64,000 bases of DNA, from positions 666,756 through 730,755 of the forward strand of contig CAYRUS010000001.1 of NCBI GenBank assembly GCA_964427735.1. Direction: 5' to 3'. The stretch comes from an uncultured Gammaproteobacteria bacterium. GTDB lineage: Bacteria > Patescibacteriota > Microgenomatia > UBA8517. Below the pieces are notes generated by a model that saw only the letters and a program-made list of their open reading frames with translations, did not search any database and was not told the origin of the DNA. Positions within the stretch are counted from its first letter, which is position 1. Every line of letters begins with the position of its first letter. This document shows, one piece after another, positions 1 to 64,000 of the stretch. The position numbers were made by a program, and so were the translations under genes.

Positions 1-845
1 GGAAGGGCGTGAACAAAAAGAAAAAGTCCGATAATAGGTACAGCCAAAATAGCAACAAAGGCAAGTAAAAATGCTGTAAATTTAGCTCTAATTTTGATTT
101 TGTTTTTAGGCTTGGAAGTGTTTTTTGTTTTTTTAAGTTTTAAGGAGACGAATGCTAAAGATACTTTTTTAGAGATTTTTGCGATGGTTTTGAAATAGAA
201 AAATTTTATGCCAATAATTAGTTGTTGAATTCGTGATGCGAGTTGAAGGAAGTGCTTTTTATATGATAGTAAATTTTTGGTTTTAGATAGCCGAAGAAGA
301 TGCTTTTGCTTGCTTGAAACATATTTAACGATTTGTGAATCTACATAGTCTATATGTTTTATTATCTTAGATAGTCTTGAGCCATAGGAAGTTTCCTTTT
401 TGAATATTTGGACATGCTGAGAAGTAGATTTTCTTAGAGATACAACTTTTTTATCCCTGAGTAGGTTGGAAAGGAAAATTGCTATATCAAAAAGAAAAAA
501 CTTTAAACTTCTTTTTAGATCAAAATATTTTCCTTGTAATTTGAATAAGTAAAAAAGTTTTATCTTTTTTAAAGTTGTTCTGACTTCTGATATTTTAGGC
601 TTATTTTGGAGAATTTTGTTAAGACTAATTAAATTTATTTTAGGAATTGTAAGAATTGTAAAAGATAAAAATTTTCTTGTTATAAGACCGACAAAAGAAA
701 CAAGATAGGCAATGTATAAAAAGAAAGAATAGATTGGTTTACCGATAAATATTAAAAATTTAAAAAGCGCTTTAAGAGTGTCTTTATTTATTTGACTTTT
801 ATTTTTGTCATTAGTTTTATTAAGACCCGCTCCCACCTTGCCCAT
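1..845 (-). CDS. Partial (3'-truncated at window edge) lysine-rich integral membrane protein, hypothetical; downstream of PBP1A on same strand
   Basis: Manual minus-strand translation gives an unbroken frame from ATG at 843-845 to position 1 (more than 280 codons, MGKVGAGLNKTNDKNKSQ...AFVAILAVPIIGLFLFVHAL), with several hydrophobic helices. Not in the ORF track because the stop is outside the window. Confidence 0.45.
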   Translation of the reverse strand, partial: MGKVGAGLNKTNDKNKSQINKDTLKALFKFLIFIGKPIYSFFLYIAYLVSFVGLITRKFLSFTILTIPKINLISLNKILQNKPKISEVRTTLKKIKLFYLFKLQGKYFDLKRSLKFFLFDIAIFLSNLLRDKKVVSLRKSTSQHVQIFKKETSYGSRLSKIIKHIDYVDSQIVKYVSSKQKHLLRLSKTKNLLSYKKHFLQLASRIQQLIIGIKFFYFKTIAKISKKVSLAFVSLKLKKTKNTSKPKNKIKIRAKFTAFLLAFVAILAVPIIGLFLFVHAL

Positions 846-896
846 ATTATATATATACTTTTTATAATTTGTAGAGGAATTTTAATGCAATTTTGA

Positions 897-3125
897 TTAG
901 TTAAAGGGGAGAGGATATCCAATTGTTGCTGATTGGCTAGCTGAATCGCAGTCAAGGCATAGCATTGTTCCCAACGGATCAACTAGATAAGATTGATTTT
1001 TAAGCTCTACTTGTTCTGGGGGTACACCTGGTTCTGCTGGTTGTCCGGAATCTTTCATTACGAAAATTTCCTTTGTTCCTGATTCTATTCTTGCACCGAT
1101 TGCATCTTTTAGAAAGTATTCAAATCTTGTTTCACATTGCTCACCTTCGGAAGGGACATTTCCAGAGGTGCTGCAAACATTGACACCAACTACATTATCT
1201 GGTCTACTAAGTTCTGCGTGTCCTTTATTTTCTATTTCGTAATTTCCTTCTTCTGCTTTGTTTAGAGCAAAGTTAATAATTGAATTCCAGATAGGTGATG
1301 CTCCGGAAACTCCAGATACAGCAGAACTCATAGGAGAGTTGTCGTTATTTCCAACCCAGACTGTAGTTACTATATGTGGAGTGTATCCAATAGTCCAATT
1401 GTCTCTCAAATTATTTGTAGTTCCAGTTTTTACTGATACTTCCGGATGATCTGGAATTCTTAGTAATGATCCAAACCCAAAAGCAGCAGATCTGGCATTG
1501 TTATCTTTTAGAATATCTGAAATTATAAACGCAACTCCAGGGTTTAATACTCGTTCACTCTCCAGATTGTCGAGATTGTATTCTTCATATACTTTTCCTG
1601 TCCAGTCTTCAACTTTTAAAATTCCTGTTAACGGTTGTTTGATTCCACCATTTGCAAATACTCCAAAGGCTACTGCCATATCAATAGGTCTTACTTCACC
1701 ACCTCCTAAAGTCAATGACAATCCATAATTAGAAGGGTCAGTAAAGGTGGTAATTCCTATTTTATTTGAAAAGTTTATAAAATTTTCAATTCCATTCAGT
1801 GCAAGGACCCGCACAGCAGTAACATTATATGAATTTGCTAAAGCGTACCTTACTTGAACAGGACCATGGAAACTAAAGTCATAATTTCTGGGACAGTATG
1901 ATTGTTGTCCCGCTACTACAAAACAAGTAGGAATGTCAGCAAGAGGAGTGGAGGCAGTAATTTTTTTATCAAGTATTCCTAAGGCATAGTTTAATGGTTT
2001 TATTGATGATCCAGGTTGTCTATGAGCAAGGATAATATTTACCTTGCCATCTTCATCTTCAGCATAATATCCTTTGGACCCAACCATAGCAAGAATTTCA
2101 CCTGTGTCTGGTTTCGTGACTAAAGCTGCTCCATTTCCTACGTTCTGGTTTTTCAGTTTTGCAACTTCAGTAGCAACAGCTTGCTCTGCATACTCTTGTA
2201 GTTCTAGATCAAGTGTGGTTTTGACTCTTAGACCGCCTTTTTCTACGACACTATCGCCGTATTTTTCTGCCAATTGCTCTTTTATCCAAAGAGCAAAATG
2301 AGGTGCTTTTAGACCGTCTGGTGTTGAAAAAACAAGTTCTTCTGCTAAAGCATTATCAGCTTCTTCTTGTGATATATATCCATCTTCTACCATTCTTCTA
2401 AGAACTGCTTCTTGTCTTCCTTTGGCTAGTTCTGGTCTAGCACCAAAAGGAGAGAATCTTGTAGGAGCTGCAGTTATACCTGCCAATAATGATGCTTCTG
2501 CAAGAGTTAAGTCTTTTGCACTCTTATCAAAATACAGTTCAGCAGCAGCTTCAATCCCATAAGCAGTTGATCCGTAAGGTATTTGATTGAGATACATCTC
2601 TAAAATTTTGTCTTTACTGTATGAGGCTTCTACGAACATAGAAAGAGCAAATTCTCGTAGCTTTCTTTTGATAGTTCTTTCTGGTGTTAGCAGAGTGTTT
2701 TTGACCAATTGCTGAGTAAGTGTCGACCCTCCTTGTAATTTGTTATTTACAGCAATGTTGTAAGCAGCTCGGCTTATCCCAGTTAATGAAAACCCGTAAT
2801 GTTTATAAAAATCTTTATCTTCTATGGCAATGGTTGCTTGTTTTACATAATCAGGGATTTCGTCGAGTTTGACAGGTGTCCGTTTTTCATCAGAATAAAT
2901 TTCCATAATTAGATTATCATTTCGGTCATAGATTTTGGTAGATACAGCTAGTTCACGAGAATCGAGTTGTGTAGGAAGAGGTATGCCCCAGAACAACCAT
3001 AAAAAAGCTCCAATAATAATTAGAAAAAACATTGAAGCTTTAATTAAGCGTTTTTTCTTGGAAGTGTGCTTTGCTGTTGTAGTTTTTTTGCTCTTTTTTG
3101 CTTTTTTGCTTTTCTTTTTTGCCAT
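897..3125 (-). CDS. Penicillin-binding protein 1A family (bifunctional transglycosylase/transpeptidase)
   Basis: 742 aa. Lys-rich N-terminus plus TM, glycosyltransferase-51-like N-terminal half and transpeptidase C-terminal half (motifs resembling SxxK/SxN/KTG regions). Confidence 0.75.
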   Translation of the reverse strand: MAKKKSKKAKKSKKTTTAKHTSKKKRLIKASMFFLIIIGAFLWLFWGIPLPTQLDSRELAVSTKIYDRNDNLIMEIYSDEKRTPVKLDEIPDYVKQATIAIEDKDFYKHYGFSLTGISRAAYNIAVNNKLQGGSTLTQQLVKNTLLTPERTIKRKLREFALSMFVEASYSKDKILEMYLNQIPYGSTAYGIEAAAELYFDKSAKDLTLAEASLLAGITAAPTRFSPFGARPELAKGRQEAVLRRMVEDGYISQEEADNALAEELVFSTPDGLKAPHFALWIKEQLAEKYGDSVVEKGGLRVKTTLDLELQEYAEQAVATEVAKLKNQNVGNGAALVTKPDTGEILAMVGSKGYYAEDEDGKVNIILAHRQPGSSIKPLNYALGILDKKITASTPLADIPTCFVVAGQQSYCPRNYDFSFHGPVQVRYALANSYNVTAVRVLALNGIENFINFSNKIGITTFTDPSNYGLSLTLGGGEVRPIDMAVAFGVFANGGIKQPLTGILKVEDWTGKVYEEYNLDNLESERVLNPGVAFIISDILKDNNARSAAFGFGSLLRIPDHPEVSVKTGTTNNLRDNWTIGYTPHIVTTVWVGNNDNSPMSSAVSGVSGASPIWNSIINFALNKAEEGNYEIENKGHAELSRPDNVVGVNVCSTSGNVPSEGEQCETRFEYFLKDAIGARIESGTKEIFVMKDSGQPAEPGVPPEQVELKNQSYLVDPLGTMLCLDCDSASQSATIGYPLPFN

Positions 3126-3241
3126 ATATCTAATTATACTGCGGATTTTGATTTATTTCTCTTTTTTTTATTGTCTAAGCAAAAACTCTTTTAAAATTAT
3201 AAAAGCTGCGAAACAAAGTGGTAATCTGCTAGTATGAAAGT

Positions 3242-3736
3242 ATGAATCGAGAAGAGCTAGTTAAAAAACCCTGGTGGTCTTATCTTGAGACAGATTTGCA
3301 AGAGCTATTATTAGAGTCAGTTTTATTAACTAAAAAAGTGGAGAATTGGGAAGAGAAGTTTCATGATTATGCATTTATAGTTTTTCCAGCTAGTAAGTCT
3401 TATGAGGGTTTTCTAAAAAAAGTTTTTTTAGATCTTGAATTTATAACTAGAGATGATTATTTTGGTAAACGATTTAGAATTGGAAAAGCTCTAAACCCTT
3501 CACTTGATAGAAACAGATATAAAGGAGAGAGCATATATGACAAATTAGTGAATTATTGTGGTGGCAAAGAATTGGCAGATTATCTTTGGATGACTTGGAA
3601 GACATGTCGTAACGTTTTATTTCATTGGTATCCTAACGAAAAAAATGCCATTGGCTTTGAAAAAGCAAAACAAAGGGTAGAAAGGGTAATTATAAGTATT
3701 GATAAAACTTTTGAGGAATGTGAAATCAGTGTATAG
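3242..3736 (+). CDS. Hypothetical protein (possible HEPN-like R-x4-H motif: CRNVLFHW)
   Basis: 164 aa ORF with no recognised family. Rx4H motif near the C-terminus is the only lead. Confidence 0.4.
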   Translation: MNREELVKKPWWSYLETDLQELLLESVLLTKKVENWEEKFHDYAFIVFPASKSYEGFLKKVFLDLEFITRDDYFGKRFRIGKALNPSLDRNRYKGESIYDKLVNYCGGKELADYLWMTWKTCRNVLFHWYPNEKNAIGFEKAKQRVERVIISIDKTFEECEISV

Positions 3737-3741
3737 CATTC

Positions 3742-4395
3742 TTGACAAATTTTTTCAGCCTGCGTAGCATTATCATACCTGACATGAAGTTGAATAAAAT
3801 TATAAATGCTATTCTTGTTTTCGCAGCCTTTTTGATACTTTTTATATCAGTCTTTCGCACAGCTGCTGTCACTCCTAATTTTTCTTCCAATTTTTCTAAG
3901 GGCACAACTGTTGAAGGTGAAGTAATAGATTATCCTCTGGTATATGCAGGTCGGATTCTTCCTGGACATGCTTTTTGGTCAGTAAAAGCGACTCGAGATA
4001 GACTTTGGTTGTTTTTTACGTCAAATCCTTCCCGCAAGGCAGAACTTAATTTACTGTTTGCTGATAAAAGATTAGGAGCATACATTGAACTAATGGAGAG
4101 AGGGGATTTAGAAAATGCCTACGTATCTTTGATTAAAGCAGAACAATATTTAAAGAAGGCAAGTGACAAAGAAGTTGAAATAAGAAACAAAGGGGTAGAT
4201 ACAACAGATCTTTTAATCAGATTAAGTAATTCTTCTCTAAAACATCAAGAGGTTATAAATGAGGCAAAAACCAAGTTTCCAGACAATGCAGTGGCTGATC
4301 TTGTTCTTGTAGAAAATTATACAGTCGAGGTATATGAGAGATCCAAGTCTGCACTTTTGGAAAAAGGCTTAACACCGCCAGAATATCCATTCTAA
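3742..4395 (+). CDS. Hypothetical membrane-anchored helical protein (DUF5667-like?)
   Basis: 217 aa. N-terminal TM helix followed by a helical region with charged repeats. Confidence 0.4.
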   Translation: MTNFFSLRSIIIPDMKLNKIINAILVFAAFLILFISVFRTAAVTPNFSSNFSKGTTVEGEVIDYPLVYAGRILPGHAFWSVKATRDRLWLFFTSNPSRKAELNLLFADKRLGAYIELMERGDLENAYVSLIKAEQYLKKASDKEVEIRNKGVDTTDLLIRLSNSSLKHQEVINEAKTKFPDNAVADLVLVENYTVEVYERSKSALLEKGLTPPEYPF

Positions 4396-4430
4396 TTTTC
4401 AATGATCGCCTTTGAGATGGTTCTTGCTAG

Positions 4431-4482
4431 TTGACATACCATATCTGGTGTTGATAAAGTGCTACTACACTAATTATAGTAC
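4431..4482 (+). promoter_or_regulatory. Candidate sigma70-like promoter (TTGACA-16-GATAAA) overlapping two NrdR-box-like 16-mers (ATACCATATCTGGTGT at 4437-4452; ACACTAATTATAGTAC at 4467-4482) upstream of nrdR-nrdJ
   Basis: Each 16-mer matches 12 of 16 positions of the remembered NrdR box consensus acaCwAtATaTwGtgt. Start-to-start spacing is 30 bp. Located 117-160 bp upstream of nrdR. Confidence 0.35.
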
Positions 4483-4598
4483 TTTAAATTTTCATGAATG
4501 AAACTTGATTTGTCCGGAATCTTGGGTTAATTAGGTTTTTTATCTAATTTAAGGTACTCGGCTAAAAAATAGCCAAGCACTTTAAGATAAACACTTTT

Positions 4599-5045
4599 AT
4601 GAGATGTCCTTTTTGCAACAGTGATGATACATTTGTTACAGAGTCACGAACGGTTGACTCAGGAGGAGCTGTTAGAAGAAGACGAGAGTGTACAAGCTGT
4701 CATAAGAGATTTACTACATATGAACGTCCAAAGGAAGTTAAACTTTGGGTAATAAAAAAGGATATGAGTAGAGAACCTTTTAGCAAAGATAAAGTAAGGA
4801 ATGGAGTGATGCGAGCAATAGAGAAACGCCCTATTACTTTGGAAAGAGTTGAGGATATAGTTGATTCTGTTGAGAGAGAGATGTTAAACAAAGATCGCCA
4901 AGAGGTTACATCCAGAGAAATCGGTGGTGCTGTATCAAGACGACTAAAGGGTGTTGATAAAGTTGCCTGGCTAAGGTTTGCAAGTGTTTATTTTGAGTTT
5001 GATAATTTAGATGATTTTGAAAAAGCTATAGATTCTCGTGGTTGA
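4599..5045 (+). CDS. nrdR: Transcriptional repressor NrdR (Zn-ribbon + ATP-cone)
   Basis: MRCPFCNSDDTFVTESR N-terminal Zn ribbon (CxxC...CxxC), ATP-cone-like remainder, 148 aa, immediately upstream of an RNR gene. Confidence 0.85.
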   Translation: MRCPFCNSDDTFVTESRTVDSGGAVRRRRECTSCHKRFTTYERPKEVKLWVIKKDMSREPFSKDKVRNGVMRAIEKRPITLERVEDIVDSVEREMLNKDRQEVTSREIGGAVSRRLKGVDKVAWLRFASVYFEFDNLDDFEKAIDSRG

Positions 5046-5063
5046 TATTGTAAGTTAATAAAT

Positions 5064-7598
5064 ATGGCAAAAAAGAAAAAAAATCAGAATGAAATAAGAT
5101 TGGAGGATTTAGCACTTCCAACTTATGAAGAAATCAAGAAGGAAATAAAAAATAAAATTGGCACAATGCCAAGTAGACCCAAAAATCTTCCAAAAGGTGA
5201 ATGGAGCAAGCAGGCTCTTAAAGTTCTTGAAGAAAGATACCTTGTAAAAGATGACAATGGAAAGCCAATAGAGACACCAGAAGATATGTGTTGGAGAGTA
5301 TCTTGGGAAATAGCTTCTGCTGAGGCGAGATGGGGAGCAAAAGCAAATGAAGTCAAAAAACGAGCTAGAGAATTTTATAACATTTTAATAGAACACTCAT
5401 TTCTTCCTAACTCTCCAACTCTAATGAATGCAGGTACAAATAATATGCTTCAGTTTTCTGCATGCTTTGTGCTTCCTGTTGAAGATTCGATGGGAGGCAT
5501 TTTTGATGCACTAAAGTATCAGGCACTTATTCACAAAAGTGGAGGTGGAACAGGGTTTGCATTTAGTAGGTTAAGACCACAAGGAGCAATAGTTAAGAGT
5601 TCCAGTGGTGTTGCTTCTGGACCTGTATCTTTTATGAGAATTTTTGATGCCGCCACAAATGAAGTGAAGCAGGGTGGAAAAAGAAGAGGTGCAAATATGG
5701 GGATTTTGAGAGTTGACCATCCTGATATCTTGGAATTTATTCATTGTAAGGAAGACGGTGGTATTACAAATTTCAATATTTCTGTAGCAATTACAGACAG
5801 ATTCATGGAGGCCTATGAAAAAGGTGAAGATTATGAATTAATTGATCCTAATTCTAAAGAAGTTGTAGGAAGACTTTCTGCTAGGAAAGTTTTTGATGAA
5901 ATTGCAGATGGTGCTTGGAGAACTGGTGATCCAGGACTTGTTTTCTTAGACAGAATAAATAGTGGAGAGGCAAATCCTATACCTCCGCTTGGTCCTGTAG
6001 AAGCAACTAATCCATGTGGTGAACAGCCTTTGTATCCATTTGATTCGTGTAATTTGGGTAGCATATTCTTGAGCTATTTTATAACTGAAAAAAATAACAA
6101 AAAGGATGTTGACTGGGAAAAACTAAGAGATGTAACAAGGGTTGCAGTAAGGTTTTTAGACAATGTCATAGAAATGAATCCATACCCTTTAGATCCAATT
6201 AGGCAAGTATCAATGGGTATCAGGAGAATTGGATTGGGAGTAGGAGGATGGGCTGATCTGCTTATAGACTTAGGAATACCTTACGACAGTGAAGAGGCGC
6301 TAAAGTTAGGGGAAAAAGTTATGAAGGTGATTCAAGAGGAAGCTGTTTCTGCTTCTGAGCAGTTGGCAAAAGAACGTGGTCCATTTCCGATGTTCCCTGT
6401 AAGTATTTATAAAGACAAAAAACCGCGTAGAAATTCGACAGTAACAACTATAGCACCAACAGGAACTATTTCAATAATTGCAGGAACTTCTTCGGGAATA
6501 GAACCAATATTTGCCATTGCTTATCAGCATATAGTCAAAGACAAACATTTAAGCAGGACACTTACATTCATTAACCCAAAATTTGAAGAGATTGCAAAAG
6601 AAAGAGGATTTTGGAGTGAAGAAATAAAGGAAAAGGTTGCTGAACATGGGACTATAAGAGATATTGAAGAAATTCCTGAGGATGTAAGGAACTTATTTGG
6701 TACTGCTCATGAAATTCATCACGATTGGCATATAAAGATGCAGTCTGCATTCCAAAACTCAACAGAAAATGCTGTGAGTAAAACAATCAATATGCGTAAT
6801 GAAGTAAGCGTGGATGATGTTAAAGATTCTTACCTTCTAGCTTGGAAGACAAAATGTAAAGGTATAACTATTTTCAGGGATGGTTGTAAAGATGCACAGG
6901 TACTTAATTTAGGCGTAAAAGACAAAGAAGTAAAAGAAGAAAATCCACAGGAAGATTATCTAGAGCCAATGTATGAAAGACCGATTGTTGTAATGGGTGC
7001 TACTTACAAGCTGAATACACCTCAAGGCAAAGCTTTCATTACCATAAATGAGGATGAAGAAGGACAGCCGTTGGAAGTATTTATAAATATTGGAAAAGCA
7101 GGTAGTGATGTGACTGCAATGGCAGCAGCTCTAGGGAGAACAATATCTACAGCATTTAGATTTAAAGGTGGGGTTTCGGCAATTGAAAAAGCCAGAGAAA
7201 TAACTGAGCAATTGGCAGGTATCGGTGGAAGAAGATCTGTTGGATTTGGTCCTACAAAAATATTATCCTTGCCCGATGCTGTTGCAGCAGCATTATCGAT
7301 GCATTTTAATTTTAAAATGAACGGGATGTCAATAAAAAGTGATACAAATGGTATTTCTCACGCAAAGATAGAAGGTAATGGAAGTGCTGTTTCTACAAAT
7401 GGTGTTGATCATAGTATGAGTATGGCAGCAATTTCTGCTGGAACAAATGGAGCAAGTGAAGCCCATGTTCAAGAAAGTTTGTTGATACAAGTACAGCCAA
7501 AAGTGACAGGAGATATTTGTCCCGCATGTGGAGCAAGTAGTCTTGTATATCAAGAAGGTTGTGCTAAGTGTCATGCATGTGGGCACAGTGAATGTTAA
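5064..7598 (+). CDS. nrdJ: Ribonucleotide reductase, class II (adenosylcobalamin-dependent), with C-terminal Cys-rich zinc-ribbon tail
   Basis: 844 aa. NPCGEQPL active-site motif typical of class II RNR, TLMNAGT region, C-terminal CPACG...CAKCHACG cluster. Confidence 0.8.
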   Translation: MAKKKKNQNEIRLEDLALPTYEEIKKEIKNKIGTMPSRPKNLPKGEWSKQALKVLEERYLVKDDNGKPIETPEDMCWRVSWEIASAEARWGAKANEVKKRAREFYNILIEHSFLPNSPTLMNAGTNNMLQFSACFVLPVEDSMGGIFDALKYQALIHKSGGGTGFAFSRLRPQGAIVKSSSGVASGPVSFMRIFDAATNEVKQGGKRRGANMGILRVDHPDILEFIHCKEDGGITNFNISVAITDRFMEAYEKGEDYELIDPNSKEVVGRLSARKVFDEIADGAWRTGDPGLVFLDRINSGEANPIPPLGPVEATNPCGEQPLYPFDSCNLGSIFLSYFITEKNNKKDVDWEKLRDVTRVAVRFLDNVIEMNPYPLDPIRQVSMGIRRIGLGVGGWADLLIDLGIPYDSEEALKLGEKVMKVIQEEAVSASEQLAKERGPFPMFPVSIYKDKKPRRNSTVTTIAPTGTISIIAGTSSGIEPIFAIAYQHIVKDKHLSRTLTFINPKFEEIAKERGFWSEEIKEKVAEHGTIRDIEEIPEDVRNLFGTAHEIHHDWHIKMQSAFQNSTENAVSKTINMRNEVSVDDVKDSYLLAWKTKCKGITIFRDGCKDAQVLNLGVKDKEVKEENPQEDYLEPMYERPIVVMGATYKLNTPQGKAFITINEDEEGQPLEVFINIGKAGSDVTAMAAALGRTISTAFRFKGGVSAIEKAREITEQLAGIGGRRSVGFGPTKILSLPDAVAAALSMHFNFKMNGMSIKSDTNGISHAKIEGNGSAVSTNGVDHSMSMAAISAGTNGASEAHVQESLLIQVQPKVTGDICPACGASSLVYQEGCAKCHACGHSEC

Positions 7599-7727
7599 AA
7601 AGCTGGTTGTGACTCGGTTAAGGCTGCTTTGTGCGGTTGCTTTACAAAAGTGTAATTTCCATTTTTGGATCTGCTTTTCCCTTAAGCGGCTTTAGCCAAG
7701 TTATAACCGGTTTTTTAGTTTATAAAG

Positions 7728-8261
7728 ATGGCAATTTATACAAAAAAGGGGGATAAAGGGAAAACCAGTCTCTTTTCTGAAGGTGGAGAAATTAGAGTGG
7801 ATAAAGATAGTGCAATAGTCGAATCTCTTGGGTCAGTAGATGAATTGAATAGTTCAGTAGGTGAAGCTAAAGTTTTAATTGAAGATAGCGAAAAGAAAAA
7901 GTTATTGGAAGATATTCAGAGGTGTCTCCTCACAATAGGTGCCTCAGTTGCAGGAAGTAATTTAGATTTTCCACAAAGTAATATTAAAATTCTAGAAAGG
8001 TGTATCGATGATTGGGAAGGTGAACTTCCTGTTCTTGCAAATTTTATTCTTCCAGGTGGTACGCAATTATCAGCAAAAATTCATTTTTGCAGAAGTATGG
8101 CAAGGCGTGCAGAAAGAAGAGTGGTTGTTGTCAGTCGTCACACTGAATTGGATGAAAACATATTAAAGTACTTAAACAGGTTGTCTGATTTTTTCTTTAT
8201 GCTTGCAAGGAAAGTTAATTTTGATGAGGGAGTGAAGGATGAGGTTTGGAAGGGAAGATAA
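7728..8261 (+). CDS. pduO: PduO-type ATP:cob(I)alamin adenosyltransferase
   Basis: MAIYTKKGDKGKTSL...SLGSVDELNSSVGEA matches the PduO-type N-terminal signature; 177 aa. Confidence 0.8.
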   Translation: MAIYTKKGDKGKTSLFSEGGEIRVDKDSAIVESLGSVDELNSSVGEAKVLIEDSEKKKLLEDIQRCLLTIGASVAGSNLDFPQSNIKILERCIDDWEGELPVLANFILPGGTQLSAKIHFCRSMARRAERRVVVVSRHTELDENILKYLNRLSDFFFMLARKVNFDEGVKDEVWKGR

Positions 8262-8271
8262 ATAAATCAGA

Positions 8272-9162
8272 TTAGCATCTATAAGTAACTCCCTTGTTTC
8301 CTTCACACGTTTCTCTTGGGCAGTAAATTTTACCTCCTGAAATAGTTGCAACAACTTTTTCTTTGCATATACCGCACTTGCATATTTTTTTTCTAACACC
8401 AAGAGAGTTTAATATATGTGAATTTCTGAAAGTTGATTCAAAGGCAGTATTGATTTGTGGTGGGCAACTACTTTGATACTCTCCAATCATTCTTTCGCTG
8501 CTTGCCATTTTATATAATGTGTTATAACGGGTATTAAACTCGTTAGTGGTTGATCTCTGTCTGGATAAGTTGTTTAACTTTGAATATGTTTCTTGTTTAA
8601 TTTCTAAGTCTTCTCCTTTATAAATTAGTTGCAGTTGATCAATATGTTTAGACAAATTTTCAAACCAGCAAAAGAATTTATCATTGTCCGGAAAGAGCGG
8701 AGTAGCCCGAAGTACCTCTGTGTTTGTAAACTTATAACCTGCAAGCAACGATGCGCTTGAAAGCAGAAAATTATCATCATGATCCAATACTACGGCTCTA
8801 TTTAATACAATCTTCACTCCTTCTTTTAATGTGTCGGCTTCCTGAATTATTATTTTAGTTACTGGATACTTTCCAGGATATGTGGGACTAAACCACACTG
8901 AAAAACCTCTGGCTTTGTTCGACCATTCTTGTATTTTGTCGAACCCCTCTGCTTCAATTATTCCAAGTTTAGAAGACTTGTTTATATGATTTTCTACCCG
9001 TGTACCGTTTGGAGTTTCTAATTTACCATTTCGGTTTACAAAAACATAAGTGTCTGGTAATCTCCTGGTTTCATGACTTTCTGAAGCAACCTCTTCAACT
9101 AATTGGGATGAAGGATGATTTATCTGTTGTCTTACAAATTGCAGATCACGTTCTGATATCAT
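8272..9162 (-). CDS. Hypothetical protein with C-terminal Cys cluster (CKCGICKEK...YCPRETCEG...C)
   Basis: 296 aa ORF convergent with pduO. Zn-ribbon-like C-terminus; no family recognised. Confidence 0.45.
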   Translation of the reverse strand: MISERDLQFVRQQINHPSSQLVEEVASESHETRRLPDTYVFVNRNGKLETPNGTRVENHINKSSKLGIIEAEGFDKIQEWSNKARGFSVWFSPTYPGKYPVTKIIIQEADTLKEGVKIVLNRAVVLDHDDNFLLSSASLLAGYKFTNTEVLRATPLFPDNDKFFCWFENLSKHIDQLQLIYKGEDLEIKQETYSKLNNLSRQRSTTNEFNTRYNTLYKMASSERMIGEYQSSCPPQINTAFESTFRNSHILNSLGVRKKICKCGICKEKVVATISGGKIYCPRETCEGNKGVTYRC

Positions 9163-9376
9163 AATTTTCTCCTTATTCGGGATACTTCGAGATTGCTAGT
9201 TTTCCGGCTATACGGTTGCGAAACAGCCTCGGAGTCACATCGAGTTCCTTGAACACAATCTCGTTAAAAACATTATTCAACAAAATTAGGATTGAATCAA
9301 GGACTAATTAATTGATGATCCGCATAAAATTTATCAAGCTTCTTTTCACAAATTGTTTCTCTTGATACAATGAATC

Positions 9377-9748
9377 ATGGCTCAAGAAGGAGAACCAAGA
9401 GGAATCGGAAATGTTGAACAAAAGGCAGGAAGTTTAATTGAACATATTCCTGAAACACCTGAAATATCTGAGTCCTTGCAACAGGCTGGTGTAAGAGTAC
9501 AACCATCGAATCCTCCTATTACTGGTTTTGATCCTTTAGGTATGGCTATAACAAAAAGCAGTAATACAACTTCCCAACTCACTTTACCTGGAGATAATAC
9601 ATATGATAGTTTAAAGAAAAAATCTGAAGGTAATCCATTATTAGCTTTGACCTGGTGGGCGACCGTTTGGTTAAGGCAGATTAAGATAGCCTGGCACAAA
9701 GGAAGAAAGGTATTAGGCAAAGGGTCGTCTAATACTCAGCCTATCTAA
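9377..9748 (+). CDS. Hypothetical small protein (coding status uncertain; competing antisense ORF 9382..9720)
   Basis: 123 aa ORF upstream of the VirD4-like ATPase. No motif seen. Confidence 0.2.
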   Translation: MAQEGEPRGIGNVEQKAGSLIEHIPETPEISESLQQAGVRVQPSNPPITGFDPLGMAITKSSNTTSQLTLPGDNTYDSLKKKSEGNPLLALTWWATVWLRQIKIAWHKGRKVLGKGSSNTQPI

Positions 9749-9847
9749 AATTTTTAAAAAATCCTTTGTTACAAGCGTAAAATGCGCGTATAATTATATA
9801 AGAAGTGCAGTTAATAGCGTATACTTCAGTCAATAAAACTAATAACT

Positions 9848-12184
9848 ATGCCTATCGAAAGTGGAATTGATATAAATTTAATAATTTTGTTGCTGCTGGT
9901 ACTGGGATTGCTAATCCTGGTGCTTGTTGTAATTGGTGTTGTTTTGTTTACACTGTTTCGTTGGAGAGGAAGAGAGGAGCGTTCTATTGATTCAGTACTG
10001 CTTCAAATTGCTGTTCCTAAAACAAATGAAATAAAAATTGATGCAATGGAACAAATGTTTGCTTCCCTTTACTCTATCAAAAAGGGTGGATGGAAACAAA
10101 GATTTAGTGTTCAGCCAACAATAAGTTTCGAAATAGTTGCCAGAAAAGAAGATATCCGCTTTTATGTATGGACCCCAAAAAAACTTCAGGATTTAATAGA
10201 AAAACAAATTCATGGTGCTTATCCCGATGCGGAAATTTCTATGATCGATGAATACAATGTTTTCACTCAGGATGGAAAAGTGGCTTATAAATCATTGCAA
10301 TTAAGGAAACCTAACTTTTATCCGATGAAAGTTTTCAGAGAGTTACCTACAGATCCTCTTGCTGCTATCACTTCTGCACTAGCCAAAATGGGTGAAGGAG
10401 AAGCAGCAGTTTTGCAAATATTAATCTCTCCTGCTGAAAGTGATTGGCAAAAAGAAGGTAGAAGCTTCATCTCTGGAACAAAGAAAGATGAATCAAATCC
10501 AGAAAAAGCTAGTTACAAAGTACCTGCAAAAACATTGGAAGCTGTGGAGAACAAAATATCAAAACCTGGTTTTGAAACAAGCATTCGAATTGTTACTGTT
10601 GCTCCTACAAAAGATGCAGCAAGTGCACATTTGTCGAATATCTCTAGTGCTTTTGAGCAATTCTCAGGAGATTTAAATGGGTTGGGGTCAAGAAAAATAA
10701 GAAGAAAAGGTGCTTTCATGGAAGATTTTATTTATCGGTACCAGCCAATGTTCCATTTTTGGAAAAACAAAAAAACCATATTAAATTCTGAAGAATTAGC
10801 TACAATATTTCATTTTCCCAATAGGCAAATCACAACGCCTCATATTTTCTGGCTATATGCGAAGACTGCACCAGCACCAGCTGAAATACCCTCAGAAGGA
10901 CTATATATAGGTATGAGTAGATTCAGAGGTGCTCAAAAACCTGTTTATATAAGTCGCGATGATAGAAGAAGACACGTATACATAATAGGAAAAACAGGTA
11001 CAGGAAAATCAGAACTCCTTAAAGATATGATATTGCAGGATATTTATAACGGTGAGGGAGTTTGTTTTATGGATCCTCACGGTGAAGCCGTAAAGGATTT
11101 ATTGGAAATGATACCTCCGGAACGTGCAGAGGATGTGATTTATTTCAATCCTGCAGATTCCGAGCGTCCTATGGGACTTAATCTTCTAGAAGCTCAAACT
11201 GAAGAGCAGAAGCATTTTGCAGCAACAGCTGTAATAAACATGATGTACAAACTTTTTGATCCGCACAAGACAGGTATTGTAGGTCCTCGTTTCGAACACG
11301 CTGTTAGGAATGCAATGTTAACAGTAATGGCTGAACCAGGGAGTACATTTGTAGAACTTATGAGAGTCTTACAAGATCCGCGTTTTGTTCAAGAGTTATT
11401 GCCGAAGGTAGATGATCCTATTGTCAGGCGTTACTGGACTGATCAAATTGCGCAGACATCAGACTTTCATAAGTCAGAGGTTCTAGATTACATTACCTCT
11501 AAATTTGGTCGCTTTGTTACAAATAAAGTTATCAGAAACATAATTGGACAGTCACAGTCGTCATTTTCTTTCAGGGAAGTTATGGATAACAGAAAAATAT
11601 TGTTTGTTAACCTTTCCAAAGGAGAATTAGGTGAAGAGAACTCAAACTTTTTAGGGTTGATTTTGGTACCCAGAATATTAATGGCAGCACTTTCAAGAGA
11701 GGATATGCCAAAAGAGCAAAGGCAAGACTTTTATCTTTACGTAGACGAGTTTCAGAATTTTGCCACTCCTGATTTTTCACAAATATTATCTGAAGCCCGA
11801 AAGTATAAATTAAGCTTAACAGTAGCTAACCAGTTTATCGGACAAGTTGATGAGGAAGTTAAGAATGCAATTTTTGGAAATGTAGGGTCAATAATGACAT
11901 TTAGAGTTGGCGTTACAGATGCAAATTATTTAGCACATGAGTTTAAGCCTGTATTTACAGAAGAAGACTTATTAAATATCGATAAGTTTAATATTTATAT
12001 GAAGACAATTGTTGGTAATGAACCTGTTCCACCTTTTTCTGTTGATTTAACTAAAGACATGAGTAAACAAGAATCTTTGTCCAATAAACGTGTAGCTGAG
12101 ATAATCAAAGAGATGAGTAGACTTAAGTATGGACGAGATAAAAGATTGGTAGAAACCGAGCTATCAAGAAGAGCAAAACTTTAA
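9848..12184 (+). CDS. Membrane-anchored P-loop ATPase of the HerA/FtsK/VirD4 (type IV coupling protein-like) superfamily
   Basis: Two N-terminal TM helices; Walker A YIIGKTGTGKSE; DPHGE motif (CFMDPHGEAV) resembling the VirD4/TraG DPKGE motif; Walker B LYVDEFQNF; 778 aa. Confidence 0.6.
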   Translation: MPIESGIDINLIILLLLVLGLLILVLVVIGVVLFTLFRWRGREERSIDSVLLQIAVPKTNEIKIDAMEQMFASLYSIKKGGWKQRFSVQPTISFEIVARKEDIRFYVWTPKKLQDLIEKQIHGAYPDAEISMIDEYNVFTQDGKVAYKSLQLRKPNFYPMKVFRELPTDPLAAITSALAKMGEGEAAVLQILISPAESDWQKEGRSFISGTKKDESNPEKASYKVPAKTLEAVENKISKPGFETSIRIVTVAPTKDAASAHLSNISSAFEQFSGDLNGLGSRKIRRKGAFMEDFIYRYQPMFHFWKNKKTILNSEELATIFHFPNRQITTPHIFWLYAKTAPAPAEIPSEGLYIGMSRFRGAQKPVYISRDDRRRHVYIIGKTGTGKSELLKDMILQDIYNGEGVCFMDPHGEAVKDLLEMIPPERAEDVIYFNPADSERPMGLNLLEAQTEEQKHFAATAVINMMYKLFDPHKTGIVGPRFEHAVRNAMLTVMAEPGSTFVELMRVLQDPRFVQELLPKVDDPIVRRYWTDQIAQTSDFHKSEVLDYITSKFGRFVTNKVIRNIIGQSQSSFSFREVMDNRKILFVNLSKGELGEENSNFLGLILVPRILMAALSREDMPKEQRQDFYLYVDEFQNFATPDFSQILSEARKYKLSLTVANQFIGQVDEEVKNAIFGNVGSIMTFRVGVTDANYLAHEFKPVFTEEDLLNIDKFNIYMKTIVGNEPVPPFSVDLTKDMSKQESLSNKRVAEIIKEMSRLKYGRDKRLVETELSRRAKL

Positions 12185-12219
12185 ATTGAATAATTTAGGT
12201 GATATAATTTAGCCTTAAA

Positions 12220-12292
12220 GGGCCGGTAACTCAGTGGTTAGAGTGCCAATCTTATAAGTTGGAAGTCGATGGTTCGAATCCATCCCGGCCCA
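12220..12292 (+). tRNA. tRNA-Ile, anticodon UAU (reads AUA)
   Basis: Hand-folded cloverleaf: acceptor GGGCCGG/CCGGCCC, D stem ACTC/GAGT, anticodon stem CCAAT/GTTGG with loop CTTATAA (TAT at 34-36), T stem GATGG/CCATC, discriminator A. 73 nt. Confidence 0.7.
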
Positions 12293-12376
12293 CTCAAATA
12301 CTTTTTAATTTACATTAATAAGTCGTGTAGGTGGCAACTAGTGACAGGAGAATATAGATAAGTACTTTGCTGAAAC

Positions 12377-13003
12377 TTAACCATCACTTTCAAGTAGTCC
12401 TACTAAATCTTTGTGAACTTTTCCATTGGAAATAACTGCACCATTTATATCGCCATCATATCGCTGTTCATTTCAAAACAAGTAAGTCACTTTTCCTCCA
12501 GCCTCTTCAACGATAACTTTAACTGAGACCATATCCACTGCCTTTCCCTTCGTACCAGCAAAAACACAAGTATCATATTGTCCAGATGCCACTAAACAAT
12601 AAGCATTGATAACACAACCAAGATGAAGAACATAGCAATTTGATTTCATGGAAAGATTATGCAAAGGCGGATCAATGTCGTACTTTGCTTCTGACCACCA
12701 TTCAAAGTTAATAACAGAATGTCTAGTCAATGTGTTTTTACTTTTAATGGTTGGTCATTGAGGAAGGCTCTTTCGCCTTTTATTGCTGTATAAAGTCGCT
12801 TCGTAAAAGGGTCATAAACTACTCCGAGAAGAGGTTGACCATCTTTCTTCTTTAATTACCAACTCATTTATCTCCTCGTCTGCAGTGGTAACAATTGTTA
12901 AGGTTTCCTTCTCTCTATACTGCGTTTCGGTATGAAAGTGATTGAGCATGATTCATCCTGCCCGCAGTGCAACTTCTTTTGCAAAATTAAGATCATCATT
13001 CAT
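12377..13003 (-). pseudogene. Inositol monophosphatase (SuhB/IMPase) family pseudogene: in-frame stop and frameshifts plus internal deletion of the metal-binding core
   Basis: Minus-strand fragments in different frames: MNDDLNFAKEVALRAG*, EIMLNHFHTETQYREKETLTIVTTADEEINELVIKEE, KDGQPLLGVVYDPFTKRLYTAIKGERAFLNDQPLKVKT*, ...DTCVFAGTKGKAVDMVSVKVIVEEAGGKVT, ...NGKVHKDLVGLLESDG*. These are collinear with IMPase family motifs (WD.AAG..IV.EAGG). The segment between the N-terminal and 'DGQPLLGVVY' regions, which should carry the DPIDGT metal site, is missing. Confidence 0.6.
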
Positions 13004-13073
13004 GTTGTTGCCATTATATCAGGAGTTGCGTATTTCAGTGTGCAGTTATAGAAGTGAATTATAAATTGGCAGG

Positions 13074-13937
13074 TTACAATTCCGCAAGTTCTTGTTTTTT
13101 CCCTGGTTCCTTGACCTCAGCTAGTTCAAGATATCTTTCCGTAGTTGAAAGTCTCTTGTGTCCAACAATTTGAGAAAGAAGAACTAAATCAACTCCGGCT
13201 TTAAGATTTTCAACAACAAATGTTGTTCTCAAATCATTCACTGAGTAATTAGGAATCCCTGCCTTTTCCATGTATCGATCGATTGCAGCACGTATATTTC
13301 TTACTGCTAGAGGTCTTCCGTTTTTACTTACAAACAAGAATGGAGAATCAGTTTCTGGTCGTACTTTAAGGTAATTTTCTATAGCTTCTCGAGCAGGTTT
13401 ATTTAAAGGAACTTCTCTTTTGGGTTGAGTTGCATAAGCTTCAATAGTAAGCTTGTCTCCCTTGATGTTTTCTCGTTTTAGGTTTGCTACTTCACTAATT
13501 CGCATACCTGTTTGCAAAATTAGTTCGACAATTGCGGCCACTCTGTGGTCATCTCGAACTACATCTCTTAAAGCACGGTATTCAAGAGGAGAAAGAAACT
13601 TAGGTAAAGAAGGCTCAATTTTTGGATGGGCAACAGTGTCTGAAGGATCCCTACTCAAAAATCCTTCTCGTACTAAGTATCTGAAAAAAGTTTTTACAGC
13701 ATTTAACTTTCTGGAAACAGATTTTGGTGTGTATTTTTGAGTAAGCAATTCGTCTCTAAATGCTGCAATATTGTCTTCTGTGACATTATTTGCCACCACG
13801 ACATTCTTGCCCTGTAGAAAGTTAATTAGCTGTTCTATATCCGCCTTGTAAGCTAGTATTGTAGACGGGGAACGACCTTTATTTTCTAGGTTGTCTATAA
13901 ATTTAGGTAATAATTCTTTTACTGTTTCGTCAGCCAT
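13074..13937 (-). CDS. Tyrosine site-specific recombinase, XerC/XerD-like
   Basis: 287 aa. N-terminal core-binding domain, C-terminal catalytic region with R...HxxR...Y (GHKRLSTTERYLEL). Confidence 0.75.
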   Translation of the reverse strand: MADETVKELLPKFIDNLENKGRSPSTILAYKADIEQLINFLQGKNVVVANNVTEDNIAAFRDELLTQKYTPKSVSRKLNAVKTFFRYLVREGFLSRDPSDTVAHPKIEPSLPKFLSPLEYRALRDVVRDDHRVAAIVELILQTGMRISEVANLKRENIKGDKLTIEAYATQPKREVPLNKPAREAIENYLKVRPETDSPFLFVSKNGRPLAVRNIRAAIDRYMEKAGIPNYSVNDLRTTFVVENLKAGVDLVLLSQIVGHKRLSTTERYLELAEVKEPGKKQELAEL

Positions 13938-14083
13938 GTAAACTGTTATTTAGCTTTTAGAAGTTTTATTTCTAAAATGTAATTGTTGATAGTATAAAAC
14001 TATATTCTTAGTAGTATAATAACATAATCTCAGTATACGTCAATATATTATAAGTCAATTTTCGTCAGAAAAATGTAAGTAAA

Positions 14084-14464
14084 ATGTATGAAGGCATAAA
14101 ACAGGTTTTTGAAAGATATGCAAAGTATTCCATATTTTTGCTTTTAGCAGTACTGCTAGCATCACTTTTTAATAATGTTAAGAAAGTAAAAGAAGCAAAA
14201 GATAGGGTAGAGTTAGTAAAAGATAGAGTTGAACAGCTGAGAAAAGAGAATGATGAGTTAAAAAAGAATTTGGAAAAAGTTCAGAGCCAAGAGTTTTTGG
14301 ATACACAACTAAGAGATGAACTAGGGTATGTTAAAGAGGGCGAAATAGTTGTAGTTCTTCCGGAGGATACAGAATTTTTGAAAAATCTTGCCCCAGAAGT
14401 TAAAAATACACAAACAGTAATGCCTGATCCAAATTGGAAGAAGTGGTTAAAACTGTTTATCTGA
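14084..14464 (+). CDS. Septum formation initiator family protein (FtsB/DivIC-like)
   Basis: N-terminal TM, coiled-coil (VEQLRKENDELKKNLEK), LRDELGYVKEGEIVVV motif typical of FtsB/DivIC. Confidence 0.6.
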   Translation: MYEGIKQVFERYAKYSIFLLLAVLLASLFNNVKKVKEAKDRVELVKDRVEQLRKENDELKKNLEKVQSQEFLDTQLRDELGYVKEGEIVVVLPEDTEFLKNLAPEVKNTQTVMPDPNWKKWLKLFI

Positions 14465-14470
14465 ACTGTG

Positions 14471-14540
14471 TTGCGGGGCTAGGAGTCGAACCTAGTCTGG
14501 AAGATTATGAGCCTTCCGTGCAGCCGTACACTACCCCGCA
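14471..14540 (-). tRNA. tRNA with anticodon CAU (Met elongator / initiator / Ile-lysidine not distinguishable by eye); short D arm
   Basis: Minus-strand sequence TGCGGGGTAGTGTACGGCTGCACGGAAGGCTCATAATCTTCCAGACTAGGTTCGACTCCTAGCCCCGCAA. Acceptor TGCGGGG/CCCCGCA, anticodon loop CTCATAA identical to the E. coli initiator loop, T stem CTAGG/CCTAG. Confidence 0.6.
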
Positions 14541-14570
14541 TGTCATAAAACAAAAACTATTGTTTAAAAA

Positions 14571-14590
14571 AGCCTCAATTTGAGGCTGTT
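14571..14590. terminator. Bidirectional intrinsic-terminator-like hairpin (AGCCTCA-ATT-TGAGGCT) flanked by A-run upstream and T-rich run downstream
   Basis: Perfect 7-bp stem. AAAAAA on the 5' side and GTTTATATT on the 3' side give a U-run on either strand. Lies between divergent tRNAs and downstream of ftsB-like. Confidence 0.35.
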
Positions 14591-14680
14591 TATATTATAC
14601 CAGAGATTATGTATGCTTCAAGAAGGGTTATTCCGAGAGACCTTTCTTATGTTGGGGAATTTTGGTAGAATAAGCCTGCT

Positions 14681-14754
14681 GCCAGCGTAGCTCAGTTGGT
14701 TAGAGCGTGGGATTCATAAACCCAAGGTCGGAGGTTCGATCCCTCCCGCTGGCA
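14681..14754 (+). tRNA. tRNA with anticodon CAU (Met/fMet/Ile2 ambiguous); G1:C72 paired, GGG/CCC in anticodon stem with A31-A39 mismatch
   Basis: GCCAGCG-TA-GCTC-AGTTGGTTA-GAGC-G-TGGGA-TTCATAA-ACCCA-AGGTC-GGAGG-TTCGATC-CCTCC-CGCTGGC-A. 74 nt. Confidence 0.65.
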
Positions 14755-14885
14755 CATATTGTATTTGCTAATTAAAAATGTCTAACTTATAATATGCACA
14801 CATGATAACAGTTGCAAACTGGCATTACTTGAAATTCTCCTAACGGGGGCTAGTTTCCAGTGGCCAAAAGGCAATTTTTAACAGA

Positions 14886-14905
14886 CCTCCGAAAGGAGGT
14901 TTTTT
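14886..14905 (+). terminator. Hairpin CCTCC-GAAA-GGAGG followed by TTTTTT; stem doubles as the GGAGG Shine-Dalgarno 12 nt upstream of the next ATG
   Basis: Read directly: GACCTCCGAAAGGAGGTTTTTTAATTGTTATG. Could terminate the upstream tRNA transcript and/or sequester the RBS of the racemase gene. Confidence 0.4.
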
Positions 14906-14912
14906 AATTGTT

Positions 14913-15614
14913 ATGAGAAACAAAAAAACAATCGGAATAATAGGCGGTATGGGTCCTTTTGCTTCATGCCGGATGGTTGACATGGTGCTGAAGGTGTCTC
15001 GTGATATGTGTGGTGCAAAAAAAGACGAAGATTTTCCGGAAATCTTGCTAATCTCCATTCCTGTTAAAAATTTCTATTTAAATACTAGTAACTCGATACA
15101 GGTGCTGAATGAAATCAATTCAAAAGTAAAGATATTTAAAGAAGGAAAAGTTGAAGTATTCGGAATTGCCTGCAATATTGCACACTTAATTGCTGACAAA
15201 ATTAATATACCAGATGGTGTTGAATTTGTATCAATTATTAATGCTACGGTAAATGAGGTAGAAAGTATTAGTATTAAGAAAGTCGGCTTACTGGCTTCTC
15301 CTGTGACAATTGAATCTCGACTATATCAGGATGCGTTGGAGAAAAAAGGCATTAAGGTAATACTTCCAAACAGACAACAGATTAGTAAGTTAGGGAAAAT
15401 AATCGAGGAATTAGTATCCTTACGAAACGAAAAGAAGAACAGACAGTTGTTAAAAGAAATATCAGAATTTTTAGTTGCAAATGGTGCAGAAGCAATTATT
15501 TTAGGTTGTACAGAATTACCACTGGCTTTTCCTAACAAAAACAGTTTTCCTGTAATCAATACGATAGAAGTTTTAGCAAATAAATTAACCGAAAAATGTT
15601 ATATTAGTAACTAA
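14913..15614 (+). CDS. Aspartate/glutamate/hydantoin racemase family protein (Asp racemase-like)
   Basis: TIGIIGGMGPFAS N-terminal motif and GCTELPL second-half motif characteristic of Asp/Glu racemase superfamily; 233 aa. Confidence 0.6.
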   Translation: MRNKKTIGIIGGMGPFASCRMVDMVLKVSRDMCGAKKDEDFPEILLISIPVKNFYLNTSNSIQVLNEINSKVKIFKEGKVEVFGIACNIAHLIADKINIPDGVEFVSIINATVNEVESISIKKVGLLASPVTIESRLYQDALEKKGIKVILPNRQQISKLGKIIEELVSLRNEKKNRQLLKEISEFLVANGAEAIILGCTELPLAFPNKNSFPVINTIEVLANKLTEKCYISN

Positions 15615-15615
15615 G

Positions 15616-16641
15616 ATGGTAAAAAGAGTATTAGCTGGTATGCGTCCCTCGAACGCGTTGCATATTGGCAATTATTTAGGGGCAGCAAAAGGGATGATTG
15701 CACTACAAGATGGTCCTGACTACGAGACTTTCTATATGGTTGCAGATTTACATGCAATTACAACACCATATGACAATAGTAAGCTTAGTGAAGCTGTCCA
15801 AAATGTAGTTTTAGATTATCTTGCTGCAGGACTTAATCCTGAAAAATCTACAATATTTATCCAATCACATGTTCCTGAACATACTGAACTAGCTTATCTG
15901 CTTTCCACTAGTATGACTGTAGCAAGAATGCAACATCTTCCAACATTCAAAGAAAAGGTTAAACAATTTCCTGATAACGTAACCATGGCATTGCTTAATT
16001 ATCCTGTGTTAATGTCAGCTGACATTTTGCTTTACAAAGCAGAGCTTGTTCCTGTCGGAATTGATCAAGAACCTCATTTGGAAATTGCAAGAGAGATTGC
16101 TAGAAAAATGAACAATGAATATAGTACTGATTTTCCTGAACCAAAAAGGTTTGCCACACAAGGTGAATATGTACCTTCACTTACAGGTGAAGGTAAGATG
16201 AGTAAGTCTGTGCCAGGAAGCTATATTGCTTTAACAGATGATTTGGAAACAATAAAAAAGAGACTTGCTGCTACTCCTACTGATTCTGGGAGTGGAGAAA
16301 TTAAAATAGATAAAAATGATAATAAAAAGTATATAGACAAATCAGGGAGTGAATCACCAGGAGTGGCAACTTTGATGACATTAGTAGAGTTATTTGAAGC
16401 AGAGGATAAAAGGAGTGAATATGAAGATGCATACCAGTCGACAGGAATAAGATACAAAGACCTAAAAGAAAAATTATCAGAGGCAATTTATGAGGAAATT
16501 AAACCAACCCAAGAGAGAAGAAAGGAACTGGAAAGGGATAAAGACTATATAGATAAAATTTTAAAAGAAGGAGCTGGAAAAGCAAGGGAAGTTGCCAAGC
16601 AAAACATACTTGAAGTTAAAGAAAAGATGGGACTCGGTTAA
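15616..16641 (+). CDS. trpS: Tryptophan--tRNA ligase
   Basis: RPSNALHIGNYLGA (HIGH-region variant typical of TrpRS), KMSKS motif, 341 aa. Confidence 0.85.
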   Translation: MVKRVLAGMRPSNALHIGNYLGAAKGMIALQDGPDYETFYMVADLHAITTPYDNSKLSEAVQNVVLDYLAAGLNPEKSTIFIQSHVPEHTELAYLLSTSMTVARMQHLPTFKEKVKQFPDNVTMALLNYPVLMSADILLYKAELVPVGIDQEPHLEIAREIARKMNNEYSTDFPEPKRFATQGEYVPSLTGEGKMSKSVPGSYIALTDDLETIKKRLAATPTDSGSGEIKIDKNDNKKYIDKSGSESPGVATLMTLVELFEAEDKRSEYEDAYQSTGIRYKDLKEKLSEAIYEEIKPTQERRKELERDKDYIDKILKEGAGKAREVAKQNILEVKEKMGLG

Positions 16642-16908
16642 TCTTTTAAATTACTCCAAATCTGATAAAACTGGTTTCGTTCAAAATCTGCAATTTCTTT
16701 GTGCTCGATTATTGTCCCATTTAAGGTGTCATAAGAAATAATTGCAACGGAATTGTTAAAAACTAGTTTATCAATATAGTTTATTTCTAAAAAGTGATGG
16801 TTTAGTTGTACAACACGAATCGGCTAAAAGCGGAAATTACAAAGAGGTAGTCTGCATGTTATCTTCTTCATCTTTACTATGTCAAGTGTATTATGTTATA
16901 AAAGGCAC

Positions 16909-17250
16909 ATGCAAAATATAAATTTTGATGATTTTGCGAAAATTGACATACGTGTCGGGGAAGTTATTGATGCGGAGGACGTAGAGGGAAGTGATAAGCT
17001 TATTAAGCAAACAGTTGATTTTGGAGAGTTGGGAAAAAGAACAATTCTGTCTGGAATAAAAAAATGGTATAAGCCAAATGACCTTATAGGTAAAAAACTT
17101 CTTTATGTAACTAATTTAGAACCAAAGGAAATGTTTGGTTTCCAGTCTCAAGGAATGCTTTTGGCAGGAATAAAAGAGGATCAAGAAGAAAAAGAAGCAG
17201 TGCTAATACACGCTGATAACAGTTTGGAAATAGGAGCGAAAGTTGTATAA
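16909..17250 (+). CDS. tRNA-binding domain protein (CsaA/Trbp111/EMAP-like OB fold)
   Basis: FAKIDIRVGEVIDAE...KL...VDFGE motif typical of the MetRS-C-terminal-like tRNA-binding domain. ORF track start is 16879; an internal Met at 16909 is the more likely start. Confidence 0.55.
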   Translation: MQNINFDDFAKIDIRVGEVIDAEDVEGSDKLIKQTVDFGELGKRTILSGIKKWYKPNDLIGKKLLYVTNLEPKEMFGFQSQGMLLAGIKEDQEEKEAVLIHADNSLEIGAKVV

Positions 17251-17332
17251 AAATTGAATTAGCACTTGGCTGTCTTATTTGCTAAACTGATTACTAGTGA
17301 TATAATGCTTGCGTATTGAAAAAAACTAACAA

Positions 17333-19216
17333 ATGGATCCCATCAAAAACATCAAAAATTTAAAACAAAAAGACAAAAAGGGAAAAAATAAATTCAAATT
17401 TAAATTCAAAATCAATCTCTGGACAGTGGTAATTATTGGTTTGATGATTCTTTTTTTTATGCCTTTTATCTTCAGTTTAGGCAATTTTTCTCAAAGTGAT
17501 AATAAGATAGAGATTTCTCAACTGCTTACAGACATTAGAGAAGGTAGAGTAGAGAGCGTTGAGATTCAAAACGAAAGAGTGATAGCAAAATTTGAAAATG
17601 GTGAAGAAAAAACTGCAATTAAAGAACAGAGTGAAAGTTTTGCAGATCTTCTGGAAAAGTCAGGTCTGAATCCTGCTGATGTTAATTACACTGTAGTAGA
17701 TCAATCATTTGCCAGAGCTTTTGGAGATATAATTAGTATTCTTTTACCTCTTGGAATAATGGCTGCCTTTTTCTTCTTTATTATTCGGGCGCAAAGTAAA
17801 GGGGCTCAAGACATATTCTCTTTTGGAAGAAGTAAAGCAAAATTGTTTGCTAAAGGTAAGCAGGATGTAAATTTTGATGACGTGGCTGGTGTTGAGGATG
17901 CTAAAAAGGAGCTTGAGGAGGTTGTAGACTTTCTTAAAAACCCTGCAAAATACAGAAAAATTGGAGCTCGTACTCCAAAAGGTGTTCTATTGGTTGGTCC
18001 TGCCGGTGTTGGTAAAACTCTACTTGCTAGAGCTGTAGCAGGTGAGGCAAAAGTACCGTTTTTCTCTATGGCAGGAAGCGAGTTTATGGAGATGCTTGTT
18101 GGTGTTGGTGCAAGCCGTGTAAGAGATCTTTTTGCTAATGCAAAAGCAAGTGCTCCTTCGATAATTTTTATTGATGAAGTTGACGCAATTGGAAGACAAA
18201 GAGGAAGAGGGTTAGTAGGTGGCCATGATGAACGTGAGCAAACTCTTAATCAAATTTTGGTAGAGATGGATGGTTTTACCCCAAATGATAATGTAATTGT
18301 TATTGCTGCAACGAATAGAGGAGATTTGCTTGACCCTGCGCTCTTGCGACCTGGTAGGTTTGATAGGCGTGTGGTATTAGATATGCCAGATAAAGAAGGA
18401 AGAAAATCTATTCTTAAAATCCATGCTAGAGGAAAGAAATTTACAACCAAGATAGATTGGGATAGAGTAGCCAACCGTACAGTAGGATTCTCTGGTGCAG
18501 ACCTTGAGAATATGCTTAATGAGGCCGCCATACAAGCTGCTAGAGCAGGAAAAAAAGAAATTGAAATGAGTGATATAGAAGAAGCTGCAACAAAAGTGAA
18601 ATTAGGACCTGCTAAAAAGAGATTGATGAGCGAAGAGGACAAGAGAATTACAGCCTATCATGAAGCAGGACACGCAATTGTTACCCATATGTTACCCAAA
18701 ATGGATCCAGTACACCAAATTTCGATTGTGGCAAGAGGGATGAGTCTTGGTCATACTCTTATTCCTCCTGCTGCAGATAGACAGCACGAAACTAAAACAA
18801 GAATTCTTCAACAAATATCAGCAATGCTAGGAGGTAGAGCTGCAGAAGAAGTTGTTTTTGATGAAATGACATCAGGTGCTTCAAGTGATATAGAAAAGGC
18901 AACAAAACTGGCACGTGCTATGGTAATAGATTTTGGAATGAGTAAACTAGGTCCTATTGATTTTAATCCTGCTGATGAAGCCGGCAGTAATGGATATTCT
19001 TGGACAGAACAAGGCCAGGTCTCACAGGCTATGCAAGAAAAAATAGATGAAGAAGTTAGAAAAATAATTGAAGATGCGTACAAATTAGCAATTAATATTG
19101 TAAAAAAAGAACGAAAAGTTATGGACAAAGTTGCAGATAAGCTTTTAGAGGACGAAACTCTAGACCGTGAACAATTTGAAAAAATTGTTGGGAAAAAAAC
19201 TGAAGTAGAGAACTAA
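17333..19216 (+). CDS. ftsH: ATP-dependent zinc metalloprotease FtsH
   Basis: N-terminal TM region, AAA module (GPAGVGKT Walker A, DEVD Walker B, second region of homology), HEAGHA zinc-binding motif; 627 aa. Confidence 0.9.
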
Positions 19217-19430
19217 CTTCCAAGTTTTTGTTAATTAAGTGACCTTTGTTTAGTATGGGTGAATTTTCAGGAGAATTAAAAACCGCAAAAGATATTCTTC
19301 CAGAAAGAACTGCCACCGCAAGACTGTATCCTGTAGAGGACTATTAGAGAGCGAAAAAAATACTTGATAGCAGTAGTAATTCAAGTGAGAAATTTGGTGT
19401 TAAAGAATCATAATTTGATACAATACTTTT

Positions 19431-20333
19431 ATGTCCAAACTTCTTTTAATTGATGGGAATGCAATAATTCACCGTGCTTATCATGCAATGCCTGCCTTGA
19501 CTACAAAAGATAATAAACCCGCAGGTGCTGTCTATGGTTTTATCAATATGCTGCTTCGGGTAATCCAAGATCTAGAACCAACTCATATTGCAGTATGTTT
19601 TGATAGACCAGAGCCAACATTTAGAAAAGAAATATTCAAAGAGTATCAGTCTCACAGACCGGAAATGGATGAAGATTTAGGAGTCCAGTTTGCTACAGTC
19701 AAGAGCGTATTGGAGGCAATGAATATACCGGTGTTTGATAAGGCAGGGTATGAAGCAGATGATCTGATTGGGACTTTAGCAAAAAAAGGAAAAAACAAGG
19801 TGTTTGATCAGGTTATTATTGTTACAGGAGACAAAGACATACTTCAGTTAGTGGACGACAAAGTAAAAGTTTATCTACCTATTCGAGGACTATCTAATGC
19901 AAAACTTTTTGGGAAAAAAGAAGTAAAAGAAAAACTTGGAGTTGAACCAGAGCAGATAGTAGATTTAAAGGCATTAATGGGAGATCCTTCAGACAATTAT
20001 CCAGGTGTTTTTGGCATTGGTCCAAAAACAGCAATAAAATTATTACAAAAATACAAAAGTTTTCCCGACATATACAAAAATTTAAATTCGATAGAAGACA
20101 ATATCGCCAAAAAGCTACAAGACGGAAAAGAAAATGGAGAAATTTCGTACAAATTAGCAAGAATTAATACAGAAGTAGATTTTGAGTATGATTTAGACAA
20201 TATGGTTAAGTGGAGGATTGACAGTGTAGAAGTGATATCTTTATTTGAAGATTTAGGGTTTAAAACACCTATAAAAAGGGTAATGGATGTTGCCGCAAAA
20301 ATTAATACAAGCGGACAGGATAGCTTATTTTAA
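19431..20333 (+). CDS. 5'-3' exonuclease / flap endonuclease (stand-alone Pol I N-terminal-domain homolog)
   Basis: LLLIDGNAIIHRAYHA start, acidic metal-binding clusters, helix-hairpin-helix region (GIGPKTA); 300 aa. Confidence 0.75.
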   Translation: MSKLLLIDGNAIIHRAYHAMPALTTKDNKPAGAVYGFINMLLRVIQDLEPTHIAVCFDRPEPTFRKEIFKEYQSHRPEMDEDLGVQFATVKSVLEAMNIPVFDKAGYEADDLIGTLAKKGKNKVFDQVIIVTGDKDILQLVDDKVKVYLPIRGLSNAKLFGKKEVKEKLGVEPEQIVDLKALMGDPSDNYPGVFGIGPKTAIKLLQKYKSFPDIYKNLNSIEDNIAKKLQDGKENGEISYKLARINTEVDFEYDLDNMVKWRIDSVEVISLFEDLGFKTPIKRVMDVAAKINTSGQDSLF

Positions 20334-21448
20334 TGAAAGTAGTAATTGTTCATGATTATTTAATCGATTACGGTGGAGCCGAAAAAGTCCTCCTTTCTTT
20401 ACATGAACTTTATCCCAAAGCTCCTATTTATGTGTCTGTCCTTGATAAAAAACGCATGGGGAAGTTTATGGATGATTTTAAGAATGCAGATATTCGTCAA
20501 AGTTGGTTTGGCAGACTTCCTTTTACCTCGAAGTTTATTTCTCCTCTAAGATTTCTCCTCCCCTGGATTTGGGGAAGTTTTGATTTTTCAGATTATGATT
20601 TAATAATATCTTCTTCTAGTTGGGCAGTAACTAAAGGATTTAAAAAAGGCAAAAAAACAATTGAGATTTCTTATACTCACACACCTCCTAGATATTTGTA
20701 TGGCTATGATATGTCAAGGAAATGGCAAGAAAAGTGGTACAAAAATCTCATCAAATTATATTCGCTTATTGTTAATCATTTTATGAGGATGTATGACTTT
20801 GATCAGGCACAGAAAGTTGATCATTTTATTGTAAATTCAGAAAACGTGGGTAAAAGGGTAGCTAAGTTTTACAGAAGAGAATATGAAGTAATTTATCCAC
20901 CAGTTGAAGTGGATAAATTTATGAACGACAAAATTAAACCTATTGAGGAAGATTATTTTCTTACAGGTGGTAGACTTGTAGCGGCAAAAAATTTTGATTT
21001 GATAATAAAAGCGTGCATTAAGGAAAATATACCTTTAAAAATATTCGGTTCAGGGATAGACGAAGAAAGGCTTAGAAGTTTTGCAAAAGGGAAAAAGGTA
21101 GAGTTTTTAGGTAAGTTACCTGATGAAAAACTAATAGCTTATTTTAAGGGAGCTAAAGCATTTATTGTTGCACAAAAAGATGAAGATTTTGGGATGACAT
21201 TAGTTGAGTCTATGGCGGCTGGGACTCCTGTTATTGCCTATAAAGGCGGTGGTTATGTAGAAAGTGTTGTTGAAGGCGAGACGGGTTTGTTTTTTGAGGA
21301 GCTTAATGTAAATTCTTTAGCCAAGACAATAAAAAAGTTTGAGAAAATGAAGTTTAACAAAAAAACTCTTGAGTCCCATGCTAAAAAATTTTCAAAAGAG
21401 AGGTTTAAGAGGGAAATAAGTGAGTTTGTGGAGGAAAAGGTTGGATGA
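20333..21448 (+). CDS. Glycosyltransferase family 4 (GT-B fold)
   Basis: EDFGMTLVESMAAGTPVIA motif (E-x7-E region of GT4), 371 aa. Confidence 0.7.
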   Translation: MKVVIVHDYLIDYGGAEKVLLSLHELYPKAPIYVSVLDKKRMGKFMDDFKNADIRQSWFGRLPFTSKFISPLRFLLPWIWGSFDFSDYDLIISSSSWAVTKGFKKGKKTIEISYTHTPPRYLYGYDMSRKWQEKWYKNLIKLYSLIVNHFMRMYDFDQAQKVDHFIVNSENVGKRVAKFYRREYEVIYPPVEVDKFMNDKIKPIEEDYFLTGGRLVAAKNFDLIIKACIKENIPLKIFGSGIDEERLRSFAKGKKVEFLGKLPDEKLIAYFKGAKAFIVAQKDEDFGMTLVESMAAGTPVIAYKGGGYVESVVEGETGLFFEELNVNSLAKTIKKFEKMKFNKKTLESHAKKFSKERFKREISEFVEEKVG

Positions 21449-21503
21449 AATTTAGAAAATCAACTTATATACGGAAGTCTTGTTTGTAAACTGAAACCCC
21501 TAA

Positions 21504-22064
21504 CTAGCTTTCTAGCTTATGCAATCTGGATTGGAGGCAATATAAAGATAAATAATAAGCGGCTTGTAACTTTTCAAATTGATTTAATTCAGCTAAATAG
21601 TGTTCTTTTCGGGATTGATGGCCTGATACTAATACAAATGGTTTTCCTCGTCCATATCTGTGCGTAGGTTCTGTGACTGATAAATTTAAATGATACTCTC
21701 CTTTTTGATCTAATATTTCTAATGTAGACACTTTAACTTCAGTATTGTTTTCGACTGCTTTGACATTAATATTCATCTCATAAATTGGATCTAAAGTTCC
21801 CATAATTGTGTTACTAAGTCTTTCAGACATATTAAACCTTTCAGCAGAATGATAATAAATAAGTTCACTACCGGATGATTCAAATTGTTCTCCTGCTTTG
21901 TATAGTATATTTATATGTTTAAAAAATCCTTCAAGAAATGTAGGAGTTAATTCATTTTCAATTTGTTGAGCTTCTAATCCTTTTAATATACTTAATTGGT
22001 CTGGAGAGATGTTTAATTCATTTTTCATTAGTATAAATATAATTAAAAAACAAAAAAACGTCAA
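21504..22064 (-). CDS. Hypothetical protein with N-terminal TM/signal segment
   Basis: 186 aa ORF, hydrophobic N-terminus, no recognised motif. Confidence 0.4.
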   Translation of the reverse strand: MTFFCFLIIFILMKNELNISPDQLSILKGLEAQQIENELTPTFLEGFFKHINILYKAGEQFESSGSELIYYHSAERFNMSERLSNTIMGTLDPIYEMNINVKAVENNTEVKVSTLEILDQKGEYHLNLSVTEPTHRYGRGKPFVLVSGHQSRKEHYLAELNQFEKLQAAYYLSLYCLQSRLHKLES

Positions 22065-22144
22065 TAGTAAATATATATGAGTATTGGCTTTTTTGAATTA
22101 AAATATAGTCATAAATTATTAGAAATTGCTGATATAATAAGTCC

Positions 22145-22999
22145 ATGCCGGAGCTTCCTGAAGTAGAGACAATAAGAATTCAATTGGAAAAATTTATTGT
22201 AGGACATAAAGTAGAAGATATAAAAATCAACAACGAAAGATCTTTCCTAGGAAACAAACAAAATATCATTGGTGCAAAGATAAAAAGTGTTAGAAGATTT
22301 GGAAAAGTTTTGTCAGTAGATTTTGATAATGACTACTCAGCAGTAATACATGTAAAAATGACAGGACAGTTAATTTATACAGGTCCATATTTAGAATCGC
22401 CTCCAAAACAGAGTAAAAAAATAGTTGGTGGTGTTCCGGGGAGACACACTCATGTGGTTTTTGAGCTAGATAAGAATGGTGTTTTATACTTTAATGATCT
22501 TCGGAAATTTGGCTGGATTAAAGTTGTCCCAACAAATGAAGTACAAAAAATTGGTCTTATTAATAAAATGGGGCCAGAGCCATTAAACGATCTTACTTTG
22601 GATAAATTTAAAGAAATAATTAGATCAACAAAAAGATCAATAAAAGTTTTGTTGATGGATCAATCAAAAATTGGCGGAGTAGGAAATATTTATGCAAATG
22701 ATGCTTTGTATCTTGCCAAAATTCATCCAGAAAGACAAGCAAACAGCTTGAATGAGAATGAAATAAAAGATCTTTTTGAGAGAATCGAGGAAGTTCTTAA
22801 AAAGGGAATTTCTACTAAAGGTTCTAGTGAAAATTCTTATGTGACTCCTGATGGATCGGAAGGTACCTACCAAAACCACACTGTAGTTTATGGTAAAGAT
22901 GGAGAAAAATGTGAACGTTGCGGATCTATCATCCAAAAATCTAAAGTAGGTGGAAGAGGAACTTATTTTTGTCCTAAATGTCAGAATATCTCAATTTAG
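22145..22999 (+). CDS. mutM: Formamidopyrimidine-DNA glycosylase (Fpg/MutM)
   Basis: MPELPEVETI N-terminus (catalytic P2, E3), H2TH region, C-terminal CxxC...CxxC zinc finger; 284 aa. Confidence 0.85.
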   Translation: MPELPEVETIRIQLEKFIVGHKVEDIKINNERSFLGNKQNIIGAKIKSVRRFGKVLSVDFDNDYSAVIHVKMTGQLIYTGPYLESPPKQSKKIVGGVPGRHTHVVFELDKNGVLYFNDLRKFGWIKVVPTNEVQKIGLINKMGPEPLNDLTLDKFKEIIRSTKRSIKVLLMDQSKIGGVGNIYANDALYLAKIHPERQANSLNENEIKDLFERIEEVLKKGISTKGSSENSYVTPDGSEGTYQNHTVVYGKDGEKCERCGSIIQKSKVGGRGTYFCPKCQNISI

Positions 23000-23039
23000 C
23001 AAACATAAATTCAGAATTATTTAAGAAAAATTTTTTGTA

Positions 23040-23786
23040 ATGGAAAGATCCAAGAGAATTAATGTTTCTTCAAAGGAATTTGGCAATTATGGAGAATTGG
23101 TAATGTTTGATTCAGTCGGACAAGAATTTGCTGCTGATTACACCTTTCTTTCAAGACTTGATATCTATGATATTGGTTTGATTCCGAATGTCGGGGTGGG
23201 AATTGATTTAAATATTGGTGGTTTTTCCAAGGATGCCGGTACTTTTGATGTAAGAGGTTGGTATCCTTTAGCAAAAATCCCAGAATCACTAAGAGATAAG
23301 GTTGAGGTTTTGGCAATGGAGGCAAAAGGTTTTAAATGGGATTTACATTTGACAAAAATTCAATTACTTGACGCCGGAAGAATTACCAATCCTGTCGTTG
23401 AGGTTTTAAGAAATAATAATGAGTATTTTATTCCAGATGTTACAGATTACTTAAGGATTCGTTTATTAGGAGGGCGAGGAGGTGTAGGTGAAAAATTCGA
23501 TTTAGATTTTAGAGAGGATCTTGTTCCGGCAAAAGTAGTTAGAGTTAGGACTAAAGAATTAAAAATACATACTTCAAGTGACATGTCATCAAGCTATATC
23601 ACTTTGGGTGGAAGAGAATTGTTTATAGTTATTCCGGAAAGTGAAGATTCAGTTAAAAAATATGCAACAAACGCAAGTATTTTAAGTGTATTAGGCAATA
23701 AAGATCTTGGTTTGTCAGACAAATGGTGGTTTAGAGGAGTTATTGAGAGGTCAGATTTTAATCTTATTGAATGGGATGGCGATTAG
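23040..23786 (+). CDS. Hypothetical protein
   Basis: 248 aa ORF with coding-like composition, no recognised family. Confidence 0.4.
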   Translation: MERSKRINVSSKEFGNYGELVMFDSVGQEFAADYTFLSRLDIYDIGLIPNVGVGIDLNIGGFSKDAGTFDVRGWYPLAKIPESLRDKVEVLAMEAKGFKWDLHLTKIQLLDAGRITNPVVEVLRNNNEYFIPDVTDYLRIRLLGGRGGVGEKFDLDFREDLVPAKVVRVRTKELKIHTSSDMSSSYITLGGRELFIVIPESEDSVKKYATNASILSVLGNKDLGLSDKWWFRGVIERSDFNLIEWDGD

Positions 23787-23841
23787 ATAAAATAAATAAA
23801 AGTCATTTTGCACTAACTTCAAATGATATAATCACCGATAG

Positions 23842-24924
23842 ATGAAACTTTCAAAAATTTATCTATCTAATTTCCGAAATTTTGAGGAAAAATTAATTGA
23901 GTTTTCGGATAGGACGACTGTTTTTATCGGGGATAATGCTGTAGGGAAAACAAATATTCTTGAATCAATTTATTTGCTCTCTCTTGGTAAAAGCTTCAAA
24001 GCCACAAAAGAAGAAGAAATGATCAATTACAATGTAGAAATTGCTAGGGTAAAAGGTCTTTTAGAAAAAGATGGTGAAAGTTATAAACCGGAAATAGTTT
24101 TGACTCGAGGATATATCACGATTGATGAAGAATCAGGAAAGAAAGAAAAAGTAGGAAGAAAGCGACTTTTATTGAATGGTGTAGGAAAACGGTTGGTGGA
24201 TTTTTCCGGTAACTTTAAATCAGTATTGTTTAGTCCTCAGGATATGGATTTAGTCACAGAGTCCCCAAGTATAAGAAGAAAATTTCTTGATAATGTTTTA
24301 TTTCAAGTAGATAGGGAATACAGGCGTTCTTTAATCTCATATAACAAAGGTTTACGTAGAAGGAACAAAGTGCTAAAAAAAATTCGTGATGAAGGTGCTC
24401 CGCGAAGTCAGTTATTGTTTTGGGATAAACTTTTAATAAAAAACGGTGATTATATTGTAAACAAGCGAGAAGAATTTATAGATTTTGCTAATTCTCAAGA
24501 CATAAAAATAGATAAAAATTATTCAATTTTGTATGACAAAAGCGGTATTAGTGAGGCTAGATTGAAAAAATATTCTAATGAAGAAGTAGCAGCGGCTACA
24601 ACATTAGTTGGACCGCACAGAGATGATTTTATATTTAAAATGAAAAAAGATGACACCTCAGAAGATGAATTGGCACTTTATGGTTCTAGAGGAGAACAAA
24701 GAATGGGAGTACTTTGGTTAAAATTATCCGAGGTTATTTTTATCGAAGATCAGACAAAAGAAAAGCCACTGCTTTTGCTTGATGATATATTTTCTGAATT
24801 AGATTCTGAACATAGAGAAATTGTTCTTAATATTTCCAAAAATCAACAAACAGTCATAACTACTGCAGATTCACAGTTTGTTGAGGGTATGAGCGGTGTG
24901 GAAAAAATTGAAATTAGCGGTTAA
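23842..24924 (+). CDS. recF: DNA replication and repair protein RecF
   Basis: MKLSKIYLSNFRNFEE, Walker A GDNAVGKTNILESI, ABC-signature-like and Walker B LLLLDDIFSELD; 360 aa. Confidence 0.85.
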   Translation: MKLSKIYLSNFRNFEEKLIEFSDRTTVFIGDNAVGKTNILESIYLLSLGKSFKATKEEEMINYNVEIARVKGLLEKDGESYKPEIVLTRGYITIDEESGKKEKVGRKRLLLNGVGKRLVDFSGNFKSVLFSPQDMDLVTESPSIRRKFLDNVLFQVDREYRRSLISYNKGLRRRNKVLKKIRDEGAPRSQLLFWDKLLIKNGDYIVNKREEFIDFANSQDIKIDKNYSILYDKSGISEARLKKYSNEEVAAATTLVGPHRDDFIFKMKKDDTSEDELALYGSRGEQRMGVLWLKLSEVIFIEDQTKEKPLLLLDDIFSELDSEHREIVLNISKNQQTVITTADSQFVEGMSGVEKIEISG

Positions 24925-24934
24925 AATTAGAAAG

Positions 24935-25156
24935 ATGAACAAATCAAACAAAGAAATTCCCTCCAGGAGTCTTTTTACACAAGTAGCTAAGGGAGTGTTT
25001 AGACCGACAACAGAAGTTGAACAGAACCATAAGAATAGCACTAATAGTACCCAACAATCAGAAGGTGGTAGCAGTGAATCAACAAAAAAGAAAAAGAAGC
25101 ATACAACAGGGCACTCGCATGCGGCACATATTGAAGCCGCTCTGGATAAAGACTAA
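24935..25156 (+). CDS. Small hypothetical protein downstream of recF (DUF721/DciA-like position; unverified)
   Basis: ORF track gives 24896..25156 overlapping the recF end; an internal Met at 24935 avoids the overlap. Lys/His-rich tail. Confidence 0.25.
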   Translation: MNKSNKEIPSRSLFTQVAKGVFRPTTEVEQNHKNSTNSTQQSEGGSSESTKKKKKHTTGHSHAAHIEAALDKD

Positions 25157-25162
25157 CTTTTA

Positions 25163-25495
25163 TTATTCTTTCTTTTCTACCCCGGCAATCTTGCTTAAGT
25201 TGTAAGTAACAAAAACAGCCAAAAACGTAACAATGACTGCATAGACAAAATGTGATACAAGTGCAGAGTCTTCCCCAAAAAGCGGTTGTATGTAAACATT
25301 TATCAATTCTTTGACAAATTCATTCCATGCAAGAGCAGCTACAAGCCCAAACCCAGAGGTCATTAGTTTTAAGGTTTTATCGGCAAACTCTTTTCTAAAA
25401 GCGGCTGCTTCTTTTGCTATTTTACTTTGGAGACGCTTTTCCACTTCGTGCTCGATTTGTTTTTTAGTTTCCTTGTCTAAATGTTTAGCTGCCAT
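25163..25495 (-). CDS. Small membrane protein, hypothetical
   Basis: 110 aa; charged N-terminal half, two hydrophobic helices at the C-terminus. Confidence 0.4.
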   Translation of the reverse strand: MAAKHLDKETKKQIEHEVEKRLQSKIAKEAAAFRKEFADKTLKLMTSGFGLVAALAWNEFVKELINVYIQPLFGEDSALVSHFVYAVIVTFLAVFVTYNLSKIAGVEKKE

Positions 25496-25581
25496 AAATT
25501 TTAGTATATCTAAAAATTATCCAAATTCATATTTAAGTATTTGCAAGTAGTGAGATTGTATGTATAGAATAAATACGTCTC

Positions 25582-26457
25582 ATGAATGTTTTTGACGGAA
25601 AAGGGCTACAAAATCTTTATCAACCAAAAAAAAACTCAAACGGTGAGGATAATGGTCAGATAACAATTATTGGTGGAAGCAAGCTTTTCCACGGAGCTCC
25701 TCTTTTTTCTTTAAAAACTGCTTCAAGAATTGTAGATATGGTTTTTTTTGCAACTCCCGAAAAGTCTGTTGGCTATGTTGCGGAGAAAATAAAATCCCAG
25801 TTGTTGTCATTTATCTGGATACCTTGGGAGGAAGTTGAGGAGTATATACAAAAAAGCGACGCTATACTAATAGGACCTGGATTTATGCGGTACTCATCTG
25901 AATCTGATGGACACAAATATGATACTGAATTTTGTGATGATGAATGCAAACAGACAAGAGAAATAACTAAACAGTTTCTAACTAAGTATTCAAAGAAAAA
26001 ATGGGTAATTGACGCAGGAAGTCTCCAAACGATGGAGGATATTTGGATACCTGAAGGAGCAATTATTACACCAAATAGAAAAGAGTTTGAGATTCTTTTT
26101 AAAATTAAAGGAGGAAAGGGTAAAAAAAAGATAACAGAGTTAGTTAGTAAAATGGCAAAAAATTATAAATGCACAATTGTACTTAAAGGACCAGAAACTA
26201 TAGTTTGTTCGCCAGATGATTGTATGGTGGTAAAAGGTGGTAATCCGGGGCTAACCAAGGGCGGAACAGGTGATGTGTTGGCGGGACTAACAACTGCTTT
26301 GTTTGCAAAAAATGATGCATTTTTATCTGCATTAGCTGCAAGTTATGTACAAAAAAAAGCTGCAGATGTTATTTATAAAGATAAAGGTCCTTATTATAAT
26401 TCAGATGACCTTGCAGATTTTATACCTGACGTCTTATTCAAGGAAGTAAAAAATTGA
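25582..26457 (+). CDS. nnrD: ADP-dependent NAD(P)H-hydrate dehydratase (YjeF C-terminal / Nnr2 family)
   Basis: ITIIGGSKLFHGAP, ITPNRKEFEIL, GGTGDVLAGL motifs of the carbohydrate-kinase-like YjeF_C domain; 291 aa. Confidence 0.7.
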   Translation: MNVFDGKGLQNLYQPKKNSNGEDNGQITIIGGSKLFHGAPLFSLKTASRIVDMVFFATPEKSVGYVAEKIKSQLLSFIWIPWEEVEEYIQKSDAILIGPGFMRYSSESDGHKYDTEFCDDECKQTREITKQFLTKYSKKKWVIDAGSLQTMEDIWIPEGAIITPNRKEFEILFKIKGGKGKKKITELVSKMAKNYKCTIVLKGPETIVCSPDDCMVVKGGNPGLTKGGTGDVLAGLTTALFAKNDAFLSALAASYVQKKAADVIYKDKGPYYNSDDLADFIPDVLFKEVKN

Positions 26458-26500
26458 GATTGATTATTACCGCATATTCTCCGTATAATTACTAAAGAAA

Positions 26501-27562
26501 ATGTACTCGCCAAAGTATTCAATATCAAACCAAATATTAAAAAACATCGGTGAGATAGAGGCTGCTAAGGAGGTAGTTGAAAACGCTCCACTAGTTCCTA
26601 GATTTGAAAAGCAGTTCAAAACCGATGCCCTTGTTAGAACAGTTCACCACGGAACTCATATTGAAGGAAATGATTTGAGTCTTGATCAGACAAGAGCAGT
26701 TCTTGAAGGTGAAAGTGTTGTCGCAAAAGAAAGAGATGTTCAGGAGGTTATTAACTACAGGAATGTGATGGATCTTTTGGATGAATACAAAAATGAAGAT
26801 AAATACACAGTGGAAATGCTTAAAAACATGCAAAGATATTGTGTTTTTAGAATTGTTCCAGAAGACAAAGTTGGAGTTTTTCGAAATACTCAAGTTGTTA
26901 TAAAAAATGAAGGAACTGGAGAAGTGATTATGAGGCCTCCTCCTGCAGTGCAAGTATCCTACATGGTGGAGGACTTCATTGATTGGTTAAATAGGCCAGA
27001 GGGAAAAGATATCCATCCTGTAATAAAGGCGGGTATAGCCCATTATGTGCTTGTTGCAATTCATCCTTTTGTTGAGGGAAATGGAAGAAGTGCAAGGGCA
27101 TTTGCAAGTCTTGTATTACTCAAGGAAAATTATGATATAAAACGATTTTTTGCTTTAGAGGAGCATTTTGATCATAACCCTGCGGGGTACTATGAAGCAT
27201 TTGCAGAAGTGGATAAGCAATCTGAGAATATTGCTGTCAGAGATCTGACTCCGTGGCTTGAGTATTTTACTAAAGTAGTGGCAATAGAGCTTACGAAGAT
27301 AAAAGAGGCTATAAGAAAGCTTTCGATAGACAGCCAAATAAAGATAAAAATCGGGCAGCAAATTAGTCTATCTGAAAGACAGATGAAACTGGTGGAATAT
27401 TTAGGACAAAACGGTGAAGCAAAAATGCAGGATCTTAAATCTGTGCTACCCATGGTATCAGAAGACACTGTTTTAAGAGATTTAAAAGATCTGATAGATA
27501 AAAAGATAGTCAAGAAAAAAGGAAAAACAAAAGCTGCTCGTTATCTTATGGTGGGGAAATAA
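26501..27562 (+). CDS. Fic family protein (AMPylase-type FIC domain) with C-terminal winged-HTH
   Basis: Canonical FIC motif HPFVEGNGRSARA (HPFx[DE]GNGRxxR); 353 aa. C-terminal DeoR-like HTH segment (MQDLKSVLPMVSEDTVLRDLKDL). Confidence 0.8.
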   Translation: MYSPKYSISNQILKNIGEIEAAKEVVENAPLVPRFEKQFKTDALVRTVHHGTHIEGNDLSLDQTRAVLEGESVVAKERDVQEVINYRNVMDLLDEYKNEDKYTVEMLKNMQRYCVFRIVPEDKVGVFRNTQVVIKNEGTGEVIMRPPPAVQVSYMVEDFIDWLNRPEGKDIHPVIKAGIAHYVLVAIHPFVEGNGRSARAFASLVLLKENYDIKRFFALEEHFDHNPAGYYEAFAEVDKQSENIAVRDLTPWLEYFTKVVAIELTKIKEAIRKLSIDSQIKIKIGQQISLSERQMKLVEYLGQNGEAKMQDLKSVLPMVSEDTVLRDLKDLIDKKIVKKKGKTKAARYLMVGK

Positions 27563-27668
27563 GATTTATCTTTTCCCGAATGTTTGCCTCTTTTTAATTA
27601 AATTCATATAATACACACTTAATATAGTTAATTGCAGTTTTGTCAACTGAGTTTGGCGTTTTTGTATT

Positions 27669-28673
27669 ATGTGGAAAGAAGTTTTTAAAAATAAAACAGA
27701 AAAAAGAAAATTAAGTGCTAGTTTACGTGATTTTCCAAACATCAAATATAAAAAGAACTTTGATCCTATTTTATTGATATCTGAGAATGCTGGAGTTATC
27801 AAAGAGTCTTGTCAAAAAAATATTAAAAACGGATCTAAGAAAACTACCTCCGAAGTAGTTGTTTTGAGACGCGAAGAAAATCTATCAAATGTCACTTTAG
27901 GCTTTAGAGTGGATGGCTGGGTACGCTATCCAATCATAAGAGACGATAAAGTCAGTTGGCATTGGCTTAAATGCGAGAAAAATAGATTAAACACACAAAA
28001 TGGAAATGGAATATATGAAATCTCTCGTTTGTCTGACTTAGAAGAACATGAAGTTAATTTGTATAAAGCTATATCAATATTACGCGCTGACATTGATACC
28101 CTTAAAAGGGAGCCAGAGAATTATCTTAAGTCTGACAAAAATATTGATTTACGTATTTGGGTTTATACTTTACGCTCTTCTACTCTTAACCTTGCACGCA
28201 ACGACCCTAATGACAGGTTAACATCAATGTTATTATATGAACACAGCAGGTTTGAAATTTTTCTTTCCAGAGCTGTTGCGTGTGGCAAAATTAAACTTTC
28301 GGATAAAATGTTTGTTGATAGTTTGGTACACCCAATGGAACTTACTCGCTATAGAGCTAGACTTGGCTGGATGGTAGAGAAAACAGAAGAACAAGTTACG
28401 GAATTTTTAAGGGAGTATAAAAAAGGTATTTATGATCCAAAAAAAGTTCAAGGTTTAAAGAAAGCTTATGAAATACTTGATAGTTTATATAAACATTCAT
28501 ATAGGATGAAAGAATCAGCGAATGAGTATTTTTCAGATGAAGTTATAAATTTGTATAGTAAGGATGACTTTTCTGGTGTTAGCTTGTTAAATTGGTTATA
28601 TAGGCTAGATAACAAAATGAGAGGAGTAAGTATAATAGAAAAAGTTGAAGCAAAAGCAACAGATTCAGAGTAA
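27669..28673 (+). CDS. Hypothetical protein
   Basis: 334 aa ORF between fic and DNA ligase; no recognised motif. Confidence 0.4.
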   Translation: MWKEVFKNKTEKRKLSASLRDFPNIKYKKNFDPILLISENAGVIKESCQKNIKNGSKKTTSEVVVLRREENLSNVTLGFRVDGWVRYPIIRDDKVSWHWLKCEKNRLNTQNGNGIYEISRLSDLEEHEVNLYKAISILRADIDTLKREPENYLKSDKNIDLRIWVYTLRSSTLNLARNDPNDRLTSMLLYEHSRFEIFLSRAVACGKIKLSDKMFVDSLVHPMELTRYRARLGWMVEKTEEQVTEFLREYKKGIYDPKKVQGLKKAYEILDSLYKHSYRMKESANEYFSDEVINLYSKDDFSGVSLLNWLYRLDNKMRGVSIIEKVEAKATDSE

Positions 28674-28682
28674 AATGAAGAT

Positions 28683-30386
28683 ATGGATTTTTCAAAACTT
28701 TCAGAATACCTCGATAATCTAGAGCAAACGACTTCACGAAATGATATAACTGTTGTTTTATCAGACCTATTAAAGGAATCGAATGAAGAAGTTGTTGCGA
28801 AAGTAGTTTATTTGATTTTAGGAAAAATTTCTCCGTCTTATGAGTCAACCGTTTTTAATATTGCAGAAAGAATGGTTGTAGAGACTATAGCAAGGGCATA
28901 CGATACTACTAAAGAAGAAGTCATTAGTCTGTACAAAGAAAGAGGTGATTTGGGAGATGTTGCTTATTATTTAGCAGAAAAAGGAGAGAAAATACAAAAA
29001 CCTCTAGATGTGAATAGGGTTTTTGATGCACTTGTGGATATTGCCAAAGAAGATGGTCAAGGAAGTGTAGAGAAAAAAATATCAAAATTTGCAATTCTTC
29101 TAAAAAGTTTAGACCCATTGAGTGTAAAGTATGTGACAAGGATACCGTTGGGGAAATTAAGATTGGGTTTTAGTGAAAAAACTGTAATTGATGCTATTTC
29201 CTGGATGGAAAAAGGTGACAAGTCTGCTAGTAAGCAGTTGTCAAAAGCATATAATGTATTACCTGACGCAGGACTCCTTGCACAGAAAGCAAAAAAAGTT
29301 GGTATTGAAAAAGCTGTCAAAGAAATAGAGCCTCAGATTGGTGTGCCTATTCTTCCAATGCTTGCACAAAGGCTGAGGAGTGCAAAAGAAATGGTTGATA
29401 AAATGGGGGAAGTAGCAGTTGAACCTAAGCTGGATGGTTTGCGTCTTCAGATTCATTATAAGAAGGGTGAAAACCCAAAAGCCTTTACCAGAAATTTAAA
29501 CGAAACTTCTTGGATGTTTCCAGAACTTCAAAATATTAAACATGAAATTGATTCAGACGAAGTAATTTTAGATGTAGAAGCTGTTGGTTTGAGCGAAGAT
29601 ACAAAAAAACTAGCAAATTTTCAGACCACTATGACAAGAAGGCGAAAGCACGATATAGATGAATCGGCAGATAAAGTACCAATTAGGTTTTATGCTTTCG
29701 ATATTTTATTTAAAAATAATGAAGAACTTTTGCATCTAAAGTATCTAGAAAGAAGAAAGATATTAGAAGAAACTATTAAAAGTAAAGAGACTTTACAACT
29801 TGTGGATTATATAGTAACAGATAACCCAAAAATTATCATTCAAAAGCACCATGAATATTTAGCAGAAGGACTAGAGGGAATAATTGTAAAAAGCATAGAT
29901 GGTAAATATATATCCGGCAGGACTGGTTGGCGTTGGGTAAAGATGAAAGAGCCTGAGGGGAAAGAAGCAAAGCTTTCTGATACGATAGATGTTGTAGTTA
30001 TGGGTTACACTCAAGGGCGTGGAAAAAGAGCACAGTTTGGTATTGGGCAATTTTTAGCTGGAATTAGGGATGGTGAAGAAATAAAAACTGTAACAAAGGT
30101 GGGAACAGGATTAACTGATGATCAATTTCGCGAGCTACACCAAAGATTGGAGAAAATAAAGACAGTGAGTAAGCCAAGACAATATGAAGTGAATAAAAAT
30201 TTAGAACCAGATTTTTGGGTTGAGCCTAAACTTGTCGTAGAGCTTGCTGCAGATGAAATAACAAAAAGCCCAATCCATACTGCTGGGTATGCTCTAAGAT
30301 TTCCAAGACTTGTTAATTTCAGAGATGATAAAAGTGCAAAGGAAGCTACTACAATAAAAGAGTTGATGGATATTAGTGGATTATAA
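28683..30386 (+). CDS. ATP-dependent DNA ligase
   Basis: Adenylation motif I KLDGLR (VEPKLDGLRLQIHY), motif-IV-like EGIIVK, motif V/VI region; 567 aa. Confidence 0.8.
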   Translation: MDFSKLSEYLDNLEQTTSRNDITVVLSDLLKESNEEVVAKVVYLILGKISPSYESTVFNIAERMVVETIARAYDTTKEEVISLYKERGDLGDVAYYLAEKGEKIQKPLDVNRVFDALVDIAKEDGQGSVEKKISKFAILLKSLDPLSVKYVTRIPLGKLRLGFSEKTVIDAISWMEKGDKSASKQLSKAYNVLPDAGLLAQKAKKVGIEKAVKEIEPQIGVPILPMLAQRLRSAKEMVDKMGEVAVEPKLDGLRLQIHYKKGENPKAFTRNLNETSWMFPELQNIKHEIDSDEVILDVEAVGLSEDTKKLANFQTTMTRRRKHDIDESADKVPIRFYAFDILFKNNEELLHLKYLERRKILEETIKSKETLQLVDYIVTDNPKIIIQKHHEYLAEGLEGIIVKSIDGKYISGRTGWRWVKMKEPEGKEAKLSDTIDVVVMGYTQGRGKRAQFGIGQFLAGIRDGEEIKTVTKVGTGLTDDQFRELHQRLEKIKTVSKPRQYEVNKNLEPDFWVEPKLVVELAADEITKSPIHTAGYALRFPRLVNFRDDKSAKEATTIKELMDISGL

Positions 30387-30430
30387 GTGTATTTGATAAC
30401 TACTACATCCTATATTATAATATTTACACA

Positions 30431-30799
30431 ATGGTTGAGACAGGTAAACTAGGTGATTCAGAGTTAAATAACTTTTTGGATGAATATGGTGTGCCAGTAG
30501 TGGAAGGTGGAAACGTTGCAAATGATATTCGTTTCCATTTGTCTAAAGAATCAAGACCCGCGATTGCGTTTGTCCTTCGGTCCGTCGTCCCAACCAAAGA
30601 AGAAATTGAAAAGTTAGTAAAGCATGCAAGGATGACAGCTGAAAAATGGGGTGGAACTGGAGATTCAATTTATTATCCCGGAGCAAATACTATGCTTATT
30701 TGGAAAAATGAAGAGGGTGGTTGGTATGCCAAAAGAGCTTCGTGGATCCAAACTTATAAAGCCTACGAGTCTTTCGGGGAGCTACTGGAGAGTGTATAA
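30431..30799 (+). CDS. Hypothetical protein
   Basis: 122 aa ORF; no family recognised. Confidence 0.35.
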   Translation: MVETGKLGDSELNNFLDEYGVPVVEGGNVANDIRFHLSKESRPAIAFVLRSVVPTKEEIEKLVKHARMTAEKWGGTGDSIYYPGANTMLIWKNEEGGWYAKRASWIQTYKAYESFGELLESV

Positions 30800-30859
30800 G
30801 CAATAAAGTTTTAATATACCAATTTAAAAGAGAAGTTTGAATTGTGCTAGCATAAAGAT

Positions 30860-33325
30860 ATGCCAGTTGATTATCAGGGGCTTTCTACATCTGACGTTAA
30901 AGAATTATTAAAAAAGTTTGGGCAGAATAAACTCCCCGAAAAACCTCCACCATCTGACCTTAAAATATTCCTTGAACAACTTAAAAGTCCGCTAGTATAT
31001 GTTCTTTTTGCTGCTGGAATCGTGACCCTTGTTTTGGGACACTTGTCAGATACCTGGATCATTATGTTTGCTGTTGTTGTAAATACAATACTTGGATTTG
31101 TGCAAGAAAGGAAAGCAAACAAAGCTTTGGAAGCACTAAAAAAACTGGTTCATCCAACATCCGAAGTAATAAGAGATGGAAAAACTGTAAAAATTGATGC
31201 TAGTGAAATTGTGCCAGGAGATATTGTAATTTTAAACACAGGTTCAAAAATTCCTGCTGATGGAGTATTGATACATGCGAGTCGCTTTTTTGTGAATGAA
31301 GCTGTATTGACTGGAGAATCTTCCTCTATAGAAAAAGACACAAAAGATACGGTGTTTATGGGAACGGTTGTCGCTTCTGGTAGAGGTATGATGAAAGTAG
31401 AACATACTGGATCAGATACCCAAATCGGTAAAATTGCAAAACAAGTTCAGGAACCTTCAGATGATACTCCTTTAAAAAGGCAGCTTGAAAAGTTAAGCAA
31501 ACAGTTATCTTTATTAGTTTTTATTCTTACACTTGCGGTATTTGTAATTGGAGTTATCAGAGGAAAAAATTTATCTGAAATATTTGCCACCTCTGTTGCT
31601 TTGGCAGTATCTGCTATTCCTGAAGGATTGCTGGTGGGGTTGACAGTTGTTTTGGCAATCGGTATGCAAAGAATTCTTGCCAAAAAGGGCTTGATGAGAA
31701 ATCTTGTTTCTACAGAGACTTTAGGTAGTGTAACTGTTATCTGCACAGATAAAACAGGAACACTTACAAAGGGAAAGGTTAAAGTAACTGAGTATATAGG
31801 AAACGAGGAAGATTTGGTTATGCAATCGATTATAGCTAATGATATGGATGATCCAATAGTAATTGCTGCTTATGAATGGGCAAATTCAAGTAAAGCAAAA
31901 AATGAGAGTATTGAAGTTTATGCTAAAAAGCATTCAAGATTAGATTCTATCCCTTTTTCTTCAAGTGATAGATTCTTTGCCAGTCTTAATAATGGTAAAA
32001 AAACAAATACTCTTTTTGTAAATGGTGCTCCTGAGTTTATTTTAGATTGGTCCAATTTAACAAAAACACAAAAAACAGAACTAAAGCAAAAAATTGATGA
32101 ATTATCAGGAAAAGGCAGAAGGCTTGTGGGTTATGCAAGAAAAAGTGTGCCTTCTAAAAAAGATAAAATATCAAAAAATGATGTAGTTAAAGACCTTGAA
32201 TTTGTTGGAATCCTTTCCTTTAGTGATCCTGTTCGTGAAGGGGTGAAACAGGCATTTGAGAAAACAACTAAAGCTGGAATAGAAACTATTGTAATCACCG
32301 GAGATTACTCACAGACTGCAGTACATGTGATGAAGGAATTGGGAATTGAGGTTTCTAATTCTGAAATTATGGTTGGAAGTGAACTCTCAAAATTAACTGA
32401 CAGAGAACTTAGAAAAAGATTGAAAAATGACGGACATTTGGGCATTAAATTATTCGCAAGAACAACTCCTGATCAAAAACTTAAAATTGTAAAAGCACTC
32501 AAGGAAAACGGAGAAATAGTAGCTATGATGGGAGATGGTGTTAATGATGCTCCAGCTCTAAAAAAGGCAGACATTGGTATCGTAGTAGAAGAAGCCACAG
32601 ATGTAGCAAAAGAAACGGCAGATATGGTTTTGCTTGATTCTAGTTTTGAAACTATTGTTGCAGCAGTAGAAGAGGGTAGAGGAATATTTGATAACATTCG
32701 AAAAATACTTTTATATCTTATGAGTGATGCTTTTGGGGCTATTGTTGCTGTAGTGGGTACAATTTTGTTTAATCTTCCACTTCCTGTTACCGCTTCACAA
32801 ATTTTGTGGATTAATCTTATTTCAGATGGATTTCCTGACTTAGCACTTACAGTGGATCCCAAAGCGGGAGACTTGATGCAAAGACCTCCCCGGCGCGCTG
32901 ATGAACCAATAATGGCAGATTGGATGAAAGCTTTGATTGCTATTATTTCATTTGTTACAGGTGTAATTACACTTGGAATGTTTATTTATTACCTTAGGTT
33001 AACAGGAGATGAAACTTTTGCCCGTTCTGTAGCATTTTTAACATTGGGTCTTAATTCACTTGTCTTTGTTTTTTCTGTAAGAACGCTAAGCAAGCCATTT
33101 TGGAAATCAAACCCGTTTAAAAACAACTGGCTTAATTTGGCTGTGTTTGGGGGCTTATTGTTGCAGTTTGTGCCGTATGCAACCAATAGCACAAGGACAT
33201 TTTTTAATATTGTCTTTCCTGGGTGGCAACCTCTAATGTATGCTTTTATTGGTGCTCTTTTTACATTCATGATGATTGAGGTTCTCAAATCTTTTATTAG
33301 AAAAGTTTCTTGGTTTCAGAGTTAG
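30860..33325 (+). CDS. P-type ATPase, cation-transporting (P2-like Ca2+/Mg2+ type)
   Basis: Phosphorylation motif CTDKTGTLT, TGES actuator motif, hinge MGDGVNDAPALKKADIG, 8-10 TM segments; 821 aa. Confidence 0.85.
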   Translation: MPVDYQGLSTSDVKELLKKFGQNKLPEKPPPSDLKIFLEQLKSPLVYVLFAAGIVTLVLGHLSDTWIIMFAVVVNTILGFVQERKANKALEALKKLVHPTSEVIRDGKTVKIDASEIVPGDIVILNTGSKIPADGVLIHASRFFVNEAVLTGESSSIEKDTKDTVFMGTVVASGRGMMKVEHTGSDTQIGKIAKQVQEPSDDTPLKRQLEKLSKQLSLLVFILTLAVFVIGVIRGKNLSEIFATSVALAVSAIPEGLLVGLTVVLAIGMQRILAKKGLMRNLVSTETLGSVTVICTDKTGTLTKGKVKVTEYIGNEEDLVMQSIIANDMDDPIVIAAYEWANSSKAKNESIEVYAKKHSRLDSIPFSSSDRFFASLNNGKKTNTLFVNGAPEFILDWSNLTKTQKTELKQKIDELSGKGRRLVGYARKSVPSKKDKISKNDVVKDLEFVGILSFSDPVREGVKQAFEKTTKAGIETIVITGDYSQTAVHVMKELGIEVSNSEIMVGSELSKLTDRELRKRLKNDGHLGIKLFARTTPDQKLKIVKALKENGEIVAMMGDGVNDAPALKKADIGIVVEEATDVAKETADMVLLDSSFETIVAAVEEGRGIFDNIRKILLYLMSDAFGAIVAVVGTILFNLPLPVTASQILWINLISDGFPDLALTVDPKAGDLMQRPPRRADEPIMADWMKALIAIISFVTGVITLGMFIYYLRLTGDETFARSVAFLTLGLNSLVFVFSVRTLSKPFWKSNPFKNNWLNLAVFGGLLLQFVPYATNSTRTFFNIVFPGWQPLMYAFIGALFTFMMIEVLKSFIRKVSWFQS

Positions 33326-33433
33326 GTACTTTGTTTTGAGCTATGTGACTAAATTGATAAAGCAGTCTTTAATAGTATAAAGTTTATAATGCGTTGTCTA
33401 AGAGAATAGAGGAACAAAGAATTTATAAAGGGG

Positions 33434-33790
33434 GTGATCAGTATGGCAGCAAAAAAACAGTCAGAATTAGGTTTAAAGAAAGAAGTAGAAGCAGCAATTG
33501 CAGTTGTTTTTGGAGCTACAATTATAGTGCCTTTGGCTTTGTTTATTATTGAAAAAGATAAGTTTGTAAAATTTTGGGCTATGCAGTCAATCCTATTTGT
33601 ATTAGCGGTGGTAGCGTTAGAGACTATTTTTACAGCCACAATTGTATTAATTGTTTTAGTTCCTATCTTAATGGTGGCAGCATTTCTTCTTTGGTTAGCG
33701 ATGGTTTATAAGGCATGGATGGGAGATATGTGGGAAGTGCCTATAATTGGAAAAATATCCAACTCACTAATAAAGAAGATAAATTTCTAA
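33434..33790 (+). CDS. DUF4870-like small membrane protein
   Basis: FWAMQSILF and C-terminal MVYKAWMGDMWEVPIIG segments resemble the DUF4870 family; 2-3 TM helices. Confidence 0.45.
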   Translation: MISMAAKKQSELGLKKEVEAAIAVVFGATIIVPLALFIIEKDKFVKFWAMQSILFVLAVVALETIFTATIVLIVLVPILMVAAFLLWLAMVYKAWMGDMWEVPIIGKISNSLIKKINF

Positions 33791-33802
33791 TTACTGATAC
33801 CC

Positions 33803-34330
33803 ATGAAGATAATTGCAGGATTAGGTAACCCAGGAGATAACTATGTAAACTCGCGCCATAATATTGGTTTTATGGTTCTGGATTTTCTAAACCAAGACAA
33901 TCGTTGGTCTAAAAGTAAAAATTCTAAGTTTGTTTATTCCAAGAAAATAATCAGCGGTAAAAGCGTAGAGCTGATAAAACCTCAAACATTTATGAACAAT
34001 AGCGGGTTAGCTGTTGGAGAGGTCATTAAAAAACACAAAGGTTTTTCGACTAAAGATCTTTGTGTTATTCATGATGATCTTGACATTACGCTAGGTAAAT
34101 GGAAAATAGACTTTGGGAAGGGTCCCAAAGAACATAACGGTATTTTATCAATTGAAGAAACTCTAAAAACAAAAGACTTCTGGAGAATAAGAGTGGGAGT
34201 TGATAACCGTACAGTAGAGAATAGAATTCCAGGTGAATCCTATGTGTTGCAAAAATTTAGCAAAAATGAATTACAAATTATTGAAAATTTGATGCCGGAG
34301 ATTAGACAAAAGTTATTAGAAAAAATATAA
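33803..34330 (+). CDS. pth: Peptidyl-tRNA hydrolase
   Basis: MKIIAGLGNPGDNYVNSRHNIGFMVLD N-terminal signature (catalytic His in the RHNIG motif), D in VIHDDLD; 175 aa. Confidence 0.85.
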   Translation: MKIIAGLGNPGDNYVNSRHNIGFMVLDFLNQDNRWSKSKNSKFVYSKKIISGKSVELIKPQTFMNNSGLAVGEVIKKHKGFSTKDLCVIHDDLDITLGKWKIDFGKGPKEHNGILSIEETLKTKDFWRIRVGVDNRTVENRIPGESYVLQKFSKNELQIIENLMPEIRQKLLEKI

Positions 34331-35536
34331 ATGATTATATGGTTTTATACACACTTTGTAGATCTTTATAAGCCGAACAATGACTTATTTAGGCTTTTTT
34401 TGTCTTCAGTTAGTCGTAGGGTTTCTCAGACTTTAGTCTCTGTTTTTTCTTCTGTTTATATCTATAAATTGCTTATTGACCGTGGATATGAGTCAAGGAT
34501 CGGTGTGGTTTCTGTTTTACTTTTTCATTGCATAATTTATCTAACAAAGCTTGTTACTATGTTCATTGCAGAAAATTATAGTCTTAAATATGGATTGAAA
34601 AATGCTATTAAATTTTCATTTTTTCCATTTTTGATTTCAATAGCCTGTATTATTTTTGCTAACCAAAATATTTACCTTATTTTATTATCTGCATTTTTTT
34701 GGGGTATCCATGCTGGATTTTATTGGTTAGGTTTCCATGGTTATTTTGTTAAAGCTGCTGATATCAATCATTTTGGAAGGAGTATTGGTCAGGTTGAATT
34801 ATTGCAAACAATAGCTGCTATTTTATCACCGGTAGGAGGGGCATTTGTAGTAGGATTATTTGGATTTAATTCCTTGTTTGCTATGGCAGTTGTCTTTATG
34901 GTTGTTGCAATTTTGCTTTTAAGAGGTACTGCCGAATACAAACATAAAACTGATGTCACAATTAATGAATTGCTAAAAAGTATAAAAAGGCACTACAAGA
35001 TTTATCTTGCTTATATTGGAGGCGGTGTTGAAGCTGCTGCGTATTTAATTATTTGGCCATTGTTTTTGTATTTAATTTTAGAGGGAGTTGTTAAAATGGG
35101 GATAACCATGTCTGCAGCAGTTACTTTGGCTGCTGTTTTTGGATTGGTAACAGGTGATATCACTGATAAAAAGGGAGAGAAAAAATTAATTTACTTAGGT
35201 GTTCCTTTAGTTACTTCTTCTTGGTTGATAAAATCATTTTTGAGTTTAATTCCTGTATATGTGCTTTCTGATAGTTTGTGGAGTTTTGGTCAGAAAATGG
35301 TAGCCTTGCCACTTGGGGCACTAACATACAAAAAAGCTTCAGAGAAGAAAGCTGCAGAAGCGATTATATTTAGAGAAACAGGTTTGAATTTAGGAGCCTT
35401 AGTTGGCTTTTTTATTTTAATCTTAGTGTATTATTTTACTGAGAGTTTTAGGCTTGTATTTTTTGTTGTTGCATTAATTAGTTTACTACCATTATTGTCC
35501 TTAACGTTAGGAGGTTTAGATGGCCAACAAGAATGA
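34331..35536 (+). CDS. Polytopic membrane protein, MFS-transporter-like
   Basis: 401 aa with about 10-12 hydrophobic helices; start abuts pth stop. Confidence 0.4.
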   Translation: MIIWFYTHFVDLYKPNNDLFRLFLSSVSRRVSQTLVSVFSSVYIYKLLIDRGYESRIGVVSVLLFHCIIYLTKLVTMFIAENYSLKYGLKNAIKFSFFPFLISIACIIFANQNIYLILLSAFFWGIHAGFYWLGFHGYFVKAADINHFGRSIGQVELLQTIAAILSPVGGAFVVGLFGFNSLFAMAVVFMVVAILLLRGTAEYKHKTDVTINELLKSIKRHYKIYLAYIGGGVEAAAYLIIWPLFLYLILEGVVKMGITMSAAVTLAAVFGLVTGDITDKKGEKKLIYLGVPLVTSSWLIKSFLSLIPVYVLSDSLWSFGQKMVALPLGALTYKKASEKKAAEAIIFRETGLNLGALVGFFILILVYYFTESFRLVFFVVALISLLPLLSLTLGGLDGQQE

Positions 35537-35813
35537 TTTTACACCAATTAAAGATGCTCTGAAAATTTATAAAAAAGTAGAGGACAAATATATTTCAAGA
35601 GAGTTTCAAGAGTATGGATATGAATTGGCACAAGAGTTAAAGGATCTTAAAAATAAGTCTTTATATATAAAATTAGCAAAAGAAACACCACGCGGATTGT
35701 TGGAAGCTGCACGTAGTTTTGTAAAAGATGCAAATAATGTTAGATCACCAGGAAAACTCTTTATGTGGAAATTGCAGGAGTTGAAGAAAAGTAAGCATAA
35801 TAGGAAAAAATAA
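35520..35813 (+). CDS. Hypothetical small protein
   Basis: 97 aa, overlaps upstream gene by 17 nt; Lys-rich. Confidence 0.35.
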   Translation: MANKNDFTPIKDALKIYKKVEDKYISREFQEYGYELAQELKDLKNKSLYIKLAKETPRGLLEAARSFVKDANNVRSPGKLFMWKLQELKKSKHNRKK

Positions 35814-35895
35814 CCTTAATAAAGATATGGGATTTTATCGATATAATTTAATTTGTAAAAAGGGTGTTTTATGAGGATTTATACACTATAGTAGT

Positions 35896-36196
35896 TATGA
35901 TGGATGGTTCTGCAGAATTAAGGCATACCCCAGAAGTGGCCCCACCCGATAACTTTGATGTTGATATTTACCCTGGTCATGGAAATATAGGTTAATGGAA
36001 GACTAGAGAGGATTGAACGACGAATCGAAGAATTGGGAAGAAGCTCTGGATTAGTACCACTCCTAAAGGCAAGAATCTGGAGGCTTTATACAAATGAATT
36101 AACTAACACGCTTTCTTATTTAGTTGATGTGGCTAATGAGTTAAGAGAAAAAAATATGAGGTTGGATAATATAGAAGACCAAAGGTTTAAAGGATA
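35896..36196 (+). pseudogene. Small gene split by a +1 frameshift near 35990 (MMDGSAELRHTPEVAPPDNFDVDIYPGHGNIG* then ...NGRLERIERRIEELGRSSGLVPLLKARIWRLYTNELTNTLSYLVDVANELREKNMRLDNIEDQRFKG*)
   Basis: Two adjacent open frames, one without an ATG, read by hand; neither is in the ORF track (less than 60 aa with Met). Otherwise this 418-nt stretch is unannotated. Confidence 0.3.
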
Positions 36197-36231
36197 AAAT
36201 TAAAAAAGAACAAGAAAAAGAAAAAGAAGCA

Positions 36232-36474
36232 GTGCAAAGCTATACTGTTGGGAAAATAGTCGAAGATCTAAAAGTGTATGAAGAGGAGTTTGAAAAGACT
36301 GATATTCAGTTACCGAATGAAGTTAAAGACCTAACGATAGATCAAATATACGAGCTACTGACGAGATCATATAAAGAATCTGGGAGATTTGATACCATTC
36401 CAAACAATCCTTTTGGAAATGGTGAACTAAGGAAGCTTTTCTTAATAAAATATAATAGTCCATATAGTGTATAG
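36232..36474 (+). CDS. Hypothetical small protein (apparently non-ATG start)
   Basis: 80 aa ORF. The first codon in the printed sequence reads GTG; the translation is QSYTVGKIVEDLKVYEEEFEK... Confidence 0.3.
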   Translation: MQSYTVGKIVEDLKVYEEEFEKTDIQLPNEVKDLTIDQIYELLTRSYKESGRFDTIPNNPFGNGELRKLFLIKYNSPYSV

Positions 36475-36540
36475 TTTTTCTCCTTTATTTTATTTCTTTT
36501 CAAGCAATTCTTTGATTTGTCTTCTACATGATTTAAACTG

Positions 36541-37524
36541 GTGAATATGGAAATTGGGTTTACTCAGATGAATTGGGTGGATTTGGCTATCTTTGCCATA
36601 CTTATTTACTATGCATTTGAAGGGGTAAGGCATGGGTTTTGGTCTGTTTTTGCAGGGTTTATTTCATTTGCTTCTTCGTTGATAATAGCATTGAAATTTT
36701 ATCCTGTGGCGACAGTCTTGTTGAGATCTAATTTTTCTATCTCTCATTCGATTTCTAATGCTTTAGGATTTTTGTTTTTAGCACTGATTACAGAAATATT
36801 ATTAAGCTTTTTTATGGATTTTGTGATCAAAAAACTTCCTGAAGGATTCCAACAAATTAAGTTTTCGCGTATTGTTGCTATTCTTCCTGCCGTAGGTGAA
36901 GGATTGGTACTAGTTTCATTTGGGTTGACTCTTTTAATGGGTTTACCTATTGCCCCCACAGTAAAGGATTCTGCTGCAAGCTCAAAAATTGGTAATGTGA
37001 TTTTGAACAGGACATCCACACTGGAATCAAAGATGGGTGAAATATTTGGAGGTGTAATTGAAGATTCATTGACCCATTTAACAGTGAAGCCGGGAAGTGG
37101 AGATACAGTTCCTCTTCATATAAGTTCTTTTAATCTTACAACAGAACCAGAAACTGAGAAGGCGATGCTTAAGCTTATAAACAAAGAAAGAAAAGAAAGA
37201 GGAATAAAGGAACTTACGATGAGAAATGAGACAATCCCAGTTGCTCGTTCTCATGCTGAGGATATGTGGAGACAGCAATATTTTAGCCATTACTCACCTG
37301 ACGGAAAAGATATAGGTGATCGATTAGAACAGGCTGATATCAGCTATTCTTTTGCAGGAGAAAATCTTGCACTAGCTCCTACTTTGTCAATGGCCCATAC
37401 AGGACTTATGAATTCTGAGGGGCATAGGGAAAACATACTAGAAGAAGACTTTAAACAGGTTGGGATTGGAGTAATTGATAATGGAGTTTATGGCAAGATG
37501 TTTGTCCAGGTATTTACAGATTAA
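36541..37524 (+). CDS. Fusion of CvpA-family membrane domain and extracytoplasmic CAP/SCP (PR-1-like) domain
   Basis: N-terminus MNWVDLAIFAILIYYAFEGVRHGF typical of CvpA (colicin V production) plus 4 TM. C-terminal region with HAEDMW...YFSHYSPDG...AGENLA...GHRENIL motifs typical of CAP domain proteins. Confidence 0.5.
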   Translation: MNMEIGFTQMNWVDLAIFAILIYYAFEGVRHGFWSVFAGFISFASSLIIALKFYPVATVLLRSNFSISHSISNALGFLFLALITEILLSFFMDFVIKKLPEGFQQIKFSRIVAILPAVGEGLVLVSFGLTLLMGLPIAPTVKDSAASSKIGNVILNRTSTLESKMGEIFGGVIEDSLTHLTVKPGSGDTVPLHISSFNLTTEPETEKAMLKLINKERKERGIKELTMRNETIPVARSHAEDMWRQQYFSHYSPDGKDIGDRLEQADISYSFAGENLALAPTLSMAHTGLMNSEGHRENILEEDFKQVGIGVIDNGVYGKMFVQVFTD

Positions 37525-37561
37525 TTTATTTAGATAATAATTAACTAAGCTTGTAAACTTA

Positions 37562-38098
37562 ATGAAAAGCAAGATAAGTATTATTTCTATAATTGTTTTA
37601 CTATTTCTTATAGGAATGCTCGTATATTCTCTTCTGACTCTAAGGGAAAGACAGTCCGTCAATACAGAAGCTTCAGTTTCAAATATAAAAGTATTTGTAT
37701 CTCCTGCAGAGCAAACGATAAGAGATGGTGCATTTTTTTCAGTACTAGCGGATAGCGAAGCTGCTTTTGAAGAAGTTATGGTAACAATTAACTTTAACAA
37801 TGAACTTATCCATTTAGAAAGTGATCCACAACTCATGGATGATAATATGCAGATTATTAGTATAACTTCAGCGGAGGAGTCAAACCAAAGTGGTGTTGTC
37901 AAAGCTCACTTGAAATCAAAGAATGGACTCAAAAGTGGAGTTGTTCAGCTTTTAGGTATGGACTTTAAGAATTTGGTATCTGGTCCTTTAGAGACAACGA
38001 TACATGTTAATCAAGAAACTTCCTTGATTGATTCGCAAGGCAATAAAATTGAGTTGAATGTTGAACACTCAAGTGTATCCTTAAGAAAATCAGAATAA
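37562..38098 (+). CDS. Hypothetical secreted/membrane-anchored protein
   Basis: 178 aa, N-terminal hydrophobic helix, then a beta-rich-looking soluble domain. Confidence 0.4.
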   Translation: MKSKISIISIIVLLFLIGMLVYSLLTLRERQSVNTEASVSNIKVFVSPAEQTIRDGAFFSVLADSEAAFEEVMVTINFNNELIHLESDPQLMDDNMQIISITSAEESNQSGVVKAHLKSKNGLKSGVVQLLGMDFKNLVSGPLETTIHVNQETSLIDSQGNKIELNVEHSSVSLRKSE

Positions 38099-38132
38099 CG
38101 TTTTTTATTCTAATGTGATATAAATAGGAGTA

Positions 38133-38666
38133 GTGAAGAAGGAAATCATAACTCATTTTGGGTTTCTTTTTGCTATTTTTGCTGCAATAATTTTGTTACA
38201 GAAATGGTTTGATCTAAGGGCTTTGTATTTTTTAATAGGAGGTGTTTTTGGTACATTATTGCCAGATATTGACCATTTAATTTATGTATATTTTCTTCGA
38301 CCTCACGAACTGGGTTCACAAAGAGTTAATTATATGCTACAAAAAAATGATTTCATTGGATCGGCAAAACTGCTTGTGGATACCAGAGAGGAACGTAAAA
38401 AATTAATTTTTCATACTGCTTTGTTTCAGTTGTTGTTTTTATTATTGGCACTATTTGTAGTTACTTCTTCTGGTAGTATCTTTGGTGCTGGAATTGTACT
38501 TGCATTTTTTCTCCATCTTTTAGTGGATCACTATATTGACTATAAGAGCAAAGAATCTGTTTCTAATTGGTTTCAAAACTTTCCGTTTCCTATGGACAAA
38601 GAAAAGGAAAAATTGTATCTTATTGCAGTAGGTGTTTCTTTTATCCTACTTGTAGTTTTGCTATAA
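38133..38666 (+). CDS. Membrane protein, possibly membrane-bound metal-dependent hydrolase (DUF457/YdjM-like)
   Basis: THFGFLFA...LLPDIDHLIYV...HLLVDHYID His/Asp-rich motifs in TM context. Confidence 0.35.
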   Translation: MKKEIITHFGFLFAIFAAIILLQKWFDLRALYFLIGGVFGTLLPDIDHLIYVYFLRPHELGSQRVNYMLQKNDFIGSAKLLVDTREERKKLIFHTALFQLLFLLLALFVVTSSGSIFGAGIVLAFFLHLLVDHYIDYKSKESVSNWFQNFPFPMDKEKEKLYLIAVGVSFILLVVLL

Positions 38667-38687
38667 ATTTAAGTGAACAGCTAACCT

Positions 38688-39446
38688 ATGCCAGACAAAG
38701 AACTAACAAAAGAAGAAAGAAGAAAACTTAAAAAAGAAGAAAAACTTGCACAAAAACAAGCTGAAGAGAGATCTGGTAACCTCAAAAAATGGATATCTAT
38801 AATTGTTGTTTTAGCTATTGTTGGTTATCTGGGATATAGATTTATTTCTTGGTTAAGAGAGCCTGTCCCAGAAACAATAACCAAGCCAATGGAAATTACA
38901 GAGGCAGATTGGGTCAAAGGGGATGAGAATGCAGAAGTTCTTGTTGTTGAATATGGAGATTTTCAGTGTCCTGCTTGTGGTGCATATGCTCCTATGATAA
39001 GGCAACTACTAGAGGAAGTAGAAGGTGTAAAAGTAGTGTACAGACATTTGCCATTAGTTAGTATCCATAGAAATGCAATTCCAGCAGCGAAAGCAGCCGA
39101 AGCAGCTGGAAAACAGGGGAAATTCTGGGAAATGCATGATCTTTTGTTTACAAATCAAAGTGAATGGTCTAATGAGAGGGATCCATATAGCATGTTCGAA
39201 AGTTATGCAAATGAGTTAGAAATAGATATGGATTCTTTTAAAAGTGATTATAACAGTGATGAAGTAGAATCATTGGTTAATCAAGATCTCCTTTCTGCAA
39301 ATGCCTTAAACCTCAGTTCTACACCAAGCATATTTATTAATGGCAAACTACACAGATTAACAGGGCAGTATGAGGATTTAAAGCAAGAAGTAGAACAAGA
39401 AAAGGGAAGCTCAGAGGAGGAGATTAATGACACAGAAAATAATTGA
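38688..39446 (+). CDS. DsbA-like thiol:disulfide oxidoreductase (thioredoxin fold, membrane-anchored)
   Basis: N-terminal TM, CxxC active site FQCPACGAYAP, DsbA-like helical insertion; 252 aa. Confidence 0.7.
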   Translation: MPDKELTKEERRKLKKEEKLAQKQAEERSGNLKKWISIIVVLAIVGYLGYRFISWLREPVPETITKPMEITEADWVKGDENAEVLVVEYGDFQCPACGAYAPMIRQLLEEVEGVKVVYRHLPLVSIHRNAIPAAKAAEAAGKQGKFWEMHDLLFTNQSEWSNERDPYSMFESYANELEIDMDSFKSDYNSDEVESLVNQDLLSANALNLSSTPSIFINGKLHRLTGQYEDLKQEVEQEKGSSEEEINDTENN

Positions 39447-39978
39447 GGCTCTAGCATTTCTCACTTTAGTTTCTAATATTACCCTTGTATCAGGAGCTGC
39501 ATTATATATACTTACAAAATATACTTCATTAAAGAGAGATTATTGGAGAATTCTTACTGATTTTCTTGATAAGAATGCAAATAGACTAATCTTGTTGTTC
39601 TCAATAGTAGCAACTTTTGGAAGTTTGTTTTTATCTGAAGTTGCTAAGTTTGTCCCTTGTATTTTTTGTTGGTATCAAAGAATTTTAATGTATCCTATTG
39701 TGCCAATTTCTCTTGTCGCTTTAGTCAAAAAAACTAGAGATTTACCATATTACGCACTTTCTTTGAGTATTCCAGGAGTTTTACTTGCTTCTTATCATTA
39801 CTATTTTCAAGTCAACCCAGATATGACAGCTCCTTGTTCAGCTGTAGGATTTTCCGTGTCTTGCTCGGAAAGGTTCTTCACTTATTATGGTTATATAACA
39901 ATTCCCTGGATGGCATTATCAGCTTTTTTAATTATAACCTCTATTGCTTTAATAAAACTAAAAGTTTTTAAAGTTTGA
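39427..39978 (+). CDS. Disulfide bond formation protein B (DsbB/BdbC family)
   Basis: 4 TM helices; first periplasmic loop CxxC (FVPCIFCWYQRILMYP), second Cys pair (PCSAVGFSVSC). Overlaps dsbA-like stop. Confidence 0.65.
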   Translation: MTQKIIEALAFLTLVSNITLVSGAALYILTKYTSLKRDYWRILTDFLDKNANRLILLFSIVATFGSLFLSEVAKFVPCIFCWYQRILMYPIVPISLVALVKKTRDLPYYALSLSIPGVLLASYHYYFQVNPDMTAPCSAVGFSVSCSERFFTYYGYITIPWMALSAFLIITSIALIKLKVFKV

Positions 39979-40009
39979 ATGATAACTTCAGTAGGTGTAA
40001 AGTAAAAAT

Positions 40010-40243
40010 ATGGAGCTTATTGGTGCTAGTTTGGATCTTCTTGGGAAAATACTTGTTTCGTATACTGCAATTGCTGTTCATTACCGTGTGAGAAAAGAAC
40101 ACAAAATTGATGATAAGGTTTTTGATGTGATGAAAAATGAACAGATAGTGGGGGTAATAGGTATAATCTTTATGATTTTGGGATATTTATTACAGCATGT
40201 TTTAGTACCATCTCAATCTACTCCTGTGCAGCCATTTGCTTAA
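40010..40243 (+). CDS. Small membrane protein, hypothetical
   Basis: 77 aa, two hydrophobic helices. Confidence 0.3.
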   Translation: MELIGASLDLLGKILVSYTAIAVHYRVRKEHKIDDKVFDVMKNEQIVGVIGIIFMILGYLLQHVLVPSQSTPVQPFA

Positions 40244-40273
40244 TTTCTATTAAATATTGTGTAATGTAGTTAG

Positions 40274-41626
40274 TTGTCCTATAATACCCCTATGACTGAA
40301 AACAAGGGAAGGCAACTTATAGTACCTGGAGCAGAAGGAATCATGTTAGAGTTTGGCTATGGCAATGAATGGAGAGAAAAATCTTCTTTATTAGAGTCTC
40401 TCCAGAAAACTCTTGAAAAAGGTAAAAGAAAAAACAATCCTTTAGATCAGGAACTAGCAGAAAAAACTGTTCAGTTATTTGAAAAACACGTTAACGCTGA
40501 TAGATCCGGCCACATTCAGTCTGATTTGAATAAGCTAAGCGAGACTAGTAAAGATATAAAAATACACCATAATATACTCCAAGGGATATATGGTTTAACA
40601 AAGGGAGAGCTAAATGAAGAAATACAAAGACACAATAATGCAATTTATAGTGGACACTCTCTTTCTGGTTTATTCAAAGTATGGAAAGATGATTTGCCTG
40701 GCAGATTTTCGTCTCGATATCACGCTTTTGCAAACTTAGATATCATCACTGAAGATGATAAATACAAACTCCGACTAGCAGCTTTACATGATGGTGGTAA
40801 TAATGATATTTCCTATCCATTACACGAATTAAGTTTTGAGTTAGATGCAAGCGGAAAAATAAATATGGACTTTATGAAGTTTTTCTTTCGAGATGCATCC
40901 AAATTAAGAGATGAAGTAACACAACATCAAGAAATCATAGATCACGTTAAGAGAGGAATGGTAAATATAATCGACTTTTATCTTGAAAACCCTGATGAAT
41001 TTTATAAACAACGGGTTAATAAAACGAATAGTGAAGAAGATAAAACACAATTATACGATGTTTTTTATGATTATCTTTTCGAGGTGTATTTAAAGAAAAA
41101 ATTAGATAAAAAGGATTATGAAACTATAATTTCCAGTATTGAGGTGTTATATAAAGAAAATTTTCTTGCTGCTGTGAGGTTAGCTGTAATCAATAAATTA
41201 TTGATTGATAAAGAAGATTATAGTTCTGTGGTAAGAGAAGACAGTTGGTTTTCCAAAAACAATAAGGAGGAGTTAAATCAATTGATTGAAACCACGAAAA
41301 ATGAATTGTCTAAGATTGGTGCTGAATTTGATGAAGGTGGTTTAATTATAAATTTATCTGATTTAATTAATGAATGTTTAGTAAACAAGAAAACTTGGAA
41401 GAAGGTAAATAAATTGTGGGAAAAAATTCGTAAGGAATCGTATGAACCTTTGTATACGTTATATGATCAGCATTTAGCCCGTTGGGAAACTCTTTATAGA
41501 AGTAATATTTATAAGAGTATTGTTGTTAGAGGATTAGAGCTTGCTCGTGGATTAATAATTCAAACTAGTGACTCTAAAAAAGAGTCTATGATCGCTTCAT
41601 TTCTTTTTAACAATGCAAGATCATAA
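40274..41626 (+). CDS. Hypothetical protein
   Basis: 450 aa, helical/charged; no motif recognised. Confidence 0.4.
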   Translation: MSYNTPMTENKGRQLIVPGAEGIMLEFGYGNEWREKSSLLESLQKTLEKGKRKNNPLDQELAEKTVQLFEKHVNADRSGHIQSDLNKLSETSKDIKIHHNILQGIYGLTKGELNEEIQRHNNAIYSGHSLSGLFKVWKDDLPGRFSSRYHAFANLDIITEDDKYKLRLAALHDGGNNDISYPLHELSFELDASGKINMDFMKFFFRDASKLRDEVTQHQEIIDHVKRGMVNIIDFYLENPDEFYKQRVNKTNSEEDKTQLYDVFYDYLFEVYLKKKLDKKDYETIISSIEVLYKENFLAAVRLAVINKLLIDKEDYSSVVREDSWFSKNNKEELNQLIETTKNELSKIGAEFDEGGLIINLSDLINECLVNKKTWKKVNKLWEKIRKESYEPLYTLYDQHLARWETLYRSNIYKSIVVRGLELARGLIIQTSDSKKESMIASFLFNNARS

Positions 41627-41635
41627 AAAATTTTT

Positions 41636-43189
41636 GTGATAAACTCTCATTTAATGAGAATTAAAGACAAAAATATAAAGAAAATCCTTCAAAAATATAA
41701 AGAAATTTCTTTGATTGGAAATATATCTGCACTAGCAGGATGGGATTTAGAAGTAAATATGCCTCCATCTGCAGCAGAGAGTAGAGCAGCTGTTAATTCT
41801 TACTTAACAAAACTTTCAACTGATATTTGGCAGAGCACGGAATTCAAAGAATTAATTGAAAAAACTGACACAAGAAAATTAACACAAGAAGAAAAGGCAA
41901 TAGTGAGAAATTTAAAGCATGCTGGTAAATTTTATTTTAAAGTGCCCCAAGAAATTATTATTGAGTTTTCTGAAACTACTTCAAAAGCATTTGTAGCCTG
42001 GAGAAAAGCTAGGGAAGAAAATAACTTCAAAGAATTTGAACCACATCTAAGAAAGATTGTAAAAATAAATAAATTAGTTGCAGATTACATGGGTTACAAA
42101 AAACATCCATACGATGCGTTATTAGACATGTATGAGCCTGGATTGACAACGGAAAAATTAGATAAAATATTTTCTTATTTACAAAAGGAAACAGTAAAGA
42201 TACTTACATCACTTAAAAAGAGCAAAAAATACAAAGAGTTAAATGATCCAAATAGCAAATACGCTAAATATTTAGATGATAATCTTGAATATCCTAAAGA
42301 TGACCAACAACAAATATCATATTTCATATTAAGAAAAATTGGTTATGAATTAGACAAAGGTAGGATTGATGAAGCACCACATCCATTTTCAATTAATATA
42401 AGTCCAAGTGACAATAGAATCACAACTAGATACAAGAATCATAATTTTATTGAGTCGTATACAGTAGCCTTACATGAAGGAGGGCATGCTATGTATGAGC
42501 AGGGAGTAAAAGAAGAGTATGAATATACTCCTTTGGATGGCGGTGTATCGCTCGGCATGCACGAGAGTCAATCAAGATTTTGGGAAAATCAGATTGGTCG
42601 AAGTCCTTTGTTCTTAAAAATAATGACTCCTGTTTTTCAGGCTTTTTATCCCACACAACTTGCTGATACTGGCTACGAAACAATAAAACTTTTAGCAAAT
42701 AAAGTAAGCCCTGGATTGATTCGGGTAGAAGCAGATGAAGTTACTTATAACTTGCATATAATTTTAAGATATGAAATAGAAAAAGACTTACTAGAGGGGA
42801 AAATCAAAACCTCAGATTTGCCTGAGATATGGAATAAAGGTATGAAAAAGTATTTAGGTATTATTCCAGATAATAATGCAAATGGAGTTTTACAAGATAT
42901 TCACTGGTCTCATGGTTCGTTTGGTTATTTCCCAACATATTCTTTGGGAAATCTTTATGCTGCACAACTAACTAACTCGTTGAAAAAAGAAATCGACTTT
43001 AATAGCCTTGTGGCAGAAGGAGAATTGGTCACAATACTGTCTTGGTTTAGATCAAACATTCATCAGCACGGAAGCTTATATTGGCCTGGTGAACTAATAA
43101 AAAGAGTTACTGGAAAAGAATTATATCCAAAGTACTTTGTAGATTATCTGAAAGAGAAGTATTCAGAAATTTATGAAGTAGAGTTGTAG
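41636..43189 (+). CDS. Carboxypeptidase Taq-like metallopeptidase (M32 family)
   Basis: HEGGHAMYEQG (HExxH), HESQSRFWEN, DIHWSHGSFGYFPTYSLGN motifs characteristic of M32; 517 aa. Confidence 0.75.
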   Translation: MINSHLMRIKDKNIKKILQKYKEISLIGNISALAGWDLEVNMPPSAAESRAAVNSYLTKLSTDIWQSTEFKELIEKTDTRKLTQEEKAIVRNLKHAGKFYFKVPQEIIIEFSETTSKAFVAWRKAREENNFKEFEPHLRKIVKINKLVADYMGYKKHPYDALLDMYEPGLTTEKLDKIFSYLQKETVKILTSLKKSKKYKELNDPNSKYAKYLDDNLEYPKDDQQQISYFILRKIGYELDKGRIDEAPHPFSINISPSDNRITTRYKNHNFIESYTVALHEGGHAMYEQGVKEEYEYTPLDGGVSLGMHESQSRFWENQIGRSPLFLKIMTPVFQAFYPTQLADTGYETIKLLANKVSPGLIRVEADEVTYNLHIILRYEIEKDLLEGKIKTSDLPEIWNKGMKKYLGIIPDNNANGVLQDIHWSHGSFGYFPTYSLGNLYAAQLTNSLKKEIDFNSLVAEGELVTILSWFRSNIHQHGSLYWPGELIKRVTGKELYPKYFVDYLKEKYSEIYEVEL

Positions 43190-43286
43190 ATTTTTTCAGA
43201 TTACTTTTTTTAAAACAATCTTTGTAAATCTTGGATTATTTGTGTTAAATATTCAACTTATTTCTGGATACCTTGAAAATAACACT

Positions 43287-43925
43287 TCAGAGAGCTAGTA
43301 GTATTCGGATTGAATCTTTTAGTTCTCCATCCTCTATATATTTGGGTGATAAAGTCTGTTCTGTTTTATTTGTTACCGAATATTCAAAAATATTGTCGCC
43401 GAACGGTCTTTTGAATGTGGTTGCGTCTATAGGAATTGGAATATTTTTTAAACCAAATTCTTCAATAAATAAATTAACATCTCTTAGGCTAGGAGGGCTT
43501 GACGAGCAAACAATAATTTTTCCCTCATAACCCATCAATCTCAAAATTGTAGCAAAGCTAAGGCTGCGTGGTGCCGATAGTAAGCGATCTAGTAGTTCTT
43601 CGTCCTTGTTGCTATGTTTTCTTAGTATTTCTAAAATTGTTGTAGTATATTTTTCACTTCCCTGTAATCTCCATTCATTACTGTATCCGTAGTGATCATC
43701 AAGGAAAACCACATCAGGTGTTTGTTCGTTGTTTTCTACTAAAACATTTTCAAGCAACTCTTTTGCTGAATGTACTTGGATTACATTGTAGTTTGGATTT
43801 AATTCCATAATAACTCTTGTTAACAAGTCTTTGAACCATTGTTCATCATCAGCAGTAACAGCAGTGAGTTTATCTGGTAAATTTGATTCAATCATATTTA
43901 AAAAGTAAATTATAAGATTGATCAT
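43287..43925 (-). CDS. Hypothetical protein
   Basis: 212 aa ORF; an internal Met at about 43895 may be the true start. Confidence 0.35.
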   Translation of the reverse strand: MINLIIYFLNMIESNLPDKLTAVTADDEQWFKDLLTRVIMELNPNYNVIQVHSAKELLENVLVENNEQTPDVVFLDDHYGYSNEWRLQGSEKYTTTILEILRKHSNKDEELLDRLLSAPRSLSFATILRLMGYEGKIIVCSSSPPSLRDVNLFIEEFGLKNIPIPIDATTFKRPFGDNIFEYSVTNKTEQTLSPKYIEDGELKDSIRILLAL

Positions 43926-43954
43926 ATTATAGCAAAAATTTGTTATAATTATTT

Positions 43955-44176
43955 ATGCTAAATGAGTTCGGGAAGCTAGCAATAGTTGCGGGGATTGTAC
44001 TTTTATTGCTTGGCTTATTGTTAACATACTCAAGTAAAATTCCATTTATAGGTAAACTCCCGGGTGATATTTTGTATAGGCGAGGAAATTTTACTTTTTA
44101 TGCTCCCATAGCAACTTCTATATTACTAAGCATAATTTTGTCTTTGATTTTCTACATAATATCAAGAATTAAGTAA
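43955..44176 (+). CDS. DUF2905-like small membrane protein
   Basis: GKLPGDILYRRGNFTFYAPIATSILLSI resembles the DUF2905 core; 73 aa. Confidence 0.4.
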   Translation: MLNEFGKLAIVAGIVLLLLGLLLTYSSKIPFIGKLPGDILYRRGNFTFYAPIATSILLSIILSLIFYIISRIK

Positions 44177-44177
44177 T

Positions 44178-44603
44178 ATGCAGGAACAAATTAACTGGCG
44201 GCCGGAAATGATTAGCTGGAGTTTGCTTAGCAAAGAGGATCAAAATGGCATATTAAACCCTAACGAAGTCATATTACAATGGGAAGTAGGGGAAAATGTG
44301 TTTTTGTATATACAAACTTTATACTGGTATAAAATTAAAGCATCAGGATATTTTGAAATTGGTACTGATGAATTAGAAGAAATAAAAGAGAGATATTTAG
44401 AACAGTCAAATAAAATTAGATATTTGAGTCAAGATAGATATGAGGAAGAACGTCAAAAGGCAGAGAAAATATTTATTAACGGTATAAATGAACATACAGT
44501 TTTACCCGAATATTTTGAGTACTTTTTCCAAAGAAAACTAGCCAAAATTCATGCTAATAAAATATTAGGAGATGAAATTAACAAAAGAAAAAATAAATCA
44601 TGA
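44178..44603 (+). CDS. Hypothetical protein
   Basis: 141 aa ORF abutting the upstream gene. Confidence 0.35.
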   Translation: MQEQINWRPEMISWSLLSKEDQNGILNPNEVILQWEVGENVFLYIQTLYWYKIKASGYFEIGTDELEEIKERYLEQSNKIRYLSQDRYEEERQKAEKIFINGINEHTVLPEYFEYFFQRKLAKIHANKILGDEINKRKNKS

Positions 44604-44685
44604 TACTGAAAAACTGTGTAAATTAATTTGCATAGAACATTTGCATATTGACTTAAACAAACCTTTGAGGCTATAGTGTTTACGC

Positions 44686-45003
44686 ATGGCTGTTAACATC
44701 GTTACAACACAAGACTTTGAAGAAAAAGTTCTAAAAAGTACCACGCCTGTCCTTGTAGACTTTTATGCTGAATGGTGTCCTCCTTGCAAGGCAGCAGAGC
44801 CAATATTGGAAGAATTGTCAGAAGAATTTTCAGATAAAGTAGAATTTGTAAAAATTGATGTTGATGAAAATGGAGATGTAGCTCAACAATACTCTGTAAT
44901 GTCTATTCCTACAACAATATTATTTAAAGATGGAAGCGAAGTATCTCGGCAAATAGGTTTTGCTGGGAAAGATGGTTTTGTTAACTTATTAAAAAAAGCA
45001 TAA
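44686..45003 (+). CDS. trxA: Thioredoxin
   Basis: WCPPCK active site (FYAEWCPPCKAAEP), 105 aa, classic thioredoxin length. Confidence 0.85.
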   Translation: MAVNIVTTQDFEEKVLKSTTPVLVDFYAEWCPPCKAAEPILEELSEEFSDKVEFVKIDVDENGDVAQQYSVMSIPTTILFKDGSEVSRQIGFAGKDGFVNLLKKA

Positions 45004-45025
45004 ATTTTTATTTTTCAGGAAGGGG

Positions 45026-45355
45026 GTGACATTAATGGACAACAATAATAACCAAGATCAGACAAATCCTGTTGCTGCTCCGACAGATACAGGGATGAAC
45101 CAATCAAGCGATGCTCCTGCTACAGTTACACAGACACCAGAGAGTACAGTTGCTGATCCTATGGCAGCACCTGTTAGTGAGCCTATGAGCCCATCTGAGA
45201 CACCTGCTGATGGAACTATGCCGCAAGCTACTGAGACAACAGTAACTGGAACAGATGTACCTGCTGCACCGGAAGCTCCTCAGGAGATGGGAAATACATC
45301 TCCACAAGTGAATCCTGATGTAATGGGAACAGGGACAGATAATACTCAAGAATAA
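45026..45355 (+). CDS. Low-complexity Pro/Thr/Ala-rich small protein (coding status uncertain)
   Basis: 109 aa, compositionally biased; competing antisense ORF 45104..45412. Confidence 0.2.
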   Translation: MTLMDNNNNQDQTNPVAAPTDTGMNQSSDAPATVTQTPESTVADPMAAPVSEPMSPSETPADGTMPQATETTVTGTDVPAAPEAPQEMGNTSPQVNPDVMGTGTDNTQE

Positions 45356-45411
45356 TTGTATTTCTTGTAAATAATTTCCTTTGGAAAGGTAATCTTTCCA
45401 AAGGAAATGCA

Positions 45412-46461
45412 TTGCTGAAAGTAAAAAATATAATTATGAATCAAATATACAGTGAAAAACCAAAAGGAAACGAACCTTGGGATATTATTATCGTGGGATC
45501 AGGTCCTGCTTCTTTTACTGCTTCTATATACACCACACGCGGTGCTGCTTCCACCCTTATTCTCGGGGGAGTTAAATGGGGTGGACAGTTAATGCTCACT
45601 ACAGAAGTAGATAATTTCCCCGGACTTCCCGGGATTCAAGGACCTGAGTTAATGCAAAGAATGAGAGATCATGCCTTAATGTTTGGTGGTGAAATGATCG
45701 AAAAAAATGTTGAAAAAATAGACTTTGATAAAAAACCATTTGAATTGATTGCTGACGGAGAAGTATATAAGGCTCGTTCAATTATTATTGCCACAGGAGC
45801 AGAGACTAAATGGTTGGGTGTTCCTGGAGAAGATAAATTGTTGGGTCGAGGTGTGTCGTCTTGTGCACCTTGCGATGCGCCGTTTTACAAAGGCAAAAAA
45901 GTGATAGTTGTAGGTGGAGGGGATTCTGCGATGGAAGAGGCTCTTGTATTAACAAAGCATGCGGAGCATGTCACTATTGTTCATAGAAGAGCTACATTTA
46001 GAGCTTCCATGGCAATGCAAAAAAGAATAGAAGATAAGATCAAATCTGGTGATGTATCTGTATTGTGGGATACAGAGGTAGAGGAGATGATTGGAGAAAA
46101 TATTCTCTCAGAAGTTCTACTCAAAACAAAAGTTACATCTGACAATGCGAAGAAATTTGAAACCACACTACAAAAACACAAAGGACAAAAAATTCGAGAA
46201 CAAAACAATACTATTAATTGGAGAATGCCTGTAGGAGGATTGTTTGTTGCTATTGGTCACACTCCAGCAACAGATATTTTTAAAGGATCAATAGAGCTCG
46301 ATGAGAAAGGGTATATAAAGGTAGAAAATAAAACAAAAACAAATATCCCAGGTGTTTTTGTGGCTGGAGACGTACACGATCATGAATATAGACAGGCAAT
46401 AACTGCAGCAGGCTTTGGTAGCATGGCTGCTATAGATGCTTTAAAGTATCTTGATGAATAA
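45412..46461 (+). CDS. trxB: Thioredoxin-disulfide reductase
   Basis: FAD-binding GSGPA, redox-active SSCAPCDAPF (CxxC), NAD(P)H-binding GGGDSAMEEA; 349 aa (an internal Met at about 45436 is an alternative start). Confidence 0.8.
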   Translation: MLKVKNIIMNQIYSEKPKGNEPWDIIIVGSGPASFTASIYTTRGAASTLILGGVKWGGQLMLTTEVDNFPGLPGIQGPELMQRMRDHALMFGGEMIEKNVEKIDFDKKPFELIADGEVYKARSIIIATGAETKWLGVPGEDKLLGRGVSSCAPCDAPFYKGKKVIVVGGGDSAMEEALVLTKHAEHVTIVHRRATFRASMAMQKRIEDKIKSGDVSVLWDTEVEEMIGENILSEVLLKTKVTSDNAKKFETTLQKHKGQKIREQNNTINWRMPVGGLFVAIGHTPATDIFKGSIELDEKGYIKVENKTKTNIPGVFVAGDVHDHEYRQAITAAGFGSMAAIDALKYLDE

Positions 46462-46505
46462 AGTTGCTTGACTTTTATTATTTCATAAAGGAGAATTAGT
46501 ATCAT

Positions 46506-47321
46506 ATGGCTGCTAAAAAATCTGCAAAAACTTCAAAAACAAAAACAACAAAAGAAGAAAAAACAAATACAGATGTTTTTCAAAAAGCTGTTCCTGCATT
46601 ATTAGTTTTAACTGTAATTTTGGCTTTTTTTGTTGGAATTCTTTGGCAAAAAGTTAGCTATATTGAAAGATATGGATCTAGTGGAAGTGGAGGCAGTCCA
46701 CAAGCAGGAACAAATCCAGCGGCACCTCCTGCAGCTAGAACAGCCGAGGACTACATAGCTCTTGCTTCAGAAATAGGAGCTGATGAAAATGGTCTTAAAA
46801 CTTGCGTTGATGAAAAGAGATACGCTGATAAAGTAGAAAATCAATATCAAACCGGTATTGATGCTGGTGTTACAGGAACTCCTGGTAGCTTCATTATCAA
46901 TAACAAAGGTGATGTCTGGAAAATTCCAGGAGCATTGTCATTTAGCGATGTTTCTGCAGCTATAGATGCTGCTATGGGTACTGCAGACGCTGCACCTGTA
47001 AGTATAGCTAAGCTCGCAGCTTCAGATGCAGCAAAAATTGCAGAAGTAGGAAACGATGATCACATTGTCGGAAACCCGGATGCTCCCGTTACTATAATTG
47101 AATATTCTGATTATGAATGTCCCTATTGCAAGAGTTTCCATCCGACAATAAAACAAGTATTAAGCGAATATGACAATGAAGTCCGTTTAGTTTACAGACA
47201 TTTTCCTCTAGATATGATTCACCCTAATGCGCGTGGTATTGCAGAGATTTCAGAATGTGTTCATGAACTAGCAGGAGATGAGGCTTTTTGGGAATTCACC
47301 GATGCGGTTTTTAGCAGTTAA
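46506..47321 (+). CDS. Second DsbA-like thioredoxin-domain protein (secreted/membrane-anchored)
   Basis: N-terminal TM, Gly/Ser/Pro linker, CxxC YECPYCKSFHP; 271 aa. Confidence 0.65.
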   Translation: MAAKKSAKTSKTKTTKEEKTNTDVFQKAVPALLVLTVILAFFVGILWQKVSYIERYGSSGSGGSPQAGTNPAAPPAARTAEDYIALASEIGADENGLKTCVDEKRYADKVENQYQTGIDAGVTGTPGSFIINNKGDVWKIPGALSFSDVSAAIDAAMGTADAAPVSIAKLAASDAAKIAEVGNDDHIVGNPDAPVTIIEYSDYECPYCKSFHPTIKQVLSEYDNEVRLVYRHFPLDMIHPNARGIAEISECVHELAGDEAFWEFTDAVFSS

Positions 47322-47852
47322 CTAAAGATCCAATTTTTCAAGTAGGTTGTACGCAACAACCGCGGCTGACCCCCAAACATTGAAGGATGCATTTATTCCC
47401 ATCATTGGTAGTTCTGCAACATCATCAGCAATTTTAATGACTTCTGGATCAACACCTTTTGATTCATGACCAAGAACCAGTGCTATTGGAAATTTTGGCT
47501 TAATTTTATAATAGGGAACCGATCTTTTGTCTTGCTCAACAGCTATAACATGAACTCCTTTTTTTTGTAAATCTTTTACAATATCAATTGTTGAATCTGC
47601 CTTTTCCCAAGGCACCCAGTTTTCTGTCCCCACTGCTGCCTTGTGAATTCTTGAGGAAGGAGGATGTTCCATGTTCCCGCAAAGGTATATTTTCTCTGCT
47701 GCAACAGCATCAGCTAAGCGAAACATAGAACCTACATTAAAAGTATCCAGAATTTCATCAAGGACAAAATAAATCGGATTCCTTTTTATCTGAGCTACTT
47801 CGCTCGGAGTGGGGTCAGAAAGCCTCAGTTTAGCAGCGTCCAATTTCTTCAT
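47322..47852 (-). CDS. SpoU/TrmH-family RNA 2'-O-methyltransferase
   Basis: SPOUT motifs (VLDEILDTFNVGSMFRLADAVAA; VIAVEQD; LVLGHESKGV); 176 aa. Confidence 0.6.
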   Translation of the reverse strand: MKKLDAAKLRLSDPTPSEVAQIKRNPIYFVLDEILDTFNVGSMFRLADAVAAEKIYLCGNMEHPPSSRIHKAAVGTENWVPWEKADSTIDIVKDLQKKGVHVIAVEQDKRSVPYYKIKPKFPIALVLGHESKGVDPEVIKIADDVAELPMMGINASFNVWGSAAVVAYNLLEKLDL

Positions 47853-47925
47853 AACAAAAGTATTTTACCAAATATGAGGGATTTCCTTAAATTTGATTAA
47901 TATATAAGTAAGGAATCAAAATTTT

Positions 47926-48657
47926 GTGTATAATATGCAGCAAATGGAAGTGGAGAGAAGTATAAATGATGTTAGAGATAACTTAGAACATGCAGGTTCT
48001 GCAGGATGGGCAATTGACAGACTAATATTTCAACCGCGGATATTCACGCCACCTAACACAAACCATAAAGATAATAAGAAGATACTTGTTGAAGAACCTG
48101 TTTGGGATAAGCTTAAAACTCATAAAACTAACGTTAACTTTTTGTTGATTGGTCATGATTTATGTCCTGATTCAGATCATCACTTTATTTCTGCAGCTAA
48201 TGCTTATCCAGTGTCCCTGCCCAACAAGGCAGTATTTATTTTTGATTTAAGCTCCAGATGGTTGTATGAATTAACTCAGGAAAGAAGATTTAGAAGTACA
48301 AAGATAGATAACTTTCCCCATCCTACTGAAAGTATAGATTACATATTTTTTGATTTTAATGTTTATACAACTCAGAACCCAGAATTTTATCTCGAAGAGG
48401 CAAAAAGAGTGTTAACTAAAGATGGATTGATTTTAATTCCAACCCATACGACAGCTTTACCAGAAAAAATTACAACCTTTATACCAAAAGCATTTAGAAA
48501 AGTTTCAAGAAATGAGTTAAATCACAAAGGGCTTAAAAACGTATTGCGTTCAGAAGTAAATGACAGAAAAGGACGATATGAATTGATAGTATTTGCAAGA
48601 GAAGACAGTGCAATTCATGCTGTACCCGGCTATTTAGCTTATTCTAATAAGAATTAA
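47926..48657 (+). CDS. Hypothetical protein
   Basis: 243 aa ORF, no motif recognised. Confidence 0.35.
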   Translation: MYNMQQMEVERSINDVRDNLEHAGSAGWAIDRLIFQPRIFTPPNTNHKDNKKILVEEPVWDKLKTHKTNVNFLLIGHDLCPDSDHHFISAANAYPVSLPNKAVFIFDLSSRWLYELTQERRFRSTKIDNFPHPTESIDYIFFDFNVYTTQNPEFYLEEAKRVLTKDGLILIPTHTTALPEKITTFIPKAFRKVSRNELNHKGLKNVLRSEVNDRKGRYELIVFAREDSAIHAVPGYLAYSNKN

Positions 48658-49041
48658 TCAAGATGCTTTGTCAGCTGTATAAGTTATGTTTACTAATCTC
48701 ATTAAAATCCACGCTAGTAGTGCATAGAAAAACATAGCAACTAGTACAGACCATTCAATAACCGATCCTTCAACTGCAGTGTTGCCAAATACGAACCTAA
48801 AGGGAGCCATAAGAACGTTAGTAATTGTATAGACTCCGTTTACAATCCCGGCGGCTGGATTCGCTCCAGTCATTCTAAATAAAAATCTTAATAAAAGAAG
48901 TGACTCAATTATTCCAAATACAAGGTATATCCCTTGATCTATTGCAGAATAACTCGCTACTTTATTATCATCATGTGCACTTGTTGTATCAACCATTTCG
49001 GTTCTTGAAACTTTTCTATAAGCCATCTCTCTCACCTCCAA
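48658..49041 (-). CDS. Small integral membrane protein (YggT-like?)
   Basis: 127 aa with two TM helices. Last gene before the compositionally distinct island. Confidence 0.3.
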   Translation of the reverse strand: MEVREMAYRKVSRTEMVDTTSAHDDNKVASYSAIDQGIYLVFGIIESLLLLRFLFRMTGANPAAGIVNGVYTITNVLMAPFRFVFGNTAVEGSVIEWSVLVAMFFYALLAWILMRLVNITYTADKAS

Positions 49042-49238
49042 TCATTAATTTGATGATACATAGTGATTGATTAATATTAGATGAAAGAGTTGAAAGAATT
49101 AGTTAAGTATGGAGTTGAGCTGTGGCTTGTAGACGCAGTTCGAAAATTTTATCTCAATTCAAATACACCTATTCAGCCAGCATATCAGCTTAGCTATTAG
49201 TGATTTCCATCATTGGTGATTAAAGTGCAGTTCCATAA

Positions 49239-49320
49239 TGGTGGTAAAAATACCAGAGACGCATGAGATAGCTCGTGCATGAGGTGTGGTGGTGCTTGCG
49301 GAGGTGGTATTTTTACCACC
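49239..49320. repeat. Inverted repeat pair TGGTGGTAAAAATACC (49239-49254) / GGTGGTATTTTTACCACC (49303-49320, itself a perfect hairpin), bracketed by direct repeats ATTTCCATCATTG at about 49204 and about 49338
   Basis: Read directly in the intergenic stretch between the yggT-like gene and the hsd island. Confidence 0.5.
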
Positions 49321-49376
49321 CATCCCTATACTAATCCATTTCCATCATTGATGAGCGAAATACACTCCAGGAAACC

Positions 49377-50246
49377 TTACAAGGTAGACTCGTATGAATC
49401 TTTTATCAGTGAGAATACATAATCGGTATCAGTGTCTGGCTCAAATCTAGCAAGTCCAAGGTAGCCCCACTCATTGCTGGTGATGTCTTTAACCAACTTC
49501 TTGCTATCATTTGGATAAGATCTATCTCTGAGCAACACCTTGATGTAATTTGTGTAAAATTCAAACCTCACAAAGCTTTTTGTGGTCTTGTAAGTAATTC
49601 CGCTTTTTTGAGCTGCTTTTTCCTCCACATCTGGCAACTGTAAAATTTGTTCTCTCAAGGTCTTATATTTCTTTTGCATCACATCGCTTGTTTTGTTCAT
49701 ATGGAATTCCAAACTATATTCAGTTGTATCAACCAAGTCAGCGACTTTTCTTGGTTTTAGTGTTGGCGGTGTATAGATGCTTTCCAAATGAAGAATATCA
49801 GGCTGATAATAGTGATAGGACAATAATTCTATGTTACTCTCTTGCTCAACTGCGCCTAAGATGTATCTTCCAAAACCTCTGGCGACTAGTACAACTCTTG
49901 GTAGCTCCCAGTTAACTTTGATTCCTTTACCTAGTCTATTTTCAACAAGTAGTTCAAAATGCTTCTTGTTCTTGATGAGCCAGTTGTAATAAAAGAGTCC
50001 TTGAGCAAGCACTTCTTCGTTTTCTTTCCATTTGTATTCCAATATAACTGGTGAGTTGTTCTCATCTAATCCAAGAGTGTCAATTCTGCCATCATGTATT
50101 GGATATTCTTTCTCAATAAACCTGATACCTAATAAGTCCTCAAGGTTTGCAGCAAAGAAATCTCTTAAAGAAAACTCATCGCCAAAGCCATCATCTTTGA
50201 TTGAGCATTTAATAACTTTATTATTATCTATCTTAAATATAGCCAT
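49377..50246 (-). CDS. PD-(D/E)xK nuclease-fold protein (NucS/DUF91-like N-terminal domain, DUF4268-like C-terminal half); last gene of the hsd operon
   Basis: D...ExK motif GRIDTLGLDENNSPVILEYKWKE. Probable start at the second Met (MAIFKI, 50246), overlapping the hsdR stop (50248-50250). Confidence 0.45.
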   Translation of the reverse strand: MAIFKIDNNKVIKCSIKDDGFGDEFSLRDFFAANLEDLLGIRFIEKEYPIHDGRIDTLGLDENNSPVILEYKWKENEEVLAQGLFYYNWLIKNKKHFELLVENRLGKGIKVNWELPRVVLVARGFGRYILGAVEQESNIELLSYHYYQPDILHLESIYTPPTLKPRKVADLVDTTEYSLEFHMNKTSDVMQKKYKTLREQILQLPDVEEKAAQKSGITYKTTKSFVRFEFYTNYIKVLLRDRSYPNDSKKLVKDITSNEWGYLGLARFEPDTDTDYVFSLIKDSYESTL

Positions 50247-50247
50247 T

Positions 50248-53200
50248 TTACTTTTCTCCAGTCCAATCTTTTGCCAATAATTCAGCTTGCTCAAGTACTA
50301 TTTTGGTTGCACTTTCTTGCTTGTCTGGTGGATATTTGTATTTTTTCAATAGTCGTTTGATATAGACTCTTAGTTTTGCCTGAACGCTTTCTTTAATAGT
50401 CCAGTCAATGGTGGTGTTCTTTCGAAGCATGTCCACCAGTTCTCGTGCCATTGCTTTGAGTGTCTCATCTCCAAGCTCGCGGACAGCACTTTCATTGTTT
50501 GCCAGTGCATCATAAAAAGCTACTTCTTCATCGCTAAGACCTAGATCGTGTCCTTTTTCTTTCTCCAGTTTTATTTTCTTGGCAAGTTCCAGAAGCTCTG
50601 CAATAACTTGTGCCGCCTCAATGGTTCTGTTTTGGTATTTTCGTATTGTCTCTTCAAGCATTTCAGCAAATGAGCGAGACTTTACCAGGTTTTGTTTGGT
50701 CATCGTTCGCAACTCATCATTTAGAAGTTTTTTCAATAGTTCTAGTGCAACATTTTTGTGCTCCATATTCTTAACTTCTGCCAAAAATTCTTCAGAGAAT
50801 ATAGAAATGTCAGGCGATTTGATACCAGCTGCAGAATAGATGTCGATAACCGCATCAGAAGTCACCGCAGAAGAAACAATCTGGCGTATTGCCAAGTCAT
50901 AATCATCGTCAGTTGGTCCACCTCCGTGAGGCTCCATCTTCAGAATAGCACCTCTAATAATTTGGAAGAATGCAACTTCATCACGAATCCTGATTGCTTC
51001 ATCGTGTGGTACAGCCAAAGAAAATGCCTTAGATAGCTCTGAAACCGCCTGTAGGAAGCGTTTTTTACCTTCATTGATGCCTAGCACAAAGTCAGTGGCT
51101 GCAGAGATGGTTTGAGTACGCTGGCCTGGTGTTCCATCAAAGTAATTCTGGTAGTCAAAACCATGAAATAGAGCCTTTACTACCTCATATTTCTCAAGCA
51201 TGACTGATACTGCTTGATCTTGTGGAATGGCCGTTTCCTGGCGGTCTGATTCTGAGTAATAAGAAAGTGCTTCCTTAAGCTCAGGTGCAATGCCAATATA
51301 GTCCACAATAAGTCCACCTTGCTTGTCTTTGTAGACTCGATTGACACGAGCAATAGCTTGCATCAGTCCATGGCCTTTCATTGGTTTATCAACATACATG
51401 GTGTGAAGTGAAGGTACATCAAAACCAGTCAGCCACATATCACGGACAATAACCAACTTCAGTTCATCGTCTGGATCTTTCATTCTTCTGGCTACTTCGT
51501 CCAGCATATGCTTTGGTCTTATATGAGGCTGGAAATTGAGTGGATCAGCAGCACTTCCAGTCATGACAACTTTTAAAAATCCTTTCTTGTCATCATCGCT
51601 ATGCCAATGAGGTCTTAATTTGATAAGTTCGTTATACAGCTCAACCGCAATTCTTCTGCTCATAGCTACTATCATGCCTTTGCCATCCATTACATCCAGA
51701 CGATTTTCAAAATGTTCTACCAAGTCTTTTGCCACCAGCGCAATTCTTTTCTCAGAACCAACCATAGCTTCAAGCCGCGCCCACTTGCTCTTGAGCTTTT
51801 CTTTTCGCTCTGTTTCTTCACCTTCTGTCAGCTCTTCAAATTCAGGATCAATCTTTGGCTGTTCCTCTTTCTTTAGCTCAATTCGTGCCAGCCTTGCTTC
51901 ATAATAGATCGGCACTGTAGCATGATCCTCAACAGCTCTAGTGACATCGTAGACATCCACATACTCGCCAAATACTGCTCTGGTGTTTCTATCAGTAAGT
52001 TCAACTGGAGTACCTGTAAAGCCAATAAATGAAGCGTTTGGCAGTGCATCGCGCATATGCTTGGCAAAGCCTGAAATAAATTCATATTGGCTTCTGTGAG
52101 CTTCATCCGCAATAACTACAATGTTTTTCCTGTCAGACAACATTGGATAAGACTCACTAGAGTTAACTGGCAAGAACTTCTGGATAGTGGTAAATATCAC
52201 ACCACCTGATGCGACCTTCAATAACTCCTGCAGTTCATGTCTGTCAGAAGCCTGTTTTGGTGTTTGCCGCAAGAGGTCAGCGCACTTGGAAAAAGTGCCA
52301 AATAACTGATTGTCCAAGTCATTTCTGTCAGTCAATACAACAAGAGTAGGATTGTTGAGCTCTTGGATCACTTTGCCTGCAAAAAATGTCATTGTCAGAC
52401 TCTTGCCAGATCCTTGCGTATGCCAGACTACACCGGCTCTTCTGTCTCCTTCTTCTTGTGTTGCCTTAATAGTACTTTCAACTGCTTTATTGGTGGCAAA
52501 GTATTGATGATATGCAGCAGCTTTTTTTATAGTCTTTTCTCCGTCAGTCTCAAAGACGATAAAGTTTGAGATAAGGTCTAAGAGTCTGTTCTTGTCGAAT
52601 ATACCTTTCAAGAGTACTTCCAGCTGTGGCAGAGCATTTGGTGCTAACTCTTCACCGTCTACTGTTCGCCACCTGGTAAACCATTCCAAATTGGCAGAGA
52701 GTGTGCCGACTCTGGCATCAGTTCCATCACTGATGATGGAAAGTTCGTTATAGGCAAAAAGTGTTGGAATGTCTTGCTTGTAAGTCTGGATTTGATTAAA
52801 GGCACCTTTGACGGTCGCTTTTTCATCTCCAGGATTTTTGAGTTCTATCACCACCAACGGTAAACCATTTACAAAGACGATAACATCAGGCCTTCTGTTG
52901 ATATTATTCTCAATGACAGTGAATTGATTGACCGCCACAAAGTCATTTTCAGAAGCGTTATTCAGGTCTACCAGTCTCACCTTATCACCAGCCACACTTC
53001 CATCACTTCTCATGTATTCCACATCCACGCCATCACGAAGGTATGAGTGAAATATCTTGTTGTTGAGTACCAAGCTTGGAGTAACAAATGCTACTTGCAA
53101 TGCTTTCTTGAAAGCTTCTTCTTTGGCATCGGCTGGAATATCAGGATTGAATTTCTCAATTGCTTTCCAAAGTCTTTCTTCCAGAACTACATCGGCATAC

Positions 53201-53328
53201 GACTTACGTTCTGGATTTTCTCCATCAGGAGGTGGTGCAATCTCAGGACCACCAACCACAGAATAACCAAGCTCCTCAAGCCATTCCAATGTTGCTAGTT
53301 CTAAATCTGTTTCTGTGTATTTAGTCAT
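50248..53328 (-). CDS. hsdR: Type I restriction enzyme R subunit (HsdR)
   Basis: N-terminal [22 protein letters not shown], Walker [14 protein letters not shown] box [12 protein letters not shown], helicase C-terminal motifs; about 1025 aa. ORF track start is 53352; the MTKY start at 53328 is more likely. Confidence 0.9.
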
Positions 53329-54490
53329 GATTAGCTTTCTTGATATCTTCAACTATAAAGGATGCTCTTTCATACAGTTCATCGTAAGTAACAATATCTA
53401 TATTTCTTGAGTCTCGCTGGAAAAGCTCGTACGTTCTTGCTTTAGTTCTTAGTTCCTCAGTATCTCCAGAGAATTGATTTGAATTTCCGATTATTAATAT
53501 GGTTTTAGGATCAACTGTCTGTTGCTTAATATGTTTACCTTCGTCATCAAAGTTTTTGCTTGCATTTGCCTCAGATTTAATTTGCCAACTAGCCTTTTGT
53601 TCTAGTATTTGTGAAACGGCATGGATTAAGTCTGATGATAAACACCAACTACCTGAACGGTTTTTGTCCTCTCCAAACAGTGGAGTGTTTGGTTTTTTAA
53701 GCTCTACTAATACAGTAAATCTATTACAGCTTAATAAAAAATCTCCAATCTCACCATCTTTTCCAGCAATATTTGTATTAGAAACATGTACCTCTTTTTG
53801 AAGTATTCCTAAAAATCGATAGTCTAGTCCGTATCCAAATATCCAAGGATTCTTTGTGAAAAAATGCTGCCATGCGATTTCTTCTCTTTTATCATTTAGT
53901 GACTCTTGTTCTTGATACTTCTCTAAATATCCGTCTTCATTTAATAATTTATAAAATACGTCAAGCTGATTTTTCCTATAACCGATGTTGGTTATATCAG
54001 TAGAGGTAACTAGTCCATTTTTTATCAATTCTTTTAAAAGCTTTTCACCTTCTTCAGTCGATAAAAGTGTAACTATCTTTTTTTTAGTTTCTTCGTTAAG
54101 AGTGAGAAAAGTTTCATCGGATAAGCCAATCCTTCTCTCGGAAATACTTTTTAGGTCCAGCTTTCTTAAAAAAGAAATAAAGCTCATCACCTTTTCGAAA
54201 GTAAACGATGAAAACGTAACTTTCTCATCAGTTTTTGTCCACTGACCTTTGGATAATCTGAATTTCTCTATAACTACTCTGTTGATGTCGTCTTTATCTT
54301 TTATGTAGCCAACAGTGACCTTTAGTTTTATTTGAGGTGATAGTTCAAATTCTTCTGTATCAGATGCATAAAAGTTAAGATACTTTCCATCACCACTACC
54401 AAAATTGCTCACGTACAATACATCAGTACTTGAGTTTCCTGCAATGTCTGCATCAGATGGTTCTGGTATTTTCCAATCGTCAAAGCTCAT
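53321..54490 (-). CDS. DUF4263 (Shedu SduA-like) PD-(D/E)xK nuclease-domain protein embedded between hsdS and hsdR
   Basis: C-terminal half [25 protein letters not shown]...[27 protein letters not shown]...[10 protein letters not shown]...[13 protein letters not shown] matches my recollection of the DUF4263/Shedu nuclease domain (D...ElK core). 389 aa, start 1 nt after the hsdS stop, stop overlapping the hsdR start. Confidence 0.45.
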
Positions 54491-54491
54491 A

Positions 54492-55772
54492 TTAATTCAC
54501 TCTTATCTTTCCACTCATAAGTCTTGGTAATAGCGAGTCTCTTAATGTCGTTAGAGTCATTATTTCGTGCATGTTTTCATCAATTTTTAATAGCAAGTGG
54601 CTTGCTGACTTTTCAAATAACTGTCTAACACTTGAATCTGGATACAACACATTAAGAATTTTTAATTCTGTTGGTCTAACTCGCTGCCTGGAACCTGTTG
54701 AGCCAGTTGATAAGCTCGAGAAGTATGTATAAAAAATGTTTTCACGAAACATAAAGTTGCTCCAAGTCCAGTCTTCTTTTTTTGGTACCACATTAATGAA
54801 TTCCGTTGAGCTTATAGATTTTTCATTCCACCTATCAGTAAAGATAGTCCAAATACGCTTTGCATTTTTTGGATTTAGTTTAGAAATGAGAATGCTATCC
54901 TGACTTATGTGCGTTTTATTGCTTTTTATCGTATTTCCTAGTTCTAGCATTGGTGAGTTATATTGGTCGAAAGAAGGAATGCTGAAATGCCAATAGTTTT
55001 GGTTTCCGTTCTTACTTGGATTAATTGATTTGGTGTTGATTTCAAATATTTGTTTGACCTTTTTAACCATCCATCCTTTTGGTATCTCGCCAAGTTCACT
55101 TTCCACCATCTCGCCGCCGCTGGATTTGTATGGCTCGCCATTTTCATTTGGAAATTCAAAATCCACAAACCACTGTTTGAATAGAGCTTTACCTATCTCC
55201 TCCAACGTCTTATTCATCCTGCGGTTTAATTCAATCTTGTCATCAAGTGAGGAGAGAATAGAAGCGATTTGTTTTTGCTCGTTTTCTGAAGGAAATGGAA
55301 TACGTGATCTTTCAAGAACATCTGGATTAAATGCTGGATATGTAGATGTAGTTGTATCAGCAATTGCTGACAAATAATTTGTGTATTCCTCTGTTGTGAG
55401 GTAATAGTACAGAAACCTTGGATTAACTTTTTTACTACTTACAACAGCGTATCCGGTAGATGCAATAAGATTAGGTTTTGTTTTAGAAACAAATGCAAAG
55501 TGCTTAAGATTTGGACGTACTGTTGATATTAAAATATCATTATCAGAAACAATCCGTTTTGCTCTGCTTGGTGCATCTTTCAAAGATAACTTTTGAGTTT
55601 CTAATATTTCGCCTTTAAGAGTGGATGATACATCTATATACTCAACCCACTCATACTTAAAATCCTTATTGACTGATGCTTCATTTACTTTTGCAACCTC
55701 TGACAACAAAGCAATATCCCAATCCTCAGGAATTTCACCAATTTCTGTTTGTTTGAATGTATTATTTGTCAT
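54492..55772 (-). CDS. hsdS: Type I restriction-modification specificity subunit (HsdS), two target-recognition domains
   Basis: Conserved central and C-terminal HsdS repeats (IPFPSENEQKQIASILSSLDDKIELNRRMNKTLEEIGKALFKQWFVDFEFP; ...LLLKIDENMHEIMTLTTLRDSLLPRLMSGKIRV) separated by two variable domains; 426 aa. Confidence 0.85.
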   Translation of the reverse strand: MTNNTFKQTEIGEIPEDWDIALLSEVAKVNEASVNKDFKYEWVEYIDVSSTLKGEILETQKLSLKDAPSRAKRIVSDNDILISTVRPNLKHFAFVSKTKPNLIASTGYAVVSSKKVNPRFLYYYLTTEEYTNYLSAIADTTTSTYPAFNPDVLERSRIPFPSENEQKQIASILSSLDDKIELNRRMNKTLEEIGKALFKQWFVDFEFPNENGEPYKSSGGEMVESELGEIPKGWMVKKVKQIFEINTKSINPSKNGNQNYWHFSIPSFDQYNSPMLELGNTIKSNKTHISQDSILISKLNPKNAKRIWTIFTDRWNEKSISSTEFINVVPKKEDWTWSNFMFRENIFYTYFSSLSTGSTGSRQRVRPTELKILNVLYPDSSVRQLFEKSASHLLLKIDENMHEIMTLTTLRDSLLPRLMSGKIRVN

Positions 55773-56403
55773 CTGTATTTTTGTTATCTCGTTTTTGTAT
55801 AGCAGCTTTTTTGCTTACAGGAATCTTGTCATAAATAGCATCAATTTCTTTTGGCTCGGTTATCATTTTTTCAGCTATAAAATTTACAAGTTTAAAAAGA
55901 GCTGATGCTGTTTCAATGTCATCCTTTATATCCAACTCTCCTGGATGTACTGACTCGTTACCAATAACACGAAGTGAGTCAAGCGACTGCTGAACTTTAG
56001 GAGGAAGTCCATTTTTCACTAGATTGGCGATATCAGTATTAAGATCTTTTCCTTTTTCACCAAGCTGAATACATAGCTTTTGAATTGCCAACCTAAGCAA
56101 AGCAGCTGATCCTCTTGGAGACCTTTGCAGAATAGAAACTGCTTCGTTATAGTCTTGAACAATATCATTGTTGAGGTCCTCATTAGGAGGCTCTATTCCT
56201 GAAAAATCTGGATATATCATCTTCTCTTCGTGCCAAATGGAGTACTGGCCACATCTTGCACAAAAACAAACTCGTGTATTTTCTAAAAAACCTCCATTTA
56301 CTGATTTAATGCCGTGCCAATTTTGATTTGAAAAAGCACTGCAGAAAGGACAGTTGAATCCTGACGCTTCAAATTCTGGTTGTGTAAATGGAATTTTTGT
56401 CAT
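55762..56403 (-). CDS. DUF4145-like protein with N-terminal Zn-ribbon (CPFC...CARC), embedded between hsdM and hsdS
   Basis: N-terminal CPFCSAF...CFCARCGQY Cys4 ribbon. C-terminal helical domain with [15 protein letters not shown]...[15 protein letters not shown] resembling the DUF4145 R..GN.aaH core often found in hsd operons. ATGA overlap with the hsdM stop. Confidence 0.5.
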
Positions 56404-57938
56404 AAATCGTAGCCAACTTTTTTTAAATTTTCTTTGATCTTTGCTTCCAGCTCTTTTGACTCTTTGAATTGTGCTGATAATTCGCTGGTGAGTTTTTCCA
56501 TTTTCTCCTCAAACACTTCGTCATCTTCCATCTCAAAATCTGTGCCAACATATCTGCCAGGAGTGAGGACATAGCTATTCTTTTCTACTTCTTCAATCTT
56601 GGCTGATTTGCAAAATCCTTTGACATCCTCGTAGTCGCCGTCTGGATTCCTCCAGTTGTGGTAGGTGTCTGCGATTTGTTTGAGTTCTTTATCTGATAAT
56701 TCACGATGGCGTCTGTCAACCATAGTGCCTAGCTTGCGAGCGTCAATAAAGAGAATCTCTTCATGTCTGTCTCGGAAGTTGTGGTCGTATCTGTCGCGAG
56801 ATACAAACCACAAAGAGGCTGGAATGCCTGTGGTGTAGAACAACTTGTCTGGCAGTGCCACTATGCAGTCAACCAAGCCTTTCTTTATGAGTTCTTCTCT
56901 GATCTTGCCTTCATTGGAAGTGTTGGAAGAAAGCGCACCATTTGCCATCACAAATCCAGCAATGCCGGTAGGTGATAGATGATGGATAAAGTGCTGAATC
57001 CAAGCATAGTTGGCATTGCCTGTTGGTGGAACGCCATATTTCCAGCGGACATCATCGCGGAGTCGCTCGCCACCCCAGTCACTGACATTGAATGGAGGAT
57101 TGGCCAGAATAAAATCCGCTTTCAAGTCTTTGTGAAGATCGTTGTGGAAACTGTCAGCATCGGATTCTCCAAGATTGCCTTCTATGCCGCGAATAGCCAG
57201 ATTCATCTTTGCAAGTCTCCAAGTAGCGGCGTTGCTTTCCTGTCCATATACTGAAATGTCGCCAACATTACCGCCATGCTCCTCAACAAACTTTTCACTT
57301 TGGACAAACATACCGCCACTGCCACAACAAGGATCGTAAACACGGCCTTTGTATGGCTCTATCATTTGCACCAGAAGCTTAACTACTGATGCTGGCGTGT
57401 AGTATTCACCACCTGCTTTGCCTTCTGCGCTGGCAAATCTGCCTATAAAATATTCATAGACACGACCTAAAATATCTTTTGATTTTGACTCTTTATCTCC
57501 AAGACCTAGTGAGCTGAATATATCGACAATTTCACCTAAGCGCTGTTTGTTAAGGTCTGGTCTGGCAAATCTTTTTGGAAGCACTCCTTTGAGCGTTGGA
57601 TTTTCTTTCTCAATAGCTATCATTGCATCATCAATGAGCTTGCCGATTTCTGGCTTTTTGGCGTTTTCCTTTAAGTAATTCCACCTGGCATTTTCCGGCA
57701 CCCAGAATACATTCCTTGCCTTGTAAGCATCTTTGTCCTCACACTCACCATCAAATGCTTCCGGATCGTTCTTGATGGTCTGATACGCTTCTTCGAATGA
57801 ATCTGAAATGTATTTGAGAAAGATAAGACCAAGCACAACATGCTTATATTCACCTGGATCTAAGTTGCCGCGAAGCTTGTCTGCGGCTGACCATAATTTT
57901 GTTTCAAAGCCTAGATTAGCTGATGTATTATTTGCCAT
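56400..57938 (-). CDS. hsdM: Type I restriction-modification N6-adenine DNA methyltransferase subunit (HsdM)
   Basis: SAM-binding motif [13 protein letters not shown], catalytic motif [15 protein letters not shown], HsdM N-terminal domain; 512 aa. Confidence 0.9.
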
Positions 57939-57963
57939 AATTTTCTAAATTCTCTTTTAATGC

Positions 57964-58173
57964 TTACTTCTTATTTCTTGACAAGTAAGCTTCAATATCA
58001 CTCTTTCGATAGCGCCTGTCACCAACACCTTTTCGCGTGCCTACACGAACAGCTTTCAGCGTGCCGTTGCGGTCCCACCTACGGAGAGTCTGAATATTTA
58101 CATTTAGTATTTTTGCTGCTTCCTGTAAGGAAATAAGCTCTTCAAGCTCTGCGTTCATATAAGTTATGTCCAA
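57964..58173 (-). CDS. Small helix-turn-helix DNA-binding protein (excisionase/MerR-like HTH)
   Basis: LQEAAKILNVNIQTLRRWDRNGTLKAVRVGTRKGVGDRRYRKSDIEAY, typical of Xis-family/MerR-type HTH; 69 aa. Immediately upstream of hsdM on the same strand. Confidence 0.55.
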   Translation of the reverse strand: MDITYMNAELEELISLQEAAKILNVNIQTLRRWDRNGTLKAVRVGTRKGVGDRRYRKSDIEAYLSRNKK

Positions 58174-58501
58174 TTGTACTAAATTGACTAGTAGAATACT
58201 AGATACTCAGGTAATTGATTAGTAAATGAAAAATAGATCTATGGTAATAATTTACCTATATAATTTATGAGTAATTTCCTTATAACAAAGACTTTCGTAA
58301 AAGTATTAGCCTTATTTGAACAGAGTACAAAGAGTATAAGCTGAGATTGCTTATTATCTCTGCATACATGTCAAAGCTATCTGTTAAATAAGCTGAGGTG
58401 TGTTCCAAGCACAGGCGCTTTATAAGAAGCGCCAAATAAATACTCATGAAATCTTAAAATGTAAAATACGGCCTGCCATCAGGTAGAATACGAATAAGAG
58501 A

Positions 58502-59281
58502 ATGAAAATAAAAGATAATTCTGATCTTCTGGAACTAAAGGTAAACATTGAATGCAAGAATGACATTGCTTATATGGATTGTGCTTTGCTTCTTGATAAG
58601 CCTGAGTTCTTAAGACTGCTGCCTGAATACAGAAAAAAGCATGGCATAGATGTGCTAGTGCCGTATACTAAGTTCTATGAATGGATTTCCACAAAGATGG
58701 ATGCTGACATCAAAGCAAAAGAAGATGACATCGAAAAAGGTATAACAGTCAACGATATAACAGAGCTGAACCTACCGTTTTTGGAGTTTGAAGAAGATGC
58801 AAAGTCACTCTGTAGACAATTCAAAAAGCCTGGATACTTTGTGCAGATAATTCAGTTTGCCATTGCTTGTGGTGTAGTTGGAGACATCAGCTATCAGCAT
58901 ACGCGAATTGAGGTAACTCCAACTGATCCACCGCCACCACCTGAAGAAACAGAACTACCAGAAGTAAGAATTGTTATCACTCCAATGACAACATTAAAGG
59001 ACGTACAGGAAGTCTTTGAAAAGAATGTGCCTGATATATTTGAATCTCATATGAAACTACTCAACTACTATTACAGAATGAAGAACCGCAAAGCTGGCAA
59101 CTTCAGGCGAGATCGAGAATGGTACTGGAAGAATTTAGAAGGTGAAGGATATACAGAGATTGCACTTTCAGAGGCATCACCATCAGAAAGGCTTGAGTAC
59201 AAAAAGAGTCGCAACAGATATTTGATTACTGAGTATCAAATGGTAAAACAGGCAATCCGCAGATACAAAAACCTCCTCTAG
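58502..59281 (+). CDS. Hypothetical protein (element-borne)
   Basis: 259 aa; poly-Pro stretch PTDPPPPPEE; no family recognised. Confidence 0.4.
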   Translation: MKIKDNSDLLELKVNIECKNDIAYMDCALLLDKPEFLRLLPEYRKKHGIDVLVPYTKFYEWISTKMDADIKAKEDDIEKGITVNDITELNLPFLEFEEDAKSLCRQFKKPGYFVQIIQFAIACGVVGDISYQHTRIEVTPTDPPPPPEETELPEVRIVITPMTTLKDVQEVFEKNVPDIFESHMKLLNYYYRMKNRKAGNFRRDREWYWKNLEGEGYTEIALSEASPSERLEYKKSRNRYLITEYQMVKQAIRRYKNLL

Positions 59282-59354
59282 TAGTGGTGTACAAATAATC
59301 TTCAACTTTCTGTAGCTCTTTAGACTTCATCATTTTTAAGACAATGTTCTTAAG

Positions 59355-59504
59355 ATGAAACTAAGCCAGAAAGCAATCGACGAATTCAAAGAGATTTACT
59401 TCAAAAAGTTTGGTGTGCAATTGACAGACGATAAAGCTAATGAGCTTGGCGTTGAGTTGTTGGAATTCTTCAAATTGATATACAAACCAATTCCAAAAAA
59501 CTGA
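59355..59504 (+). CDS. Small hypothetical protein (49 aa), tightly packed before the HTH_36 gene
   Basis: ATG at 59355, stop TGA 59502-59504, next gene ATG at 59507. MKLSQKAIDEFKEIYFKKFGVQLTDDKANELGVELLEFFKLIYKPIPKN. Not in the ORF track (less than 60 aa). Confidence 0.3.
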   Translation: MKLSQKAIDEFKEIYFKKFGVQLTDDKANELGVELLEFFKLIYKPIPKN

Positions 59505-59506
59505 AT

Positions 59507-60019
59507 ATGAAACGCAAAAACTTTACCATGATTCCAAATGCATTGCTAAGTGAATCTCAACTATCAGTTCCTGCAAGATATTTGCTTTGTGTACTGCACA
59601 AATATTCGTTTCAAAAGGATTATTGCTGGCCAGGACAAGAAACGTTAGGTAAGGATTTAGGATACTCAGCAAGGCATATAAGAAACCTATTAAATGAACT
59701 ATTAAAATCTGGAGTTGTTGTGTCCGAAAGATGTGGATGGAATCGCACAAATACTTACAAGTTGAGTAAGAATCTTCAGTCAACCAGAGTTGCCTCATCA
59801 AATGAGTCAAACGGCAAATCGTGCCAGAAACAGACTTCCGCTCATTTTGGAACTGTAATTCCAATCCATCAAGGAAATCCACTTCCAACTAAGAATACTT
59901 ATGGAAGTAGAAAAGAGAATAACGGAAGTTCAAAAGGACTAGAAAGTTTACGGCAAGCAATGGTTGATATAGGTCTTAAACCAAATAGCCAAATAAGGCT
60001 AGAAAAGGCTGACTTTTAG
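59507..60019 (+). CDS. Helix-turn-helix (HTH_36-type) protein, replication-initiator/regulator-like, element-borne
   Basis: N-terminal FTMIPNALLSESQLSVPARYLLCVLHKYSF...YCWPGQETLGKDLGYSARHIRNLLNELLKSGVV resembles the HTH_36 / replisome-organiser N-terminal domain common on plasmids and phages. Confidence 0.45.
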   Translation: MKRKNFTMIPNALLSESQLSVPARYLLCVLHKYSFQKDYCWPGQETLGKDLGYSARHIRNLLNELLKSGVVVSERCGWNRTNTYKLSKNLQSTRVASSNESNGKSCQKQTSAHFGTVIPIHQGNPLPTKNTYGSRKENNGSSKGLESLRQAMVDIGLKPNSQIRLEKADF

Positions 60020-60061
60020 CCTAGTATAGCGATAAAATTTATACATAGGAGAATTTAGAAA

Positions 60062-61819
60062 ATGAACTTGATATACGCACAATATTCTAGAAAGTCATCT
60101 GAGTCAAAAGAGAAACAAGCTCTGTCAATTTTTGAGCAAAATGAGGAGTGCAAAAAGGCTGTTGTTCGAGACAATTTGAAAATCGCACATATCTTTGAGG
60201 AATCGAGATCTGCATACAAACCAAATAACAGGCCAGAGTTCACACAAATGATTGAACTGATAGAGGCCAAGAAAGTAAATGCTATCTTGACCTGGAAACC
60301 AGACCGACTATGCCGCAATCCAATGGAAGGCGGACACCTTCTCCAGTTGCTACAAGATGGAAAGTTACAGGAAATTCGATCGACAGATGGTGAAAAATAT
60401 ACACAGGATTCAGATCATCTTATTTTACAGATCCATTTTGGCATGGCTAACCAATATTCCAGAAACCTGAGTAAGAATGTCAAAAGAGGCAACCATTACA
60501 TATTCCACAATAAGAAAAAATGGATTGGACCAGCTAAGCCAGGATACATCAACTACTACGATGAGGCAGCCAAAGAAAAAAAGATAGGCGTGGACGAACT
60601 AAGATTTCCACTGATCCAAAATGCTATTAAGCTCATATTGTCCGGCACTCACACTCCTATGGAAGCTTTTGACGTGCTCAATAACAAATGGAAATTTAGG
60701 TCCAGAAAACGAGGTTCACTAGGTGGCAAACCACTAGCAAAGTCTGGTTGGTATCGGATTTTGACAGATAGTTATTACTATGGCTTAATGGTTCGCACTG
60801 AAGGAGAAGTGATTGGAACACACAAGCCAATGCTCACAGAAGATGAATTTGACACGCTACAGGTAATCTTAGGACGCAAAGGCAAGCCAAGAATGGCCAG
60901 GCATGAATTTGCATATAAACATGTGCTCAAATGTGGTGAATGTGGTGGTTCTGTTACTGCTGAAGAAAAAGTGCAGATAATCTGTTCATCTTGTAAATCC
61001 AAATTTCATAAAGGCAAAGTAACCAATGCTTGTCCGCACTGTAAAATGTTGATTGAGGAGATGAAAAAGCCAACAATTCTCAAATATGTGTACTACCACT
61101 GCACCAAGCGAGTCAATAAATCTTGTACTCAAGGAAGTGTAACAATAGAAAATCTTGAGAAGAGAATAAACGAAGAACTGGATAAGTTCGAATTGAGCGA
61201 AGAATTCCGCGACTGGTGCATTGACCACTTGAATGAACTCAATGAGAAAGAAGAAGTTGATATTAAAACTATCAAAGAAAACCTCGTAAATGAGATGAAT
61301 AAATGTGATAAAGCACTTGCGAAACTTACAAGGCTCAGAATTTCAAGAGAAAACGTCTCAAATAGTGCTGAAATGGAGAAATTCTATGATGATGAAGAGA
61401 AAAGACTGCTAAAAGAGCGCAAAGACATCATGAAGCAAATTGGTACAGTCGATAAGAAACAGGAGGAGTGGTATTTCCAGTCCAAGGAGACATTTAACTT
61501 TGCTTGCACTGCCAAATATCAGTTTGAGACTGGTGACGTTAGAACCAAGACGTATATTTTGTCAAAACTTGGTTCGAACCTAACAATTCTAGATCGAAGC
61601 CTCCAAATTTCAGGCGAAAGGCCATATTTCCTAATAGAGAAAGCAAAGAAGGAGATTCAAGAGGTTGTCCTGGCGTTAGAACCTGAAGAAAAGGCCATAA
61701 TATCAAGCAATTTGCTAGCTTATGAGCCTATCAGTACTATCTTGCTGCGGAGCAGGGATTCGAACCCCAAATTCCAGTTCCAAAGACTGGCGTGTTACCA
61801 TTACACCACTCCGCAATGA
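60062..61819 (+). CDS. Large serine recombinase (resolvase catalytic domain + recombinase domain + Zn-ribbon + coiled coil)
   Basis: N-terminal LIYAQYSRKSSESKEKQALSIFEQ (catalytic Ser region) and DRLCRN motif; central recombinase domain; CGECGGSV...CSSCKSK...CPHCKM zinc ribbon; C-terminal coiled coil. 585 aa. The last 25 codons read through the antisense of tRNA-Gln. Confidence 0.8.
   Translation: MNLIYAQYSRKSSESKEKQALSIFEQNEECKKAVVRDNLKIAHIFEESRSAYKPNNRPEFTQMIELIEAKKVNAILTWKPDRLCRNPMEGGHLLQLLQDGKLQEIRSTDGEKYTQDSDHLILQIHFGMANQYSRNLSKNVKRGNHYIFHNKKKWIGPAKPGYINYYDEAAKEKKIGVDELRFPLIQNAIKLILSGTHTPMEAFDVLNNKWKFRSRKRGSLGGKPLAKSGWYRILTDSYYYGLMVRTEGEVIGTHKPMLTEDEFDTLQVILGRKGKPRMARHEFAYKHVLKCGECGGSVTAEEKVQIICSSCKSKFHKGKVTNACPHCKMLIEEMKKPTILKYVYYHCTKRVNKSCTQGSVTIENLEKRINEELDKFELSEEFRDWCIDHLNELNEKEEVDIKTIKENLVNEMNKCDKALAKLTRLRISRENVSNSAEMEKFYDDEEKRLLKERKDIMKQIGTVDKKQEEWYFQSKETFNFACTAKYQFETGDVRTKTYILSKLGSNLTILDRSLQISGERPYFLIEKAKKEIQEVVLALEPEEKAIISSNLLAYEPISTILLRSRDSNPKFQFQRLACYHYTTPQ
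61745..61815 (-). tRNA. tRNA-Gln, anticodon UUG
   Basis: Minus strand TGCGGAG-TG-GTGT-AATGGTA-ACAC-G-CCAGT-CTTTGGA-ACTGG-AATT-TGGGG-TTCGAAT-CCCTG-CTCCGCA-G; U8 present; anticodon TTG. Confidence 0.7.
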
Positions 61820-61868
61820 AATGAATGAAGCATTTGAATTTTACCAAATTTGGGTATTTTATGCTAGT

Positions 61869-62768
61869 TTATTCTGATGAAGATTCTTCCAAATCAAATT
61901 TAACAGTCTCAACTATTTTTTCTGCAGTTAAGATATTACCCTCCTCACTTGGATGAATACCATCATGATCATCAACATACTCTACCTTTCCATACTTGGA
62001 ACCGTCTTTAAGGGAAGCTTCATATGCATTTATAACCGGAACCTCTAATTCTTTGGACAAGCCAAAAACGTTTTCCATTTGCTCTAAAATCTTTAATACA
62101 TGTTTATCTGCAAAGTCTTCTGACCACACAATTCCTCCTGGACCTTTGCCAAAATTATCCTCAAGTGGGGCAATTTCTGCCATCAGATAGGTGTTTTGAG
62201 TTACTTCTTTTGCTTTTTTGATAAGTCCAGCAAGCTCGATCCAATGCTTATCGCGGTTGTGTTCGTTAAATGGATTGTAGGCAAAGCTTCCCAGGATAAT
62301 CACGTCCGGTTTTAGGTTTGAAATTGATGGGTAGCTTCTTTTACCGTTTGAGAGTCCCTTTTCAAAATACTGACCTGCATCTGTTGTTTTAGATGATCCT
62401 ATTCCATAATTGTACAATTTAAAATTTGTGTCAGGATACTTTTCTTCTAAAGCTTGTTTGAGGTAATCTAGATTTTCTCCCATGGTTTCAACCATAGAAT
62501 CACCTAGAATTGCTATGGAGTATGATTCTTTTTGTAACTGAATGCTTTCTGATGCACTTAGAACTTCCTCTGTGGTGTTGCTGATGTTTGCGATTTCTTG
62601 AACAGGGATCGGAGTTCTATTTGAGAAATTCATAATATGTGGGGGAAGGGAAGTGATTTTATTTTCATTTTCTGCTTTTTCAGCTGCGATATACAGGTTG
62701 CCCATAAAGACAAACAAAAATAAAAAAACATTGACGCTAATAAAAAAAGCAGTCAGTTTTGTCGACAT
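61869..62768 (-). CDS. SGNH/GDSL-family hydrolase (lipase/esterase-like), secreted/membrane-anchored
   Basis: N-terminal TM; GDS motif (ILGDSMVETMG), Gly and Asn blocks, DGIHPSEEG (DxxH catalytic dyad); 299 aa. Confidence 0.65.
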   Translation of the reverse strand: MSTKLTAFFISVNVFLFLFVFMGNLYIAAEKAENENKITSLPPHIMNFSNRTPIPVQEIANISNTTEEVLSASESIQLQKESYSIAILGDSMVETMGENLDYLKQALEEKYPDTNFKLYNYGIGSSKTTDAGQYFEKGLSNGKRSYPSISNLKPDVIILGSFAYNPFNEHNRDKHWIELAGLIKKAKEVTQNTYLMAEIAPLEDNFGKGPGGIVWSEDFADKHVLKILEQMENVFGLSKELEVPVINAYEASLKDGSKYGKVEYVDDHDGIHPSEEGNILTAEKIVETVKFDLEESSSE

Positions 62769-62839
62769 AATTTAATTTAACAGATTATGAAGAAAAATTT
62801 AATAGGGGTAATTTTTACAATTTTTACTGAGTTAATTGT

Positions 62840-62915
62840 GTGACTCCGGAAGGACTCGAACCTTCAACCATCAGCTTAAAAAGTCCGCCAGTTGGCGGAT
62901 CTGCCATTGAGACTT
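62840..62915 (-). other. Degenerate tRNA-Lys copy (pseudo-tRNA): exact 41-nt duplicate of the tRNA-Lys 3' half plus D-loop-like remnant, anticodon stem replaced by a CCGCCAACTGGCGG palindrome
   Basis: Plus strand TGACTCCGGAAGGACTCGAACCTTCAACCATCAGCTTAAAA occurs at 62840-62880 and again at 62944-62984. The upstream copy lacks a 5' acceptor strand able to pair with CGGAGTC. Confidence 0.6.
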
Positions 62916-62940
62916 CTAATAAGGATAGAAGTCTTTTACT

Positions 62941-63015
62941 TGGTGACTCCGGAAGGACTCGAACCTTCAACCATCAGCTTAAAAGGCTGTTGCTCTGCCA
63001 TTGAGCTACGGAGCC
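62941..63015 (-). tRNA. tRNA-Lys, anticodon UUU, CCA encoded
   Basis: Minus strand GGCTCCG-TA-GCTC-AATGGCA-GAGC-A-ACAGC-CTTTTAA-GCTGA-TGGTT-GAAGG-TTCGAGT-CCTTC-CGGAGTC-A-CCA. Confidence 0.7.
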
Positions 63016-63085
63016 GGGATTAGTTTAAAACGAGCTAAATTATCTATAAATTATAACTTATTTGGCCTTTAGCCTCAAGTTGATA

Positions 63086-63448
63086 TCACTTTGAAGTGTC
63101 TGAAAACAATTCTTGTTTTATCCTTTCAAGTTCTTTTATTAAATCTTCGAATGATTCTTCGTTTTCTTTTAATCTTTCAATGTTGCGTTCTATGGTTTTG
63201 GGAGAGATTTCTTTTTTTGCCTCTTCTTCTGTCATTTTGTATCCATATTTTCCGATCTCGTAAAATACAGGTTGATTAAAAATCAAAGAGAGAAGTGCTG
63301 CTCTTTGTTGAAGATGATAAAGCATTTCACCCATTTCTACTTTCATATATATACCAATATGTGTTTGAGTATATCGTAAAACTTTTTCGGGCTGTATTTT
63401 ATTATTTTCGATATTTTTCATATTATGGGAATTATATATTAGAAACAT
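63086..63448 (-). CDS. Hypothetical small protein, possible partner of the upstream DUF4258-like gene
   Basis: 120 aa, charged/helical C-terminus; 31-nt gap from the upstream gene. Confidence 0.3.
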   Translation of the reverse strand: MFLIYNSHNMKNIENNKIQPEKVLRYTQTHIGIYMKVEMGEMLYHLQQRAALLSLIFNQPVFYEIGKYGYKMTEEEAKKEISPKTIERNIERLKENEESFEDLIKELERIKQELFSDTSK

Positions 63449-63479
63449 TAAAAACCAAAAAATTAATCAAATATCAGAA

Positions 63480-63797
63480 TTATTTGAGTAGAAAAGTAAA
63501 TAATTTTTTTATAAAGCTTTCTGACTTTTTTCCTTTGTATTTATCTTTTTTGTCAAAAACTGGCTTACTCCAAACTGAAAGTACAATCCATTCTTTCCTT
63601 TCATTTTGCTTTGCAACTACTTCAATTTTTGTATTGCCCCAGGTTTTGTAATATACCCAGGCTCCTTTGGTGGCTGCATAGCGGCTTTGGTCAGGACGCT
63701 TCCATGTAGCCCAAGCATCACCTTGCTTAATGCCTCTTTCTTGTAGGCGTTGAATAGCATGATTTGTCCATATTATTCCACCGTAATTCCTGTCCAT
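63480..63797 (-). CDS. DUF4258-like small protein (toxin-like family)
   Basis: N-terminal IIWTNHAIQRLQERGI resembles the HAxxRmxERGI signature of DUF4258; 105 aa. Confidence 0.4.
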   Translation of the reverse strand: MDRNYGGIIWTNHAIQRLQERGIKQGDAWATWKRPDQSRYAATKGAWVYYKTWGNTKIEVVAKQNERKEWIVLSVWSKPVFDKKDKYKGKKSESFIKKLFTFLLK

Positions 63798-64000
63798 TAA
63801 GCTTATTGTGCCACAAACGAATAAACAAAAAAAAGCACCTTAGCTATGGAGGCGGAAAGGTTGTTCCCAAGCGAACTTGGTAGAACCTGACTTGCGTCTA
63901 TAAAGTTAAAGCTATAAGCAATTGACGTGGGAGAACTTACATTATAATCACATCTTAGATGGTAATGAAATCGTTGAAAATGATTTCATTAAATGTCTTA

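Follow-up and report, generated by a model that had tools for sequence, protein, structure and literature searches.

Does a type I restriction-modification (R-M) operon into which three further genes are set, with almost no space between them, encode one machine or a stack of separate defences, and is such a configuration new? We addressed these questions for an operon from a Patescibacteria genome, lying in a window of 64,000 nucleotides (the whole stretch of DNA that was analysed). The reading that we favour, and regard as quite probable, is that of an island-borne type I R-M operon with exchangeable cassettes that act as autonomous layers.

Gene content and packing of the operon

The operon and its genes are as follows:
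49377-58173, minus strand: defence operon, in the order HTH_17, hsdM, RAZR/PD-T7-4, hsdS, Shedu sduA, hsdR, PDC-S18
57964..58173, minus strand: HTH_17 / excisionase-MerR-like DNA-binding protein, 69 aa, first gene of the operon
56400..57938, minus strand: hsdM, type I m6A DNA methyltransferase subunit, 512 aa
55762..56403, minus strand: RAZR / PD-T7-4 homologue, 213 aa, filling slot A (hsdM|hsdS)
54492..55772, minus strand: hsdS, specificity subunit with two target-recognition domains (TRDs), 426 aa
53321..54490, minus strand: Shedu nuclease SduA, 389 aa, filling slot B (hsdS|hsdR)
50248..53328, minus strand: hsdR, type I restriction subunit, 1026 aa
49377..50246, minus strand: PDC-S18 family protein, 289 aa, tail gene, 1 nt past the hsdR stop
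58174..58501: intergenic region from which the operon and the island backbone genes diverge; it presumably holds the promoter

In the ORF list, seven tightly packed minus-strand genes form one unit, with the ORFs where an earlier note on this DNA had placed them. That note had counted six ORFs, all of which are real, but the range it gave also holds a seventh, the HTH_17/excisionase-like gene (57964-58173), which lies 25 nt upstream of hsdM. Read from the sequence, the junctions are an ATGA overlap between hsdM and RAZR (56400-56403), an 11-nt overlap between RAZR and hsdS (ATGACAAATAA, 55762-55772), a 1-nt gap between hsdS and sduA (at 54491), an 8-nt overlap between sduA and hsdR (ATGACTAA, 53321-53328) and, between hsdR and PDC-S18, TAAAATG (TAA-A-ATG; stop 50250-50248, ATG 50246-50244). 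Four of the five junctions had thus been described exactly right; however the last is a 1-nt gap and not the stop/start overlap that had been claimed. All five internal junctions are ≤1 nt, a spacing reached by 4 of 34 same-strand neighbour pairs in the rest of the window (Fisher p = 2e-4), where the median same-strand gap is 57.5 nt, and the operon is packed above the background of the genome. The junctions are compatible with one co-translated unit. In a scan for sigma-70 consensus promoters and for terminators, nothing rose above the level of shuffled sequences, and a single transcript is therefore a prediction.

That every junction is seamless and co-oriented also speaks for a different arrangement, in which RAZR, SduA and/or PDC-S18 bind the R-M complex or are held latent by it and the six genes make one machine. 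The trigger would be a phage anti-restriction protein that disables the complex, or the effectors would act on DNA ends made by HsdR. PrrC, inactive under EcoprrI until T4 Stp acts, provides the precedent. We consider this arrangement unlikely, for reasons that emerge from the individual genes and their relatives.

The hsdM-hsdS-hsdR scaffold is, on its profiles and motifs, a canonical type I R-M system, and Pfam, PADLOC and NCBIfam all uphold the original assignment of the three subunits. HsdM matches N6_Mtase (1.4e-110) and HsdM_N (1.6e-28) in Pfam and MTase_I in PADLOC (9.4e-235), and its translation carries the catalytic NPPF and AdoMet DPCCGSGG motifs. HsdS is spanned from residue 23 to 425 by PADLOC Specificity_I (3.9e-82), with Pfam Methylase_S (3.4e-20) covering TRD1 only. 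HsdR combines an N-terminal PD-(D/E)xK nuclease, an SF2 translocase and a HindI-like C-terminal domain (Pfam HSDR_N 4.7e-50, SWI2_SNF2 3.8e-83 and T1RH-like_C 2.6e-133; TIGR00348 hsdR 3.1e-196; PADLOC REase_I score 1173.9), and contains QGSGKS (Walker A), DEAH and D...ELK motifs. The sequence marks of a type I system are present: the domains and motifs of HsdM, the two TRDs of HsdS, and the nuclease, SF2 and C-terminal assembly domains of HsdR.

Three putative embedded defence genes

The accessory ORFs could in principle be fragments or decayed domains of HsdR or HsdS, or chance ORFs, in what would then be a plain type I R-M operon. We found nothing in favour of this, and the Pfam and PADLOC matches refute it: every one of the ORFs is matched along its entire length by a family of its own, conserves the catalytic residues and has full-length homologues in the hundreds to thousands, and none resembles an Hsd subunit. 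We give this explanation practically no chance. The motifs that the earlier note had quoted, including the Cys4 ribbon, were all found in the ORF translations.

The ORF between hsdM and hsdS had been described as a Cys4 ribbon joined to a DUF4145 domain, and this was borne out by a full-length match to PADLOC PD-T7-4 (1.5e-85), a system later characterised as RAZR, a HEPN RNase (PMC13017515). The protein has an N-terminal Cys4 zinc ribbon and a C-terminal DUF4145 HEPN RNase domain (Pfam DUF4145 3.2e-17, 62.8 bits against a cut-off of 23.1). C18, C21, C48, C51, R145 and H153 are invariant across 15 homologues, and R145 and H153 are equivalent to the catalytic R146 and H154 of E. coli RAZR (PMC13017515). 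DUF4145 has been described in the literature "in operon with R-M". However, two observations argue against a RAZR held in check by the R-M complex. As a single cloned gene, E. coli RAZR is protective, and phage ring proteins are its direct trigger (PMC13017515); RAZR homologues occur without any R-M, both solo (locus L089) and on plasmids.

The ORF between hsdS and hsdR, suspected to carry the Shedu domain DUF4263, is indeed a full-length SduA by Pfam (SduA_C 2.5e-28, 99.7 bits against a gathering cut-off of 27) and PADLOC (SduA PDLC00392 3.8e-141, residues 8-385). An uncharacterised N-terminal domain (~1-175) precedes the DUF4263 PD-(D/E)xK nuclease domain, and it is the nuclease domain only that matches B. 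cereus SduA (8ti8, 9e-16). Residues E204, D250, E263, K265 and Q294 are invariant, so that none of the PD-(D/E)xK motifs I-IV (E, D, ExK, Q) is disrupted, and they match the B. cereus active-site residues E204, D249, E264, K266 and Q295. The N-terminal ~175 residues had no sequence match to solved Shedu sensor domains and no recognisable relative; the AF2 model is poor (pLDDT 61), with no confident model for this domain. The infection cue of characterised Shedu homologues is free DNA ends, which type I cleavage would make, a point in favour of one joint machine. Against it, most members of this SduA subfamily, judged by their gene neighbours, lie outside type I loci: hsdS is directly upstream in 12 of 55 and HSDR_N downstream in 5 of 54. 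Of 5,499 Shedu genes at large, 602 have an R-M system around them (Gu et al. 2023; Loeff et al. 2023).

The ORF after hsdR had been put down as a NucS/PD-(D/E)xK nuclease. The NucS-like nuclease fold and the quoted motif are there, but the protein falls below the NucS family thresholds, and identity with NucS/EndoMS was rejected (NCBIfam NucS 23.2 bits against 216; Pfam NucS_C 23.4 against 24, over 38 residues only). Its matches are instead to PADLOC PDC-S18 (PDLC04946 4.7e-63, residues 2-287; PDLC04945 1.6e-46). A NucS-like PD-(D/E)xK nuclease domain (1-160) is followed by a disordered linker and a DUF5655 / YdhG-YjbR-like domain (178-289). We found no mention of PDC-S18 in the literature searched, and its status is that of a candidate defence protein. 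Elsewhere, PDC-S18 follows type III, MmeI-like, pAgo-associated or other genes; a close relative retains the hsdR(97.6%)-PDC-S18(93%) junction. The strong linkage of its relatives to R-M genes of types I, IIG/L and III would suit an effector dependent on the R-M complex, whereas the mechanistic diversity of these partners would not.

Variable cassettes and a probable mobile island

Four patescibacterial loci carry related operons:
L087 (HsdM 89%, HsdR 83%): hsdM-RAZR(86%)-hsdS-PIN_12-hsdR
L002 (Shapirobacteria; HsdM 82%, HsdR 84%): hsdM-106aa-hsdS-sduA(74%)-hsdR-GmrSD_N/HEPN
L088: hsdM-RAZR-hsdS-DUF4145-hsdR
L090: hsdM-RAZR-140aa-hsdS-Abi_C-323aa-hsdR

In near-identical scaffolds (HsdM 82-89%, HsdR 83-84%), the same slots hold a PIN gene, a 106-aa ORF or a GmrSD-like gene, and one more distant patescibacterial scaffold has four embedded genes. 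Homology by blastn breaks at gene boundaries, covering 57938-55722 and 53331-50257 against L087, and 57945-56400 and 54542-50244 against L002. Between the HsdS proteins of these loci and ours, only the central and C-terminal conserved regions align, and the TRDs differ. We explain this best by a scaffold with three places for single-gene defence cassettes that are exchangeable in this lineage: one internal slot between hsdM and hsdS, another between hsdS and hsdR, and the tail position. The recurrence of hsdM-RAZR-hsdS in four patescibacterial loci is what a dedicated RAZR/R-M complex might leave behind; however, such specific protein-protein co-adaptation is hard to square with near-identical scaffolds that take unrelated cassettes (PIN, Abi_C, DUF4145, GmrSD-like).

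The features beyond the operon are as follows:
49042..49376: non-coding stretch at the distal (left) island end, with repeats and a GC3 switch
58502..59281, plus strand: orf259, island backbone gene, 259 aa, no family match
59507..60019, plus strand: HTH_36 DNA-binding protein, island backbone, 170 aa (Pfam HTH_36 4e-9)
60062..61819, plus strand: large serine recombinase, 585 aa, presumed island integrase
61744..61815, minus strand: tRNA-Gln(UUG), at the recombinase end of the island (ARAGORN; Rfam tRNA 64.5 bits)

The recombinase matches Pfam Resolvase (3.5e-19), NCBIfam XisF-like (3.7e-17) and, weakly, Zn_ribbon_recom; PF07508 was undetected in the Pfam search. Its last ~25 codons run antisense through the tRNA-Gln, which is the probable integration target of the island, and related recombinases adjoin SduA or PDC-S18 loci (L004, L009, L010, L015, L082). 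At the other end, 49042..49376 is the probable border: GC3 switches across it from 0.369 (PDC-S18) to 0.266 (the YggT gene), and within it 17-nt direct repeats flank an inverted repeat whose 16-nt arms (49240-49255 / 49305-49320) match perfectly. The stretch has an unexceptional fold z-score (-1.77) and matched no Rfam family, and a repeat search found no att repeats for the island.

Base composition is a mosaic, because the GC3 of the island genes is foreign and that of RAZR (0.248) and sduA (0.264) host-like. The values for hsdM, hsdR, PDC-S18, HTH_17, orf259 and the recombinase lie at 0.36-0.42 against a background of 0.251+-0.029 (hsdM 0.415, PDC-S18 0.369, orf259 0.377, recombinase 0.408). 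The island therefore did not arrive compositionally uniform, or codon constraints differ. In windows of total GC, the impression that the operon is richer than its flanks (about 0.33-0.37) holds for hsdM and hsdR (0.41-0.43) but not for sduA, hsdS and RAZR (0.34-0.36). The suggestion of recent acquisition is supported by the foreign GC3, the adjacent serine recombinase and the tRNA-Gln, and we take the segment from 49.1 to 61.8 kb (~12.7 kb) to be most probably an island that this Patescibacteria genome gained horizontally, bordered by the large serine recombinase and the neighbouring tRNA-Gln. A type I R-M genomic island in Patescibacteria is already on record in the literature.

The island context raises the question of whether PDC-S18, and possibly HTH_17, belong to the mobile element and bracket the cargo in a family of serine-recombinase elements of Patescibacteria; the NucS-like nuclease would then serve maintenance, transfer or addiction of the element. 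The two genes are the only operon parts shared with L082, where a type III R-M system lies between them on an element that also encodes a serine recombinase (HTH_17 51% aa; PDC-S18 77% aa, 75% nt); the HTH_17 homologue there lies directly upstream of the mod-res operon, with DNA homology at 58041-57928. A 32% identical homologue of orf259, a gene that had no Pfam, NCBIfam or PADLOC match, stands beside pAgo-DpnII/MboI-like-PDC-S18 cargo in L083/L084, and the GC3 of PDC-S18 resembles that of the island backbone and not that of the embedded cassettes. PDC-S18 relatives of a more distant clade follow RadC, a gene common on mobile elements. Nevertheless, we think a role in element upkeep improbable. 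In the loci examined, PDC-S18 is always co-oriented with the preceding restriction gene and nearly fused to it (gaps 1-32 nt), many relatives overlap by 4 nt with a type IIG or methyltransferase gene immediately downstream and have no recombinase in the neighbourhood viewed, and L180 keeps hsdR-PDC-S18 with a different downstream gene. Furthermore, the PADLOC authors chose PDC-S18 as a candidate from their embedding screen after excluding mobilome-associated proteins (Payne et al. 2024, bioRxiv 10.1101/2024.01.29.577857). The HTH_17 protein itself (Pfam HTH_17 1.6e-12; NCBIfam "excise" domain 1e-8; PADLOC mad1 4.7e-12) is probably a regulator of the cargo operon or a recombination directionality factor.

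Functional interdependence is not indicated, because RAZR and the SduA subfamily also occur alone, and the embedded genes are most likely co-transcribed, functionally autonomous layered defences. In this model the divergent region at 58.2-58.5 kb would drive joint transcription of the seven genes, and their abutting or overlapping start and stop codons would allow coupled translation. The products would then act as separate layers, each workable alone, as the solo homologues suggest. The type I R-M system would cut incoming unmethylated DNA, and the PD-(D/E)xK nuclease of SduA would be gated by its N-terminal domain on an infection cue. RAZR would be a latent HEPN RNase that, following the E. 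coli model, forms assemblies on the portal or recombinase rings of a phage and, by cleaving RNA, makes the infection abort; PDC-S18 would contribute a predicted NucS-fold nuclease with a YdhG/YjbR-like domain. The combination may have arisen through cassette exchange or recombination in a conserved scaffold, and nesting would tie together the inheritance and expression of the embedded defences.

Comparison with known systems

The claim that this configuration is undescribed does not stand. Embedding in type I R-M is already documented, with several genes at once and co-oriented (Payne 2024; Gu 2023; Anantharaman 2013), and in close patescibacterial relatives the same slots are filled by other cassettes. 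The operon is a clean example of the described nesting of defence genes inside restriction operons and no new kind of system. We did not find the combination of RAZR, Shedu and PDC-S18 in a Patescibacteria genome in the texts searched.

The closest parallel is the embedding described for type I R-M, BREX, DISARM and Hma ("guilt-by-embedding"; Payne et al. 2024, bioRxiv 10.1101/2024.01.29.577857), where extra co-oriented defence genes, both known systems and PDC candidates, likewise lie between or after the hsd genes; 96.7% of embedded genes in type I R-M are co-oriented. What the close relatives of our operon show beyond this is slot-by-slot exchange with breakpoints at gene boundaries. With NucS/EndoMS, PDC-S18 has only the nuclease fold in common; it lacks the N-terminal domain of those enzymes and has the DUF5655/YdhG-like C-terminal domain instead.

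EcoprrI-PrrC similarly places the gene of an RNA-cleaving abortive-infection effector inside a type I R-M operon. However, PrrC belongs to the ABC-ATPase-type anticodon nucleases, and the R-M complex holds it physically silent until T4 Stp frees it, whereas RAZR is a Zn-ribbon/HEPN RNase that responds to phage ring proteins and needs no R-M (PMC13017515). Relatives of RAZR, SduA and PDC-S18 all occur outside type I R-M, and on this ground we consider a PrrC-type guarded module unlikely. E. coli RAZR/PD-T7-4 (Nature 2026, PMC13017515; Vassallo 2022) has the same length, architecture and catalytic R and H as the protein encoded here, and cleaves ssRNA non-specifically once activated by assembly around phage ring proteins (PMC13017515). 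It was studied as a stand-alone gene, whereas here and in several CPR genomes RAZR occupies the hsdM|hsdS slot, in our operon with overlapping stop and start codons.

The SduA of the operon shares the DUF4263 nuclease domain and all five active-site residues with B. cereus and E. coli Shedu and lies inside R-M, like the minority of Shedu genes counted above; its N-terminal ~175 residues show no detectable similarity to the solved sensor domains. Finally, TgvAB of V. cholerae VPI-2, which is GmrSD-like, lies within the type I R-M genes of a mobile island and has been verified by experiment as an additional restriction activity there, and the GmrSD_N/HEPN gene at the tail position of L002 recalls it. 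TgvAB is a two-gene type IV system, whereas the operon described here carries three single-gene cassettes with different embedded genes.

Operon layout and gene products

Seven consecutive minus-strand ORFs span 49377-58173 of the window, and their junctions were read directly off the sequence.

Features of the operon, in order of transcription
57964-58173, minus strand: HTH protein (HTH_17) of 69 aa, 25 nt upstream of hsdM
56400-56403, minus strand: hsdM/RAZR junction, ATGA overlap
55762-55772, minus strand: RAZR/hsdS junction, 11-nt overlap ATGACAAATAA
54491, minus strand: hsdS/sduA junction, 1-nt gap
53321-53328, minus strand: sduA/hsdR junction, 8-nt overlap ATGACTAA
49377-50246, minus strand: PDC-S18, joined to hsdR by TAA-A-ATG, a 1-nt gap

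The earlier note had described six coupled ORFs here, and this observation is confirmed except for one mis-described junction: four of its junctions are correct, the hsdR/PDC-S18 pair does not overlap as it had stated, and the small HTH gene was missing from its description. The operon is packed more tightly than the general compactness of the genome, with internal junctions of 1 nt or less in five of five cases; of the 34 remaining same-strand pairs of neighbours in the window, with a median gap of 57.5 nt, 4 are as close (Fisher p = 2e-4). Between 48.6 and 60.1 kb, a promoter consensus scan returned fewer promoter-like sites than shuffled sequence and was uninformative on operon structure, and terminator-like sites were at chance level.

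The functions first assigned to these genes proved right, and profile matches sharpen two of them to RAZR and PDC-S18. HsdM, HsdS and HsdR gave very strong Pfam, NCBIfam and PADLOC profile scores, with all classical motifs present. Between hsdS and hsdR there is indeed a DUF4263/Shedu protein (Pfam SduA_C, 99.7 bits; cut-off 27) that matches the PADLOC SduA profile along its full length (3.8e-141, residues 8-385). Its nuclease domain aligns with Bacillus cereus SduA (8ti8, 9e-16), and the active-site residues E204, D250, E263, K265 and Q294 are invariant in 17 homologues. Nothing among solved structures matched the N-terminal ~175 residues, and an AF2 model from the 17-sequence alignment (pLDDT 61) was not good enough to be searched for related folds.

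For the ORF that separates hsdM from hsdS, the PADLOC PD-T7-4 profile matches over the whole length (1.5e-85). PD-T7-4, since renamed RAZR, combines a Cys4 zinc-ribbon with a DUF4145 HEPN RNase and builds a 24-mer around rings made by phage portal or recombinase proteins; its RNA cleavage aborts infection and requires R146 and H154 (PMC13017515). In the window protein C18, C21, C48, C51, R145 and H153 are invariant in 15 homologues. The Cys4 ribbon and DUF4145-like domain noted earlier are thus borne out, and because the match is full-length and these residues are conserved, what had been called a helical domain is better described as a predicted RNase than as a structural protein or one more DNA nuclease.

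PDC-S18 and its neighbourhoods

The last ORF matches the PADLOC candidate profile PDC-S18 (4.7e-63), a candidate arising from a guilt-by-embedding screen (Payne et al. 2024). In Pfam, DUF5655 is barely above threshold and NucS_C barely below. An AlphaFold model based on 40 homologues is confident (pLDDT 89.1), and from it we confidently predict a NucS-like nuclease together with a YdhG/YjbR-like domain; E47, D56, E70, K72 and Q82 are invariant. The suggestion of a NucS/PD-(D/E)xK nuclease therefore holds for the predicted fold and fails for orthology to NucS, which is rejected by an NCBIfam score of 23.2 bits against a cut-off of 216. A PDB sequence search gave no match, and no paper in the library searched mentions the name PDC-S18. 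The model would give the candidate family a first structural description. At E <= 1e-30, a set of 1.84 billion cluster representatives includes 233 from this family. Distant viral relatives (32-48% identity) occur in six IMG/VR contigs (L171-L176), several of them spanning the nuclease domain only.

Elsewhere, relatives of PDC-S18 come after a type III mod-res pair together with an unknown gene (locus L082), a pAgo-DpnII/MboI-like pair (L083/84) or an MmeI-like enzyme (L085/86), and one sits ahead of SduA (L012). Across 80 metagenome loci R-M genes are over-represented among its close neighbours: downstream lie HSDR_N_2 + MmeI/N6 methyltransferase genes in 7 of 34, N6_N4_Mtase in 5 and Methylase_S in 2, and upstream lies RadC in 8 of 29. 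In a clade at 45-49% identity, a PDC-S18-like gene stands between RadC and a type IIG-like enzyme. These varied neighbours indicate that PDC-S18 is R-M-linked and not confined to type I, a consistent link of this candidate family to several restriction types. The first contexts had suggested that PDC-S18 always comes last after a restriction system; this was rejected over the 80 loci, with a close same-strand gene downstream in 30 of 53. With L082 the window operon shares only HTH_17 and PDC-S18, and orf259, the 259-aa backbone gene of the island, has a homologue in L083/84. On these grounds there is a minor possibility that PDC-S18 is part of the mobile element and not a defence gene.

Several of these loci have features of their own. 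In L122-L136 (e.g. L126, 2119-6778) a conserved module runs from RadC (JAB) through the PDC-S18-like gene to the HSDR_N_2 + MmeI/N6 methyltransferase (type IIG-like), with gaps of 4-6 nt and overlaps of 4 nt. In Daviesbacteria (L083/L084, 5720-9873) a Piwi-domain Argonaute, a DpnII/MboI-like protein and PDC-S18 form an operon adjoining a LexA-like repressor and a Dam-type methyltransferase; this pAgo element has orf259 and DUF5659 backbone genes in common. Furthermore, a PDDEXK_1 (Cas4/RecB-like) gene of ~250 aa recurs just downstream of patescibacterial R-M/PDC-S18 loci, its copies being 47-81% identical to that of L082; this gene could be a further accessory or the marker of a shared integration neighbourhood. 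No trace of a remnant was found within the window.

Copies of the PDDEXK_1 gene
L082: 9873-10634
L107: 710-1474
L088: 16069-16636
L087: 12892-13300
L006: 5176-6000
L002: 10270-10755

The island and its probable borders

Divergent genes upstream of the operon encode the 259-aa protein of no known function, an HTH_36 protein and a 585-aa serine recombinase. Third-position GC content separates much of this region from the background of 45 genes (0.251 ± 0.029).

GC3 of operon and neighbouring genes
hsdM: 0.415
Recombinase: 0.408
HTH_17: 0.400
orf259: 0.377
PDC-S18: 0.369
hsdR: 0.363
hsdS: 0.302
YggT gene (neighbour): 0.266
sduA: 0.264
RAZR: 0.248

This pattern indicates a foreign island of ~49.1-61.8 kb and an operon that is compositionally mosaic. 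Together with the recombinase/tRNA-Gln setting, it supports the horizontal acquisition raised in the earlier note. The nearest relatives are Patescibacteria (Shapirobacteria, Pacebacteria, Daviesbacteria). Of the five patescibacterial type I loci, three (the window, L002 and L090) have hsdM/hsdR GC3 of 0.35-0.47 versus 0.17-0.32 for the genes embedded between them, which suggests that scaffold and cassettes have separate histories; in L087 and L088 operon GC3 is uniform.

The recombinase ORF (60062-61819) runs antisense across the whole tRNA-Gln gene (61744-61815), its stop lying 2 nt past it, suggesting integration at or into this gene with the tRNA reconstituted. A search for att-type direct repeats joining both island ends found only short repeats at chance level. 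The non-coding stretch after PDC-S18 (49042-49376) contains a perfect 16-nt inverted repeat, GGTGGTAAAAATACCA (49240-49255 / 49305-49320, 49-nt loop), flanked by 17-nt direct repeats, ATTTCCATCATTGGTGA at 49203 and ATTTCCATCATTGATGA at 49338. At 49240-49320 the repeat is no more stably folded than shuffled sequence (z -1.77), and Rfam gave no match; the stretch could be an island border or att remnant.

Other tRNA genes in the window also stand out. A 42-nt exact copy of the tRNA-Lys(UUU) 3' half, from anticodon loop to 3' end (62840-62881 and 62943-62984), lies 103 nt from the intact gene with degenerate D-arm-like sequence ahead, and looks like a pseudo-tRNA or the att scar left by an earlier element that integrated at tRNA-Lys. 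A tRNA-Ile with anticodon UAU (tat) is found at 12220-12293, near two tRNA-Met(CAU)-type genes (14470-14540, minus strand; 14681-14755, plus strand). Bacterial tRNA-Ile(UAU) is uncommon, AUA usually being decoded by a lysidine-modified CAU tRNA.

Probable cassette exchange and known embedded systems

Related loci carry the same scaffold with different occupants in its slots, the positions within hsdM-hsdS and hsdS-hsdR and the tail after hsdR.

Gene order in the window and relatives (HsdM/HsdR identity to the window in brackets)
Window: hsdM-RAZR-hsdS-sduA-hsdR-PDC-S18
L087 (89%/83%): hsdM-RAZR (86%)-hsdS-PIN_12-hsdR
L002, Shapirobacteria (82%/84%): hsdM-106 aa-hsdS-sduA (74%)-hsdR-GmrSD_N/HEPN (838 aa)
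L088, Daviesbacteria (51%/43%): hsdM-RAZR-hsdS-DUF4145-hsdR
L090, Moraniibacteriota (60%/53%): hsdM-RAZR-140 aa-hsdS-Abi_C-323 aa-hsdR; four embedded genes

DNA homology to L087 runs from 57938 to 55722, is broken across sduA and resumes at 53331-50257; similarly, homology to L002 covers 57945-56400, is broken across RAZR and returns at 54542-50244. Because the breaks fall at gene boundaries, the cassettes differ exactly gene by gene, and the junctions are equally seamless in each locus compared. The six-gene order was not found in a second species; it recurs only in L001, from the same organism, with a fragment in a close relative from another sample (L180), where hsdR (97.6%) is followed after 1 nt by PDC-S18 (93%).

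The cassettes also occur outside this setting. RAZR stands solo in an Armatimonadetes defence island, and its plasmid homologues (<=49% identity) are likewise solo, type I context being absent in the two records examined. In the SduA subfamily (80 loci) the immediate upstream neighbour is hsdS in 12 of 55 and the downstream one HSDR_N in 5 of 54, the rest being diverse. Solo occurrence and the promiscuity of the slots speak against a PrrC-like guard arrangement, which we disfavour.

In the best supported model a single transcription unit, carried by a mobile island, encodes type I restriction, a Shedu DNA nuclease, RAZR as an abortive-infection RNase and a candidate nuclease of NucS fold as four separable layers. 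Here we infer co-transcription, activity and independence of the layers alike. Embedding would link their inheritance and share their expression, and cassette exchange within the conserved scaffold would have given the present combination. A stronger proposal, that the Patescibacteria type I scaffold is a defined cassette-exchange platform with seamless splicing whose occupants cooperate with restriction, seems to us improbable. Under such cooperation Shedu and PDC-S18 would, for example, process HsdR-made DNA ends, with RAZR as a fallback after failed restriction, and PDC-S18 would serve DNA-cleaving defence in general (types I, IIG/L and III, pAgo) as an accessory and not act as a stand-alone system.

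On the model of four separable layers, a ~760-kb genome devotes about 8.8 kb to a putative four-layer defence operon on a mobile island. As possible meanings of embedding, the literature names linked inheritance, co-regulation and true synergy. The window, L087 and L002 form a natural series of one scaffold with differing cassettes in the same slots, and reconstructing this series in a model host would allow the combinations to be compared and show whether embedding matters.

Current concepts are unchanged by these results. The configuration had been thought undescribed, which is not borne out, as the literature and the relatives show that embedding is already known. Payne et al. 2024 counted 17,432 non-redundant genes lying within BREX, DISARM and type I R-M systems, in 3,568 cassette combinations and with 96.7% co-oriented with the host system, and Gu et al. 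2023 placed 602 of 5,499 Shedu genes within R-M systems. Similarly, Anantharaman et al. 2013 listed DUF4145 HEPN proteins with zinc ribbons as 'in operon with R-M', and one publication already describes a type I R-M genomic island from Patescibacteria.

Follow-up and report, generated by a model that had tools for sequence, protein, structure and literature searches.

Introduction

In the immigration control region of E. coli K-12, the hsdRMS genes are adjoined by Mrr and McrBC, methylase-less PD-(D/E)xK enzymes that work with a separate DNA reader and for which dependence on base modification has been demonstrated. More recently, restriction that depends on DNA modification was demonstrated for two proteins that join a NucS-like nuclease to a reader domain. 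In END(Mag), which restricts phages whose DNA contains modified G, the nuclease is fused to an inactive EndoIII that serves as reader (PMC12191111). Madara (PDC-S11) of E. coli ECOR34 is the product of a single gene; its NucS-like nuclease is N-terminal and is connected by a linker to an EVE-like reader at the C-terminus. It restricts glucosyl-hmC T4 and sits beside the methylation-based BREX system, which it complements (bioRxiv 10.64898/2026.09.05.749240). The PDC families, of which this is one, were defined as genes embedded in loci of BREX, DISARM or Type I R-M systems (bioRxiv 10.1101/2024.01.29.577857).

Here we describe a gene of similar architecture that closes a packed operon of seven genes, in the order HTH, hsdM, RAZR/PD-T7-4, hsdS, Shedu, hsdR and PDC-S18 (Table 1; "the window" denotes the whole 64,000-nt stretch of DNA analysed). 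PD-T7-4 has since been renamed RAZR (PMC13017515). The gene adds a member to a known PADLOC candidate family, PDC-S18, and an ordinary defence-island passenger. With a probability of roughly 0.55, we read its product as an autonomous single-protein defence nuclease of that family and not as a subunit or extension of HsdR; a role against phages or mobile genetic elements that is independent of HsdR is probable.

Table 1. Positions of the genes, domains and sites discussed in the text, numbered along the window.
Feature	Position	Strand	Details
PDC-S18 family gene	49377..50246	minus	289 aa + stop; start ATG 50246-50244
NucS-type PD-(D/E)xK domain, residues 1-164	49755..50246	minus	N-terminal beta-hairpin, then alpha-beta-beta-beta-alpha-beta core
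Catalytic core	50031..50081	minus	D56 (50081-50079) to E70-Y71-K72 (50039-50031); Q82 and Y86 just downstream
Flexible linker, residues 165-174	49725..49754	minus	pLDDT <50 for residues 165-173; length and sequence vary in alignment
DUF5655 domain, residues 175-289	49380..49724	minus	YjbR/YdhG-like 'double-wing' alpha+beta fold
hsdR/PDC-S18 junction	50244..50259	minus	GGAG 50259-50256, TAA 50250-50248, spacer 50247, ATG 50246-50244; read from sequence
hsdR, Type I restriction subunit	50248..53352	minus	Pfam HSDR_N, SWI2_SNF2, T1R_D3-like, T1RH-like_C; PADLOC REase_I 1175 bits; probable start ATG 53328
Shedu SduA nuclease, between hsdS and hsdR	53321..54490	minus	Pfam SduA_C 2.5e-28; PADLOC SduA 3.8e-141
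hsdS, specificity subunit	54492..55772	minus	Pfam Methylase_S
PD-T7-4/RAZR, zinc finger + DUF4145 HEPN RNase, between hsdM and hsdS	55762..56403	minus	Pfam DUF4145; PADLOC PD-T7-4 1.5e-85
hsdM, m6A methyltransferase subunit	56400..57938	minus	Pfam N6_Mtase 1.4e-110, HsdM_N
Small HTH_17/MerR-like (excisionase-type) gene, operon head	57964..58173	minus	Pfam HTH_17 1.6e-12
Large serine recombinase	60062..61819	plus	Pfam Resolvase + Zn_ribbon_recom
tRNA-Gln	61744-61815	minus	overlapped by 3' end of serine recombinase

Results and Discussion

The gene and its junction with hsdR

The open reading frame that ends at 49377 on the minus strand, singled out in a preliminary description of this DNA, is a real gene, since its 550 homologues (E down to 1e-191) rule out a chance reading frame at 49377-50246. 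In its longest form the frame begins at TTG 50294. However, nearly all aligned homologues open with M-A/P-I-F-K/R-I at the point where the window protein reads MAIFKI, and because homologue N-termini begin there we take the ATG at 50246-50244 as the true start, in agreement with the earlier proposal.

The same description had this start overlap the hsdR stop and the gene translationally fused to hsdR, and neither proved correct. One spacer base separates the hsdR stop from the ATG (TAA-A-ATG), and the two genes are separate and non-overlapping, in reading frames offset by +1, an offset that makes a fusion of HsdR to the PDC-S18 protein by stop-codon readthrough impossible. C-terminal fusions to HsdR were likewise absent from the best 150 of 2257 cluster representatives, none of which is of HsdR length and almost all of which are about 290–310 aa. 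A GGAG lies 9 nt upstream of the ATG, and a scan for promoters and terminators, which returned fewer sites than shuffled sequence, placed none between hsdR and the PDC-S18 gene. Given the 1-nt gap, the gene's own GGAG and the lack of such a site between the genes, co-expression with hsdR is plausible. The suggestion that the gene shares the control of HsdR holds to this extent, although a specific link of PDC-S18 to HsdR is weak, as the neighbourhoods of its homologues show (below).

A complete NucS-type active site

The proposed assignment to NucS/DUF91-like PD-(D/E)xK nucleases is borne out by Pfam, structure and residue alignment alike. Pfam calls NucS_C and DUF5655 on the protein, whose fold is restriction endonuclease-like with the D...(D/E)xK residues present (AF2 models, pLDDT 89.6 and 93.7). 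In structure comparison the nuclease domain is nearest to NucS/EndoMS, followed by Shedu, FokI and AspBHI, and D56/E70/K72 together with the Q..Y pair line up with D160/E174/K176 and Q..Y of P. abyssi NucS. The D...ExK motif noted earlier corresponds to D56 and E70-Y71-K72; with E47, Q82 and Y86 these residues form a complete active site, invariant in an alignment of 53 homologues. The gene encodes an extra, apparently intact nuclease, and membership of PDC-S18 with an active nuclease is very likely. Previously counted as a second nuclease, it is the third PD-(D/E)xK enzyme of the operon, after HsdR and Shedu SduA. A single-sequence search against PDB sequences gave no match, a profile search of the same sequences gave only NucS (E 0.11), and PHROGs gave only weak matches to families of unknown function.

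NucS is the best match of the nuclease domain in both sequence and structure, and NucS/EndoMS (PDB 2vld, 5gke) has the same catalytic fold and D-ExK-Q..Y residues, which would suit a housekeeping repair nuclease, that is, a NucS/EndoMS-like mismatch endonuclease. We nevertheless regard such a function as very improbable. The nuclease is N-terminal here, with just 23 residues before its core and no match to the NucS_N domain, so that the N-terminal dimerisation and DNA-binding domain of NucS is missing; domain order and context differ as well. The NCBIfam NucS equivalog NF003270 reaches only 23.2 bits against a cut-off of 216, with residues 40–80 alone matching. Finally, the spread of the family is patchy, island- and plasmid-borne, with variable neighbours.

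A C-terminal DUF5655 domain as putative reader

The region behind the linker had been likened to DUF4268, mistakenly: searched in isolation against Pfam, the C-terminal domain has no match to that family even at E ≤ 10, and it is instead a DUF5655 domain (PF18899), which scores 25.9 bits with the whole protein and 29.2 bits with residues 175–289 alone (gathering cut-off 24). In fold the domain comes closest to YdhG-like proteins, YjbR and DUF419; McrB-N and the C-terminal domain of MotA match less well. A "double-wing" that binds DNA is known from YjbR and MotCF (PMC7641849), and McrB-N, a reader of 5mC, resembles YjbR (PMC3424535). DUF5655 is also found behind HIRAN+NucS_C and behind GIY-YIG+DUF4357, so that it behaves like a reader module paired with nucleases of various kinds. 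Across the family the C-terminal domain has a median pI of 8.7, and in the window protein it is near neutral (pI 6.5). Because the YjbR/YdhG/frataxin-like fold also serves protein binding (in type III secretion chaperones) and iron binding, we keep DUF5655 as a putative DNA reader.

A sensor of another kind would also be compatible with an autonomous nuclease. In a Shedu-like arrangement, the trigger would be free DNA ends, ssDNA or replication intermediates of an invader and not base modification, with DUF5655 either restraining the nuclease or binding such structures. We consider this unlikely. The protein matches neither SduA_C (Pfam, DUF4263) nor PADLOC SduA, and paralogy with the operon's own SduA was rejected (BLASTP E 6.7). 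The domain order is also reversed, the sensor of Shedu being N-terminal and the putative sensor of PDC-S18 C-terminal, and an operon would hardly need two end sensors of this kind.

Membership of the PDC-S18 family

The window protein matches two of the three PADLOC models of PDC-S18 over its full length, namely PDLC04946 (E 4.7e-63, residues 2–287) and PDLC04945 (E 1.6e-46, residues 1–285 against profile positions 1–301 of 302). Its homologues are stand-alone proteins, which RefSeq names "DUF5655 domain-containing protein", "DUF91 domain-containing protein" or "endonuclease NucS domain-containing protein". Nothing sets the window copy, a Patescibacteria (CPR) member located after hsdR, apart from the family, with which it shares length, two-domain architecture and Type I R-M context. 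As the last gene of an hsdM-hsdS-hsdR operon it is embedded in the sense used for the PDC set, and a Type I R-M operon with a defence gene added to it is an ordinary instance of what has already been described as "embedding", here in a family already catalogued as PDC-S18. Its value as a lead lies in a candidate family that is widespread (2257 representatives at 50% identity) and compact (about 290 aa). Our literature search found no report on PDC-S18 and no anti-phage test, and DUF5655 was mentioned only in an unrelated context; the portion of the supplements of bioRxiv 10.1101/2024.01.29.577857 that we covered does not name S18, DUF5655 or NucS in its text.

Neighbourhoods of homologues

We surveyed the neighbours of homologues at 80 loci (80 genomes) by all-against-all clustering of 621 neighbour proteins. 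An amino-DNA-methyltransferase of Type I, III or IIG R-M lies within ±5 genes in 37–39/80 loci, concentrated at positions ±1 and ±2, and about half of the loci have neither a methyltransferase nor an R-M gene within 5 genes. Methyltransferase/HsdS, RadC and D12 methylases, and HsdR make up the largest clusters. An obligate partner gene can be rejected, as no cluster occurs in more than 24/80 loci and immediate neighbours are mostly singletons; these include ResIII, N6_Mtase, N6_N4_Mtase, RadC, Fic, OLD, Piwi, Shedu and KAP, as well as pAgo with its Aga nuclease, and QatD.

Spacing is often tight, with a same-strand neighbour within 50 nt in 50/80 loci. A gap of 1–12 nt to the upstream gene also occurs in loci L001–L004, L015, L020, L023, L029 and L033; in five of them the upstream gene encodes HsdR (L015), Type III Res (L023) or a ResIII-domain protein (L003, L029, L033). 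The repeated position right behind large helicase-nuclease R subunits, in the window and in these five loci, could still reflect a functional tie to R-M enzymes. Homologues sit equally tightly behind Type III Res, pAgo-associated genes, QatD, RadC and HsdS; some precede Type IIG-like enzymes, and others come after pAgo, Qat, Shedu or OLD genes. Hsd loci are a frequent setting: in about 20 loci the homologue is found next to hsd genes, and in L059 it lies between hsdM and hsdS. In the closest homologues, the small unknown proteins encoded directly upstream (L001, L004, L005 and L028) have no PADLOC match, and that of L001 has no Pfam match either.

These arrangements bear on the possibility that the nuclease is an accessory or guard of R-M systems, working physically with HsdR or other R subunits, either to cut translocated DNA as a second nuclease or as a backup effector released when a phage anti-restriction protein blocks R-M. 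There is a precedent in PrrC, an effector whose gene is embedded in Type I loci and hardly anywhere else (bioRxiv 10.1101/2024.01.29.577857). As a DNA-level analogue of PrrC, the protein would use a frataxin/chaperone-like DUF5655 to bind the R subunit (HsdR, Res) or the phage anti-restriction protein, and the nuclease would be freed only when R-M is blocked. Such a guard would explain the frequent placement 1–12 nt behind large helicase-nuclease R subunits, including the 1-nt gap after hsdR in the window and the same tight spot behind HsdR, Type III Res and ResIII proteins elsewhere; R-M genes in about half of the loci and the resemblance of the C-terminal fold to protein-binding chaperones point the same way. 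We nonetheless think both the accessory role in general and this guard in particular improbable. The R-M partners are of unrelated types (I, III and IIG-like), the other half of the loci lack an R-M gene within 5 genes, and close homologues (72–77% identity) come after pAgo or small unknown genes and not after R subunits. In Rhizobium and Agrobacterium the gene is transcribed divergently from hsdMSR, copies on Staphylococcus plasmids have no R-M gene nearby, and R-subunit fusions are absent from the best 150 of 2257 representatives.

Candidate mode of action

In the mechanism that we propose, the gene would be co-transcribed with hsdR, and its translation would probably come from ribosomes re-initiating at the GGAG/ATG of the gene itself. 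The C-terminal domain of the protein would then read a feature of invader DNA on which the Type I enzyme cannot act, most likely a modified or hypermodified base, resulting in Type IV-like restriction. Recognition would let two nuclease domains pair and cut DNA, so that PDC-S18 would widen the range of the island instead of helping HsdR. A modification-dependent effector is the most attractive mechanism, though only by analogy, and we put forward modification-dependent recognition specifically as a tentative possibility. The decoy-sensing role suggested earlier found no direct support.

The architecture of Type IV enzymes, a nuclease with a putative reader, fits the protein, and the methyltransferases nearby, where present, are of unrelated types. 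Restriction by PDC-S18 may perhaps resemble that by Madara and END(Mag). Madara differs in its EVE-like C-terminal domain, compared with the DUF5655 double-wing of the window protein, and in that its function is experimental whereas that of the window protein is predicted; since the window protein does not match the PADLOC models of PDC-S11, the analogy is one of architecture only. END(Mag), which acts on hypermodified phage DNA, shares a NucS-type cleavage domain and a separate DNA-reading domain, but its reader has an HhH-glycosylase fold and not a double-wing, and such homology as has been shown lies in the nuclease domain. Mrr (Mrr_cat and a winged helix) and McrBC (the McrB GTPase and McrC) belong to other families than PDC-S18, for which, in contrast to these enzymes, we infer modification dependence.

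A crude motif scan, run without a control, found motifs of C5-cytosine methyltransferases in 0/621 neighbour proteins and in 0 ORFs of the ±10-kb flanks. With amino-methyltransferases common at these loci, this absence fits an enzyme that tolerates m6A and may target substituted cytosines, a weak hint from sequence. If DUF5655 does read DNA or modified bases, it would be a new reader fold for Type IV restriction and the protein a possible new tool enzyme.

A probable mobile setting

The large serine recombinase probably marks the far edge of a mobile island bearing the operon. A comparison of the intergenic region 48991-49400 with the tRNA-Gln/recombinase end at 61651-62000 yielded no att-like direct repeats of at least 10 nt, which serine recombinases do not need. 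Rfam recovered only tRNAs in the window, and for the 187-nt intergenic region the predicted fold has no significant stability (z -1.77).

In such a setting the nuclease might serve the serine-recombinase island or its plasmid counterparts, through post-segregational killing, competitor exclusion or homing, and not host immunity. The recombinase next to the operon overlaps tRNA-Gln, and the GC content of hsdR and hsdM is 0.42–0.45, compared with 0.29–0.39 in the chromosomal sequence beyond the PDC-S18 end of the operon. Elsewhere, 7 other loci have a serine recombinase within 5 genes; in 6 loci the gene immediately upstream encodes RadC, which in a seventh (L061), where the copy is split, comes before the upstream one of the two halves; and relatives are carried by 23 plasmids. 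Defence genes routinely ride such elements, however, so the mobile setting does not separate selfish from defensive function; the neighbours include no conserved antitoxin-like partner, and only 2/50,697 phage records encode a relative. We judge a selfish function to have little likelihood. In this bacterium, assigned to Patescibacteria (CPR) and with a longest known contig of only 0.76 Mb, one compact transcription unit holds four defence systems, Type I R-M, RAZR, Shedu and PDC-S18.

PDC-S18 Family Membership and Protein Architecture

The gene that follows hsdR encodes a member of PDC-S18, a PADLOC phage defence candidate family, and its nuclease is very likely to be active, as predicted from its sequence. 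The protein matches this candidate single-gene system over its full length (PADLOC, E 4.7e-63). Pfam assigns NucS_C to residues 40-77 and DUF5655 to residues 183-287, and both domains pass the gathering cut-off of 24 when the halves are searched in isolation (24.3 and 29.2 bits, respectively). The C-terminal region had been likened to DUF4268, which finds no match in the isolated halves even at E ≤ 10; DUF5655 occupies it instead. An AlphaFold model of the whole protein, computed from 53 homologues (pLDDT 89.6), comprises two domains and a disordered linker at residues 165-173. The protein has an intact NucS-type active site, including the D...ExK motif correctly noted in the preliminary description, a flexible linker and a double-wing C-terminal domain. 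It scores 23 bits against the NCBIfam NucS equivalog model (cut-off 216) and is therefore not a NucS orthologue; that it is a housekeeping NucS-like repair enzyme is highly improbable.

Membership thus extends to PDC-S18, DUF5655 and the NucS_C-type PD-(D/E)xK fold. NucS orthologue, Shedu, DUF4268 and HsdR fusion were rejected as assignments, and the JGI label "predicted transport protein" is backed by no result of this analysis. Since PDC families are candidates delimited by "guilt-by-embedding", with BREX, DISARM and Type I R-M as the host loci (bioRxiv 10.1101/2024.01.29.577857), these outcomes make the gene an additional, typically placed member of an already known candidate family.

The Junction with hsdR

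The limits of the open reading frame were described correctly, and we place the start at an internal ATG because homologue N-termini agree: M-A/P-I-F-K/R-I opens almost all of 53 aligned sequences. The junction reads GGAG-AAAAG-TAA-A-ATG, so that one spacer base separates the hsdR stop from the ATG, where an overlap had been reported. The frame offset of +1 also means that readthrough cannot yield the proposed fusion protein. A Shine-Dalgarno-like GGAG lies 9 nt 5′ of the ATG, and a site scan found no promoter-like or terminator-like site between the genes; co-transcription with translational coupling is therefore plausible. The core of the earlier observation, an extra NucS-like nuclease gene behind hsdR, stands, its co-expression with hsdR being plausible.

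Operon and Probable Genomic Island

PDC-S18 is the last of seven same-strand genes (HTH_17, hsdM, PD-T7-4, hsdS, Shedu SduA, hsdR and PDC-S18), in which each neighbouring pair either overlaps or is separated by 1-25 nt. The PD-T7-4 gene, now named RAZR, a zinc-finger HEPN RNase (PMC13017515), overlaps hsdM and hsdS by a few bases each, and the Shedu SduA stop falls just inside the hsdR start. With HsdR, SduA and PDC-S18, the operon holds three PD-(D/E)xK nucleases; that PDC-S18 itself senses DNA ends or structure in the manner of Shedu seems unlikely.

Features of the defence operon and other elements in the window
Feature	Position	Strand	Remarks
Inverted repeat, 16 nt, perfect	49240-49255, 49305-49320		49 nt between arms; each arm a small hairpin itself
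Direct repeats, 17 nt	49203-49219, 49338-49354		Flank the inverted repeat
PDC-S18	49377-50246	-	ATG 50246-50244; 289 aa; longest form from TTG 50294
hsdR stop codon	50250-50248	-	TAA
Shedu SduA	53321-54490	-	Complete; PADLOC SduA E 3.8e-141; between hsdS and hsdR
PD-T7-4/RAZR homologue	55762-56403	-	Cys4 zinc finger + DUF4145 HEPN RNase; PADLOC E 1.5e-85; between hsdM and hsdS
HTH_17	57964-58173	-	First gene of operon
259-aa protein without Pfam match, HTH_36 protein, 585-aa large serine recombinase	58502-61819	+	Upstream of operon
tRNA-Gln	61744-61815	-
tRNA-Ile, anticodon TAT (UAU)	12220-12293	+
CAT-anticodon tRNAs	14470-14540, 14681-14755

The three genes upstream look like the integration module of an island bearing the operon. 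The recombinase frame runs into tRNA-Gln on the opposite strand, so that its 3′ end overlaps the tRNA gene, and GC content is 0.42-0.45 in hsdR and hsdM vs. 0.29-0.39 in chromosomal sequence past the PDC-S18 end. Because recombinase and tRNA-Gln adjoin and GC differs, the operon is probably cargo of an integrative element; a direct-repeat search found no att repeats ≥10 nt between 48991-49400 and 61651-62000.

Neighbourhoods, Distribution and Domain Combinations

We surveyed 80 homologue loci, one genome per species, using our own ORF calls, phmmer and clustering. Amino-DNA-methyltransferases occur within ±5 genes at 37-39/80 loci (32/63 with good flanks), clustering at positions ±1 and ±2. 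The R-M systems are of unrelated types: Type I with T1RH-type or EcoEI-type HsdR, Type III (N6_N4_Mtase and Res with RE_endonuc) and Type IIG-like (HSDR_N_2-N6_Mtase with S subunit). Other immediate neighbours are RadC (6 loci), Fic, OLD/AAA_15, Piwi, Shedu and KAP NTPase, and one homologue directly follows QatD. PDC-S18 attaches to Argonaute operons too: at locus L002 (6720-10873), 6 nt separate a homologue of 77% identity from the long pAgo and Aga helical-REase pair that precedes it. At 29/78 loci a same-strand gene precedes the homologue by ≤15 nt, and the stop of the upstream gene often falls 1-12 nt ahead of the homologue's ATG; in Rhizobium and Agrobacterium the homologue diverges from hsdMSR, and one Staphylococcus plasmid carries it with no R-M gene nearby. 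Neighbour clustering found no partner gene conserved across the 80 loci. PDC-S18 is thus a stand-alone family with promiscuous, R-M-rich defence-island neighbourhoods, which fits a single-gene system attaching to many defence operons. The link to HsdR is accordingly non-specific, and a role as R-M-coupled accessory or guard, for all the R-M genes nearby, has little probability.

A recurrent cassette with 4-nt gene overlaps (L027, L032, L034, L037, L038, L061 and also L035) runs from a RadC-like JAB protein through the homologue to a Type IIG-like HSDR_N_2-N6_Mtase fusion and an HsdS-like subunit; L035 has an N6_N4-type methyltransferase 3′ of the homologue instead. It may be a mobile R-M module regularly carrying PDC-S18.

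A word-indexed search returned 550 homologues (286-311 aa among the best 120), and when 1.84 billion cluster representatives were searched exhaustively with a profile, 2257 matched at E ≤ 1e-3. Full-length entries among the top 150 of the latter nearly all measure 280-320 aa and none is as long as HsdR, so the C-terminal HsdR fusions sought among orthologues do not appear there. Two longer proteins (P0152 and P0169) are informative: DUF5655 stands hindmost, behind HIRAN and NucS_C in one and behind GIY-YIG and DUF4357 in the other. DUF5655 therefore behaves as a module combined with different nucleases, which suggests a portable reader or sensor. The closest named relatives are from Patescibacteria. 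Relatives named "DUF5655 domain-containing protein" in RefSeq occur on 23 plasmids (Staphylococcus, Streptomyces, Rhizobium, Pseudomonas), and only 2 phage records encode one; a selfish mobile-element function is a poor candidate.

Proposed Function

An autonomous anti-phage or anti-MGE function is our main reading (probability roughly 0.6). The protein would work alone, its C-terminal domain sensing some feature of foreign DNA, whereupon the nuclease domains would pair and cut. Two experimental cases share this building plan with the predicted PDC-S18 protein. Madara (PDC-S11) joins an N-terminal NucS-like nuclease through a linker to a C-terminal EVE-like domain; it complements BREX and restricts T4 carrying glucosyl-hmC, while its D63A mutant is inactive (bioRxiv 10.64898/2026.09.05.749240). 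END(Mag), in which the NucS-like nuclease is joined to an EndoIII domain that has been inactivated, restricts modified-guanine phages (PMC12191111). By this analogy, PDC-S18 might tentatively be modification-dependent. Modification to m6A is an unlikely target, since m6A-type methyltransferases co-reside in about half of the loci. A crude scan without control found C5-cytosine methyltransferase motifs (PCQxFS + ENV) in 0 of 621 neighbour proteins and in no ORF predicted within ±10 kb of the homologue at the 80 loci, a weak hint to substituted cytosines. What emerges is a concrete hypothesis that can be put to the test in an abundant candidate family.

Other Features of the Window

The intergenic region 3′ of PDC-S18 holds nested inverted and direct repeats, which might terminate the operon, mark an edge of the island or form a small repeat element; 49203-49354 has no Rfam match, and the fold of the region is not significantly stable (z -1.77). 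Elsewhere the window carries two CAT-anticodon tRNA genes and one for a UAU isoleucine tRNA, a type uncommon in bacteria.

Follow-up and report, generated by a model that had tools for sequence, protein, structure and literature searches.

Previous studies revealed that Shedu proteins defend their hosts as single genes (Gu et al., 10.1101/2023.08.10.552793; Loeff et al.). Shedu genes are also found within larger defence loci, and 602 of the 5,499 for which genomic context was available are located inside restriction-modification (R-M) systems of types I-IV (Gu et al., 10.1101/2023.08.10.552793, Fig. S8), while 87 lie inside BREX (Gu et al., 10.1101/2023.08.10.552793). Embedded defence genes are often held by type I R-M, BREX and DISARM operons, as the "guilt-by-embedding" survey revealed, and the PDC families were defined by their embedding in R-M, BREX and DISARM systems (Payne et al., 10.1101/2024.01.29.577857). 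PrrC is the extreme case, in that nearly all prrC genes lie within type I R-M systems; in EcoprrI (hsdMSR), the R-M enzyme keeps PrrC inactive until the enzyme is inactivated by Stp of phage T4 (Payne et al., 10.1101/2024.01.29.577857). The same survey proposed that embedding brings a selfish benefit, because the linked genes are transferred horizontally together (Payne et al., 10.1101/2024.01.29.577857). TgvAB, which lies inside a type I R-M system of V. cholerae, protects alone, without the hsd genes, and its protection alone is 10- to 100-fold weaker than that of the whole cluster against several phages (PMC11411939).

The Shedu gene described here (sduA) lies in a window of 64,000 nucleotides, which is the whole stretch of DNA analysed. 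Its situation is the same as that of the R-M-embedded Shedu genes of Gu et al., and its operon holds, in addition, a RAZR-like gene and a PDC-S18-like gene. Reading of the junctions from the sequence gave six genes on the same strand in the order hsdM, RAZR-like, hsdS, sduA, hsdR and PDC-S18-like (Table 1). The sequence-only reading had described sduA as packed between hsdS and hsdR, and the coordinates and both junctions were found to be correct. It had also treated this placement as unusual, which does not hold in view of the 602 of 5,499 Shedu genes in R-M loci and of the embedding survey of Payne et al. Both the embedding of Shedu in R-M operons and the N-terminal domain of this protein (see below) are already catalogued, and the locus is an ordinary further example.

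Table 1. Genes of the defence operon and domains of SduA, with positions in the window.
Feature	Position	Strand	Details
hsdM, type I R-M methyltransferase	56400..57938	minus	512 aa; first gene of the operon; Pfam, PADLOC
RAZR/PD-T7-4-like gene	55762..56403	minus	213 aa; Cys4 zinc ribbon and DUF4145 HEPN-type RNase domain
hsdS, specificity subunit	54492..55772	minus	426 aa; Pfam Methylase_S, PADLOC Specificity_I
sduA, Shedu nuclease	53321..54490	minus	389 aa; ATG 54490, TAA 53323-53321
SduA N-terminal domain, putative sensor, cluster N3	54146..54490	minus	residues ~1-115
SduA helical linker	53894..54145	minus	residues ~116-199; helices in predicted models
SduA_C/DUF4263 PD-(D/E)xK nuclease domain	53324..53893	minus	residues ~200-389; Pfam, phmmer, Foldseek
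hsdR, type I restriction subunit	50248..53328	minus	1026 aa counted from ATG 53328; Pfam, PADLOC
PDC-S18-like gene, appended phage-defence candidate	49377..50246	minus	289 aa from ATG 50246; PADLOC PDC-S18

All five junctions of the operon are tight. The stop codon of hsdM overlaps the start of the RAZR-like gene as ATGA, and the end of the RAZR-like gene overlaps the start of hsdS by 11 nt. hsdS ends with ...AAT TAA, which is followed by a single T and then by the ATG of sduA (1-nt spacer). The end of sduA, ...AAT CAT GAC TAA, holds the ATG of hsdR, giving an overlap of 8 nt, and the junction between hsdR and the PDC-S18-like gene reads TAA-A-ATG (1-nt spacer). From position 53328, ATGACTAAATAC is translated as MTKY (product MTKYTE...), and an in-frame alternative start of hsdR, a TTG, is present upstream at 53352. 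The ATG at 53328 is the likely start of hsdR, because the match to Pfam HSDR_N starts at the third residue of the product counted from it.

A consensus scan of the locus found a single weak promoter-like site, which lies upstream of hsdM, and detected no convincing terminator on the minus strand between the genes of the operon; the scan gave fewer consensus matches than shuffled sequence and is informative only in that it shows no good internal terminator. Because the junctions are overlapping or have 1-nt spacers and no convincing internal terminator was detected, it is reasonable to infer that sduA is co-transcribed with the hsd genes, and it is probably also translationally coupled to them. 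The co-expression that the sequence-only reading had drawn from the packing is supported to this extent.

The type I R-M system that hosts sduA has complete domain sets in HsdM, HsdS and HsdR, with all genes in one transcriptional direction (Pfam and PADLOC). HsdM matches N6_Mtase (E = 1.4e-110) and HsdM_N (E = 1.6e-28) of Pfam and MTase_I of PADLOC (E = 9.4e-235). HsdS matches Methylase_S (E = 3.4e-20) and, over residues 23-425, the PADLOC model Specificity_I (E = 3.9e-82). In HsdR, HSDR_N (E = 4.7e-50), SWI2_SNF2 (E = 3.8e-83), T1RH-like_C (E = 2.6e-133) and a T1R_D3-like domain were found, and the score with the PADLOC model REase_I is 1173.9 bits.

Homology searches confirmed the open reading frame between hsdS and hsdR as a Shedu (SduA) homolog with, as judged by alignment, a complete catalytic site. 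Its residues 203-373 match Pfam PF14082 (SduA_C, DUF4263) from position 3 to 159 of the 159 positions of the profile (99.7 bits against a cut-off of 27, E = 2.5e-28), and residues 8-385 match positions 9-394 of the 396 positions of the PADLOC SduA model PDLC00392 (E = 3.8e-141), which is a wide margin over the PADLOC criteria for single-gene Shedu (HMM E-value of 1e-25 or below and coverage of at least 50%; PMC8565338). The assignment to Shedu (DUF4263) made from the letters of the sequence was thus borne out by both models. Among solved structures, the nearest relative is B. cereus Shedu (8TI8, chain A; phmmer E = 9e-16, profile E = 5.7e-23); E. coli SduA (8PS4) comes next.

The catalytic residues of B. 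cereus SduA were defined as E204, D249, E264, K266 and Q295 (Gu et al., 10.1101/2023.08.10.552793). In the alignment, in which an offset of +2 in the chain numbering of the B. cereus protein was allowed for, they correspond to E204, D250, E263, K265 and Q294 of SduA here. D250 stands in GDFLL, E263 and K265 in ELKK, and Q294 in SQIL; the D of GDFLL and the E and K of ELKK, which had been singled out beforehand as the residues to check, therefore align with D249, E264 and K266. All five PD-(D/E)xK residues are invariant in the alignments of 25 and of 117 homologs.

The AlphaFold model of SduA has a moderate mean pLDDT (63.5). Searched with Foldseek, the model gave significant PDB matches to Shedu structures only, and the five best were to 8ti8, 8ti9 and 8ps5 (E ~5e-7, probability 1.00), with TM values of 0.63-0.64 when normalised to the nuclease-domain chains of 8ti9. 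One segment of low pLDDT, residues 221-258, includes D250; it is predicted to be flexible and is the counterpart of the motif II loop, which is mobile in the B. cereus protein.

B. cereus B4264 SduA (8TI8, 8TI9) belongs to the same length class (382 aa, against 389 aa here), and it shares with this protein the layout of an N-terminal domain, a helical linker and a C-terminal DUF4263 nuclease as well as the five catalytic residues. The two proteins also differ. The B. cereus protein was characterised alone as a single gene, while sduA here lies inside a type I R-M operon, and the N-terminal domain of the B. cereus protein is of the SduA_N/sPC4-Whirly type, to which the N-terminal domain here is unlike by sequence. 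E. coli SduA (8PS4, 8PS5; Loeff et al.) has the type I Shedu architecture (mean 386 aa) and shares the C-terminal PD-(D/E)xK domain; its sequence match to SduA here is weak but significant (E = 4e-4) and is accompanied by a match in fold. However, the nuclease core alone aligns (profile positions 256-384), and no counterpart of its DNA-end-sensing clamp was detected here.

A dedicated model of residues 1-178 predicted a helix at 13-19, five strands within 25-87 and a helix at 95-110, which are followed by the helical linker. Helices of the linker were predicted at 133-143, 146-157, 168-184 and 188-195, with low confidence for residues 119-167. The database search retrieved more than 1,900 homologs of this SduA. 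Patescibacteria and Proteobacteria are among the sources of the best 120, which align over 93-100% of the length of SduA with identities of 47-84%, with the exception of three truncated entries (72-76% coverage). The closest homologs are from Shapirobacteria (74%) and, among the rest, Patescibacteria groups, on which basis the genome here is probably of CPR origin. In the homolog alignments, Y26, F30, G35, L113, G148, D165, R172 and K173 are invariant in the N-terminal half.

One of the homologs, from Marinomonas profundimaris (locus L073), was identified by exact look-up as WP_024022899.1, which is 47% identical to SduA here over residues 1-382 and 38.6% identical over the N-terminal 175 residues. 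Table S3 of Gu et al. gives WP_024022899.1 as '4263N3+DUF4263' with an N-length of 192, and N3 is one of the 59 unnamed N-terminal families of that study (Gu et al., 10.1101/2023.08.10.552793). Because this full-length homolog is listed there, the N-terminal domain of SduA here belongs, by homology, to the published cluster N3. The sequence-only reading had suggested that the N-terminal ~220 aa might be a novel sensor. This novelty was not upheld, as the PADLOC SduA model spans the region, the region is conserved in the best 120 homologs and the domain falls in cluster N3.

Several other comparisons of the N-terminal domain gave no match. Pfam SduA_N (PF21407) did not match this SduA at E <=0.01, while homologs of the B. 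cereus type match it at E-values down to 2.9e-34, and hhalign of the N-terminal alignment against an alignment of the B. cereus type detected no profile-profile similarity (probability 0.7%). By these two results, the N-terminal domain has no sequence match to SduA_N, the sPC4/Whirly-type domain of type 1A Shedu such as that of B. cereus. In PDB searches with the single sequence and with a profile of 117 sequences, the nuclease domain alone was aligned and the N-terminal domain was unmatched. Similarly, comparison of the fold of the N3 domain gave no confident match, and NCBIfam gave no model for this SduA.

In a scan of one genome per species, 196 loci were confirmed; the best 80 were retrieved, and the genomic context of the subfamily was analysed in the 79 usable ones. 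Hsd and type III genes were detected by tblastn and by iterated HMMs and checked by Pfam. The HMMs were iterated from the Hsd proteins of this locus and from one type III pair, so that the R-M counts are lower bounds; N6_N4 methylases adjoining locus L010 were left out of them. As counted in this biased sample (best 80 of 196), by greedy calling of ORFs on contigs of which many are short, R-M genes were present on both sides of sduA in at least 14 of the 79 loci (10 of the 46 loci with >=4 kb on both sides), sduA directly followed an R-M gene in at least 15 (12 of 46), an R-M gene was found within four genes of sduA in at least 6 (4 of 46), and no R-M gene was detected nearby in 44 (20 of 46).

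An embedded or directly appended sduA is therefore present in 29 of the 79 loci and in 22 of the 46 well-flanked loci (best 80 of 196), mostly with gaps of <=17 nt, and the R-M partners of the 29 loci are type I, type III or fused methylase-type genes. Compared with the 11% of all Shedu (Gu et al.), the N3-type subfamily seems to be R-M-operonic several-fold more often. R-M linkage is also phylogenetically clustered, since 39 of 49 nearest neighbours share the same state while 24.4 were expected (p ~0.0002).

The order hsdS-sduA-hsdR was also detected in L001 (Shapirobacteria), L025 and L029 (both Saccharibacteria) and L069 (Bacteroidales), with gaps of -4 to +16 nt. L025 and L029 keep this order with an HsdR only 28-29% identical to HsdR here. 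L001 is the closest relative, with identities of 74% for SduA, 82% for HsdM, 84% for HsdR and 33% for hsdS; by these values, hsdS alone is exchanged between L001 and the locus here. Other arrangements with type I genes were found in L050, where sduA lies between hsdM and hsdS, and in L014, where it follows hsdR. In seven species (L003, L004, L009, L013, L015, L054 and L080), sduA follows a type III Mod-Res pair with gaps of 0-4 nt. The remaining R-M-linked copies of the subfamily include those that follow large fused enzymes of the N6_Mtase, Eco57I or MmeI type.

The SduA of L014, behind a type I hsdR, and that of L009, behind a type III res, are 87% identical overall and 90.6% identical in the N-terminal domain, and neighbours of which one is R-M-linked and the other stand-alone have 81-84% N-terminal identity. 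Because N-terminal domains are ~91% identical between type I- and type III-linked copies, no specific HsdR partner is favoured. The sequence-only reading had also put forward a possible functional coupling to the restriction complex; these comparative data argue against a specific partnership of SduA with HsdR.

The gene here is probably an ordinary type 1 Shedu (long N-terminus) of the N3 subfamily, which acts as an autonomous defence module; the type I R-M operon around it is intact, and the genome is probably that of a CPR bacterium. By analogy with the two solved homologs, SduA would be an auto-inhibited nuclease which, expressed together with the R-M genes, adds a further layer of defence. 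It would be switched on once its domains sense an infection-associated nucleic-acid feature, and the activated protein would then nick or cleave DNA. The embedding would provide co-regulation, co-inheritance and complementary coverage, with a division of labour in which R-M acts on unmodified DNA, Shedu on phages that escape restriction and RAZR by abortive RNA cleavage; a physical dependence of SduA on HsdR would not be required.

Autonomy of SduA is suggested by published Shedu proteins, which act as single genes, and by the 44 of 79 subfamily loci in which no R-M gene was detected up to four genes away. There is also a precedent for embedded genes that act independently, since TgvAB protects without the hsd genes. 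Like sduA, TgvAB (GmrSD-like; V. cholerae VPI-2) interrupts a type I R-M operon, and complementary coverage was proposed for it. It differs from sduA in being a two-gene type IV system against modified DNA, of another protein family, which alone protects against Tevenvirinae (PMC11411939). Against the autonomous module stands the R-M linkage of the subfamily (29/79 loci; 22/46 well-flanked), which is far stronger than in Shedu overall (11%). As this linkage has a phylogenetic signal, it hints at a functional benefit of R-M proximity that the autonomous module does not explain.

One way to account for such a benefit, which we regard as possible but rather unlikely, is that Shedu amplifies the effect of restriction. 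The ends cut by the R-M enzyme in unmodified phage DNA would be the ligand or the substrate of N3-type Shedu, which would nick or degrade the fragments and so block repair or recombination, and the coupling would be functional and non-physical. E. coli SduA senses DNA ends (Loeff et al.), the subfamily accompanies the break-making type I, type III and fused methylase-nuclease classes of R-M, and the exchange of R-M types between near-identical Shedu copies fits a need for ends and not for one subunit. However, more than half of the loci (44/79) have no nearby R-M gene, although R-M elsewhere in the genome could supply the ends, and no similarity of the N3 domain to the E. coli clamp was detected, since the nuclease domain alone aligns and the TM of the whole model to 8ps5 is only 0.36.

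A broader form of this idea is more doubtful still: the N3-type Shedu clade may be a specialised R-M companion, the N-terminal domain of which senses a common product of restriction, such as broken or translocated unmodified DNA. If true, this would explain why nearly half of the well-flanked loci are R-M-operonic and why near-identical copies swap R-M classes, and N3-type Shedu could fill the RecBCD-type role of post-restriction degradation in small CPR genomes.

A guard comparable to PrrC appears very unlikely. It would require that the type I R-M complex holds SduA latent and that an anti-restriction protein like Ocr or Stp releases it as a back-up nuclease. PrrC in EcoprrI is likewise a non-R-M nuclease inside a type I operon and the textbook case of functional coupling, and sduA has the same position in its operon as described for prrC in EcoprrI. 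The junctions of sduA with hsdS and hsdR are tight, and their order recurs with the distant HsdR proteins of L025 and L029 (28-29% identity). In contrast to PrrC, however, the subfamily occurs alone in about half of the species and elsewhere also lies behind type III or fused R-M genes, and its N-terminal domain shows no co-variation with the R-M partner. PrrC combines an ABC-ATPase with an RNA nuclease, while SduA here is an unrelated PD-(D/E)xK DNA nuclease in which Pfam found no ABC-ATPase or anticodon-nuclease module. [quoted passage not shown] An obligate guard of this kind and specific docking to HsdR were both down-weighted by the stand-alone homologs and by the N-terminal identity across R-M partners.

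It is equally improbable that sduA is a passive and perhaps poorly expressed hitch-hiker, kept mainly through joint transfer in R-M loci that tolerate and accumulate insertions, while the arrangement itself brings no advantage: linked horizontal transfer was proposed as a selfish benefit (Payne et al., 10.1101/2024.01.29.577857), the lower GC content of the RAZR-like gene, hsdS and sduA (0.33-0.36, against 0.42-0.45 in hsdM and hsdR) suggests a mosaic origin and a large serine recombinase is present upstream of the operon, but the sduA ORF is intact with all catalytic residues, the order hsdS-sduA-hsdR is kept in the closest relative (L001), and overlapping junctions in many independent lineages point to selection for co-expression.

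The single locus adds little, as Shedu is characterised and its embedding in R-M systems is published. It is a compact defence operon of six genes and four systems (type I R-M, RAZR-like, Shedu and PDC-S18-like) in a probable CPR bacterium, and it has a modest value there, since CPR immunity is little studied. The apparent excess of N3 in R-M operons is the sole mildly new point, and together with the exchange between R-M classes it also has a modest value. If it reflects a real dependence of N3 on restriction products, it would provide a model, open to testing, of how innate defence layers act in synergy.

Besides sduA and the hsd genes, the operon and its flanks gave several further observations. 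A large serine recombinase was detected ~2 kb upstream of the operon. A search for flanking att repeats of tRNA-Gln around the island found none. The PDC-S18-like gene matches the PADLOC model PDC-S18 (E = 9.5e-64) and, weakly, Pfam DUF5655 (E = 1.2e-5) and NucS_C (E = 6.8e-5). The RAZR-like gene matches PADLOC PD-T7-4 over residues 6-209 (E = 1.5e-85) and Pfam DUF4145 (E = 3.2e-17). The cysteines of its product are C18, C21, C48 and C51, and its R145 and H153 match the spacing of R146 and H154 in RAZR (PMC13017515).

The hsd operon, a type I restriction-modification operon, is a compositional mosaic. When window 53000-56500 was compared with 50500-53000 and 56500-58000, GC content was 0.33-0.36 for the RAZR-like gene, hsdS and sduA (the Shedu nuclease gene), while it was 0.42-0.45 for hsdM and hsdR. 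Between the window and its closest relative, the Shapirobacteria locus L001, hsdS was only 33% identical, whereas hsdM, hsdR and sduA were 74-84% identical, and a 106-aa ORF was found in L001 in place of the RAZR-like gene.

Besides sduA, the hsd operon was found to contain a second embedded defence gene, RAZR/PD-T7-4-like, in the interval between hsdM and hsdS (all coordinates are listed in the table). Its product has a CxxC...CxxC zinc ribbon (C18, C21, C48 and C51) and a DUF4145 HEPN domain, and the spacing of R145 and H153 is the same as that of the catalytic residues R146/H154 of E. coli RAZR (PMC13017515). The PDC-S18-like gene, whose product showed weak matches to DUF5655 and NucS_C-like domains, starts 1 nt after the hsdR stop; this appended gene brings the extra defence or candidate genes in the operon to three. 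In locus L011, a homolog of it (58% identity) lies directly upstream of the Shedu gene, with no hsd genes between them.

Among the best 80 of 196 confirmed SduA-homolog loci, a type III order of Mod (N6_N4_Mtase), Res (ResIII) and SduA recurs in seven, with gaps of 0-4 nt, in Poribacteria, several Patescibacteria, one Gammaproteobacteria MAG and Flavobacteriia. The Shedu protein of L009, one of the seven, is 87% identical to that of L014, which lies behind a type I hsdR. Locus L063 holds another multi-system operon, where a type IV restriction gene of the GmrSD type comes after SduA, with an hsdR next in line. In L077 (Psychroflexus montanilacus), the R-M-embedded Shedu is accompanied, ~7 kb upstream, by a further Shedu-like ORF that is divergent (32% identical to residues 161-384).

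About 2 kb upstream of hsdM there is a large serine recombinase ORF, which together with small HTH-like ORFs suggests an integrative element adjoining the defence operon. As the 3' end of the recombinase ORF runs through an oppositely oriented tRNA-Gln, this ORF may in reality stop earlier. A repeat of this tRNA-Gln was sought on the far side of the presumed element and was not found. Additionally, an exact 42-nt direct repeat (copies 103 nt apart), one copy of which is the 3' part of a tRNA-Lys, resembles the scar left at an att site by an integrative element. Elsewhere in the window, a tRNA-Ile with anticodon TAT was predicted; reading of AUA by such a tRNA is uncommon in bacteria.

Coordinates of features in the window and in SduA-homolog loci (L numbers)
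Feature	Location	Strand	Evidence or detail
tRNA-Ile (TAT)	window 12220-12293	+	ARAGORN
PDC-S18-like gene	window 49377-50246	-	PADLOC E=9.5e-64
RAZR/PD-T7-4-like gene	window 55762-56403	-	213 aa; PADLOC E=1.5e-85
Small HTH-like ORFs	window 58.5-60.0 kb		
Large serine recombinase ORF	window 60062-61819	+	weak XisF/CcrB-type matches
tRNA-Gln	window 61744-61815	-	
42-nt direct repeat	window 62840-62881 and 62943-62984		
tRNA-Lys	window 62941-63015	-	
Mod-Res-SduA	~3.7-9.2 kb in L003, L004, L009, L015, L054, L080		
Mod-Res-SduA	0.6-5.9 kb in L013		
SduA, GmrSD-type gene, hsdR	L063 1855-8251		
Second Shedu-like ORF	L077 769-1452

Follow-up and report, generated by a model that had tools for sequence, protein, structure and literature searches.

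The gene lying between hsdM and hsdS in a type I restriction-modification (RM) operon of the window (the whole stretch of 64,000 nucleotides that was analysed) is, judged by its sequence, a full-length homologue of RAZR (PD-T7-4), the ring-activated zinc-finger RNase published in 2026 in Nature (PMC13017515). Because RAZR has been shown to kill phage-infected cells and this gene is a full-length relative of it, the gene most probably provides a second line of defence of its own from within the restriction operon, and is not an additional subunit of the restriction enzyme. The reading favored here, with a probability of roughly 0.8, is that the gene encodes an autonomous abortive-infection RNase of the RAZR (PD-T7-4) family, captured as cargo in the type I RM operon on a small integrative island. 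A product that would previously have been listed for a restriction locus as a "DUF4145 protein" can now be annotated as an abortive-infection RNase of the RAZR type, a new member of an already known kind. The genes of the cluster, the two domains of the RAZR-family protein and the features at the right end of the island are listed below.

57964..58173, minus strand: small HTH_17/MerR-type gene, 25 nt upstream of hsdM (HTH_17 1.6e-12)
56400..57938, minus strand: hsdM, type I methyltransferase (N6_Mtase 1.4e-110, HsdM_N 1.6e-28; PADLOC MTase_I 9.4e-235)
55762..56403, minus strand: RAZR/PD-T7-4-family gene, 213 aa, Cys4 zinc ribbon plus DUF4145/HEPN RNase (PADLOC, PDB, Foldseek)
56209..56403, minus strand: zinc-finger domain (ZFD) of this gene, aa 1-65 (cysteines aligned with E. 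coli RAZR; AF2 strands)
55903..56148, minus strand: DUF4145/divergent HEPN RNase core of this gene, aa 86-167 (PF13643, E=3.2e-17)
54492..55772, minus strand: hsdS, specificity subunit (Methylase_S 3.4e-20; PADLOC Specificity_I 3.9e-82, aa 23-425)
53321..54490, minus strand: Shedu SduA gene, between hsdS and hsdR (SduA_C 2.5e-28; PADLOC SduA 3.8e-141, full length)
50248..53352, minus strand: hsdR, type I restriction/translocase subunit (HSDR_N, SWI2_SNF2, T1R_D3-like, T1RH-like_C; PADLOC REase_I E=0)
49377..50294, minus strand: PDC-S18 candidate defence gene, DUF5655 plus NucS_C-like, the last gene of the cluster (PADLOC PDC-S18 9.5e-64; Pfam DUF5655 1.2e-05, NucS_C 6.8e-05)
60062..61819, plus strand: large serine recombinase, its ORF running into tRNA-Gln, at the right end of the island (Resolvase 3.5e-19; XisF-like 3.7e-17)
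61744..61815, minus strand: tRNA-Gln, reached by the serine recombinase ORF

Three genes of the cluster (hsdM, hsdS and hsdR) make up a complete type I system, and the operon also houses another defence gene, Shedu, which belongs to a known independent system. The HTH_17/MerR-type gene is a candidate operon regulator or excisionase on account of its position. The RAZR-family ORF starts with ATG and overlaps hsdM by 4 nt in TTATGA, where the hsdM stop codon lies over the RAZR-family start (ATGA), and its 3' end contains the start of hsdS within an 11-nt overlap (ATGACAAATAA); the placement between hsdM and hsdS and the lengths of both overlaps, as described in the original prediction, were confirmed from the coordinates. 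Judged from gene spacing, and given how closely the RAZR-family gene abuts hsdM and hsdS, the seven genes of the cluster are likely to form one transcription unit with coupled translation. A promoter and terminator scan of the 49-58.6 kb region was uninformative, returning fewer sites than were found in shuffled sequence. Two plus-strand ORFs (55621..55905 and 56168..56326) were rejected as short shadows of the minus-strand RAZR-family gene.

The operon is carried on an integrative island of roughly 12.5 kb, the right end of which is marked by the serine recombinase. The GC content was 0.39-0.42 across most of the 50-58 kb region (0.35 in the 54-56 kb bin), versus 0.31-0.37 in the 24-50 kb upstream, and housekeeping genes resume to the left of 49.1 kb. 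No repeated copy of the tRNA-Gln 3' end that could mark the second island boundary was found with up to 3 mismatches allowed, as would be expected with a serine recombinase.

Sequence profiles and structural comparison both identified the protein as a member of the RAZR family. The PADLOC PD-T7-4 model (PDLC04109) matched aa 6-209 over profile positions 4-210 of 211 (E=1.5e-85, 283.9 bits), and the sole match in a sequence search of the PDB was 9y9c, the RAZR:Gp77 cryo-EM entry (chain 9y9c_OA, E=2.8e-52, aa 10-208, 41% identity). The AF2 model of the protein (pLDDT 89.2) consisted of a beta ribbon followed by a helical bundle, and a Foldseek search with this model again returned 9y9c_OA as the only significant match (probability 1.0, E=3.4e-10, 41% identity), the next entries being the HEPN toxins 7ae6, 7ae8 and 7ae9, which matched weakly (E 0.14-0.8, probability up to 0.92). 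The MNT-HEPN toxins (7ae6/7ae8) and HepS (9oij) share with the protein a helical HEPN-like fold and an R...H active site, and are weak structural neighbors (probability 0.5-0.9); they differ from it in that identity is 15-22% with E-values above 0.1, no antitoxin partner is present here, and the R-H spacing here is 7.

The original prediction of a DUF4145 domain held, with PF13643 matching aa 86-167 at 62.8 bits against a cutoff of 23.1. Its further statement that such proteins have no assigned role is out of date, in that a 2013 study assigned DUF4145 to the HEPN RNase superfamily and already listed its fusions to zinc ribbons and its links to RM operons (PMC3710099), and the function of PD-T7-4/RAZR has since been reported (PMC9519451; PMC13017515). 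Pfam likewise places DUF4145 in a HEPN-containing clan. The PD-T7-4/RAZR architecture has been established experimentally as an abortive-infection RNase that kills phage-infected cells (PMC9519451; PMC13017515), in which the Cys4 ribbon senses ring-shaped phage proteins and the DUF4145 domain is a divergent HEPN RNase (PMC13017515).

Comparison with RAZR of E. coli UMB1727 (RAZR-Ec; PDB 9y9c; PMC13017515; PMC9519451) showed the same two domains in proteins of similar length (213 aa here, 219 aa in RAZR-Ec), with the ribbon cysteines, the linker residues and the catalytic R and H aligning one to one at 41% identity over the full length. The Cys4 ribbon (CPFC...CARC) that had been noticed at the N-terminus proved to be real: C18 (56350-56352), C21 (56341-56343), C48 (56260-56262) and C51 (56251-56253) align with C16, C19, C49 and C52 of RAZR-Ec, were invariant in 122 close homologues, and are predicted zinc ligands. 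In an alignment of 82 sequences from many phyla (the window protein, homologues from 80 genome loci and E. coli RAZR), the four cysteines together with R145, N149 and H153 were invariant in 82 of 82. The ribbon had been taken for an extra module of this one copy; its presence in all 82 aligned sequences instead marks it as the family-defining sensor domain. Strands were modeled at aa 15-17, 24-33, 39-48, 54-58 and 61-64, the beta ribbon (aa 15-64) having a pLDDT of around 88-94. By the alignment C46, with which "CFCARC" begins, does not qualify as a conserved ligand, RAZR-Ec having Ser at this position.

The least conserved stretch among the 122 homologues was formed by ZFD residues 28-45, and this variable hairpin is predicted to be the trigger-recognition surface. 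In the published system, phage specificity is set by the ZFD, which is variable (PMC13017515), and the hairpin sequence here differs from that of RAZR-Ec, so that the trigger is presumably different as well. The linker between the ZFD and the HEPN domain aligned without gaps with RAZR-Ec residues 66-79, and its residues P65, E71, N74 and D76, which are common to RAZR-Ec, were at least 94% conserved in the 122 sequences.

The catalytic-type residues R145 (55969-55971) and H153 (55945-55947), both part of the motif RVIGNESVH, align with R146 and H154 of RAZR-Ec, at which alanine substitutions abolish defence (PMC13017515). The R145-x7-H153 spacing of seven residues is one longer than the canonical HEPN Rx4-6H and is the same as in RAZR-Ec. 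RAZR-Ec requires four residues of its dimer-dimer interface for higher-order oligomers (D179, D180, R184 and V21; PMC13017515); the corresponding residues are E178, K179, E183 and A23 here, at positions that vary across the family. K179 and E183 could be a charge-swapped pair, and a linear-to-ring assembly as in RAZR-Ec is putative for this protein, whose interface residues differ. The identity to the characterised E. coli protein, only 41%, counts against the reading as an autonomous RNase, as do the differing interface residues and the R-H spacing outside the canonical HEPN range.

If the window protein works as RAZR-Ec does (PMC13017515), it would rest as inactive oligomers until a ring-shaped phage protein made late in infection, e.g. 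a portal dodecamer, docks on its variable zinc-finger domain. Assembly around the ring would reposition HEPN dimers into active sites, and the resulting non-specific cleavage of single-stranded RNA would stop translation and abort the infection. Ring-protein assembly, non-specific ssRNA cleavage and abortive infection are known for RAZR-Ec and RAZR-Kv only (PMC13017515). The operon would then be layered, with the type I enzyme acting first by cutting unmethylated incoming DNA, and RAZR, Shedu and PDC-S18 forming a second barrier to phages that get past restriction. From its place behind hsdM, the RAZR-family gene would be expressed without needing its own promoter and could travel with the restriction system.

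Homologues number roughly 3,800 in all, and the genomic context of relatives was surveyed at 80 genome loci. An hsdM gene directly preceded the RAZR gene in 12 of these, mostly within one clade, and no hsd gene was adjacent in the remaining 68, for which no recurrent common neighbor was seen. Stand-alone homologues are carried by Streptococcus prophages, by a filamentous phage of Vibrio (its copy annotated PD-T7-4) and by plasmids of Campylobacter and of haloarchaea, none of the phage and plasmid copies examined having an adjacent hsdM. Unlike RAZR-Ec, the window gene belongs to a low-GC uncultured bacterium. Its two nearest loci, L002 and L003, bear the labels uncultured Pseudomonadales and Gammaproteobacteria; they are followed by Patescibacteria MAGs, the closest records with a phylum name. 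RAZR relatives 47-91% identical to the window protein occur in many phyla, including very small-genome uncultured lineages. The link between RAZR and type I restriction is real, but it is a property of one lineage.

One other explanation is that the protein acts as a guard in the manner of PrrC, an RNase kept latent by HsdM and HsdS (and possibly HsdR) that fires upon phage anti-restriction, its trigger being lost RM integrity and not a ring protein. PrrC, at the EcoprrI type I RM locus, provides a precedent for coupling an RNase to type I restriction, and like the gene studied here it is a suicide RNase inside a type I RM operon that acts as a second line of defence. The nuclease region of PrrC is of the HEPN type; it carries an ABC-ATPase N-domain and is encoded between hsdS and hsdR, and the RM enzyme masks it physically, the T4 Stp peptide being its trigger. 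No ATPase domain was detected in the window protein by the Pfam search or in the AF2 model, its N-terminus being a zinc ribbon instead, and its characterised homologue RAZR-Ec needs no RM partner. The recurrence of the RAZR gene immediately 3' of hsdM, in type I families whose HsdM proteins are 24% to 95% identical to that of the window, is in keeping with a guard, as are the very tight junctions (as a rule, neighbors overlap by 4 nt or are a few nt apart) and the existence of type I R subunits with a fused DUF4145/HEPN domain. However, the Shedu gene of the same operon has equally tight junctions, RAZR-Ec alone suffices, defending from a plasmid and being activated in vitro by Gp77 without Hsd proteins (PMC13017515), and the loci that lack hsd genes nearby are the majority (68 of 80) and include two of the same clade, L004 (68% identical, after an AAA_21/RloB pair) and L064 (between housekeeping genes). 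In a search for residues specific to hsdM-adjacent copies C46 alone stood out (11 of 13 sequences, versus 10 of 69 without an adjacent hsdM), and this enrichment is too small to argue for an Hsd interface. A PrrC-like guard is consequently considered unlikely.

In some of the hsdM-adjacent loci the HsdM proteins are only 24-32% identical to that of the window while the RAZR proteins remain 56-61% identical (56-66% to each other), which suggests repeated capture into, or retention at, the slot after hsdM. Such recurrence behind divergent hsdM genes counts against the cargo reading, as it may stem from selection that ties the gene functionally to the methyltransferase, beyond hitch-hiking. The proposal that the RAZR clade next to hsdM, which occurs mainly in Patescibacteria-type genomes, is wired to the type I enzyme, being held in check by HsdM and HsdS or reading their state and firing when restriction is neutralised, as a PrrC-like guard on a RAZR scaffold, is improbable.

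The overlaps with hsdM and hsdS had originally been taken to suggest stoichiometric co-production with the methyltransferase complex, which would make the protein an accessory subunit that modulates DNA binding, methylation or restriction. The overlaps themselves and the conservation of the hsdM-RAZR-hsdS arrangement in the closest orthologues, L002 and L003, speak for such a subunit, but the overlaps give no indication of a stoichiometric complex, because every junction of the operon is tight, those of the independent Shedu gene included. Co-occurrence is also not obligate, with hsdM adjacent in only 12 of the 80 loci, the copies at L004 and in phages and plasmids standing alone, and RAZR-Ec working by itself. 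In L005, L006, L010 and L013, RhuM, DUF3800 and small ORFs are interposed between hsdM, RAZR and hsdS, which leaves no fixed M-RAZR-S translational unit. Canonical type I enzymes require R, M and S only, and the strictly conserved HEPN Arg and His fit an RNase and not a structural subunit, so that this role is very unlikely. That the gene is a decayed passenger without current function is hardly credible, since, apart from its location on a horizontally acquired island, nothing specific favors this, and the ORF retains its full length and a conserved N-terminus (P5, P9), all catalytic and metal-binding residues are intact, and strong purifying selection is indicated by a dN/dS of 0.07 in comparison with each of two orthologues (91% and 86% identical).

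An autonomous RAZR-family RNase carried as operon cargo would have parallels in other restriction loci. DarTG2 in the EPEC RRDM island, TgvAB in V. cholerae VPI-2 and the Campylobacter rlo genes (RloF) are likewise autonomous defence cargo among hsd genes, and the EPEC island also has a small regulator gene upstream of hsdM, like the HTH gene here. DarTG2, TgvAB and RloF lie between hsdS and hsdR, the slot taken by Shedu in the window, whereas the RAZR-family gene occupies the slot between hsdM and hsdS. Related operons with the same frame hold other inserts, namely PIN_12, AbiJ_NTD4, Abi_C, DUF7946, DUF3800 and RhuM. Fusions of DUF4145/HEPN to HsdR or to other nucleases (Makarova/Anantharaman 2012-2013) show the same Pfam domain in the same type I association; they are covalent, with REase or helicase modules, whereas the form found here is a stand-alone protein with a zinc ribbon.

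In conclusion, the whole locus is a four-layer defence island, in which type I RM, RAZR, Shedu and PDC-S18 are combined on a serine-recombinase element. The spread of RAZR relatives through many phyla and the clade in the hsdM-hsdS slot go beyond published work. One RAZR clade is found repeatedly in this slot of type I operons, a context absent from the discussion in the RAZR paper, and it offers a natural test case for whether abortive-infection genes embedded in restriction operons only travel with restriction or cooperate with it.

The RAZR-family gene of the window is embedded between hsdM (56400..57938) and hsdS (54492..55772), and the overlaps described in the original prediction were confirmed on the sequence.

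55762..56403, minus strand: RAZR-family ORF, 213 aa, ATG start

The gene start and the hsdM stop share 4 nt (…GAT TTA TGA / ATG ACA…), and hsdS starts inside the last 11 nt of the gene (…GAT GAC AAA TAA / ATG ACA AAT AAT…). HsdM, HsdS and HsdR each strongly matched their own Pfam and PADLOC models, indicating that a complete type I system flanks the gene. The predicted DUF4145 similarity was borne out by Pfam over aa 86-167 (E=3.2e-17; 62.8 bits, cutoff 23.1), and the codons for the two ribbon motifs, CPFC (C18/C21) and CARC (C48/C51), were verified on the raw sequence. Strong purifying selection acts on the gene: dN/dS is 0.068 in comparison with an orthologue of 91% identity and 0.074 in comparison with one of 86% identity. 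The first 16 nt of hsdS (55757..55772; ATGACAAATAATACAT) and of hsdM (57923..57938; ATGGCAAATAATACAT), on the minus strand, agree at 15/16 nt and encode MTNNT and MANNT, a likeness that is probably due to chance.

Both profile and structure database searches identified the protein as a member of the family named PD-T7-4 or RAZR. The PADLOC model for PD-T7-4 matched aa 6-209 on profile positions 4-210 of 211 (E=1.5e-85), and the sole match in the PDB sequence search, over aa 10-208 (E=2.8e-52), was chain OA of 9y9c, the E. coli protein (RAZR-Ec), which has 24 identical chains of 219 aa and is 41% identical to the window protein. An AlphaFold2 model built from an alignment of 50 homologues (mean pLDDT 89.2) consisted of a beta ribbon (aa 15-64) followed by six helices. 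This model gave low TM-scores against 9y9c (0.38 and 0.44), most likely owing to a different inter-domain angle in the monomer, and the HEPN toxins 7ae6, 7ae8 and 7ae9 were further structural matches with weak scores.

PD-T7-4 was found by functional selection in E. coli as a one-gene antiphage system, and its gene there 'often overlaps an integrase gene' (PMC9519451). It was renamed RAZR, ring-activated zinc-finger RNase, in a 2026 Nature paper, according to which defence depends on R146 and H154 (PMC13017515). In that work 24 protomers were found to surround ring-shaped phage proteins, either Gp77 of SECphi27 or the T7, T3 and SECphi18 portal proteins, in a complex that cleaves single-stranded RNA non-specifically, halting translation and aborting the infection.

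Residue conservation was examined in two alignments, the first consisting of 120 database proteins with at least 63% identity (one identical to the window protein), the window ORF and the RAZR-Ec chain (n=122). C18, C21, C48 and C51 were 100% conserved and aligned to C16, C19, C49 and C52 of RAZR-Ec, R145 and H153 aligned to R146 and H154, the linker positions P65, E71, N74 and D76 were conserved, and conservation was lowest at aa 28-45, within the zinc-finger domain. C46 was rejected as a zinc ligand because RAZR-Ec has Ser at this position. For the second, broader alignment, one genome per species was scanned, and the best 80 loci of 565 confirmed relatives, from Patescibacteria, Bacteroidota, Planctomycetota, Proteobacteria, Chloroflexota, one archaeal MAG and others, were retained and aligned with the window protein and RAZR-Ec (n=82). 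The four ribbon cysteines, R145, N149 and H153 were invariant in this set, as the original prediction would have it for the cysteines. The dimer-dimer contact residues D179, D180 and R184 of RAZR-Ec are E178, K179 and E183 in the window protein, positions that vary across the family; by analogy, the window protein may form a higher-order assembly like that of RAZR-Ec.

The surrounding cluster, all on the minus strand, runs in the order HTH_17 gene, hsdM, RAZR, hsdS, sduA, hsdR (50248..53352) and PDC-S18.

57964..58173, minus strand: HTH_17/MerR-type gene, 69 aa, separated by 25 nt from hsdM downstream
53321..54490, minus strand: full-length Shedu gene sduA (PADLOC SduA 3.8e-141; Pfam SduA_C 2.5e-28)
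49377..50294, minus strand: PDC-S18, last cluster gene (PADLOC candidate, E=9.5e-64; weak DUF5655 and NucS_C-like nuclease matches)

A 1-nt gap separates sduA from hsdS, sduA overlaps hsdR by 32 nt, and the 3' end of hsdR overlaps the PDC-S18 gene by 47 nt. Close packing is thus a trait of the entire cluster, including Shedu, which PADLOC lists as a separate defence system, and therefore does not speak for RAZR as a stoichiometric methyltransferase partner. Judged by its profile matches, PDC-S18 is an uncharacterised candidate defence gene joined to the type I operon. The HTH_17 gene, positioned like RptR in the EPEC RM-DarTG2 island, could encode an operon repressor or an island excisionase.

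GC content is 0.39-0.42 over most of the ~12.5-kb cluster region, compared with 0.31-0.37 in the 24-50 kb upstream. Housekeeping genes, with a YGGT-family gene (48658..49041), form the left border, and the right border consists of an HTH_36 gene, a large serine recombinase and tRNA-Gln.

58502..59281: ORF of no known family, 259 aa, near the recombinase
59507..60019: HTH_36 gene, beside the recombinase
60062..61819, plus strand: large serine recombinase (Resolvase domain, XisF-like)
61744..61815, minus strand: tRNA-Gln, read through by the recombinase ORF of the opposite strand

The raised GC content and these borders indicate that the stretch is probably an integrated island, for which the recombinase, the HTH_36 gene and the 259-aa ORF look like the integration module. 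No repeat of tRNA-Gln was found at the other island end. Two 17-nt direct repeats, ATTTCCATCATTGGTGA (49203..49219) and ATTTCCATCATTGATGA (49338..49354), lie 135 nt apart in intergenic DNA at the island's left margin, directly downstream of the last cluster gene. Elsewhere in the window, a perfect 42-nt direct repeat (62840..62881 and 62943..62984, 103 nt apart) contains a second copy of a portion of tRNA-Lys and looks like an att-type scar of past integration or excision, and a VirD4/TraD-like coupling protein gene (9848..12184) lies just upstream of a tRNA-Ile whose UAU anticodon is seldom seen in bacteria.

62941..63015, minus strand: tRNA-Lys
12220..12293, plus strand: tRNA-Ile (UAU)

The 80 loci, numbered with the prefix L, were examined by tblastn with the window Hsd proteins and by ORF maps. 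RAZR came shortly after hsdM, in the same orientation, in 12 of these best 80 of 565 relatives (L002, L003, L005-L011, L013, L017 and L075), mostly Patescibacteria MAGs, and most of these copies share one clade with the window protein in a neighbour-joining tree. The hsdM, RAZR, hsdS, hsdR frame is kept in these operons, while the remaining inserts, which occupy the same slots, vary.

L003, 5549-6574: PIN_12
L005, 8970-9743 and 12156-12947: DUF3800 and AbiJ_NTD4
L006, 12325-14194: Abi_C and DUF7946
L010, 8943-10004: RhuM

Shedu recurs in two Saccharibacteria (L008 and L009), in the order hsdM-RAZR-...-SduA-hsdR, with HsdM only 31% identical to that of the window. Small Pfam-negative ORFs were also present (142 and 135 aa in L002, 111 aa in L005, 140 aa in L006); they and the varied inserts are possibly additional defence genes of this embedded kind, as yet uncharacterised. 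Across the 12 loci, identity to the window proteins ranged from 24% to 95% for HsdM and from 53% to 91% for RAZR; RAZR has therefore moved among distinct type I lineages.

Adjacent hsd genes were absent from the other 68 of the best 80 loci, the commonest neighbour family of which occurred in only 4, and copies without hsd genes were found even inside the clade of the window protein.

L004, 68% identity: gene after an AAA_21/RloB pair, between housekeeping genes
L064: gene between dehydrogenase and PEP-utilising enzyme genes
L012, 2198-4873, minus strand, and L074, 922-2409, minus strand (Patescibacteria): LexA-fused DNA methyltransferases divergently adjoining the RAZR homologue

The latter two, one Eco57I/TaqI_C-type and the other N6_N4_Mtase-type, carry a full LexA module (LexA_DNA_bind and Peptidase_S24), and this fusion of a methyltransferase to an SOS-repressor module is an unusual architecture. 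Lone homologues were also found on mobile elements: in the lysogeny modules of Javan prophages from Streptococcus, in a filamentous phage of Vibrio (annotated PD-T7-4) and on Campylobacter, Francisella and haloarchaeal plasmids.

The best-supported interpretation is that the window protein acts autonomously as a RAZR-type abortive-infection RNase, its gene being cargo of a type I restriction-modification operon; by analogy with the E. coli protein, it would be triggered by a ring-shaped phage protein, cleave RNA and abort infection. Cargo of this kind fits the pattern of independent defence genes inside type I operons, such as PrrC, the Campylobacter rlo genes, TgvAB and DarTG2, and agrees with the link of DUF4145/HEPN domains, zinc-ribbon fusions included, to type I restriction drawn since 2012-2013 (including PMC3710099). 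The main rival, a PrrC-like guard physically coupled to the Hsd complex, for which solely the recurring slot after hsdM across divergent type I families speaks, is improbable, and scarcely less so in broader wording. Still less likely is the stoichiometric methyltransferase subunit originally proposed, since co-occurrence with hsd genes is not obligate, several operons have other genes interposed, and the strictly conserved catalytic Arg and His point to an enzyme rather than a structural partner.

In conclusion, the window gene is another member of a known, recently characterised family, and its hsdM-hsdS context agrees with what comparative genomics had noted before and would not surprise a specialist. 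What is new is the occurrence of RAZR in the hsdM-hsdS slot and in small-genome uncultured bacteria, neither of which is discussed in the RAZR paper, whose text makes no mention of restriction-modification (PMC13017515). Autonomous cargo though it appears to be, its placement raises the question of cooperation between the embedded RAZR clade and the restriction enzyme.
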